IMG/VR virus record: IMGVR_UViG_3300024996_000147 | Location: 1 to 35,211 of that record | Length of the DNA stretch: 35,211 bases | Source of the DNA: a virus | Lineage: Duplodnaviria; Caudoviricetes | Strand: one strand, 5' to 3' | Part shown: one piece after another, positions 1 to 35,211 of the stretch | Layout of the letters: every line of letters begins with the position of its first letter | How positions within the stretch are numbered: the stretch's first letter is position 1 | The notes under the pieces: generated by a model | What the model saw: only the letters and a program-made list of their open reading frames with translations | Told to the model about the DNA's origin: nothing | The model's database searches: none | Program-made: the position numbers and the translations under genes

Positions 1-1272
1 ATGTCCTGTACTTTGACCGTGGCGGACGACATCGATCCCCTGAACACGGCGCTCGACAGGCATTTCGGCCATGCCGCGTTTCGCCCCGGTCAGGAGGAGA
101 TCGTTCGGGCCGTCATGGCCGGACGCGACGTGCTGGCGTTGCTGCCGACCGGCGGCGGCAAGTCTCTATGCTATCAGCTTCCGGCGTTGCTCGGCGAGGG
201 CGCCACGATCGTGGTCTCGCCGCTGATCGCCTTGATGAGCGACCAGTTGCGGCAGTTGCAGGCGCGCGGCATTGCGGCCGTCAGCATCAATTCCGCCAAC
301 AGCCAGGCCGAGAATGCCGGCGCGGCGGCGATGCTCACCCAGGGCCGCGCCAAATTGCTCTATGTCGCCCCGGAGCGGCTGGCGAGCCCGATGCTGCATG
401 CCCTGTTGGCGGCCGTCCGGCCATCACTTCTCGTCGTGGACGAAGCGCATTGCATTTCGGAATGGGGCCATGATTTCCGGCCCGATTATCTCGGCATCGG
501 CGCTTTCGCCGGAAGTTTGCCGGGCGTGCGGTTGCTGGCGCTGACAGCCACCGCCGACACGTTCACGCGCGCCGATATCCTGCGCCACCTGTTCGGAGGG
601 CGCGAGCCGCTGGTCATCGCGCGCGGTTACAGTCGGCCGAACCTGCGCCTGTCGCTGCAGCGCCGCAGCTCCCCGGAGCGCCAGATCGCGCGCTTCGTCG
701 CGGCACGGCGCGGACAATGCGGCATCGTCTATGCCGGCTCGCGCCGGCGGGTCGAGCATTATGCGGCGCTGCTGAAGCGCGAGGGCCATCATGCGCTGCC
801 CTACCATGCCGGTCTGGCGCATATGGAGCGACGGGCCAATCAGGAGGTGTTCCGGGCGCGCGCCGATGTGGTGATGGTGGCCACGATCGCCTTCGGGCTC
901 GGCATCGACAAGCCCGACGTGCGCTTCGTGCTGCATGCCGATCTGCCGCAATCGATCGAGGCCTTTGCGCAGGAGATCGGCCGGGCCGGGCGCGACGGCC
1001 TGCCGGCCGAGGCGCATGCGCTGTTCGATCCTGCCCGCATGGAAACCCGGCGTGCGGAACTGCTGCGGGACGCGCCCGAGGCGACGCTCCCGGCCCGCCT
1101 TGCCCGGCTCGATGCGTTGGCCGGGTTGTGCCGCGCGCGCAACTGTCGCCAGCAGCGGCTGCTCGCCTATTTCGGCGAGGCGGCTGCGCCATGCGGCAAA
1201 TGCGACCGTTGCACGGCTGTAGCGCGACAAATCAAATGGCATCGAGCGACAGATCAAATGGCATCAAACTGA
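1..1272 (+). CDS. recQ: RecQ-family ATP-dependent DNA helicase (host), 3' end replaced by prophage end sequence
   Basis: Motif 0 (FGHAAFRPGQEEIV), Walker A LPTGGGKSLCYQLPA, DEAHCISEWGHDFRPDY, ATIAFGLGIDKPDVRFV, QEIGRAGRDG, Zn-binding CRQ..YFGE..CGKCDRC. The last ~18 codons and the stop lie inside the phage end repeats. Confidence 0.92.
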   Translation: MSCTLTVADDIDPLNTALDRHFGHAAFRPGQEEIVRAVMAGRDVLALLPTGGGKSLCYQLPALLGEGATIVVSPLIALMSDQLRQLQARGIAAVSINSANSQAENAGAAAMLTQGRAKLLYVAPERLASPMLHALLAAVRPSLLVVDEAHCISEWGHDFRPDYLGIGAFAGSLPGVRLLALTATADTFTRADILRHLFGGREPLVIARGYSRPNLRLSLQRRSSPERQIARFVAARRGQCGIVYAGSRRRVEHYAALLKREGHHALPYHAGLAHMERRANQEVFRARADVVMVATIAFGLGIDKPDVRFVLHADLPQSIEAFAQEIGRAGRDGLPAEAHALFDPARMETRRAELLRDAPEATLPARLARLDALAGLCRARNCRQQRLLAYFGEAAAPCGKCDRCTAVARQIKWHRATDQMASN

Positions 1273-1281
1273 TTTTCGCGA
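1218..1281. repeat. Prophage right end: TG terminus and putative transposase-binding sites
   Basis: TGT at 1218. GCGACAAATCAAATGGCATC (1224-1243) and GCGACAGATCAAATGGCATC (1246-1265) match at 19/20 with a 22-bp period. Weaker inverted copy GCGAAAATCA at about 1270-1280. Confidence 0.85.
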
Positions 1282-2120
1282 CGGGGTGGTTTTAAGGCCC
1301 CGGCGCCCCCCTTGCCGTCCGTGACGATCAACTCCTGGGCCGCCGTGCTGCGTCGGCCGCCGCCGACCGAATAGGTGAGGTCTACGGGCTGCAGCGCGAA
1401 GCGCGAGAAGGCCTGGCGGATTGCCGGTGTGTCGTTGATCGACAGCACGAAGCGGCCCTGCAGGCCAGCCAGTAGCTCAGCCAGCGCCAGGAAGTCCGCC
1501 GGGGTGAAGACGCCCTTGCCGTAATCATCCTCTGAGCCGGCATAGGGCGGGTCGAGGTAGAACAGCGTGCCCGGCCGGTCGTAGCGCCGAATGAAGTCGG
1601 CATAGTGCAGCTGCTCGATGACGATGCCGGCGAGGCGCTCGTGCAGATCGTCGATCACCGGCACCAGGCGCAGCGGATTGAAGGCCGCGCCCTCACCCGG
1701 CGAGACGCCGAAATTGCGCCCGCTGACCTTGCCGCCGAAGGCCGTGCGCTGGAGGTAGAGGAAGCGCGCCGCCCGCTCCAGATCGGTCAGCGTGGCCGGG
1801 TCGCACGCCTTGAGGCGCTCGAACTCGCGCCGGCCGGTGAGCTGCCAGCGCAGCATGTCGACGAAGGCATTGTGGTGCCGTTGCAGGATGCGGAAGAACG
1901 TCGCCACGTCGCCAGAGATGTCGTTGATCACCTCCAGCTTGGGCGCAAGCCGCCGGCGCAGGAACACGCCGCCCATGCCGACGAACGGCTCGGCATAGCA
2001 GCCGTGCGGGATGCTCTCGATCACGCTGATGATACGGCGGGCGAGCCGGCGCTTGCCGCCGATATAGCCGGCGGCCGGCCGCACCGGAGCGACATCTCGA
2101 AACCCCTCTTGAATGTCCAT
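1254..2120 (-). CDS. D12-class N6-adenine DNA methyltransferase (Dam-like), at the Mu mom position
   Basis: YIGGKRRLA, EPFVGMGGVF (SAM binding), INDI, FYLDPPY catalytic motif. Start is 2120, alternatively 2147. Confidence 0.92.
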   Translation of the reverse strand: MDIQEGFRDVAPVRPAAGYIGGKRRLARRIISVIESIPHGCYAEPFVGMGGVFLRRRLAPKLEVINDISGDVATFFRILQRHHNAFVDMLRWQLTGRREFERLKACDPATLTDLERAARFLYLQRTAFGGKVSGRNFGVSPGEGAAFNPLRLVPVIDDLHERLAGIVIEQLHYADFIRRYDRPGTLFYLDPPYAGSEDDYGKGVFTPADFLALAELLAGLQGRFVLSINDTPAIRQAFSRFALQPVDLTYSVGGGRRSTAAQELIVTDGKGGAGALKPPRRENQFDAI

Positions 2121-2166
2121 TGAAACACCGTTGAGAATCACGGCCATCTGTCCGCGCTGCGCAGCG

Positions 2167-2255
2167 GCGGCAGGGTGGCGGTTATCTCTGGATTGACGCT
2201 CCGTGGGGATAGCTTCCCGGCGTCCCACGGCCGGGCATTGCCCGGACCCTGCCAC
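2167..2255 (-). ncRNA. Candidate cis-regulatory three-way-junction RNA in methylase leader
   Basis: GTGGCAGGGT (2255-2246) pairs with ACCCTGCCGC (2176-2167), enclosing the hairpin CCGGGC-AAT-GCCCGG and the stem CCGTGGG/CCCACGG. Confidence 0.45.
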
Positions 2256-2399
2256 TCACCCTCCCAGAATGTAGAGCCTCAAGGCCATGATCAGGTGATA
2301 GGCGAGCCAACCTCCGCCCCCCGCCACAAGCAGTGCGGCGCAGACCATGCCGAAGAAGCCAAACCAAAAAATGCCAGAGATGTCGGGCAGCGGGCCCAT
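2256..2399 (-). CDS. 47-aa small hydrophobic membrane protein (below ORF-track cutoff)
   Basis: Hand translation gives MGPLPDISGIFWFGFFGMVCAALLVAGGGGWLAYHLIMALRLYILGG*. The ATG overlaps the upstream stop (TGATG). Confidence 0.7.
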   Translation of the reverse strand: MGPLPDISGIFWFGFFGMVCAALLVAGGGGWLAYHLIMALRLYILGG

Positions 2400-3448
2400 C
2401 ACTTATCCTCCGTCTTGCCGCTCGATCCATCCTCCAACGCCTTTACCTCGACCTTGGTGGTGTAGCCGTCCTTGCTGAACTCATGCTCGACGGCATCGGC
2501 GCGCCAGGTGCCGGCGATGCCATCGCGAAAGCTGCTGCCGGCGATGACATCCGCCTCGGCCTGCGCCTCGGGCCGGCCGGCCAGGCTGAAACTGCCCGAG
2601 CCGGTGTTGCGGGTCAGCCGGCGCGCCTCGGCCTGTGCCCATTTCTCGGCCTGCTCCTTGCTCGGCAACGGCGCACGCACCACGAAATCCGGCCCTTCCA
2701 GCCCGGTCTCGGCCTTCTCGACCCTGCGCTTGCCGGTTTTCTGGTCGATCCACGCGGCCTTGACCTTGCCGTATTGCGCCCGGCCCTCCGGATCGATCTC
2801 CCACTCGGAACAGTCCTCGCGCTCGATGACAATCGGCGGCAGGCTGACACCGCTGACCGCCTTGGCATTGCCCTTGCGCGCTGCGACCAGGCGCCCGCCC
2901 ATCGGCTTGATCACCGCGCCGACCTCGTCGCCGAGCGTGGTCAGAAAGTCGATCTCGCTGCTGTCGATGCGCGCCTTGTACGGGATCTTGATATCGCCGA
3001 TCTCAGGGTCGACGGTCGCCCGCAGGCCGTTGCGCCTGGCGATCGTCTCGACGATCTCGCGCACCGTCTTGCCCTCGAATGCCTCGCGGTCCTGCCCCTT
3101 GAGCGCCTTTTTAAGGTCGGCCGCGCTCGCCTGCAGCACCATGGTCTCGCCACCATCGACGCTGCCGCGCAGCGACACGCTCTGCAGCTCGTAGATGCCG
3201 ACCGTCACCAGGCCGGTCTCCTTATAACCGAGCGACACGCTGATCTTGGCCTTGGGCGGCGGGATGGCGATGGCGTTGCCGGCGTCGTCGAGATCGACTG
3301 TGAGCTGGTCGGAGGTCTGCCCGGCCTCGTCGCGGATCGTCGCCTTGATCAGCCGGGTGTAAAAGCCGGCTGCGACCTCCTGGCCATCGACAATGACCGA
3401 GATGACAGGCGTGTAGCCGCCCTGGCTGACCGAAAGATGAAACGGCAT
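2399..3448 (-). CDS. Phage late control D / baseplate hub (P2 gpD-like)
   Basis: IRDEAGQTSDQLTVDLDD, SLGYKETGL, ESDxxFL-like SSEIDFLTTLG; follows gpU and gpX. Confidence 0.88.
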   Translation of the reverse strand: MPFHLSVSQGGYTPVISVIVDGQEVAAGFYTRLIKATIRDEAGQTSDQLTVDLDDAGNAIAIPPPKAKISVSLGYKETGLVTVGIYELQSVSLRGSVDGGETMVLQASAADLKKALKGQDREAFEGKTVREIVETIARRNGLRATVDPEIGDIKIPYKARIDSSEIDFLTTLGDEVGAVIKPMGGRLVAARKGNAKAVSGVSLPPIVIEREDCSEWEIDPEGRAQYGKVKAAWIDQKTGKRRVEKAETGLEGPDFVVRAPLPSKEQAEKWAQAEARRLTRNTGSGSFSLAGRPEAQAEADVIAGSSFRDGIAGTWRADAVEHEFSKDGYTTKVEVKALEDGSSGKTEDK

Positions 3449-3449
3449 C

Positions 3450-3665
3450 TTAGCCCCACAATCTGATTGATGGGCGCACCGGCAGCACCGGCGCCGCCGG
3501 CTCCGGCAACAGCACCCTGGTACCGGGCGGCACGAACAGGCCGAGATCGGCAAGGCCCGGATTGAGCTCGAGCACCTGCACGACGATCGTCGCATCGGTG
3601 CTGTGCAGCGCCTGCCAGACGAGCAGGTCGACCGTTACGCCTTCGCGCGAGACCTCGACGATCAT
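3450..3665 (-). CDS. Tail protein X (P2 gpX-like)
   Basis: TVDLLVWQ...VLELNPGLA..G..VPPGTRVLLPE...IRLWG. Confidence 0.88.
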   Translation of the reverse strand: MIVEVSREGVTVDLLVWQALHSTDATIVVQVLELNPGLADLGLFVPPGTRVLLPEPAAPVLPVRPSIRLWG

Positions 3666-4093
3666 CGGAACAGCCCTCCGAAGGCACCATCGCCGCCGAA
3701 CGGCGCGACCTGCACGGAAAACTCGATCTTGCGGCCGATGCCGTCGAAATGGATGCTTTCGTGCTCGGCGCCGACCTCGAGAATGACGACGCTGCCGAAC
3801 ACGCTCGCCGCCACGCCGCCGGCGGCCCAGCCGAGCAACTCGACCGGCTGGCCGGCACTTTGCGTCGCCTTGAGCGCCAAATACTCGCCGTGGCCGCCAA
3901 ACTCCTGATGGAAATACAGCCCCTCGATCTCGAACTCGTCCTCGCCACGGCCGGTATATTGCCGGGCCGGGCCTCGGCCGAAACGGTTGATCATCGGCCA
4001 GCTGGCGCGTGTGCGCTCCCTGATGCGCTGGATCGAGAGGGGCAACGCCGCGAAGATGTGCGGGCCGAGTGCCAGGATCGGGACATCCGCCAT
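3662..4093 (-). CDS. P2 GpU-family tail protein
   Basis: ILALGPHIF, W....RFGRGPARQYTGRGED, RKIEFSV; lies after tape measure. Confidence 0.88.
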   Translation of the reverse strand: MADVPILALGPHIFAALPLSIQRIRERTRASWPMINRFGRGPARQYTGRGEDEFEIEGLYFHQEFGGHGEYLALKATQSAGQPVELLGWAAGGVAASVFGSVVILEVGAEHESIHFDGIGRKIEFSVQVAPFGGDGAFGGLFR

Positions 4094-6531
4094 CACTCGA
4101 CCCCATCATGCAAGGCGCCGGAGATCGCGCGCCGGCTGCGGCTCGCGCCGCGCACGCCACTGGCGGCCGAGCGTGCGGCCTCCACGGCCTGCGGTGCCCC
4201 GGCCCGGATGCCAGCGGCCAGCGTCGCCATCATCGCCTGCCCGGCCGGTGCCATGTCGATGCCGGTAAAGGCGCCGCGCAGTTGCCGTGCAATGGTATCG
4301 GCCGCGCCCTTGGCCTGGCCGCCGCCGCTGGTGATGCCGGCAGCAAGCTTTTCAACCATCGTGGCGCCTGAAGGCCCCAGATCGATGTTGAAGCTGTCGC
4401 GCACGCCATCGGCCCAGCTCGACATGCCGCGCGATACCTGCCGCCCGAAGCCGATGCCCGGCCCGAGCGAGCCCATGCCGGGGCCACCCGAGATGCCGCC
4501 CGGCCCGAAACCAAAAGTCCGTGGCAACGCCAGCTCGCGCAGACGGCGCTGGGCGTCATCACGCCGGCGGCGCGCCTCGACCGCGTCGGCGCCAAACGCT
4601 GTCCGGTCCTCGGGGTTGGTCACCGTGCTGCGGATGCGGTCGATCGCCTGCAGGCGCATGTCGATCTGGCGGATGCGCTCCTGCAGGCCCATCACCTCGG
4701 CGCGGTCGATGCCGCCATGGCGCTCGTCCTGGTCGGCCGGCTTGCGCGGATCGAGGGGAAAGCGCTCCGGGTCGAGGGCGCGGATCGAATTGCGGAAGGT
4801 CGCGAGATTGTGCAGGGCGGTCGCCAGATCCTCGTCGCTGGAGCCGCGCTTGCGCCGGCGCTCGATATAGGTGGCGAGCTGGTCATATTGATCCTGCAAC
4901 TGCCGCAGGCGCGCCTGGTCGGTCGAGCGCTGCACGCTATCCTCGGCGCGCTTTTCCGTGGTGCGGGCGGTGACCTGCGCGCGAAACGCCGGGTCGTTGA
5001 CCATGCGCTCGCGCTCCTCGGCCGAGAGCGCCTGGCCGCCATGCGCCTTGGTGGCGGCCTGTTCCGTGCGCATCTTGTCTTCGGCGTGCCGATCCATCGC
5101 CTCGAGCGTGCTGGCGAGGCTGTTCACCGCGTCGTTGATCACCGGCAACGCCCAGCGGCCAAGCCGGTCACCGATGTCGCCGGCGAGCCCTTTGAGGCGC
5201 TTGAGGTGGCTCTCGGTTGTAGCGAGCTGGATGTTGAGGTTGTTGGCGGCCGAACCTTTCCAGATGTTCGGATCGTCGACAATCTTGAGGCTTTTGACGA
5301 TCTCGGCCAGAGCCTGGCCGGCGCGCGCCGCCTCGTCCCACCACTCACGGCCGAAAATATTGATGGCCGCCGAGGCCTTGTCTGGATTTTTGTCGAGACG
5401 TTCAAACACGTCGAGGATGGTGCCGCGTGCATCCTTTTTCATGCCGGCCTCGACGGCTTTCGCCGACAGTCCGAGCATTTTGAGCCCTTCGTTGACCTTT
5501 TTGCCCTGGCTGGTCGCGGTGCGCAGCCGGGCGGTCATTTGGTTGAAGCCGCGCGCAGCTGTCTCCGGCGCGATCGCAACGTTGTTCATGGCGGTCAAGA
5601 TGGCCAGCGAAGTGTCGAAGTCGACGCCGGCAGCCTTGGCAGCCGCGCCGGCACGCTGGAACATGTCGACGACATCCATCTCCTTTGCCGAGCCGGCATC
5701 GGCGAGCGCGTTGACCTTGTCGACAAACTCCTCGAGCTGCGGATTTGTCCATTGCGTGGCGGCGCGGATCTTGGCCAGCGCATTCGAGGCCTGGTCGGCC
5801 GAAGCATCCCAGGCCGTCGAAGCGGCGATGGTGATGCGCAGAAACTCCGGCATATCTGCCTTGGAAACACCACCAGCGCCAGCCTCGGCAACCATCAGTG
5901 CGACGTCTTCCTGGAGCTTGCCATAGCGGATGGCATTGCTCTTGATCATCCGCTCCATGGCGGCAAGTTCGGCCGGGTTATCGAGGCCATCGACCTTCTT
6001 TTTGACCTCGGCCATGGCCTTTTCGAAGGTGACGCTCTCGCCGATCGTGCCGCGCACCGTGGCACGCGCCGTGTGCCAGCCGACATAGCCCAACGCCAGC
6101 GCCGGCAGGGCGCGCCCGGCCGCCAGAAGCGGCATCCCGCCGCCGCCCTCGGCCTCCGCCTTGCCCGGTTGCTTGCCGCGTCGCCCGCTCGCCGCGATCA
6201 ACCCGGCATAGGCCGCCTTGCTCTGCTTGAGTTCATTGCGCAGGCGCCGGGCCGAGCCGCGCGCCCGCTCAAGGTCGCGCGCCAGCTTGGCGGCGCCGGG
6301 CTCGCGATTGAGATCGCGCGTCGCCTGGCGCACGCCCTTGACGCCGCGCTCGGCATCCCTCGCCGCCGGCCGGATACGCTTGATCTCGCGCGCCAGCTTG
6401 GCGCCGCCGCCGGTGCGATCGAGCTCCTTCGCCGCCCGTTTGATGCTATTCAGGTCTTTCTTGACCAGTTTCGCGCCCGGCTTAAGGCCGTTGACCAGGT
6501 CGAGAAACAGCTTGACGCGCATGTCGGCCAT
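4093..6531 (-). CDS. Tail tape measure protein (TP901-type core)
   Basis: 812 aa, Ala-rich helical, FEKAMAEVKK, T....LKRLK....DIGDRLG; follows the chaperone genes. Confidence 0.92.
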   Translation of the reverse strand: MADMRVKLFLDLVNGLKPGAKLVKKDLNSIKRAAKELDRTGGGAKLAREIKRIRPAARDAERGVKGVRQATRDLNREPGAAKLARDLERARGSARRLRNELKQSKAAYAGLIAASGRRGKQPGKAEAEGGGGMPLLAAGRALPALALGYVGWHTARATVRGTIGESVTFEKAMAEVKKKVDGLDNPAELAAMERMIKSNAIRYGKLQEDVALMVAEAGAGGVSKADMPEFLRITIAASTAWDASADQASNALAKIRAATQWTNPQLEEFVDKVNALADAGSAKEMDVVDMFQRAGAAAKAAGVDFDTSLAILTAMNNVAIAPETAARGFNQMTARLRTATSQGKKVNEGLKMLGLSAKAVEAGMKKDARGTILDVFERLDKNPDKASAAINIFGREWWDEAARAGQALAEIVKSLKIVDDPNIWKGSAANNLNIQLATTESHLKRLKGLAGDIGDRLGRWALPVINDAVNSLASTLEAMDRHAEDKMRTEQAATKAHGGQALSAEERERMVNDPAFRAQVTARTTEKRAEDSVQRSTDQARLRQLQDQYDQLATYIERRRKRGSSDEDLATALHNLATFRNSIRALDPERFPLDPRKPADQDERHGGIDRAEVMGLQERIRQIDMRLQAIDRIRSTVTNPEDRTAFGADAVEARRRRDDAQRRLRELALPRTFGFGPGGISGGPGMGSLGPGIGFGRQVSRGMSSWADGVRDSFNIDLGPSGATMVEKLAAGITSGGGQAKGAADTIARQLRGAFTGIDMAPAGQAMMATLAAGIRAGAPQAVEAARSAASGVRGASRSRRAISGALHDGVE

Positions 6532-6538
6532 GGTGGGC

Positions 6539-6751
6539 CTAACCTCCAGCGATCGCGCACGCCTCGTCGTGCCACATCAGGATCTCGTCGACCGCCCAGG
6601 ACAGCACGACGGGCAACGGTGTGTGCAGGCTCTGCGCCACCTCGGCCGCCAGGCGCGGCAGGCGGGCCAGGCCGCGCCTTACGTCCCGATCTCGCCCGCG
6701 TCCTCGCTGAGCTGCGCCTCGATGGCGGCGATGGCGCGCGGCAAGAAAGGG
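6539..6751 (-). CDS. GpE/E'-like tail chaperone extension, probably expressed by -1 frameshift
   Basis: AEVAQSLHTPLPVVLSWAVDEILMWHDEA resembles the P2 E' C-terminus. It is in the -1 frame relative to 6679..7098, with C_CCT_TTC at 6751-6745. Confidence 0.6.
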   Translation of the reverse strand, partial: PFLAARHRRHRGAAQRGRGRDRDVRRGLARLPRLAAEVAQSLHTPLPVVLSWAVDEILMWHDEACAIAGG

Positions 6752-7098
6752 CGGCACGCTGCCGCGAATGCCTCCGCATCATCGGCCGAGAGCGCATCGA
6801 TCACGTCCGGATGCAGCCCGGCCATCGCCGCGCGGACCCGCATGTTGAGCGTGGTCTCGTCATCATCGTCGAGGATGACATCGGCGATGTCGCGGCCGGT
6901 CAGCCGGCGCACGGTGATGCGCTCGAGGCGCTCGCCGTCGACCAGCAACGGATAGACCAGCGTGAGCTCGACCGACCAGGTGCGCGGCTCAGCCGGGACG
7001 ATCACCGGCCGCGTGCGGCGCACCGGCTCAGAAGCGGCGGGCGCAGCTGGCGGCACGATCGGGTCGAGATCGGCGTCAGGGGGGAAAGCGCTCGTCAT
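6679..7098 (-). CDS. Tail assembly chaperone
   Basis: LVYPLLVDGERLERITVRRLTGRD...IDALSADDAE; lies between tube and tape measure. Confidence 0.85.
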   Translation of the reverse strand: MTSAFPPDADLDPIVPPAAPAASEPVRRTRPVIVPAEPRTWSVELTLVYPLLVDGERLERITVRRLTGRDIADVILDDDDETTLNMRVRAAMAGLHPDVIDALSADDAEAFAAACRPFLPRAIAAIEAQLSEDAGEIGT

Positions 7099-7634
7099 CC
7101 GGTGATGCCGAGCATCTGGTTGATGCGCTGGCGCTGGCCGCCAATATCCTGCCAGCCGCCAGCCTGGATGTTAAAACGATAGATCTCGGTGTTGCCGATC
7201 ATCATGTTGTACTTGGAGATCGAGTGCAGCTCGTAGTCGGTGCCGAGTGCGCCCTCCATCTCGCCGATCTCGGCGTTGAGGCGGCCATAGGACGTCGAGA
7301 CAACCTGCTGCTCACGCCCCTCGGCCGAGGTGGCGTACTCGTTGACCAGCACGGCATAGACCGTGATCTTGAGGCGATCGCCAAGCGGCAGGTTGGTCAG
7401 CGGCAGAACAGCGGGCTGAATGCCCTTGAGGTCGAAACCCAGCATGCACGCCTCGGTGCCGGTCATCATCTCGATCGAGCCGTTGGTCGCGCCGGCCGCG
7501 AAGTCGTCATAGGTTTCCTTGCGCACCGGCAGCTTGACCTTGCCGAGCACGAGGTGGGTGTTGAGCGCCGAGTTGGCGGCATACTCAATATAAGCGTTAC
7601 GACCTTGCAGGCTGAGCAGCGGGATGGCGGTCAT
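7095..7634 (-). CDS. Tail tube protein (FII-like)
   Basis: 179 aa directly after the sheath; KVKLP...D.FAAG..NG.IEM pattern. Confidence 0.75.
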   Translation of the reverse strand: MTAIPLLSLQGRNAYIEYAANSALNTHLVLGKVKLPVRKETYDDFAAGATNGSIEMMTGTEACMLGFDLKGIQPAVLPLTNLPLGDRLKITVYAVLVNEYATSAEGREQQVVSTSYGRLNAEIGEMEGALGTDYELHSISKYNMMIGNTEIYRFNIQAGGWQDIGGQRQRINQMLGITG

Positions 7635-7652
7635 GGATCAACTCCGGGTGGG

Positions 7653-8870
7653 TCAGGCCGCGCCCGACTGGCGGTCGAGAGCGACCAGGATGCCGTTGGC
7701 GACGGTCGCGTAATAGGTGAGGTTGTCGTGGACGCCGAACTGCAGATCCTCGAGCGGCGAGGCCGCCAAGCGGTCGAAGTCAAAGCGCAGGATGCCGGAG
7801 CTCATACCCTCATTGGCGTTGAGCTCCTTTTCGAACCACGGTCGGAAACCGAGCACGGCGCCCTTGGCGACGAGTTCGTCGCCGAATGCGTCCAGGCTCT
7901 GCAGGATCGAAGTGCCGAGCGGCACCGAGATGTTGCGGTCTAGCGCCCAATAAAACGCATTGATCACCGCCTCGTCGATCATGTCGTTGGTGCGCACGAC
8001 ATTGACAAAGGCGTCTTTCGGATCGAGCGCGCAGGTGCGGTTGCCCCACAGAATAAAGCCGCCGCGCAGCGTGGTGATCTGCTTGCTGTTGAGGTACTGC
8101 GCCTCGCTGTCCGGCTCGCCGGTGTAATAGGAGATCGGCCGCGACGGCCCGAGAATGCCGCCCATCGCCTGGCTGGACGGGCTCTCGAACGGCCCGCCGA
8201 CCTCCTTGTCGCGCTTCACGAACAGCCCTGCGGCGCGGCCGGAGCCGGGCTGCGTGACGACACTGGTCGCGACCAGCACCTTGGCGGAGGGGTGAAACAG
8301 ATAGGCGCGCTTGTCGTCGGTGAAATCCTCGCGATAGGCCTCGGCCACCTCCTTGGAGGCATCCGGCGTGTCGAGGATCTTCATGGCGCGCAGCCGGGTC
8401 GCGATGCCGTCGAGCTCGGCCGCAACGGGGTTTTTGGCATCGCTGATGCGCTGGCTGGTATAGCCAGGGCAGATCAGCAGTTTGGCCGGCTTTGAAGCCT
8501 CCTTGAACGCGTGCACGCCGCTGTTATTGGCGCCGCTGCCGACGATGTTGGCGATCGTCGCCTCGAGCTTGGCGGCGTCATCCGCGCCGGCACCCTCCTC
8601 GACGCGCACGACCTGGACCTCGGCGACGACGCCCTGGTCATCGATCGCATCGAGCACGGCATCGACATTGCCGCCGGCGCCAAGTGCCGTGCGCATCGCC
8701 GTGTCGTTGGAAAATATCGTCGTGGCGACGTTGAGCGGGAACTTGTCTTCTTCGGCGGCCGGAGCCACCACCACGGCGCCGATGGTCGAATACTCTCCGA
8801 CGGCGATCGGCCTGGTGGTCTGGCCAGCCTGGAAAACGCGGACGCCGTGAAAGGCTTCGGTGGTCGGCAT
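7653..8870 (-). CDS. Tail sheath protein (FI-like)
   Basis: FHGVRV, LICPGY, ESPSS, ILWGNRTC, FVNVVRT.DMI, PLEDL. GGAG SD lies 7 nt before ATG 8870. Confidence 0.95.
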   Translation of the reverse strand: MPTTEAFHGVRVFQAGQTTRPIAVGEYSTIGAVVVAPAAEEDKFPLNVATTIFSNDTAMRTALGAGGNVDAVLDAIDDQGVVAEVQVVRVEEGAGADDAAKLEATIANIVGSGANNSGVHAFKEASKPAKLLICPGYTSQRISDAKNPVAAELDGIATRLRAMKILDTPDASKEVAEAYREDFTDDKRAYLFHPSAKVLVATSVVTQPGSGRAAGLFVKRDKEVGGPFESPSSQAMGGILGPSRPISYYTGEPDSEAQYLNSKQITTLRGGFILWGNRTCALDPKDAFVNVVRTNDMIDEAVINAFYWALDRNISVPLGTSILQSLDAFGDELVAKGAVLGFRPWFEKELNANEGMSSGILRFDFDRLAASPLEDLQFGVHDNLTYYATVANGILVALDRQSGAA

Positions 8871-8942
8871 ATGATGGCTCCGGGGCGTGCTGGGCTTGAC
8901 AGCGCAATGCGTGACCCCGAAGCTATTCCGACCTCCTCCCCT

Positions 8943-8968
8943 CAAAAGAGGGTGACGCGCGTCACCCC
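8943..8968 (-). promoter_or_regulatory. Putative late promoter element 1 (sheath operon), 18-bp palindrome
   Basis: GGGTGACGCGCGTCACCC at 8950-8967; 26 bp identical to 20831-20856; -10-like TAGCTT at 8925-8920. Confidence 0.75.
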
Positions 8969-8990
8969 GGCCAATAGGCCGCGTTGCCGG

Positions 8991-9296
8991 TCAGGTGGCG
9001 GGCCAGGCAAGCTCCGGCAACTCGCTCAGAAACGCCGCGACGCTGGGCTGCTCGCGCTCGCCGGCCAGTACCTTATCAAGCTCGGCATAGGCGTGTGCCC
9101 ACACCGCATCGCGCCACGCGACATAGGCTTGCGCCTCTGCCGCCCAGACCGGATTGGTGCTGGCGACATAAGTCGAGATCGACGTGGCGTTGTCGTAGCG
9201 GCGCTCCTGCGCTTTGGCATCGAGCATGGCGACGATCGCGGCCTGGTAGTCCGCGACAGTCGGCGGCGGCGCGGGGCGGATGGTGATGATGCTCAT
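8991..9296 (-). CDS. Tail fibre assembly-like protein
   Basis: LDAKAQERRYDNATSISTY..S.NP.WAAEAQAYVAWRDAVW motif, typical of small genes after fibre genes. Confidence 0.7.
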   Translation of the reverse strand: MSIITIRPAPPPTVADYQAAIVAMLDAKAQERRYDNATSISTYVASTNPVWAAEAQAYVAWRDAVWAHAYAELDKVLAGEREQPSVAAFLSELPELAWPAT

Positions 9297-9817
9297 GGTG
9301 CGGGGGCCTCCGGCTCGGGTTCTGGATCAGGCTCGGGCTCCGGCTCCGGCTGTGCGGCCAGCAGCGCCACGGCCAGGTTCTGCCCGGCCACCTGGACTGC
9401 TGCCGGGATGGTGACGCCAAAGGCTTGCCGATCGGCTTCGCTCGGATCGGTCGCCGGCAGGGTATCGAGCGCAGCGAGCGCATCCTGGATGGCGGCCGCA
9501 AACGCGGCATAGGCGTCAGCAACCGCTTGCGATGCCTCGGGCGGCGGCTGGTTGACCGGGAGCAGCGCGGCATATTGCGCTGCGCGCTGCTCGATAAACC
9601 ACGCCCAGGCGCCGATGCCATGCCCGTCCGGCGCCGAGAAATCAGCGGTCCAGAGTTCAGGCGACGAGCCATCGGCCGGAATATCGACGGTCGTGATGAA
9701 GCGGTACGGCAGTCCGGCAGGCACGTCTTTGCGGGCAACCTCGGCGATCGAGAGGCTCCCGGTGGGCACCACGATGTTAATTCCGCCGGTGCCGTTCGGG
9801 TAGATGATGTAGTTCAA
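9293..9817 (-). CDS. Fibre-associated hypothetical protein with C-terminal (PE)n tract
   Basis: TTG start overlapping the fibre stop with a GGAGGA SD; IAEVARKDVPAGLPYRFI...WTADFSAPDG.G motif. Confidence 0.7.
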   Translation of the reverse strand: MNYIIYPNGTGGINIVVPTGSLSIAEVARKDVPAGLPYRFITTVDIPADGSSPELWTADFSAPDGHGIGAWAWFIEQRAAQYAALLPVNQPPPEASQAVADAYAAFAAAIQDALAALDTLPATDPSEADRQAFGVTIPAAVQVAGQNLAVALLAAQPEPEPEPDPEPEPEAPAP

Positions 9818-11055
9818 GCGGTCCTCCCCATGACAACCAAGCGGACTTTTCCAGCGTCCATCCCGGTAGTCGTCCCGCCCTGGACGAACACGGTGCACCC
9901 GGTGGATGTCTCATCGGATTGATTGTGGAACACCGGGATGCCTCCCGCAGACGGGTCTCCCGCTGACCCAACGACAACATAGTTGGTGTTTGCCATCGGG
10001 CTCTCGAAGTTGATGGCGTATTTCCCCATCCCAGTCCGCGTGATGCTGGTCAGTCCATGTGCGTCTCGGATCAAGATTGCAGACGAAACCCAGCCGAAAT
10101 TCGCCCACGCAACGGGCAAGGAAGGGTCGTTCGGCTGCACAGCGCTGTCGGCCTTGGCGAGCGAGGCGAGCGAGGCGGCCGACAGCTCTAGACTGCGGTC
10201 CGCAGATAGGTCTCCGCCTCCTACCAGACCAGAGCCAGCGGTAATCGATCGGATGAGCCGGGCGTAACGAGCGTCCTGCTCGGTCTGGCTGATCTGGAGC
10301 TTGTACCAAGGATACCATGCCCCGCCCAGCTGATGTCGCCGCCAAGTCTGCGTGTTGGCCGCCTGCGCAGATGTGAAGTCGTGAACCGTCTGAGTGCAGT
10401 ACCCGGCCGCGCCATGGTTCTCGACATTACCGAGGAACCACTTCCCGGCCTCCGGGGAGTTGATGGCAAGGGAGGCCATGTACCAGCCATTAGCCGTCGC
10501 AAGGTTCCAGTCCGCGGTTTGCGCGGCCTGTAGGCCGAGACGGCCGGGGAGCCGATTATCGGTTACCGGGCCGGTAAAGCGCGGATCATCACCCGCCGCG
10601 ACCGTGCCGGCGGCGGAGCCTATGTCGCGTTCGGCGGCATTACCCAGCAAGGCGATCGACAGCGCTGCTGCCTGCACGGCTGCGTGCAACTCAACAATAG
10701 CCGCTTGCACATTATTGGCCGTCACCCCGGCGATCGTCGCCAGTGCCACGGCCGAGGCGGGGATTTGGTTGGTGGTGAGCTGGTCGTAGGCCTCCTGCAG
10801 CGCATTAAACTGCGCCTGCATCGACGCGATGGTCGCATCGAGTGCCTCAAGCTTAGGCGTCAGGTTGAGTTGGATCGCTTCCAGCGCCGTGCCGGTTCCG
10901 GCATCGATCAGCGCCTGGAAGTCGGCCCGGATCGCCTCGGCCGCGTTGAGCCGCGCGGCGATGCTGGAGAGCACCGCCCCCAGCACCGCGACAGAGATCG
11001 GCGTGTCGCCATAGACCTTATAGTCGTTAGCGGCGGTCGGCAGAGGCGATGGCAT
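9814..11055 (-). CDS. Tail fibre / receptor-binding protein (coiled coil, knob-like domain, C-terminal tip)
   Basis: N-terminal coiled coil, GTVAAGDDPR, DWNLATANGWY...W.PW knob-like motif, AWANF...SITRTG.GKY.INF tip. The 3' half is visibly less GC-rich. Confidence 0.8.
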   Translation of the reverse strand: MPSPLPTAANDYKVYGDTPISVAVLGAVLSSIAARLNAAEAIRADFQALIDAGTGTALEAIQLNLTPKLEALDATIASMQAQFNALQEAYDQLTTNQIPASAVALATIAGVTANNVQAAIVELHAAVQAAALSIALLGNAAERDIGSAAGTVAAGDDPRFTGPVTDNRLPGRLGLQAAQTADWNLATANGWYMASLAINSPEAGKWFLGNVENHGAAGYCTQTVHDFTSAQAANTQTWRRHQLGGAWYPWYKLQISQTEQDARYARLIRSITAGSGLVGGGDLSADRSLELSAASLASLAKADSAVQPNDPSLPVAWANFGWVSSAILIRDAHGLTSITRTGMGKYAINFESPMANTNYVVVGSAGDPSAGGIPVFHNQSDETSTGCTVFVQGGTTTGMDAGKVRLVVMGRTA

Positions 11056-11233
11056 CGTGGCCCTCCTGCTCGACGATACGGATCAGCATGGCGCCGCGCA
11101 TCTCGTGATCGAGGCGCGGCAGGTAAGTCATCGGGCCGCGCTTGACGACGCGGGTGAGGCGGACATCGTAGGTCGCGTCCGCATCATAGGCCGGGGTGGC
11201 GGAGGCGGCCGGCGCCGCTGGTTTCTTGGCCAT
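11027..11233 (-). CDS. Small hypothetical tail-region protein
   Basis: 68 aa, starts 4 nt after the upstream stop, phage-like codon usage. Confidence 0.65.
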   Translation of the reverse strand: MAKKPAAPAASATPAYDADATYDVRLTRVVKRGPMTYLPRLDHEMRGAMLIRIVEQEGHDAIASADRR

Positions 11234-11237
11234 ATCG

Positions 11238-13541
11238 TCAGATCCCGATCATCATGGTGTTTTGCACAAATGGCGTGCTGACGACGCTCGACGTGGTCAG
11301 TTTCGGCGCGGCCGAGGCCTCGGTGACCGGCGCGGCAAGCTCGAACATCGAGGTGATCTTGCGCCGGCTCGGCTTGTCGATATCGACCTCGACGGTGGTG
11401 CTGTCGGCCTCGACAAACGCACCAGCGACCCACAGCCGGTTGACGGCGGTGTGGAGAGCCGCATCAAAGGCATCGACCACCGTCACCAGCATGATGCTGG
11501 AGGTCGAGAAACCAAACGCCTGCGGCTTGGACATCGCCTGCATGACGGATTGCGGGCGCATGGTGGCGGCGCGCGCCGTGCTGTCGAGCCGGAGCGCCGG
11601 AGCGAGGTCCGTGGTGCCGACAAAGGTAGCGCGAAGCTGCGCCAGCGCCGGCAGGCCGGCAAAGCCGGTGGCATCGCCCATCTGGATCGGTATCCAGTCG
11701 CCATCGACCGGCTTGACTTCCCAGATCAGCGAGGTGCCGGCCGGCGCCCATCCGGCATAGAGCAACTGGATTTGCGTCATGCCGTCCGGGCAGCCGAGCG
11801 GTTGGAAAGCGATCTGTGTGCGGGTGCTCGCGAATTTTGCGACGTTGAGCCGAAAAGCAAAATCGTTGACCGGATCGCCCTGCGCCCAGGCGCCATCGGT
11901 TGCCCAGAACAGGGACCCTTGCGCAAACTTGTTATTGGCGACCGTCACCAGCGCATGGTTGCCGACCGTCACCGTGTACCAGGCGTAGCGCCGGCCGGCA
12001 TCGAGCAAGGTCGGGGTAAACGCAAAGCGGTTCCAGCCGACCACCAGGTCGGCGGCCGCGATCTCGGACACGGCGAGCACGCTCGAAAAGTCCGGCGCGC
12101 CGGTCTCGTCGCACGAGCACAACATCAAGTGGACGGCGCCATCCGAGCCGACGCGGGAAAAATTCAGCTCGATCGATGTGACGATGCAGGGCTGGGCATT
12201 GAGCAGGGTCTGGCCATAGATCGAGCCGTTAACCCCGACCTCCTTGGTGATATAATCCCAATAGGTCTCCGACCAGGCCTCGTACTGCACTTGCCGGATC
12301 GAATAAAAGCGGTGGCCGGCGTACCACGGGGACGCATTGTAAGCCGAGGCATCCATGCCGCCGACCCAGGCGATGGTGCCGTCCTTTTGCAGCCCGTCGA
12401 GGATGTATTCCTTGCCGTTGACCGAAAACGTCTCGCCGGGATGGAGCGTCTTCAGAAACGCCCATTCGCGGGCATTTTCGCAGTAATTCTGCGTCGGGCC
12501 GTAGATGATGCTGGTGCCGCTCAGCGTCTTTTGCACCGCCGTGATCTCTGTATGGACCTGCTGCGAGATATCACGCGTGCCATCGGCGCCCTCGACGGCG
12601 ATGCGGGCGACCTCGGTGTATTTGGGCAGGGCGAGCGTATCGACGATCTTGAGCAGAGGGTCGGCCGGCGTCAGCAGGGCAAGCTGGCTATCGACGATTT
12701 GTGCCCAGGGCATGCGCAGCCCCTCGGCGACGCGGGCGAGCCAGGCGGCATGCGCCGTATCCCAATCATCCTTGAGCAGGCCGGGATCGTACCAATAGGC
12801 GCGCGCCTCGTCGGGCAGGTCGAGCTGCTTGCGCACGGCCGCGGCATCGCGCTGCAACTGGATCATCAGTTCGGGGCGCGGGATATCGCCCAGGCGCCCC
12901 TGTATGTTGGCGACGGTGGTCTCAAGCACGGCGGTGCGCTGGCGCATCGCGTCCATGTCGGCCTCAAGCTGGATGACGCGGCCGGTCAACTCGTAGAGGG
13001 TGACCATGCGCCAGGCGAGGCCGGGCTCGATGGTCTCGATGCCGGTCGAGGACAGCAAGACAAAGGCGATGCAGCACTCGGCCGCCGGCACGACAGGCTT
13101 GATCGGCGTCGGCGAGCCCACGCCATCCTGCACGACGATGGTCAGACCCTGCACCTGGCGCTTGGGCAGCATCTGCGCCGAGGTCTCGCCGGTATCGGCA
13201 TCGGTCTCGACGAGCCGGCTCTCCTGCCTGGTCTCGGTGGTGCCGCGCAGCAGCAGGGCCACCCATTTGGTATCGCCGAGCACGAGCGAAAGGTTGGCCA
13301 TCAGGTTGACAAGGATCGGCGTGGTGGAGCTGTACAGCACGTCGCCGGCAAACAACTCGCCCGGCTGGACATTGAGCGTGGACGCCGAGGGCTGGGTGAT
13401 GGTGACGCGCGCCCACTGGCTCGGCGCGCCGATGGCGCCGCCGACAACCGAGGCGATATCGTCTCTGGCAGCCTCGCCGATCGCGGTAAAATCGCCCGGC
13501 TCGGTAACCTCGGCCTCGTTAAACAGGAGTTGCTCGGACAC
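11238..13541 (-). CDS. Large baseplate/tail-associated structural protein
   Basis: 767 aa, GTG start with an AG-rich SD, lies between the gpI-like gene and the fibre; beta-rich composition. Confidence 0.75.
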   Translation of the reverse strand: MSEQLLFNEAEVTEPGDFTAIGEAARDDIASVVGGAIGAPSQWARVTITQPSASTLNVQPGELFAGDVLYSSTTPILVNLMANLSLVLGDTKWVALLLRGTTETRQESRLVETDADTGETSAQMLPKRQVQGLTIVVQDGVGSPTPIKPVVPAAECCIAFVLLSSTGIETIEPGLAWRMVTLYELTGRVIQLEADMDAMRQRTAVLETTVANIQGRLGDIPRPELMIQLQRDAAAVRKQLDLPDEARAYWYDPGLLKDDWDTAHAAWLARVAEGLRMPWAQIVDSQLALLTPADPLLKIVDTLALPKYTEVARIAVEGADGTRDISQQVHTEITAVQKTLSGTSIIYGPTQNYCENAREWAFLKTLHPGETFSVNGKEYILDGLQKDGTIAWVGGMDASAYNASPWYAGHRFYSIRQVQYEAWSETYWDYITKEVGVNGSIYGQTLLNAQPCIVTSIELNFSRVGSDGAVHLMLCSCDETGAPDFSSVLAVSEIAAADLVVGWNRFAFTPTLLDAGRRYAWYTVTVGNHALVTVANNKFAQGSLFWATDGAWAQGDPVNDFAFRLNVAKFASTRTQIAFQPLGCPDGMTQIQLLYAGWAPAGTSLIWEVKPVDGDWIPIQMGDATGFAGLPALAQLRATFVGTTDLAPALRLDSTARAATMRPQSVMQAMSKPQAFGFSTSSIMLVTVVDAFDAALHTAVNRLWVAGAFVEADSTTVEVDIDKPSRRKITSMFELAAPVTEASAAPKLTTSSVVSTPFVQNTMMIGI

Positions 13542-13556
13542 TGGATCAGCCCTCTC

Positions 13557-14192
13557 TCAAAGCTTGCTGCGGGCAATAAAACTGTCGAGCCGATAACCGG
13601 CATCGAGGCAGGGCGCGTCGGACAGGCGCAGCCGGCGGTAGACGCCGAAATCCACGCGCACCTCGGTCTCGGGCGCCTTGGCGACGCGGATCGCGGCGAG
13701 GCAGCGATCAAACGGCTCACGCGATGGCGTCTTGAGGCGGGCGCGGCCGAGCACGCCACGGCTGAGCACCAGAGCGCGCGGCGGCGTGCTGGTCTCGACC
13801 TTGACGAGGTAACGCGCCAGGAACGGCGGGTGGTTGATCGGCGTGCGGCCAATGACGGCACGGCCAAGGACAAAGCGGGTCGGATAGGCGACGGCATCGA
13901 CCAGCGTGCCATCGACATAGGCGAGGTAGCGGATGCTGCCGGCGCGGGTGCCGATATAGTGCGCATCGAGCGGCGCGTTGGTGACGACCAGGCGCTTGCG
14001 CGCCTCGCTCCAGTCGCCAAACCAAAGGTTGACGCTCTCATGCGCCGCGAGCCAGGGCAGCCAGGCGGCCGGCGTCGCGGCCGGATCGACAATGGTCCGG
14101 ATCGGCACCGGCAATCCGCCGTCATCCATGGCGGCGACGAGGGCACGCTCGAGGGTTTCTGAGGTGTCGGCGAGGGCGTCGACGAGGCTCAT
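13557..14192 (-). CDS. Tail protein I (P2 gpI-like)
   Basis: DPAATPAAWLPWLA...V.LW..DWSEARKR...GT. Confidence 0.88.
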   Translation of the reverse strand: MSLVDALADTSETLERALVAAMDDGGLPVPIRTIVDPAATPAAWLPWLAAHESVNLWFGDWSEARKRLVVTNAPLDAHYIGTRAGSIRYLAYVDGTLVDAVAYPTRFVLGRAVIGRTPINHPPFLARYLVKVETSTPPRALVLSRGVLGRARLKTPSREPFDRCLAAIRVAKAPETEVRVDFGVYRRLRLSDAPCLDAGYRLDSFIARSKL

Positions 14193-15109
14193 GACGCGGC
14201 TCCCGTAGCGATCGTCACGGTGTCCAGCACCGGGATGGCATAAGGGTCGGCCGCGAGGTCACCGGCCGGCAACTGCCGCACCACGCGCACGACGCCGGCG
14301 ACATAGGCCGGGCCCACGATGGCATCGACCGGCACCTCGCCGCCGATCGCCAGGCGCAGCTTGCCGGCGGCGGCGATCGCCGCCTCGGCTGCGGCCTTGA
14401 TCAGGCCGGCATCAGGCCCCGGCGGAATGAGCAGCGTCATCGCGGCGGCGTAGGTGTGGCGCACGGCGCGCAGCACGGTGAGCGAGACCGCCTCGGGCTT
14501 GACGCCGGATGCGGTCACGGCGGCGCGCACCGCCGCGAGCTGCTCGTCCGTCGCATCGGCGCCGCCGGCGCCGGCGATGACGATATCGGTATCACCGCGC
14601 CGGCCATGCACCGCGCGGCCGATCACCGCCACGTCCTGCAGCGTCGGCACCGCCGTATAGGCCTCGTACATGTAGCGGTCGGCCGAGCCGGCCGAGGGCC
14701 GCTCGAAAGCCAGCAGGTAGCGGCGCAGCAGTTGCTGGTCGCTCTCCATGATGGCTGCCGTCGTCTCGGTCGCCGGCACCAGCACCAGGCGCTGCACGCC
14801 GAGCCGCGCCACGACATTGTCGAGATCGGTGCCCGAGGCGAGCGGCGCCAGCACGGCACGCACCGCGTCATTGACACGCGCTCGATCGAGCAGGCGCTGG
14901 GCGCACCAGGCGCGCGCGGCGATGATGGCCGGATCGGTCTCGAGCCCCTCGACCGTATAGAGCGGCAGGTCCGGGCGCGTGGCGCGCAGCTCGTCCCAGG
15001 CCGCGACAAAACGGCTTTTGAAATCGCCTTTAAGCGCCTCGGGGGACAGCGGCTCGATCGCCGCCGGCGGCGGCAATTGCGACAAGTCGAACGGCAGCAG
15101 CGCGCTCAT
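14189..15109 (-). CDS. Baseplate J/gp47-family protein
   Basis: DLSQLPPPAAIE, RARVNDAVRAVL...ASGTDLDN, ESDQQL.RR, SAGS...Y. Confidence 0.92.
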   Translation of the reverse strand: MSALLPFDLSQLPPPAAIEPLSPEALKGDFKSRFVAAWDELRATRPDLPLYTVEGLETDPAIIAARAWCAQRLLDRARVNDAVRAVLAPLASGTDLDNVVARLGVQRLVLVPATETTAAIMESDQQLLRRYLLAFERPSAGSADRYMYEAYTAVPTLQDVAVIGRAVHGRRGDTDIVIAGAGGADATDEQLAAVRAAVTASGVKPEAVSLTVLRAVRHTYAAAMTLLIPPGPDAGLIKAAAEAAIAAAGKLRLAIGGEVPVDAIVGPAYVAGVVRVVRQLPAGDLAADPYAIPVLDTVTIATGAAS

Positions 15110-15498
15110 GCCGCCACCTCGCGGTAGCCGTTATCGTTGCCGCCGAGCACGACGCTGCGCTCCTCGCTGACCGAGTAATCGCCGACATGACCCTCGGGAT
15201 AAAAGATGCCGGCGATCTCAAACGCAAACACGCCATCGGCGCCGTAGCGCGTCAGGCGGATGGTCTGCAGCCGGAAAGCCGGCTCCCAGCGCCGGATGGC
15301 GGCGGCCACGCTGATATAGACCTGCATGATGCGCATCGGCGTCGCCGCGAGATCCTGCAGGTCGAGGGCGGCCGAGCCAAAATCGCGCAGCATGATGCAG
15401 GAGCCGACACGCGTCGTCAGGATGACGGCGAGCGACTGGACGCAATGCGCCCATCCGGTCAGCACCCTGCCTGTCCGCCTGTCGAGCCCGACGCGCAT
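15106..15498 (-). CDS. Baseplate wedge W (GPW/gp25 family)
   Basis: GLDRRTG..L.G..H..QS...ILTT..GS..M.RDFGS, AI.RWEP. Confidence 0.92.
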   Translation of the reverse strand: MRVGLDRRTGRVLTGWAHCVQSLAVILTTRVGSCIMLRDFGSAALDLQDLAATPMRIMQVYISVAAAIRRWEPAFRLQTIRLTRYGADGVFAFEIAGIFYPEGHVGDYSVSEERSVVLGGNDNGYREVAA

Positions 15499-15503
15499 CG
15501 TCG

Positions 15504-15752
15504 CTACTCGGCCTTGGCGGGCTTGGCGACGGGGAGCTTGGCCGGCTTGGCCGCCTGCTCGGCGACGATCGAGCCGGAGAGCAACTCGTATTTGGCCTCG
15601 AGCTCAGTCAGTTCGAGCACATGGCCGACCTTGGGGCGCAGTTGCTCCGCGCCATCCCCCTCAGCCGGGATCTTGACGGCCGGGATCTTGCGGCCGGCGA
15701 CGTGGTAGCCAGCCTTTTCCGTGGTGAGATAGCGCCTCTTTGTCTCGCTCAT
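15504..15752 (-). CDS. Hypothetical protein between baseplate V and W
   Basis: 82 aa, AGGAG SD, in operon. Confidence 0.7.
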   Translation of the reverse strand: MSETKRRYLTTEKAGYHVAGRKIPAVKIPAEGDGAEQLRPKVGHVLELTELEAKYELLSGSIVAEQAAKPAKLPVAKPAKAE

Positions 15753-15764
15753 GATGGGCTCCTG

Positions 15765-16310
15765 TCAGGGTTGCGGGATGCTGGTGTTGGCGCCGCCTGG
15801 CGTCACACCGCCATGCACGTGGCTGGCGCCGATGTTGAGGTCATCGTGGCGCACGGTGCCGCCGGTGATGGTGATGCCGCCGGCGGCGATGACCATCTTG
15901 ACGCCGGCGACGGCGAGCGCGATCGCGCCGTCCTTGATCGACAGCGTGGCGTTGCCGATGGCGATGATCTCGCCATCCTGCTCGGCCGTGCCGGGCGAGG
16001 GATGCTGTTCGACCGGGCCGGCCGGCATCACGCGCGAGTGCTCGCCGAGCTCGCCGCCAGGCGAGAGCACCAGCACCGGCTCGCCATCGCCGATGCGCCG
16101 GAAGCGCGACACGCCACCGCCGGCCTTGCCCGAGGCTTCGGCGTGCGGCAGCAAGGGCGAGGAAAACGGCTTGCCGTCCTGGGCGTCATCGTCGAAGCGC
16201 ACCTTGGTCTTGGCGCCCTGGCTCGTCTCGGCCGTGCCGGTCATGATCATGGTGGCGACGCGGCGCTCAAGTGCTGCCAGTCGCTTGCGGACAGCGCGCT
16301 CGCCGTTCAT
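15765..16310 (-). CDS. Baseplate assembly protein V (spike)
   Basis: GEPVLVLSPGGE, C-terminal HVHGGVTPG metal-binding tip. Confidence 0.88.
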   Translation of the reverse strand: MNGERAVRKRLAALERRVATMIMTGTAETSQGAKTKVRFDDDAQDGKPFSSPLLPHAEASGKAGGGVSRFRRIGDGEPVLVLSPGGELGEHSRVMPAGPVEQHPSPGTAEQDGEIIAIGNATLSIKDGAIALAVAGVKMVIAAGGITITGGTVRHDDLNIGASHVHGGVTPGGANTSIPQP

Positions 16311-16909
16311 GGCGCATCCTCGGGCGGCAGGTTGCCGACCAGGCGCGGCTCGGGATCGCCGCCATTGATCGAGAGGCCGCTCGGCACGGCCGAGGGCTCC
16401 AGCCCGGTCTCCAGCCCGCGCTGGATAACCGGCCGCGCCGGCGCGACATTGAGCAGGCGCCACTTGTACTCTTGCAGGCCGATTGCCAGTCCCTTGCCGC
16501 TGGTCTGATCGGAGACGGCGACGAGCTGGTTGCCGATCTCGGCCGCCATCACCTGGGTGAGCCCGACGTAAGGGTCGGCCATCATCACGCCGAGCACGGC
16601 GGAGAGGCGCTCGAGGCAACCGAGGTCGGCCGAGGAGAATTTGGGGTCGGGCTGACCGATGCGGCCGGCGATGACGATGATCGCCACCGAGACATCCATG
16701 TCGATGCCGGCATCGGCACGCACGATCGGCTTGGCCGCCAGAAAGCACACGCGCGCGGACGGCGCCCTGGTGCTGTCTTTGACCAGGTCGCCGAGGTCGT
16801 AGCGGTCGAGTTCGACGCGCGCCTCAGTAAATAGCGGCGCATCGGCCTCATCCTTGGCGGCGCGCAGCGCGCCGGCGATGGCGTTGAGCAGCGTGACGAT
16901 CCGGCTCAC
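16307..16909 (-). CDS. Putative tail terminator / neck protein
   Basis: 200 aa; position between tail completion and spike genes. Function is inferred from synteny only. Confidence 0.6.
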   Translation of the reverse strand: MSRIVTLLNAIAGALRAAKDEADAPLFTEARVELDRYDLGDLVKDSTRAPSARVCFLAAKPIVRADAGIDMDVSVAIIVIAGRIGQPDPKFSSADLGCLERLSAVLGVMMADPYVGLTQVMAAEIGNQLVAVSDQTSGKGLAIGLQEYKWRLLNVAPARPVIQRGLETGLEPSAVPSGLSINGGDPEPRLVGNLPPEDAP

Positions 16910-17388
16910 CCGAACAGCCTCCGCAGATAGGCGCCGGTCGCCTGCAGCAGCTCGGCGCGGTTGTCGGCCGAGATGCCGATATATGGCCTCGCCGGCATGG
17001 TGACGCTTTGGGTGCGGATCAGGCGGCCGCCGAGACGAAACACCAGTGCAGGCGCCGTCTTGGGCTTGATCACGCCGCCGAATTGATGGATCGCCGCATA
17101 GACCAGGCCGGAACCGACGACGGCGGAGGTGCCCTGCACGAGATAGTCGATCGAGCGCGCCAGCGCACCGGAGCGGTGCAGGACCGGTGTGCGGCCCTCA
17201 ATATTGGGCGCCCAGGCGGCGCCATCCGGGGCTGGGCCGCCGGCGGTCAGCCGGTCAACCGTCTGCTCGCGGATCAGCCGGGCGAGTGCCTCGAGCAGGG
17301 TTGCGCCCTGGTCGCTCGACAGGCGCGACAGGCCGGTCTCGAATTGCGCAAAGCCGGTGAGCTCTGCCTTGATCGCGATGCCGGCCAT
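16906..17388 (-). CDS. Virion morphogenesis / tail completion protein (Mu gpG / P2 S-like)
   Basis: PDGAAWAP, L..SG.L..SI, VGS...YAAIHQFGG, MPARPYIG. Confidence 0.92.
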   Translation of the reverse strand: MAGIAIKAELTGFAQFETGLSRLSSDQGATLLEALARLIREQTVDRLTAGGPAPDGAAWAPNIEGRTPVLHRSGALARSIDYLVQGTSAVVGSGLVYAAIHQFGGVIKPKTAPALVFRLGGRLIRTQSVTMPARPYIGISADNRAELLQATGAYLRRLFG

Positions 17389-17819
17389 TACCACTCACCC
17401 TTGAGGCGGCGCGGCTGGGCTTCGAAATACGCCCCGCCCTCGGCGGCGACGCTGCCGCCGGTGCCATCAAGCCCGCCGGCCGGAAACGCCTCGAGCTCGG
17501 CGATATCGGCCTTGCCGGCCGCCACGTCGCGCAGGAACTCCTGACGCATCTTGGCGCGCTTTTCGATCTCCTCTGACATGCGGTCGGCGGCCGGTGCCAG
17601 ATGCCAGCACGCCAGATCGATGGCGCATTGCCGCACGATCTGTGGCACGAGCGGCAGCGGCACGCGGTAGCGCTTGCGCAGGTAAGGATCGATCATCGCC
17701 TGGGCGTCGTCGATCGCACGCGACACGGCGAGGTCGATATCGACATCGCTCGGCACCAGCGTCGCCAGGAAATTGGCGCCGCGCAGCTGCTCGATGTCCT
17801 GACGTGTGGCGTAGACCAC
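17388..17819 (-). CDS. Mu gp36 / DUF1320 head-tail adaptor
   Basis: YAT..DI, AI.DA..MID.YL..RY.VPL..VP, L.DVA.GK. GTG start at 17819 with an AGGAG SD. Confidence 0.9.
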   Translation of the reverse strand: MVYATRQDIEQLRGANFLATLVPSDVDIDLAVSRAIDDAQAMIDPYLRKRYRVPLPLVPQIVRQCAIDLACWHLAPAADRMSEEIEKRAKMRQEFLRDVAAGKADIAELEAFPAGGLDGTGGSVAAEGGAYFEAQPRRLKGEW

Positions 17820-17839
17820 GGCGGCGCTCCTGGATTGAT

Positions 17840-17984
17840 GCGGCCCCGTCGCCACGAGGCCGCGTTCTGGCGGGCGGCGGATCTGTGATCCCTTCGCCGG
17901 CCGGGGTAGCGACCCGTTATGCCGGCGATCCCATCGGGTGCAGGGGGCCTCGCGAGCCGTACCTGGCCGCCCTTTCGGGGCATT
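17840..17984 (-). ncRNA. Structured tRNA 3' trailer (multibranch fold plus terminal hairpin)
   Basis: Stems GGGCGGC/GCCGCCC, CAGG/CCTG with GCGA loop, TCGCCGGC/GCCGGCGA, GGATC/GATCC and GCGGCCTCGT/ACGGGGCCGC. Confidence 0.4.
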
Positions 17985-18059
17985 TGGTTGCGGGAGGAGG
18001 ATTTGAACCTCCGACCTCCGGATTATGAGCCCGGCGCGCTACCCCTGCGCTACCCCGCT
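17985..18059 (-). tRNA. tRNA-Met(CAT), initiator (fMet)-like, 75 nt with encoded CCA
   Basis: AGCGGGG TA GCGC AGGGGTA GCGC G CCGGG CTCATAA TCCGG AGGTC GGAGG TTCAAAT CCTCC TCCCGCA A CCA forms a complete cloverleaf with a 1:72 mismatch and fMet-type TTCAAAT loop. Confidence 0.93.
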
Positions 18060-18065
18060 AAACTG

Positions 18066-18323
18066 CTACTCGGCGGCGCCGTCCTCGGTCTGCTCCGGGG
18101 CCTTGGCCGGGCCGACATGGAGCAACGGGTCGTCGATGATCGCCTGTGCCTCCTTCTCCGACAGATCGGAGAGCGCCAGGATGACAGGGGTCGGCCCAAA
18201 ATCGCGGCCGGCACGGCGGCGCCCCTCCTTCGGGCCAGTGATCGAGATGTAACGGCCGCCACGCTGTTTGCGCTCCGGCCGCTCAGAGGAGGCGTCGGGT
18301 AGGGTTTGGGGGTCTTTGGCCAT
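18066..18323 (-). CDS. Mu gp35 / HI1506-like head-region protein
   Basis: I.GPKEGRRRAGRDFG..P.....L.......I..DPLL.V motif; GAGGAG SD. Confidence 0.8.
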   Translation of the reverse strand: MAKDPQTLPDASSERPERKQRGGRYISITGPKEGRRRAGRDFGPTPVILALSDLSEKEAQAIIDDPLLHVGPAKAPEQTEDGAAE

Positions 18324-18421
18324 GATCAGGTCTCCTCAGAGGGGCTTACCGGCAGGCCCCGCAAGGCCGGCTGGAAAGCCCCTGGCCGCGAGGGCCAGGG
18401 GAAGGTTACGCGGGGAGGAAC

Positions 18422-19315
18422 TCAGCCCAGCCAGGGCACCACGACGAGCTCGACGCGGTTGAAGTCGAGGTTGCTTTCGCCGCCGGCGAGATTGGCCTTT
18501 TTCAGGATGACCTCAGCGGCCGCCCGGTTGGTCGGCCCGGTGACCAGAGCGTTGGGCGTGATGGCCAGCGGCACGCCGTAATCGCCCTTGAGCTTGGTCA
18601 TGGCGGTGTAAGCGGCGCCGAAATTCGCCACCGTCAGGTCAGCCTTAGAGCCGAAAGCCGTCTGCCAGAAGCCAAAGCCGGCGGTGTTGCGGCTGTCGGC
18701 GCCGTAGCGGAATTCCTTCTTCGTGAAGACGCTCTCGTCATCCGGATTGTCCATCGCCACGAAGCGCGGTGCCTGACGGTTTTGGAAGATGATCGGCTTG
18801 AGCGCCTTGGTCAGGTCCATCAGATACCAGGGCGAGCCGGCGCCGGTCTGGACGTTGGAGACTGACGTAAGACTGCCGGCCGCATCGAGCACCGGATGGT
18901 CGCTGTCGAAATAGTACTGACCGTCGAAACAGTTGGTCGAGAAGCCCTGCGGCAGCGTGGCGAACACCAGTTCGTCGGGCTGACGCGCGGCCGCATCGCC
19001 AAGCATGCGGGCGATCGGGGAATAGATGCCGTAGCGATCATCGGAAATCGCATTTCCTTTGACCGAAATCGTATCTTCCCAGTCCTCGTTGACCAGACGA
19101 TAGGACGAGGTCTTGACGTTCTTGACCTGCCGCTCGCCGATCCACTTGCGCATGCCGGGGATCTGGTCGAGCCAGGGATAGAGCTCCTCGCTCGTCGTCG
19201 AGGGCACCTCAGTGGCAAAACGCGCCCACATCGGCTGTACCGCCGCGATGCCCGCCTGGAAGTTGGTGCGCAGCCCGGTGGTCAGGATACGCAGATTGGC
19301 CGAATTGATGATCAT
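18422..19315 (-). CDS. Mu-like major head subunit gpT
   Basis: MIIN, VPST...E.Y.WL...P.MR.WIGER, CFDGQYYFDSDHPV, KPIIFQ.R, GFGFWQ.A.GS, PWL. Confidence 0.96.
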   Translation of the reverse strand: MIINSANLRILTTGLRTNFQAGIAAVQPMWARFATEVPSTTSEELYPWLDQIPGMRKWIGERQVKNVKTSSYRLVNEDWEDTISVKGNAISDDRYGIYSPIARMLGDAAARQPDELVFATLPQGFSTNCFDGQYYFDSDHPVLDAAGSLTSVSNVQTGAGSPWYLMDLTKALKPIIFQNRQAPRFVAMDNPDDESVFTKKEFRYGADSRNTAGFGFWQTAFGSKADLTVANFGAAYTAMTKLKGDYGVPLAITPNALVTGPTNRAAAEVILKKANLAGGESNLDFNRVELVVVPWLG

Positions 19316-19370
19316 GGTCGGTCCTCGGGCGCGGCGGTGCCGCGATGGTTAGGGGTTGCGGGCGGCGGCC

Positions 19371-19775
19371 TTAGCGGATCTCGACCCAGACGCCGGCGGC
19401 CTCGACCTCGAGCACCTTGCCGGCCTTGGACAGCGTGTTGGCGCCGCTCGTCTTGGCGACAGTCTCGTCGTCGGCGATGTAGCAATCACTGAGCACGTCC
19501 GCCTGGGTCAGCGGATCGGTCGCCGAATTCTTGAACCGGAACACGCCGCGCTGCGCCGTGACGCTCAGCGCACCATCGGCACCGCCGGTATTGTCCGCAC
19601 TCTCCTCGGCGCGGCCGGCCGCCTTGAGCGTGGTCGCGACCGCGCCAGGCGTCGCATAGCCGGTGGCGCTGACGCAGACGATGCCGCCCTGGTGGATGAC
19701 CTTGGCGGCGGCGACGGGGAGCACCAGGAGGTCGGGTTCGCGCGTCCAGGTGTCGCGGGGTTTGCTGAGTGCCAT
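19371..19775 (-). CDS. Head decoration / capsid cement-like protein
   Basis: MAL..PR.T, DNTGGADG..SV...RGVF.F.NS, CYI.DD.TVAKT; lies between protease and capsid. Confidence 0.75.
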   Translation of the reverse strand: MALSKPRDTWTREPDLLVLPVAAAKVIHQGGIVCVSATGYATPGAVATTLKAAGRAEESADNTGGADGALSVTAQRGVFRFKNSATDPLTQADVLSDCYIADDETVAKTSGANTLSKAGKVLEVEAAGVWVEIR

Positions 19776-19808
19776 GTGAGCGGGCTCCGGTAGTGGATCG
19801 GGTTGAGG

Positions 19809-20282
19809 TCAGGCGGCGCGTTCGGCGGCGCGCGCCGCGAGGAAATCGGCCTCGCTCACGCCGAGGTTGCGGACGATCGCCCGCTCGGCATCGGTGAGAG
19901 ATCCGGCCGTCGCGGCCGGGTCACCGGGGATTGCCGGGTCTTGGCCAGGCTTGAGCAGCACCGGCATGGCGTCGATCGCCGCCTTGGTGGCGTCGTAAGC
20001 GGCGCTGGCGAGCGCCAGGTACTGATCCTTGGCGGCCGGCGCGAGCTTGCCGGCCGCGATCGCGCCGTCGACGAGGGTGGCGCAACGCGCGGTCTGCGCG
20101 GCCTGGTTGGCCGCATCGATCGTCGCCTGGGCGGCCGACAAGGCCGCGACCGTCGCGGCGTGCTGTGCCGCCGGCACGAATTTCTCGGGGTCCGGCATCG
20201 ACAGCGCCGTGATCGCGCTGAGGGTCTCCGGCAGCGATGCAGCTTCCTTCAGGCCGAGCGCGGCCAGAATTTCCTTGAGCAT
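19809..20282 (-). CDS. Nested in-frame scaffold protein (Mu gpZ-like)
   Basis: Internal AAGGAAG-CCCCC-ATG start (MLKEILAALGL) right after the protease domain. Confidence 0.7.
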   Translation of the reverse strand: MLKEILAALGLKEAASLPETLSAITALSMPDPEKFVPAAQHAATVAALSAAQATIDAANQAAQTARCATLVDGAIAAGKLAPAAKDQYLALASAAYDATKAAIDAMPVLLKPGQDPAIPGDPAATAGSLTDAERAIVRNLGVSEADFLAARAAERAA

Positions 20283-20801
20283 GGGGGCTTCCTTGGTTTG
20301 CGAGGCTGATGCGATGGCGGGCATACCGAGCGCCGGCGACGAGACGAGCGCAGCACCTTTGAGGAGGCGCGCCGTGACGCCATCCTCGTCGCGCCAGAAT
20401 GTCGGAGAGATGTAGCGATAAGCCTTGGCCGCGAGGGCTGTGACTGCATCGGGCAGCCATTCGACCTTGCCGAAAAGCCCCTCCGCACGAGCCTCGACGG
20501 CTACGATCCAGGCACGAGCGGGCTTCGAACCCAGCAACATCGCGTATTCGGTCTCGTGGTCGAAGTCGATCGGCAGCTTGAGAGTGTCATCGGCAAAGGC
20601 GGCGGCCAGGCGCTCAGGGTCGAACACAAACCGTCGGCGATCGCGCGCCTCGACGGCGCCACGCGGCGTCAGTTGCACCCAGACCGGCGGTGTCGCCACT
20701 CCATCGGCTCCGGCCGCCGCAAGGGCAACCTCAAACGCAACACCGCCGGCGGTGAGGCCAGGGGGCAGTGCGTCGTCTCGGGTGGTGGATCGGTGCGCCA
20801 T
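19809..20801 (-). CDS. Mu-like protease I with C-terminal scaffold
   Basis: WVQL.P.G....RD.R, LPIDFDH, A.AWI, VEW, YRYISPTF, AALV..PAL. ATG 20801 has no SD. Confidence 0.92.
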   Translation of the reverse strand: MAHRSTTRDDALPPGLTAGGVAFEVALAAAGADGVATPPVWVQLTPRGAVEARDRRRFVFDPERLAAAFADDTLKLPIDFDHETEYAMLLGSKPARAWIVAVEARAEGLFGKVEWLPDAVTALAAKAYRYISPTFWRDEDGVTARLLKGAALVSSPALGMPAIASASQTKEAPMLKEILAALGLKEAASLPETLSAITALSMPDPEKFVPAAQHAATVAALSAAQATIDAANQAAQTARCATLVDGAIAAGKLAPAAKDQYLALASAAYDATKAAIDAMPVLLKPGQDPAIPGDPAATAGSLTDAERAIVRNLGVSEADFLAARAAERAA

Positions 20802-20830
20802 GTCCGGCACATTGGCCGTAGGCGCGGTCG

Positions 20831-20856
20831 CAAAAGAGGGTGACGCGCGTCACCCC
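20831..20856 (-). promoter_or_regulatory. Putative late promoter element 2 (protease/capsid operon)
   Basis: Palindrome at 20838-20855; -10-like CAATGT at 20814-20809. Confidence 0.75.
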
Positions 20857-20971
20857 TCACGCAATTTCCGGGAGGCTTTCGCTGGGCGCCAGCATGCGCT
20901 ATATTCGCCGAGCGGTCGAGCCATGCTGTGCCGGTCATGAGCCGGGAGGGACTAGCGCCCCTCCGACCGCT

Positions 20972-22177
20972 TCAATCCCCTTTTATTCTCGATTTTGCGG
21001 CCTTGCCGACATTCTCGGCCGCGTCGGGCCGGAGGGAGGTCAGCAGGATCTCGTCCTCGGCCGTGCGCTTGATCACAGCTTTCCAGGGCCGCTCGCCAAA
21101 ATAGCGCCAGAGCGCGAGATCGCCGTCATCGATGACAGCGTCGGGCGCGTCGATGATCTGCTGCACCAGGTCGTAATCCGCAATGGCGAGTGGCTGGTGC
21201 CGGCGGGCGCGCGACTGCTTTTCGGCGGTGGCGATGGTCATCGCCACGGTGCGGCTCGTCGTGCCGAGGGCGCGGGCGGCATCATCGGAGAGCGCGGCAA
21301 CCGGCCAGCGCAGATCACGGATGGCGTGATCGCCCGGCATGGTGGGCTTATAGCCGGCGCCATTGTCGACGACATACTCAAACACCGGGTCCTTGCGCAT
21401 CTGGGCGATCGTCTCGCGCCGCACGTCTGTCGTCATCGCGTCCAGCTTGGCGGTCATGCGCTTGCCGGCCATCTGCTCGCGGGACATGCCGGGGTTGCTG
21501 TCCCAGCCCGGATCAATGCCGGCCGGCACCATGCGCGTCTCGCCAGTGGCACGGTTGGTCCAGGAGCGCGGATCGAGCGGCGGTGCCTCGGTCGGCACGC
21601 CGTCGCGCGGCTCGGCACGCGAGCGCGCCCGACATTTGCAGCGCCAGCCATTGGGCGGGTAATGCGTCGACCACCAGTCGTCATCCACGGGGAGCGTCGT
21701 GCCGACCCATGACAGGTGCAGCGGGCGCTTACGCTCCGAGGTCGAGGTCATGTACTCGAGATAGGGGAGCACGTCCTTGACGCGCTGGATGCGGCCCCAG
21801 TCGCCGGCCGCCTCGGCCGAGCGGATATTGGCATCGTAGATCAGGTCGAGCCGGCGCAGCGAACCGAGCTGTGCCTTGACGATCTCGCCGGTGCGCGGAT
21901 CGGTAATCTGTTTGACGCCCCACCAGCCCTTGGCCTTGAGGATCGGCGTCAGCTCGTCGCGAAACTGCGCAAACGGCACGCGATCGACAACCGCCTTTTG
22001 CACGGCCGATCGGATATCGTCGAGCACATCAAAACCGGCGGTGCGCGCCACGGTAAAGCCAAGCGCGTGCTCCCTGGGAGCCATCTCGGCCCAGTGAAAT
22101 GTCGGTCGGCTCGGCCGCCGCTTGAAATAGTCGACGACTTCTTTCGGCGCGGTCTGAAACAGCTTCTCGTCGGCCAT
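20972..22177 (-). CDS. MuF (gp30) minor head protein with C-terminal extension
   Basis: H..GFTVA, L..KGWWG, RL..IYDAN, R..H..W.G..LP.DD.WW..HYPPNGWRCKC, GIDPGW.SNPG, then ~130 extra residues. Confidence 0.92.
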   Translation of the reverse strand: MADEKLFQTAPKEVVDYFKRRPSRPTFHWAEMAPREHALGFTVARTAGFDVLDDIRSAVQKAVVDRVPFAQFRDELTPILKAKGWWGVKQITDPRTGEIVKAQLGSLRRLDLIYDANIRSAEAAGDWGRIQRVKDVLPYLEYMTSTSERKRPLHLSWVGTTLPVDDDWWSTHYPPNGWRCKCRARSRAEPRDGVPTEAPPLDPRSWTNRATGETRMVPAGIDPGWDSNPGMSREQMAGKRMTAKLDAMTTDVRRETIAQMRKDPVFEYVVDNGAGYKPTMPGDHAIRDLRWPVAALSDDAARALGTTSRTVAMTIATAEKQSRARRHQPLAIADYDLVQQIIDAPDAVIDDGDLALWRYFGERPWKAVIKRTAEDEILLTSLRPDAAENVGKAAKSRIKGD

Positions 22178-22301
22178 CGGTCACCGCCCGCCGCAGAGGC
22201 CCGCAGGCGGGCGCGAGCGGCTGCCGGCGCCCATCTGTCGAATAAAGGGACAGCCCCCGCCCAACCGTTTCAAAACCGCTTTAACGGCGACGTTGCCGGC
22301 G

Positions 22302-23900
22302 TCACTCATCTCCAGCATCGCCACGGCCCCGTGCGATCAGGGTTTCTATGCCCAGACGGCGCGCCAGGCGCTTGACCGGGAGCCCCGGTGCCAGGCGGTC
22401 GAGGCTCGCCTGGAATGCCTCGTAGCTGTCGGCCTCGTCGGCCGCAGCACGGATCGCGGCGACGATCGGCGCCATGGTCGGCTCCCAGCCCTCGAGCGCC
22501 TCGGCGATCTGCAGGTCAGCCTCGCTGGCCTCATCACCCGGCGCATCGGCCGCAAGCCGGGCCGGGCCACAGGACGGGCACTGGCGCGGATCAAGCCGAT
22601 AGGGCGAGATGGCGCTGGCCTCGCCGATCGGCGACGGCGGCGTGGCCTTGATATCGGACTTGCCGGGCTTGAGCAGCTTGGCGCCGTTGTCCGGCTCCTT
22701 GAGACCGAGGACATCATAAATCTGGCTCTGCTCGACCTCGAGCCCGCGATCGACCAACTGGCCGACGGCGTCCGACCAGACCTGCAAATCCTTGCGCTCC
22801 GGGATCGGCATATGGACACGCGGATAGAGCTTTTGCGGCCCGAAGTTGAGATCAACCACCGGGCGGATCATCTGCCCCATCAAGGTCAGCGCGAGGTCTC
22901 GCGCGTCGGAACGCTTGATGTCGATGCGGACCTTGTCGAGCGTCTCCTCGCCGGCGCGCGACGAGGCGATGCCGTCGCCGGGCTTGCCGATGATCAGCTT
23001 GGCGAGCTGCTCGTCGAGATAGCGCGCCGAGGTCTCGAACGGCTTGTCGGAAAAACCCTTGGCCTCGACGAGCTCGAGCTCCATGCCCATCGGCACGATC
23101 GCCGCCGCATCGCGGCCGAGGTTGCGCACGGCGGCGAGCAGCACGGCACGATCGTCACTGGACGAGCCCGGCCCGTATTTGCCGAGCCGCATCGGCATGC
23201 CGTAAATCTCGAGAAACTGTGCCCAGTCGCGCAAGTTGAACGACTTGAGCATGAAACTCCACACCGCGACGCGGGCGAGCCCATTGCGCGCCGGCAGGCC
23301 CATCTTGAGCAGCGGCACATGCACCAGGTACTTGAGCGGCTCGAGCGGCCGGCCATCCGGCTCGCCCTGGACGCGTAGGCGGAACTCGCGCCTGGTCTCA
23401 CGGTCGAACTGGAATAGCCTCGGGTCGCGCCAGATGAACTGGCGCGGCAGCCAGGCCGAGCCGGTCTCCCACACCATCTCAACGGCGGAGTAGCCCTTGG
23501 CGAGCCCGTCGACGAGCATGTCGATGACCTGCCCGAAGGCCGGCGTCTCGATGATCTCGTTGCGCAAAAAATCGGCGATCTCGATGTCGCGCGCGCTCTC
23601 GCTCGCCGGATCGACCTGCAGGTTGAGACTGGTGACGCCGTTTTTGCGCGTCTCCAGCACGTAGCGGTAATGCGGTTCTCGCTCCTCGATCTCCTCGGCG
23701 AGCGTGAGAAAATCATACATCTCGCCGATCGCCGCATCGCGCAGCGTGGCGGCGAGCCGGCCGGGCGTCAGGCCCGGGGCGACGAAGTCGTCAAACTGGT
23801 GCCGGACGCCGGTGACGCTCGGCACGGCGCGCTCCTGGCTGAGCACGGCGCGCTGGATCGGCTGGCCGTCCGGACCGAGGATCTTGTAGGGGGTCGCCAT
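22302..23900 (-). CDS. Portal protein (DUF935, Mu gp29-like)
   Basis: GLTP.RLA..LR.A, KGYSAVEMVW, DWAQFLEIYGMPMRLGKY. Confidence 0.94.
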   Translation of the reverse strand: MATPYKILGPDGQPIQRAVLSQERAVPSVTGVRHQFDDFVAPGLTPGRLAATLRDAAIGEMYDFLTLAEEIEEREPHYRYVLETRKNGVTSLNLQVDPASESARDIEIADFLRNEIIETPAFGQVIDMLVDGLAKGYSAVEMVWETGSAWLPRQFIWRDPRLFQFDRETRREFRLRVQGEPDGRPLEPLKYLVHVPLLKMGLPARNGLARVAVWSFMLKSFNLRDWAQFLEIYGMPMRLGKYGPGSSSDDRAVLLAAVRNLGRDAAAIVPMGMELELVEAKGFSDKPFETSARYLDEQLAKLIIGKPGDGIASSRAGEETLDKVRIDIKRSDARDLALTLMGQMIRPVVDLNFGPQKLYPRVHMPIPERKDLQVWSDAVGQLVDRGLEVEQSQIYDVLGLKEPDNGAKLLKPGKSDIKATPPSPIGEASAISPYRLDPRQCPSCGPARLAADAPGDEASEADLQIAEALEGWEPTMAPIVAAIRAAADEADSYEAFQASLDRLAPGLPVKRLARRLGIETLIARGRGDAGDE

Positions 23901-23909
23901 CCTGTTACC

Positions 23910-25628
23910 TCACCAAAGGCCGTCGCGCCGGTCGGGCATCATCACGTCGCGCACATCGTCACGAGCATCGCGCCGGCTGCGAGCATCGGCGCCAGGCCGA
24001 GCGCTCTGGTAGCCGTAAGCCTCCACCGTCATGCGGGTTGCGGCATAGGCGAGCGCCAGGCCGATGGCATAGTCGCCATGGCGCTTCTCGCCGGTCGATG
24101 AGGTGATGCGCAGCGCCGGCACTTGGGCGATACCGCGCACGATCTTGACCATGCGCAGGTCGGCATTGTGATCGGCATCGGCCGGGATCGAGATCGTATC
24201 GTCTTCAAACGCCGCCTTAAGTGGCGGCATTTCGATGCGGTACCACTCGGTCGAGAGCTTAACCCCGACCATGCACGGGCCGTATTTGAGCATCCCGTTC
24301 TCGGCGAGCTGGTTGCCGATGCCGGTGGCATCCGTGCAACTGCCGACAAAGCGCGGCAGCCCGTCGACGATGGCGTCGCGGATCTGCTCCTGATGGACAA
24401 ACGGCACCCGGTGCATCTCGACGACAAACGGCACGACACGGCGCATGATGCGCGTGATCTGGATCGGCACGATCACCGAGGCGTCACGATAGCGGGCGAC
24501 GTCATGGCCGAGCGCGCTCATCAGGTGCGGGTCGAGCGTGTCCCGCATCACCGGCAGGAGTTCCTGCTCGATCCAGGCGCGGATCTCGGCGTTGCGGTGG
24601 ATCTCCGGCCGGAAGACAAAATCGGCCGGCAAGCTCAGCCGAAGCACGCGCTGCTCACCAGGTGGCGGCTGCACCATGCGCGCCTCGATCAAGGCCGAGG
24701 TCAGCCAGGCGCCGGAGCCCTGCGAGGGGATGCAATAGAGCTCCTCGTCGGCGCCATCGGCATAATCGTCGATCAGCTTTTCGCGCCAGTCCGCCTCTTT
24801 TTCGGGCGTCCACTCGCCATGCTTGTGCGGATTGATCAGGCAGATGCGCTCGAACAGGCCGTCGCGCAGGGCATCGTCGAGATCAAAGCGCACCAGGCCG
24901 TATTTGCGCCGGCCGCTGCGGATGTCCTGGATCGCCTGGTTGAACGGATTGGCATCGCCGTTGTGCGTCGAGATGACCAGCACCTTGCCGCCCCAGACGA
25001 GAAACGCCATGGCGGCTTTGAGCAACTCGCCGAGGTTGTCTACGAAGGCCGCCTCGTCGAGGATGGCAAAGCCCTGGCGGCCGCGCAAGCTACGCGGCTT
25101 GGACGACAGCGCGACGATCGAATAGCCGGAAGCGAAGTCGATTTTAAGGGCCTGAATGCCCTTCTCGCTGCCATCGTCGAAGATCGTTTCGCTGATCGCC
25201 GAGCAGGCCCGCTCGAACAGCCGGGCCCAGTCGGCCGCCGCGTCGATAAACTCTTTGGCCATGTCATGCGACGTGCCCATATAGAGCGTATCCATGCCGC
25301 CCTGGCCGCGCGCCGAGGCCGAGAGCAACACCGCGTGCGCCGCTGCGCCCCAGGTTGCGCCCGTGCGGCGGCTTTTTTCAACGAAAACGACATCGTATTG
25401 TTCGCAGGCGTGGATGATGCGCGCCTGGTAGCCGAGCAGCGTCGCGGTCTCGCGCCAGTCAGCAGCGGTGGCACGGCCCTGGTCAATGCGGAGCTGGACC
25501 CACTGGTCGCGCGTCGGACGCTGGCCAGCCTCTGGCGTCGTGCCAAGCACCGTGGCGAGTGCGACAGCGCCAACCGCAGCTGCCTTGAGGCTCTGTTTGG
25601 CAGCAGCGAGGATGGATTTGCTATCCAT
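23910..25628 (-). CDS. Terminase large subunit (Mu gp28-like)
   Basis: EKSRRTGATW, LSS.PRSLRGRQG..ILDEAAF, ISTHNG..NPFN, G.D.AR..D, DATGIG, HGD. Confidence 0.95.
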   Translation of the reverse strand: MDSKSILAAAKQSLKAAAVGAVALATVLGTTPEAGQRPTRDQWVQLRIDQGRATAADWRETATLLGYQARIIHACEQYDVVFVEKSRRTGATWGAAAHAVLLSASARGQGGMDTLYMGTSHDMAKEFIDAAADWARLFERACSAISETIFDDGSEKGIQALKIDFASGYSIVALSSKPRSLRGRQGFAILDEAAFVDNLGELLKAAMAFLVWGGKVLVISTHNGDANPFNQAIQDIRSGRRKYGLVRFDLDDALRDGLFERICLINPHKHGEWTPEKEADWREKLIDDYADGADEELYCIPSQGSGAWLTSALIEARMVQPPPGEQRVLRLSLPADFVFRPEIHRNAEIRAWIEQELLPVMRDTLDPHLMSALGHDVARYRDASVIVPIQITRIMRRVVPFVVEMHRVPFVHQEQIRDAIVDGLPRFVGSCTDATGIGNQLAENGMLKYGPCMVGVKLSTEWYRIEMPPLKAAFEDDTISIPADADHNADLRMVKIVRGIAQVPALRITSSTGEKRHGDYAIGLALAYAATRMTVEAYGYQSARPGADARSRRDARDDVRDVMMPDRRDGLW

Positions 25629-26205
25629 TCTCGTTCTCCGGCCGGACGTTGAACAAACCGCGCTTGAAGTCCTCGCGCATTTCGGCGGTGATGCCCTTGA
25701 CCTTAGCCACCTTGTCGATCGCCGCCTCGGCCTTCTTCCGGAAATCACGATCGATGATCTTGCGGGTGTCGGCCGAGATCTTCTTGGCGCCCTCGGCGCG
25801 GTGCAGCGCGGTCGCGAAATTGGCCATCATCTCGGCGGTCAGCGGGCTCGCCTTGAGGTTGCCGGCGTTCTCGAGCATCTCGAATACGAGCGTCTTGAGG
25901 GTTTCGGACAGCAACAGCGTCAGATCCTCGTCGCCGCCATCCTCGAATTTCGTGGCGAGGGCAGAGGCCATCTCGCGCACCTCGCCGAGGCGGTGCGACA
26001 TGCGGGCGGTGCGGACGGCCGCACGATTAAAAGCCGAGGCGGAAATCGCCTCGAGCCCCTTCATTTTCAGGCGGAGGTTAAAGGCCTCGCGAATGTCCTC
26101 CTGGGTCATCTTGCGGGCGCGCAGCTGCCCGAACGCCCAGACGACATCCTCCTCGGCCTCGGGCGGCAGCAAGTCGATCGACGAGAGGCGGCCACGCGTG
26201 GCCAT
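25621..26205 (-). CDS. DUF3486 / Mu gp27-like (putative terminase small subunit)
   Basis: RGRLSSIDLLP, ISASAFNR; immediately upstream of the terminase. Confidence 0.88.
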   Translation of the reverse strand: MATRGRLSSIDLLPPEAEEDVVWAFGQLRARKMTQEDIREAFNLRLKMKGLEAISASAFNRAAVRTARMSHRLGEVREMASALATKFEDGGDEDLTLLLSETLKTLVFEMLENAGNLKASPLTAEMMANFATALHRAEGAKKISADTRKIIDRDFRKKAEAAIDKVAKVKGITAEMREDFKRGLFNVRPENENG

Positions 26206-26207
26206 GG

Positions 26208-26507
26208 TCAATCCTCCCGCGACGGACGCTTGACGCCCTCGATGGCGATCTCGCGGGCAAGGTGACGGGCGCCCTTCTCGGTCAGGGTCGCGACCTTGAC
26301 CGAGCCGGCATCAACCAGCGTCACGGCGCCGTGCTCGGCGAGCCAGTCGAGCTCGCCATGCACCCAGGCGCGATCGCGCCGGATACCAAAGGTCGCCAGC
26401 TCGGCGCGCAGCAGATCGGAGTGCAGCGTGTCATCGGTCTGCGCCGCGAGCGCCTTGAGGAGGATCAGGCGAGCGTCCTCGACGATCAGCCTCCGGAAAT
26501 CGGTCAT
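26208..26507 (-). CDS. Mu gp26-like winged-helix protein
   Basis: EDARLILLKAL...L.WL.E.G.V.....A.LT..G......GV.RP. Confidence 0.85.
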   Translation of the reverse strand: MTDFRRLIVEDARLILLKALAAQTDDTLHSDLLRAELATFGIRRDRAWVHGELDWLAEHGAVTLVDAGSVKVATLTEKGARHLAREIAIEGVKRPSRED

Positions 26508-26863
26508 TTGCCTTTAGCTCCCGCTTGCTCGAGCAAAAATTCCTGCAGCCGCTCGCTGATGCGCGCGACTGGCTTGAGACGTTCGATGACAACCTCGAGC
26601 TGCCCCTCGAGGCGCTGGACCGTCATCTCCATGCGGTGCGAGCTCTCCCTGCTCGGCAGGTGTTCCATCTCCTTGATCACCTGGATCAGCTTGGCTTCGG
26701 CGGCGGTGAGCCTGGTCGAGACGGCGGCGAGGTCTGTCTTTTCGGCCTTGCCTGCTAGTGCCTCCAGGTCGGCCTTCCGGCGCGACAGCATGTACGCGCC
26801 CCACAGCGTCGCGAACGGCGTGATCCCCGCCCACACGCGGAAAAAAAGATCGAGTTCGCTCAT
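26504..26863 (-). CDS. DUF2730 / Mu gp25-like membrane protein
   Basis: N-terminal TM segment, RL...E......HLP, coiled coil, FLLE. Confidence 0.8.
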   Translation of the reverse strand: MSELDLFFRVWAGITPFATLWGAYMLSRRKADLEALAGKAEKTDLAAVSTRLTAAEAKLIQVIKEMEHLPSRESSHRMEMTVQRLEGQLEVVIERLKPVARISERLQEFLLEQAGAKGK

Positions 26864-27126
26864 TGCCTCGGTGCTCCTACTGCCGCCGCCCGGCGGGCCT
26901 CGCATTCGCGGAGTGCCGTGCGATCGGCGCTCCAGTAAGTCGTGATCTCGCGCTCGTTGAGGTCGCGGTCGGGCACGGCGACGGGAGACGCGCACGGCTC
27001 GCGCGCGGCCGGGGCCACCGGCGCCTCGATCATGACGGTGCGCACGGTCGGCTCCGGGTCACGGTGGGAGCAGCCGGACACGAGCACGGCCAAGGCCGCA
27101 GCTATGATCCACCGGCAATGCCGCAT
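26860..27126 (-). CDS. o-spanin (Rz1-like lipoprotein)
   Basis: MRHCRWIIAAALAVLVSG-C lipobox, Pro-rich, PC..PV..P, W..DR.AL..CE; overlaps the i-spanin 3' end. Confidence 0.75.
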   Translation of the reverse strand: MRHCRWIIAAALAVLVSGCSHRDPEPTVRTVMIEAPVAPAAREPCASPVAVPDRDLNEREITTYWSADRTALRECEARRAAAVGAPRQ

Positions 27127-27442
27127 TTTTGGCCTCCAGTGCCTGATTGTCCCGCCGCAGCCGATCGATCTCGGCCATGGCCTGCGTGTTGAGCCCGGCG
27201 ACCTGTTCGGTACGTTCGGCGCGCCTACGCTCGGTCTCGGCGTTGGATTTGGCGATCTCGGCCTGCCAGTGCGCATCGCGCTCGGCGCGCGCCGTGGCGG
27301 CGGCCTGGTCGATGATCGCGCCGAGCTTGTACGCAGCACCCCAAGCGCCCAGCGCGATCACCGCCAGCACCAGGCCGGCGACCAGGAGCGGCCAAGCCAC
27401 TTTGGCGAGGCGTTGCCCCGCCCATGCCCACAAGTCCATCAT
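27059..27442 (-). CDS. i-spanin (Rz-like)
   Basis: N-terminal TM segment, coiled coil, C-terminal CGL...RVRLL. Confidence 0.75.
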   Translation of the reverse strand: MMDLWAWAGQRLAKVAWPLLVAGLVLAVIALGAWGAAYKLGAIIDQAAATARAERDAHWQAEIAKSNAETERRRAERTEQVAGLNTQAMAEIDRLRRDNQALEAKNAALPVDHSCGLGRARVRLLPP

Positions 27443-27702
27443 GGCTGATCCTCCGGCGGCGCTGGCGCGCTATCCGGCCAGCCGCCGTTGTTGCGGCACA
27501 TCGCGCGCAGGTCGGCATGGCCAAAGCCCTGGTAGACGCCGAGGATGGAGGCGATCAGCACCACCATCAGCGGCACGACGATCGTCGCCATGGCTGGCCC
27601 CATCGCGATGGCGGCGGCGATCGCCACCCAGGCCATCACCACGTTGGCGCTGGTCCAGCCCTTCGAAAATCGCCGGCGCGGCTTGGGAGGCAGGCGCTGC
27701 AT
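27439..27702 (-). CDS. Putative holin
   Basis: 87 aa, basic N-terminus, two TM segments; TAATG coupling to the endolysin stop. Confidence 0.6.
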   Translation of the reverse strand: MQRLPPKPRRRFSKGWTSANVVMAWVAIAAAIAMGPAMATIVVPLMVVLIASILGVYQGFGHADLRAMCRNNGGWPDSAPAPPEDQP

Positions 27703-28256
27703 TACGCGTCGCTGGTCGGCTTTGGCTTCCGGCCCGGTATCGGCAGGCGGTAGGGCTGATCCCATGGCGCGGCCGGCTTGGGCTGACCCTTGGGCCAGCG
27801 CCAACCCACAAATTCGGACTTTCTGAACGCCGAGATCGAGCAGGCATCGCCCTGGTTGCCGCCGGCGAGATAGACAAACAGACCGTCCTCGCCGACATAA
27901 AAGCCGACATGGCCGCTGGCCGCGCCGCGATTGCTGGACTTGACGGCGATGCAGCCGAGCATCGGGCGATCGAGGCTCACGAAATCGGCATGGCGCATAT
28001 AGGAACGCGCCATCGCCGATCGCGAGCCCAGGACGCCGGTGCTCTCCAGCATCGCGTTCGTGAAGATCGCACACCACGGCACGGCACCGTCATCGCCGCC
28101 GAATGGTGTCTTGCCCATTTTGCGATATTCGAGGATGCGCGGATTGGACCTGGCGCCTGAAACCTCCTTGACGCCGGCCTCGACCTCCTTGAGGGCGGCG
28201 ACGAGCCAGACCGGGCTGGCGGCGGCGGCGAGATAGGCAAAGCGGGCGGGGATCAT
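27702..28256 (-). CDS. TIGR02594-like / NlpC-P60-fold putative endolysin
   Basis: W...A..E..GVKE..G..SNPRILEY, VPWCAIF (Cys), ARSY, GHVGF (His), LAGGNQGD. Confidence 0.88.
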   Translation of the reverse strand: MIPARFAYLAAAASPVWLVAALKEVEAGVKEVSGARSNPRILEYRKMGKTPFGGDDGAVPWCAIFTNAMLESTGVLGSRSAMARSYMRHADFVSLDRPMLGCIAVKSSNRGAASGHVGFYVGEDGLFVYLAGGNQGDACSISAFRKSEFVGWRWPKGQPKPAAPWDQPYRLPIPGRKPKPTSDA

Positions 28257-28349
28257 GGCAGGCTCCGGGATCACGAGCCGGCTTGACGTGAGTGGCCGGC
28301 CTCGTTGATGATTGGCGATCCCGAAATTGCCTGTACCGGCTAGCTCATG

Positions 28350-28373
28350 AGAGGGTGACGCGCGTCACCCTCT
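28350..28373 (-). promoter_or_regulatory. Putative late promoter element 3 (lysis/packaging operon)
   Basis: 24-bp perfect palindrome AGAGGGTGACGCGCGTCACCCTCT; -10-like CAATTT at 28329-28324. Confidence 0.75.
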
Positions 28374-28379
28374 TGCTGA

Positions 28380-28790
28380 TCAAAACAGCGATCCCTGCCC
28401 TTTGTGGTGGCGGTGCGTCTTCTGCCGAAAAACCGAGCGCCTGGTGATGCCGGCGCGCTGCGCGGCCTGGTTGGTGGTGGCGCCGTCCGCCAGCGCCTGC
28501 GTCACGAGACGATGGCGGCGCCGGCGCTCGGCCAGATAGCTGCCGGTCGGGCCGAGCGGAATATCAAGCCCGAGCCGGCCGCCCGAGCCCGCCACGAAAT
28601 GCGCCGAGATCTGCTCAGCCTTGTCGCGGCCGATCGCCTTGACCAGCCAATGACCGTTGCTCAGGCGTCCCGGAATGGTCACACGCTGCCCGCCCTTGGC
28701 CTCGGCGATCGCCAAGGCGGCGTCGATGCCGACGACCTCGGCGATCTCGGCAAGCAAGGGAGGCAGGTCTGGCCAGCCGGCGGAGCTCAT
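28380..28790 (-). CDS. Mor/C-like late transcription activator
   Basis: LP.LLAEIAEVVG..AALAIAEA.GGQRV.IP, C-terminal HTH, Q.SLF end; last gene before lysis. Confidence 0.8.
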   Translation of the reverse strand: MSSAGWPDLPPLLAEIAEVVGIDAALAIAEAKGGQRVTIPGRLSNGHWLVKAIGRDKAEQISAHFVAGSGGRLGLDIPLGPTGSYLAERRRRHRLVTQALADGATTNQAAQRAGITRRSVFRQKTHRHHKGQGSLF

Positions 28791-28791
28791 T

Positions 28792-29031
28792 TTACCTGCC
28801 CCGGCGGCGATCGAGCGCCGGATCGTCGTACAGCACCGTGGTGACGGTGCCGGCCTTGACGATGTAGGAGACGCCATCCGCCATGACGGAATAGTTTGCC
28901 TGGCCAAGCTGCTCGGCGGATTTTGCGGCCTTTTGAAGCGACATTGAAATGTGCTTGCGGATGGCCTCGACATCGAGGCCGCCGGCGCGCTCCAAAAACC
29001 GGACTAGGGCGTGATCGGAGACATGCAGCAT
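28792..29031 (-). CDS. Small hypothetical protein (VSDHALVRFLER motif)
   Basis: 79 aa, TGATG-coupled to gemA. Confidence 0.75.
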   Translation of the reverse strand: MLHVSDHALVRFLERAGGLDVEAIRKHISMSLQKAAKSAEQLGQANYSVMADGVSYIVKAGTVTTVLYDDPALDRRRGR

Positions 29032-29432
29032 CACGCGGCCCTCTTGGTGCGCTCGATCCAGCTCTTGAGCGCCTCGGTGACCTTGTAGGCCTCCTGCGCC
29101 GTCAAAAACTCCGGGTCGGCGACGCCGGCCTGGCGCTCGACAAAGGCGCGCAGCGCGGGCCGCGTGGCGTCGACGGCGCCGAGGCGGCCGAGCTCGGTCC
29201 ACAGCGCAAACACCAGGCGGACGTGCTTTTTGTCAGAGCGCTTGAACGTGTTGGCCGGCGCCCAGCCGAAGCGGCGGAACTCGTCGAGCACCGCCTGGAG
29301 TTGGGCGTCGCGCAGGACGCTGGCGCTATTCTGGCCGGTGATGCGCACCAGCAAGGCGCGGTATTGCTCCTCGGGGATCGCCAGCTCCTTGCGGGCGATG
29401 TGGATCTTGGCGAGCAGGGGATTGCGGCTCAA
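29031..29432 (-). CDS. gemA: GemA / gp16 (DUF1018) family protein
   Basis: LAKIHIARKEL....E.YRALL.RITG..S...L...QL..VL..F...GW, EALKSW..R. Confidence 0.9.
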   Translation of the reverse strand: MSRNPLLAKIHIARKELAIPEEQYRALLVRITGQNSASVLRDAQLQAVLDEFRRFGWAPANTFKRSDKKHVRLVFALWTELGRLGAVDATRPALRAFVERQAGVADPEFLTAQEAYKVTEALKSWIERTKRAA

Positions 29433-29650
29433 TTGCTTGCCTCCTCGGCGACGCGGCGCTCGGCCGCTAGAAGATCGTTGGTGAGGGCGCGGAGCCGGGC
29501 CTCGAGCTCGACGCGCCGATGACTGTTGGGCGGCAACACCTTCACGCGCTGCGAGAGCGCCTCGCGCCGCGCGTGCAACCGCTCCAGCTCCTGCAGGCCG
29601 GTCCAGACCAGCAGCGGAGCGAAGGAGGGGTGGCGGGCGGCGCGGGCCAT
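29429..29650 (-). CDS. Hypothetical protein
   Basis: About 73 aa; R..L..R...L.P.SHRR..LE.RL..LT...L motif; in operon. Confidence 0.7.
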   Translation of the reverse strand: MARAARHPSFAPLLVWTGLQELERLHARREALSQRVKVLPPNSHRRVELEARLRALTNDLLAAERRVAEEASN

Positions 29651-29663
29651 CACAGGGCGGGCC

Positions 29664-29924
29664 TCAGATCACCATGCCGAGCGCGGAGAGGTAGAGATCG
29701 AGGATCTCGCCATGCTCCTTGCGCTCGTCGATATCCTGCTTTCGCAGCGCAACCAGGTGGCGCAGCACCTTGGTGTCGAATCCGTTGGCCTTCGCCTCAG
29801 CGTAGACGTCGCGGACGTCCTCAGCGAGGGACTTCTTTTCCTCTTCCAGGCGCTCGATCCGCTCGATGATGGCCTTGAGTTGGCCGACGGTGGCGTCATT
29901 CATTTCGGCAGCAATGTCATCCAT
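29664..29924 (-). CDS. GapR / DUF2312 nucleoid-associated protein homologue
   Basis: [60 protein letters not shown]. Confidence 0.93.
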
Positions 29925-30173
29925 GGTCTTTCCCTCTGCTCGCAAGAAATGCCCGGCGAGCCTCGGGCGCCTGCGCCATGAAGGCGCGGATTTCGTCCTC
30001 GTGATCCTGAAACCAGTTGATGGTGCGCAGCACCGCCTGCAGGCGCCGCAGGTCGTATTCCTCGGCCGGCTTGCCGCGCCCGCTCTTGACGGTGCCGCCG
30101 GCGGCGATCTGGTGCAGGCGGTGTGCAGCGCCTCGGCTTGCTGGTTGAGCGAGATGCGGGGGCGATCGGTCAT
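29917..30173 (-). pseudogene. Small hypothetical gene with apparent frameshift
   Basis: ATG 30173 frame reads [16 protein letters not shown]. The protein-like continuation QIAAGGTVK...[24 protein letters not shown] is in the -1 frame; the switch is near 30110-30125. Confidence 0.6.
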
Positions 30174-30853
30174 TTCGTGCCGCCGATCTGCAGCGTCGGC
30201 CGATCGCCGGTGACACCATGGCCGAGCGTGGCGTTCGCCCCGGCCTTCCAGCCGAGATGGGCCGCCTCGAAATAGCGCTCCTGGCGCGCGGGTGCCTTGT
30301 AATCGACCGTCTCCGGCCAGCGCAGGTCGAGCGCCTTTTTCGCCTCGGCCTTGGCTTCCGGATCGAGCGAGGGCTTGAACATCTCCAGCAGGCGCCAGCG
30401 CAGGCGACGCACCACGCCCGCGACGAAGTCGGCCGCTGCCGCACGCTTGGCCTTCAAGGTGCGGCGACGCTTGTAATAGGTCGACGTTTTGAAGGCGCGC
30501 AGCTCGCGGTCGACGGCGCGGAACAGCACATCGCGCAGGTAGACCGCGATCTCCGGACCGGGCTCGCGGCCGATGAAGGTGACGATCGCCCCGTCGCCAT
30601 CGCGGCTAACGACCGATGCGGTGTTGGTGCAATGCGCGATCATGCTGGCGAGGTCGGTGCGCCAGGTGGCGGTGACCGTTTTCTCGCGGGCCGCTGCCTC
30701 GACCATCTCGATCTCGGCCTCGGACAGGCCGTGCTTGACCATCAGATCGGCAGCGAGCGCGGCCGCCGCCAGGGCTTCGGCTTCGGTGCAGCCGGCCGAT
30801 GTCGTCTTGGCGCGCAGCGCGGCGATCTTCGCCTTGATGGAGGCGCGGCTCAT
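30170..30853 (-). CDS. DUF2786-domain protein
   Basis: KIAALRAKT...[20 protein letters not shown]. Confidence 0.8.
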
Positions 30854-31233
30854 GCTGCCACCTCGATCATGGCATCGAGCCGGCTGCGGCTATCAGGCGG
30901 CAACTCGTATCCCAGCCCCCACAACGTGCGGATCATGATGCCGTGCGGAGCAAGCTTCTTCCGGATCTTGCAGACAAATACGTCGATGATTTTGATCTCG
31001 GGCTGATCGTCTGGAGGCAGAGCCCCATAGATGATGGTCAGCAACTGTTCCTTGGTGCACGACTTCCGGCGCCGGAGACCGCCGACCAGGACAGCCTCCT
31101 TCGGCGTCAGCCCGAGGAACGCTGGTAGGATTTCAGGCCCTGTCGTGCCGGTCATGCCTTCGAGCACATCAATACGGTCGCGCAGGCGCGCGTTCTCGGC
31201 TTCGAGAGCCTCAATCCTCGCGAGATGATCCAC
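30850..31233 (-). CDS. CtrA-like OmpR/PhoB winged-helix DNA-binding protein lacking a receiver domain
   Basis: LTPKE....L.RR....TKEQLL..IYG....DQPEIKIIDVFVCKIRKKL.....I.TLWG.GY. GTG start with a GAGGA SD; short N-terminal coiled coil. Confidence 0.88.
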   Translation of the reverse strand: MDHLARIEALEAENARLRDRIDVLEGMTGTTGPEILPAFLGLTPKEAVLVGGLRRRKSCTKEQLLTIIYGALPPDDQPEIKIIDVFVCKIRKKLAPHGIMIRTLWGLGYELPPDSRSRLDAMIEVAA

Positions 31234-32068
31234 GGCGTTTCCTCGTGTTCTGAAAAATGACGATCGCCGCTGCCCGCCAGCGGTGCATCTTCTTCGCCAG
31301 GGAGAGTTCAACGGCCTTGTGGCCAAGCGTCGGCCCGAGCTTCATCAGCGTGGAGACAACGTCCTCCGGCTGGAGATCGCCGGCGTATTGCTCGTCGTTC
31401 AGGACGTGATCGACCGCCCGTACGAGATCCGCGCTGATCGGCGCGCAACCCGCCTTGACGAGCGTTTCAATGACGATCCGGGCTTTCTGTGCCGAACGGC
31501 GGCGCACAAGCGCGACGAGGGCGGACACCGCAACAAGCTCTCCGGCGCGATAGGCGCGGCCGGGGCTGGCGTTGCGCAGGATTGTTGCCCCGGCGCGCTC
31601 GCAGACCTGTTGAGCTGTCAGAGCATCTTCATCACCAGCTTCGACGGCCGCGAAAAACATCTGCGTGCCCGTGATGGCGACGCGATCGCGATTGTGGCCG
31701 ATAAAGGCTTTCGCCCGATCCACCTGCTCGACCGCGTCGACGATCATCACGTCGATCTCGCCGATGCCGCCGTGGGTCGCGGCAGCGATGGCGGTGTGTT
31801 GGCCGTCGATGATGTGCCAGTCGTCGCCGACCTTGACGAGCACAGGTGGCTTGAATTTCCGCCAGTCCCACTCCCGGACCATCTTGTGGATCAGCGAAAT
31901 CGACTTGCGCGACAGCTCGCGCTGGTAGCTGGCATCGACGCACAGGCTCTCTGGCCGCATGCGGGTGATGGTCGGGCGTGCGCCGACCGGCCCAGGCATC
32001 AGATCGTCCGTCAGGGGGAGCGGCCTGACGGGTCTGATCGATTTCCCGGCGGGTGCGTCGATGTCCAT
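31211..32068 (-). CDS. ParB/Srx-fold N-terminal domain protein (DUF6551-like)
   Basis: L.VD.SYQR.L, WDW.KF.PP, IIDGQHT..AA, AF..HN..R. Confidence 0.8.
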   Translation of the reverse strand: MDIDAPAGKSIRPVRPLPLTDDLMPGPVGARPTITRMRPESLCVDASYQRELSRKSISLIHKMVREWDWRKFKPPVLVKVGDDWHIIDGQHTAIAAATHGGIGEIDVMIVDAVEQVDRAKAFIGHNRDRVAITGTQMFFAAVEAGDEDALTAQQVCERAGATILRNASPGRAYRAGELVAVSALVALVRRRSAQKARIVIETLVKAGCAPISADLVRAVDHVLNDEQYAGDLQPEDVVSTLMKLGPTLGHKAVELSLAKKMHRWRAAAIVIFQNTRKRRGSSRED

Positions 32069-32268
32069 TATTCCTCTCCTTCCCGCCGGCAGTCGGCGGC
32101 CTCGACCAGGACGGTCAATTCGTCGGACAGGCGCACGCGCAGGCGGTCGTGCTGCATGAGCGCGGTGATGACGCCGCGCATGGCGACGCCGGAGGGCCGG
32201 CCTGTCAGGCCGTGCACGGTGCTGACCAGCACCAGTTCGCCCTCGCGAAAATCGTGGGTCGGCAACAT
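32068..32268 (-). CDS. Hypothetical protein
   Basis: 66 aa, stop/start-coupled on both sides. Confidence 0.65.
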   Translation of the reverse strand: MLPTHDFREGELVLVSTVHGLTGRPSGVAMRGVITALMQHDRLRVRLSDELTVLVEAADCRREGEE

Positions 32269-32468
32269 CAGATCAGGCCCTTTTCGATCGCGAGGCGCTC
32301 GTAGGTGGTGATGATCTGCGCGCGACCGACCCGGATCGGCTCCTCAAACTGGCAGGAGCTTTTCGGGAGCCAGGCGCCCCGACCACGGGTGTCTTCGATC
32401 GTCACGAGCACGGCATCATCGGTCTCGAGACAGATCATCACCAAAAGCTCGACAGCGTGCGGCCGCAT
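32268..32468 (-). CDS. Hypothetical phage protein
   Basis: ETD.AVLV......AWLPKS...E......LAIEKGLI motif. Confidence 0.75.
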   Translation of the reverse strand: MRPHAVELLVMICLETDDAVLVTIEDTRGRGAWLPKSSCQFEEPIRVGRAQIITTYERLAIEKGLI

Positions 32469-32683
32469 CACGAGACCGTCCCGCCCTGGGCCGTATGGAT
32501 TGCGGCCTCGCCGAGGCTAATCAGCTCGCGCTCGAATGCCGACTGATCGCCATCCACATGCACGGCGACGACGAGGATCAGGGCATGGAGCCGCGTGCCG
32601 TCTTCGGCCGTCCCGGCCCATTTCCGGGCCATGAACGGGCCGGCCTCGATCAACTCGGACGTGGGCTCGATGGTGATTTTCAC
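32468..32683 (-). CDS. Hypothetical phage protein
   Basis: MKITIEPT...ARKWAG..EDG...HA.I..VAV......FEREL. Confidence 0.7.
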   Translation of the reverse strand: MKITIEPTSELIEAGPFMARKWAGTAEDGTRLHALILVVAVHVDGDQSAFERELISLGEAAIHTAQGGTVS

Positions 32684-33405
32684 AGCGCGACCCTCCCCAT
32701 CGCCGCCATAACCTTGCGGCCATAGGCGGTGCAGCGCGGGCGGGCGGCCTCGCGGCGCTCATAGAGCGAGAGCGAGGCGCAGCTGACGCCGTGCCGGCTG
32801 ATGATGCGGGCGAGGTAGCGCACGCCGGCCGTGGCCGAGTGCTGGCAGTCGTAGAGGTTGCCGGTGACGCCGACGCCGCGCGCCGTGGCGGGCAGCACCT
32901 GCATCAGGCCGCGCGCATTGGCATGGCTGCGAACGTGGCAGCGATAGCCGCTCTCGACCTTGGCCACCGCCATGGCGACGCGAGGCGGCACGCCATGCCG
33001 GGACGCGGTGCGCGCGACCAGGGCGCGCAGATGCCGCACGTCGGGCGGCAGCGGGATATCGGCGCGCCAGCGCGGCGCGGCCGGCTTGGCTTCGGCCTGC
33101 CGCCAGAAGGCCAGCGCGCCGTTATCCTCGGCGCGGGCCGGCGGCGCGGCGAGCACGCCGATGGCCAGCAGGACGGCGGCAACGAGCGTGCCGGGCTTGT
33201 GCTCGAGCAGGAGCTGACGGCGCTTCGGCGCGACCGGCTTAGGCCGCTCCTGCTGCTTTACCTCGGCAAGCTGGGACAGCAGATAGCCGAGCTCATGCGG
33301 ATCGCTGATGGTCAGCTTGATGGTGAGCGTGGCCTTGTCGCCTCGGCTCGACGCCGAATAGCCGTCGAGGCGAGCAGCAGGGTGGGTCCAGTAGAGAGCG
33401 CTCAT
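32680..33405 (-). CDS. SLT-family lytic transglycosylase with N-terminal fused domain and internal hydrophobic segment
   Basis: AVAKVES (catalytic Glu), ARGLMQVLPATA, AGVRYL. Confidence 0.85.
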   Translation of the reverse strand: MSALYWTHPAARLDGYSASSRGDKATLTIKLTISDPHELGYLLSQLAEVKQQERPKPVAPKRRQLLLEHKPGTLVAAVLLAIGVLAAPPARAEDNGALAFWRQAEAKPAAPRWRADIPLPPDVRHLRALVARTASRHGVPPRVAMAVAKVESGYRCHVRSHANARGLMQVLPATARGVGVTGNLYDCQHSATAGVRYLARIISRHGVSCASLSLYERREAARPRCTAYGRKVMAAMGRVAL

Positions 33406-33409
33406 CGGC

Positions 33410-33649
33410 TCAGCCCTCCACCTTGGCAGCGTCGATCGCCGCGAGGATTTTGCGGCCACGCCCGGTGATCATCTCGCCGGGCTTCGCCATAACGTCGATC
33501 AGGAGGTGCCGATGCAGTGAGCTCAGCGTTCCGGTTCGGACATCGTCCAAGATGTCGCGCCCTTCGGCTGCACCGCGCAGCGCAACCACCTGCGCATCGG
33601 AGAGGCGCGGCTCGCCATACAGGCAACGGCGGGTATCGAGGCGGGGCAT
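33410..33649 (-). CDS. Hypothetical small winged-helix-like protein
   Basis: LSDAQVVAL...TL.SL....LI......ITGRGR..L; GGAGGA SD. Confidence 0.65.
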   Translation of the reverse strand: MPRLDTRRCLYGEPRLSDAQVVALRGAAEGRDILDDVRTGTLSSLHRHLLIDVMAKPGEMITGRGRKILAAIDAAKVEG

Positions 33650-33651
33650 CG

Positions 33652-33849
33652 TCAGTCCTCCTTGTCCATGTCGGCCATGGCGATCGCGGCGCCCTTGGCG
33701 ATGGTGTCGAGCGACTGGCGGATGCCGGAGAGCTGCCCGGCAATGTGCAGGCCGAGGCCGAGCAGAGCCTGGGCAACGGGCCGCTCGCGCTCGGGCAGCT
33801 GGCGGTCGATGGCAGCGGAGAGCTGCGCCTGGATTTCGGTCAGGTCCAT
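33652..33849 (-). CDS. Hypothetical protein
   Basis: 65 aa, GAGGAG SD, in operon. Confidence 0.65.
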   Translation of the reverse strand: MDLTEIQAQLSAAIDRQLPERERPVAQALLGLGLHIAGQLSGIRQSLDTIAKGAAIAMADMDKED

Positions 33850-33860
33850 GTCCGCGCTCC

Positions 33861-34499
33861 TCACGCTGCTGCCAGATCGATGGTGATGGCGCGCCAGGTA
33901 TCGGCGGCCGTCGTGCGCTCGTAAAACCGCACATACTGGCGCGAGCCGAGTACGCGGATGCTCTCGCGCAGCGCCGTCATGGCGCGCTGCCAGCGCTCGT
34001 CTTCGATGGCGAGGCGGAGTAACCCGAACAGCTCGGAGCGGTTGATCTGGCCCTCTTTTTCGACTGAGAAGGCGCGGTTGACGATGGCGCGGATCTCCGC
34101 CCGGCTCTCGGCGCCCCACTCGACCAGGCACTCGTCGATCAACTTCTTGGCGACCTGCAGCTCCGGCCCGAAATCGAGCTTGTCGGCGATCTGCACCTGG
34201 ACTTTCAACGTGCCGTCAAACGACACAAAGCTGACGTTGCCCTTGGGGCCGCCGGCGCGCGCGCCGTATTCTTGCTCCAGCAGGCTCTGCAGGCTGCCGA
34301 GATCGTCGAAGGTGTGGCCCTTGAAACGGGCGATCTGCGCCGATAGCTCGCGGGCATAGTCCATGCACTTGCGCACGATCTCGTCCATCAGCTTGTCGGC
34401 CGGCTTGACCAGCTCAAGCGGCACGAGCGAGCCCTTGGCATCGGGCATGTAGGATTTTCCGCCCACCTCGACGGTGCCGGCGGTGTCAAGCTGCTGCAT
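33861..34499 (-). CDS. DUF3164 family protein (Mu-like early region)
   Basis: YM.DAKG.LVP...VKP.DKL.D, GG.KGNV...SFDG, FGPELQ.AK.LIDEC, W..AM.A..ESI.V.GS..YVRFY.R. Confidence 0.9.
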   Translation of the reverse strand: MQQLDTAGTVEVGGKSYMPDAKGSLVPLELVKPADKLMDEIVRKCMDYARELSAQIARFKGHTFDDLGSLQSLLEQEYGARAGGPKGNVSFVSFDGTLKVQVQIADKLDFGPELQVAKKLIDECLVEWGAESRAEIRAIVNRAFSVEKEGQINRSELFGLLRLAIEDERWQRAMTALRESIRVLGSRQYVRFYERTTAADTWRAITIDLAAA

Positions 34500-35211
34500 C
34501 GGTTCTCTCCTGGGTGATGGTTTCGAGGTCGCGCACGGCGCGCTCAAAGGCTTCGCGGGTCGGCTTTTCCGCCCGCGTGTAGGCACTGGCGACCATGGCG
34601 GCGCGCGTGCTGACCACGCGATCGACGGCCTGGCGCAGGACGCCGTCGGAGGATGGCGGCGCCTGGCGCAGGCCGACGATCGTCGCCTTGAGCGCCACGA
34701 TCTCGGCGCGCTGACGCTCGGCGAGCTCTTGCAGCTGGCCGGCCTCGACGATGACCTCCTGGCGCTCCTCGCGGGCATTGAGCAGGGCGCGCGACAGCGC
34801 GAGCGCCTGATCGACCGAGAGGTTGGTGGCACGGGTCGGCGCATCGACGATCTGCAGGGCGATCGCGACGGGATCGATATCGCCGACCAGGGTGACGCCG
34901 GCCTTGAGGATGCCAGCCTCGGTCGTGCGCATGATATGGGCCAGCATGGCGAGGTCGCGCGCCAGGCCGGTATCGGTCTTTTCGGCCTCCTCCATGCGCT
35001 GGCAGCCATGGAGGATCGTTGTGTGGTCGCGATCGCCAAAGCGCTGACCGATCTCGACATAGGACAGGCCGGTCAGGCGGCGCGCTAGCAGCATGGCGAT
35101 CTGGCGCGGCCGCACGATGTTGATCGGCTTGCGGTGCGACAGGATGTCATTGACCGAGGCGCCATAAGCCATGGCGACGCAATCGACGATGACGGCGACG
35201 GAGAGGCTCAT
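34486..35211 (-). CDS. Protein with N-terminal DnaA domain IV (DnaA-box-binding HTH) and C-terminal coiled coil
   Basis: I...VA..YG.S..DILS.R....IVRPRQIAM.LARRLT.LSY.EIG..FG.RDHTTILHG; no AAA+ domain. Confidence 0.88.
   Translation of the reverse strand: MSLSVAVIVDCVAMAYGASVNDILSHRKPINIVRPRQIAMLLARRLTGLSYVEIGQRFGDRDHTTILHGCQRMEEAEKTDTGLARDLAMLAHIMRTTEAGILKAGVTLVGDIDPVAIALQIVDAPTRATNLSVDQALALSRALLNAREERQEVIVEAGQLQELAERQRAEIVALKATIVGLRQAPPSSDGVLRQAVDRVVSTRAAMVASAYTRAEKPTREAFERAVRDLETITQERTDAAA

Follow-up and report, generated by a model that had tools for sequence, protein, structure and literature searches.

Why should a transposable phage keep a single tRNA gene among the genes for its head? 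A phage of this kind needs no attachment site and an initiator tRNA cannot correct codon bias; therefore the two usual explanations for a lone phage tRNA are removed here. The gene in question belongs to virus record IMGVR_UViG_3300024996_000147, the whole 35,211-nucleotide stretch of which is referred to below as the window. The original prediction took it for an initiator-like tRNA with altered determinants, expressed late, and possibly nuclease-resistant or a decoy.

An initiator-type tRNA within the head operon

A Mu-like prophage of the contractile-tail type, with every gene on the minus strand, makes up the window. Along that strand the order is portal, gpF-type minor head protein, protease, virion protein, major head protein, an 85-aa ORF, head-tail adaptor, neck and tail genes and, last, a Dam methylase (Table 1). 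The sole tRNA detected by ARAGORN is a tRNA-Met(CAT), which scores 62.1 bits (E 2.6e-11) against Rfam model RF00005 and whose minimum-energy fold is a cloverleaf; its folding energy alone lies within the range of chance (z -1.34; 18 of 200 shuffles were equally good). It starts 6 nt past the TAG of the 85-aa ORF, on the strand of the head genes that lie on both sides of it. The Dam gene at the late end is 16.7 kb away and the contig end 17.2 kb. An intact cloverleaf placed in the late head operon, co-oriented with the capsid genes and far from the prophage end, is what had been described. The label gp35-like for the adjoining ORF holds for its position, which matches that of Mu gp35; the ORF itself matches only PHROGs of unknown function.

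Table 1. Features of the window that bear on the tRNA gene.
Feature	Position	Strand	Basis
Initiator-type tRNA(CAU), 75 nt, encoded CCA; anticodon 18027-18025, A38 at 18023, U39 at 18022	17985..18059	minus	ARAGORN, RF00005, fold
85-aa ORF, function unknown, Mu gp35 position	18066..18323	minus	phrog_27280 (unknown function)
Mu-type major head protein, ATG start	18422..19315	minus	phrog_371, E 4.6e-113
9-nt match to tRNA 3' end, in the upstream slot that relatives fill with a tRNA	19354..19362	minus	sequence match
Virion structural protein, gp33 position, upstream of capsid gene	19371..19775	minus	phrog_1731
Head maturation protease/scaffold	19809..20810	minus	phrog_328
Head-tail adaptor (gp36 type), likely GTG start at 17819; first gene past the tRNA	17388..17819	minus	phrog_195
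Neck/tail-completion protein	16906..17394	minus	phrog_26
Mor/C-type late transcriptional activator	28380..28973	minus	phrog_836
Dam-type methyltransferase, marks prophage late end	1254..2255	minus	PHROG match

From its role in phage Mu, we take the Mor/C-type activator to be the likely driver of the tRNA-bearing operon. No sigma-70-type promoter was found in 16700-22400, Mu late promoters being outside the scope of the scan. The GC-rich, hairpin-forming spacers past the tRNA (17820-17984, minus strand) and past the capsid gene (18324-18421, minus strand) are no more stable than their shuffles (z -0.6 and -1.6). The 9-nt match in the upstream slot is possibly the remnant of a tRNA; the sign is a weak one, the 9-mer being present three times on the same strand.

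A Mu early region with a transposase stands at the end of host contig C58 (host genome G000) and likely belongs to the window prophage, though the contig ends overlap imperfectly: some 50 nt, with several mismatches, are shared by the end of C58 and the 35211 side of the window (the end of contig C5). A second Mu-transposase domain is present in the same genome (C48:13975), and together with the imperfect overlap may reflect duplication of a segment or another, related element. The minus strand at 29664-30173 encodes a C-terminal PRK13694/GapR-like domain (111 bits, above the cut-off for PRK13694 and below that for GapR). Among named records, the capsid gene has its nearest relatives in Bosea, Chelatococcus and Camelimonas.

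Read base by base, the tRNA has A1:A72, G2:C71, C3:G70, C11:G24, G29:C41, G30:C40, G31:U39, C32, A37, A38, A73 and an encoded CCA; every pair and determinant that the original prediction listed is correct. Contigs of runs X1/X2, a possible source of the window DNA, and a contig of runs X3/X4 (244 nt over 17911-18154) show 0 differences from the window, and as far as these contigs show U39 is no assembly slip. The CAU anticodon, cloverleaf and CCA end of a bacterial-type initiator are all present, as are the formylation determinants (1:72 mismatch, G2:C71 and C3:G70; PMC11231383, PMC5389676) and G30:C40, the essential middle pair of initiators. The full set of three G:C pairs at 29:41-31:39 is absent (G31:U39), and the host initiator also falls short of it (A29:U41). 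Both forms are listed natural variants and mark a variant initiator, not exclusion from the class: PMC5389676 describes A29:U41 as general in alphaproteobacterial initiators, names G30 as the essential base and lists GC/GC/gu as a natural variant. G31:U39 is, in the same source, natural in some cell initiators and therefore need not be an escape change. A11:U24 is absent as well, with C11:G24 in its place; 11:24 is a minor determinant, free to vary among phage copies.

By ARAGORN the host genome has three further CAU tRNAs, one initiator, one elongator and one of Ile2 type, and the host has just one tRNA-fMet gene. Identity of the window tRNA to these three is 62/77, 58/77 and 46/77, respectively. 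It shares the acceptor stem G2-G5:C68-C71 and the 1:72 mismatch with the host initiator, and departs from it at 27:43, 29:41 and 31:39; the two genes are thus not identical. The E. coli pattern used as the earlier reference differs from the real host initiator, which has A29:U41; among 85 matches to the pattern in 101 genomes of the host order, 82 have exactly this host sequence. An elongator tRNA-Met is ruled out by the unpaired A1:A72, set against G1:C72 in the host elongator, and by the 58/77 identity; a tRNA-Ile2 (lysidine CAU) by G4:C69 and G5:C68 in place of the C4:G69 and C5:G68 of the host's third CAU tRNA, pairs that we take to be TilS determinants, and by the 46/77 identity. An att-site tRNA is ruled out, as had been argued, by the mid-prophage position, the 62/77 identity to host fMet and the Mu transposase at the end of C58. 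On its sequence, the gene is an initiator-type tRNA, in agreement with the original prediction.

Elsewhere, A1:A72 is common in viral CAU tRNAs (10 of 99 canonical copies), and the host elongator-type tRNA-Met (G000:C39:60848-60924) combines an A31:C39 mismatch with U32.

Recurrence in Mu-like capsid loci

Surveying this locus in Mu-like prophages, as had been proposed, reveals recurrence. The survey set comprised 222 loci around Mu-type capsid genes, fed in part by two alignment scans (the best 80 of about 580 matches each) and reduced to 190 clusters at 95% protein identity. A tRNA(CAU) is present in 15 of the 190 clusters, about one in twelve (13/158 among clusters with full flanks), and no tRNA gene is present in about 92% of Mu-like head loci. 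All 15 copies are on the capsid strand and occupy one of two slots: five lie upstream, in the gap that separates the virion protein gene from the capsid gene; ten lie downstream, 260-862 nt past the capsid gene and, in the eight that are placeable, before the adaptor gene. Most are 6-30 nt from gene ends. The capsid proteins of the tRNA-bearing loci are only 40-76% alike. One of the loci included (L014) was found only at a relaxed ARAGORN threshold and scores 70 bits with covariance model R2.

No convincing isotype other than CAU was found in the survey; non-CAU ARAGORN calls in L026 and L162 and the second call in L158 were dropped as false or degenerate, R2 giving no match to L026 or L162. 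Nineteen of 19 further Mu-like head loci from a class-wide sample have no tRNA within 1.5 kb, and a plasmid search returned ordinary tRNA-level matches only.

On a tree of capsid proteins the trait (intact, broken or remnant) falls on 21 of 188 tips with 15 changes, compared to a shuffled mean of 20.2 and minimum of 16: it is mildly clustered and has been gained or lost often. Broken copies or a remnant occur in six clusters. The T arm is lost in L024/L035, the D arm in L294 and the anticodon loop in L133; L001 and L032 contain a 35-nt hairpin insert, and of L003 just the ends are left. Patchy presence and decay would fit a conditional accessory gene.

The insert in L001 (2866-2976) and L032 (2367-2476), both of the upstream slot, lies in the anticodon arm and forms a 9-bp hairpin that differs between L001 and L032 by compensatory changes; genome G981 has 17 similar palindromes, and the insert may be a host REP-like repeat placed into the tRNA. 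Tandem tRNA-like pieces at L158:2970-3145, between the protease and virion-protein genes, have intact D and T arms, no CAU and poor acceptor stems; this phage additionally has an intact tRNA(CAU) downstream.

To the 15 capsid-ascertained copies we added five from the C38 pattern described below (L179, L180, L201, L210 and L242) and aligned all 20. Across the alignment 94.5% of stem cells are paired, compared to 46-52% in slid controls, and 75 cells show compensatory (two-sided) changes, a number reached by none of 500 shuffles. Position 1:72 is unpaired in 17 of 20 copies and U:A in the remaining three, never G:C or C:G; G2:C71, G4:C69, G5:C68, G30:C40 and G31 are invariant (20/20), C3:G70 is present in 19/20, and CAU is kept in all 15 intact copies. 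Pairs 27:43, 29:41 and 11:24 vary freely, the last being C:G in eight copies, G:C in six, A:U in five and U:A in one; C11:G24, once read as a meaningful alteration, loses that standing. Within this alignment U39 is unique to the window tRNA. Covarying stems and retained initiator determinants are the pattern that would be expected of a working initiator, not of a decoy.

Changes beside the 38/39 bond

In tRNA-fMet the bond cleaved by enteric VapC is the one that joins A38 to C39 (PMC4105405). The window has U39 where its host has C39, in addition to the differences at 27:43 and 29:41, which places a difference beside a known nuclease cut site. Seven of the 15 capsid-ascertained copies are changed at 38/39, six to C38 and the window's copy to U39 (the five copies taken from the C38 pattern are left out of this count); eight retain A38-C39. 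In 121 cell genomes of the phylum, by comparison, 4 of 141 non-window matches are changed and 137 have A38-C39 (Fisher p 4e-6, kin not being independent). Changes at 38/39 number 0/84 in 101 genomes of the host order, and non-A38 forms appear in 2 of 301 order genomes, one within a prophage (L289). In that prophage, which is not of the Mu kind, a C38 initiator-like tRNA (L289:1474-1550) is flanked by a Q-type antiterminator and an HNH gene and likely opens the late operon.

IMG/VR holds some 590 C38, 260 U39 and 5600 canonical stretches, all rough tool estimates, the canonical figure including host att copies. Well-formed viral copies are mostly initiator-like (79 of 84 with U39, 94 of 99 with C38). 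U32 accompanies C38 in 75 of 94 viral initiator-like copies (L169-L288), compared to 3 of 99 viral copies with A38-C39; C38 with U32 amounts to a compensated swap of 32 and 38, which cells almost entirely lack. C38 is not specific to Mu: Mu-like head loci account for just 7/120 C38 and 0/120 U39 fetched loci (40 of each set having 300-base flanks only). U39, private within the Mu set yet part of a broad viral habit, is not Mu-specific either.

Is VapC the opponent? The model for fMet-specific VapC, NF047863, has matches in 86 of 200 genomes of the host family, eight of them above the curated cut-off, and BoVapC1 of Bosea cuts tRNA-fMet in E. coli (PMC8522696). In the window's host (96% complete) NF047863 matches nothing at E<=1e-15, and the two PIN proteins encoded there fall far short of VapC cut-offs. 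One belongs to a vapBC-like pair (L291:1310-1869, in G000:C22), its VapC having no solved relative by sequence; the other is a solitary-looking gene (L292:555-1130). A strong fMet-type VapC is present in none of five hosts of intact copies (G000, G134, which is 63% complete, G135, G146 and G981; best E 4e-15, partial), and the host of a broken copy (G983) has a strong match (4e-32). At family level, strong VapC occurs in 0/4 tRNA-bearing hosts and in 8/13 hosts of tRNA-less Mu loci (p 0.08). Host co-occurrence thus runs against a VapC link, weakly, phages switching hosts and the numbers being small. For the proposed nuclease resistance, the enrichment of changes beside the 38/39 bond gives partial support; VapC as the selective agent finds none.

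Possible roles for the head-operon initiator

We consider it an even call whether a late-made phage initiator tRNA offsets loss of host tRNA-fMet, keeping initiation running when defences cut or deplete the host's single copy. The tRNA, for which no promoter of its own was found, would be co-transcribed with the capsid genes from a late promoter, excised by RNase P and trimmed at its 3' end by host enzymes. It would be charged by MetRS via CAU and A73, formylated via the 1:72 mismatch, G2:C71 and C3:G70, and admitted to the P site via G30:C40, and would stand in for host initiator that a defence nuclease or toxin has removed, at the time when capsid synthesis peaks. The weakest steps are the two forms of protection: sheer abundance, from what would be the strongest phage transcript, and, in about half of the copies, the window's included, a changed base next to the 38/39 bond, on one side only, which would make a candidate anticodon nuclease less effective. 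Eight of 15 copies keep A38-C39 and therefore only abundance could help them. A T5-like phage beats the tRNA-cutting retron Eco7 by over-producing tRNA-Tyr (PMC11555353).

A wider proposition, which we hold as doubtful, is that temperate phages, Mu-like included, repeatedly add a lone initiator tRNA to a late operon and recode the bases flanking the 38/39 bond (C38 with U32, or U39) against a widespread, possibly capsid-timed, putative initiator-tRNA nuclease used as anti-phage defence.

Perhaps one should look no further than supply: extra initiator capacity for the capsid burst where a host has few tRNA-fMet genes, unconnected to defence and with the 38/39 changes being drift or ribosome-binding tuning. 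We think this unlikely, while recognizing how much it accommodates, namely a host with one fMet gene, two slots that flank the most heavily translated gene, canonical 38/39 bases in 8/15 copies, the lack of host co-occurrence with fMet-type VapC, and a C38 with U32 (75/94) that resembles loop tuning. However, the changes cluster next to an established cut site and cell copies hardly show them, and frequent decay in close relatives would be odd for a constant benefit. Nor is there a link to non-AUG starts, an idea that we rejected in its own right (capsid gene ATG in 15/15; gp36 GTG in 3/11 with the tRNA vs 10/51). High demand for methionine was also rejected: head proteins are just 0.8-3.3% Met, and such demand would concern the elongator anyway.

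That the cloverleaf serves as a mark for RNase P/RNase Z, splitting the late transcript around the capsid gene and tuning capsid vs neck output, with tRNA function secondary, seems to us improbable. Both slots bracket the capsid gene close to gene ends, any operon-internal tRNA has to be cut out, L001/L032 retain acceptor, D and T arms despite the anticodon-arm insert, and L133 and L158 contain tRNA-like pieces devoid of an anticodon. For a cut mark an anticodon is dispensable; in all 15 intact copies, however, CAU, G30:C40 and a weak 1:72 persist while other pairs vary, and the broken L024/L035 and L294 lose the T or D arm that a processing signal should keep.

We likewise give little credence to captured tRNA genes drifting and decaying in intergenic gaps, with U39 an early step of decay. 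Absence from most loci, six broken copies or remnants and the uniqueness of U39 among the aligned copies are in keeping with such drift; the compensatory changes and strict initiator determinants across capsid proteins 40-76% alike, the restriction to one isotype, one orientation and two slots, and the recurrence of U39 in many other viral initiators speak against it. Finally, the decoy option of the original prediction, a plentiful mimic that titrates a tRNA-fMet nuclease or acetyltransferase and takes no part in translation, is very improbable: high late expression is plausible and the anticodon arm is like the host target, but a decoy should retain the cut-site sequence, and it is the cut site that changes while formylation and P-site determinants stay.

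Several known systems come close to this arrangement. The window tRNA resembles bacterial tRNA-fMet, including the natural au/GC/GC and GC/GC/gu variants listed in PMC5389676, in its 1:72 mismatch, G2:C71, C3:G70, G30:C40, CAU and A73, a G:U third pair being listed as natural; it differs in being phage-borne and within an mRNA operon, in having A1 not C1, C11:G24 and 75 nt, and in G29:C41 vs host A29:U41. Phage tRNAs act against defence in the case of tRNA-Tyr of T5/SP15 (retron Eco7) and of tRNA-Lys (PrrC) (PMC11555353), and mycobacteriophage C1 tRNAs are predicted to be nuclease-insensitive (PMC10264068). Like the T5/SP15 and C1 tRNAs, ours is a phage copy of a host tRNA that differs near a known cleavage site, with replacement or abundance as the proposed action. 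Those are elongators grouped in tRNA arrays that have their own promoter, in large lytic phages, whereas the window, from a small transposable phage, has a single initiator in its head operon, and the opponent nuclease is putative.

Closer in setting are the Sinorhizobium phiLM21-like prophages (PMC12429752), 15 of 25 of which carry one tRNA, 14 of those CAU, with lone tRNA-Met/fMet genes tabulated. Here too a single CAU tRNA lies in a temperate alphaproteobacterial prophage, apart from the att site and patchily distributed; these prophages are integrase-type, not Mu-like, and the accessible part of that source contains no analysis of determinants or position. The tRNA-fMet-specific VapC toxins (enteric VapC/MvpT, Leptospira VapC and Bosea BoVapC1; PMC4105405, PMC8522696, PMC7180214) cut initiator tRNA, the enteric ones at A38/C39, the bond beside the window's changed base. 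They are candidate opponents only, absent from the window's host at E<=1e-15, and the accessible parts of these three papers include no anti-phage role against Mu-like phages.

Shigella phages are described as generally avoiding tRNA-fMet (van den Berg et al., PMC10264068), no tRNA-fMet is given for Sf14 (PMC12482277), and the Mu-like SfMu and YPCBV-1 are reported without tRNA (PMC4406740, PMC9769972). In PMC6536676 and PMC12486242 tRNAs figure as att sites or as one tRNA-Val; further background is in PMC2528185, PMC7180214 and PMC11231383. A literature search with most subscription papers outside its scope returned nothing on initiator tRNAs within the head operons of Mu-like phages, nor on repeated changes at 38/39 among initiators of viruses. 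Phage tRNA counter-defence (by elongators, established or proposed) and lone prophage tRNA-fMet genes are known; the head-operon slot is the apparently unreported part.

The natural A38-C39, C38 and U39 alleles in near-identical phages provide a panel for finding which host enzyme, if any, has been escaped, and if a widespread initiator-tRNA nuclease does exist, hundreds of viral variants would map its recognition code. The locus itself offers a one-gene, deletable test case for asking whether phages defend translation initiation itself.
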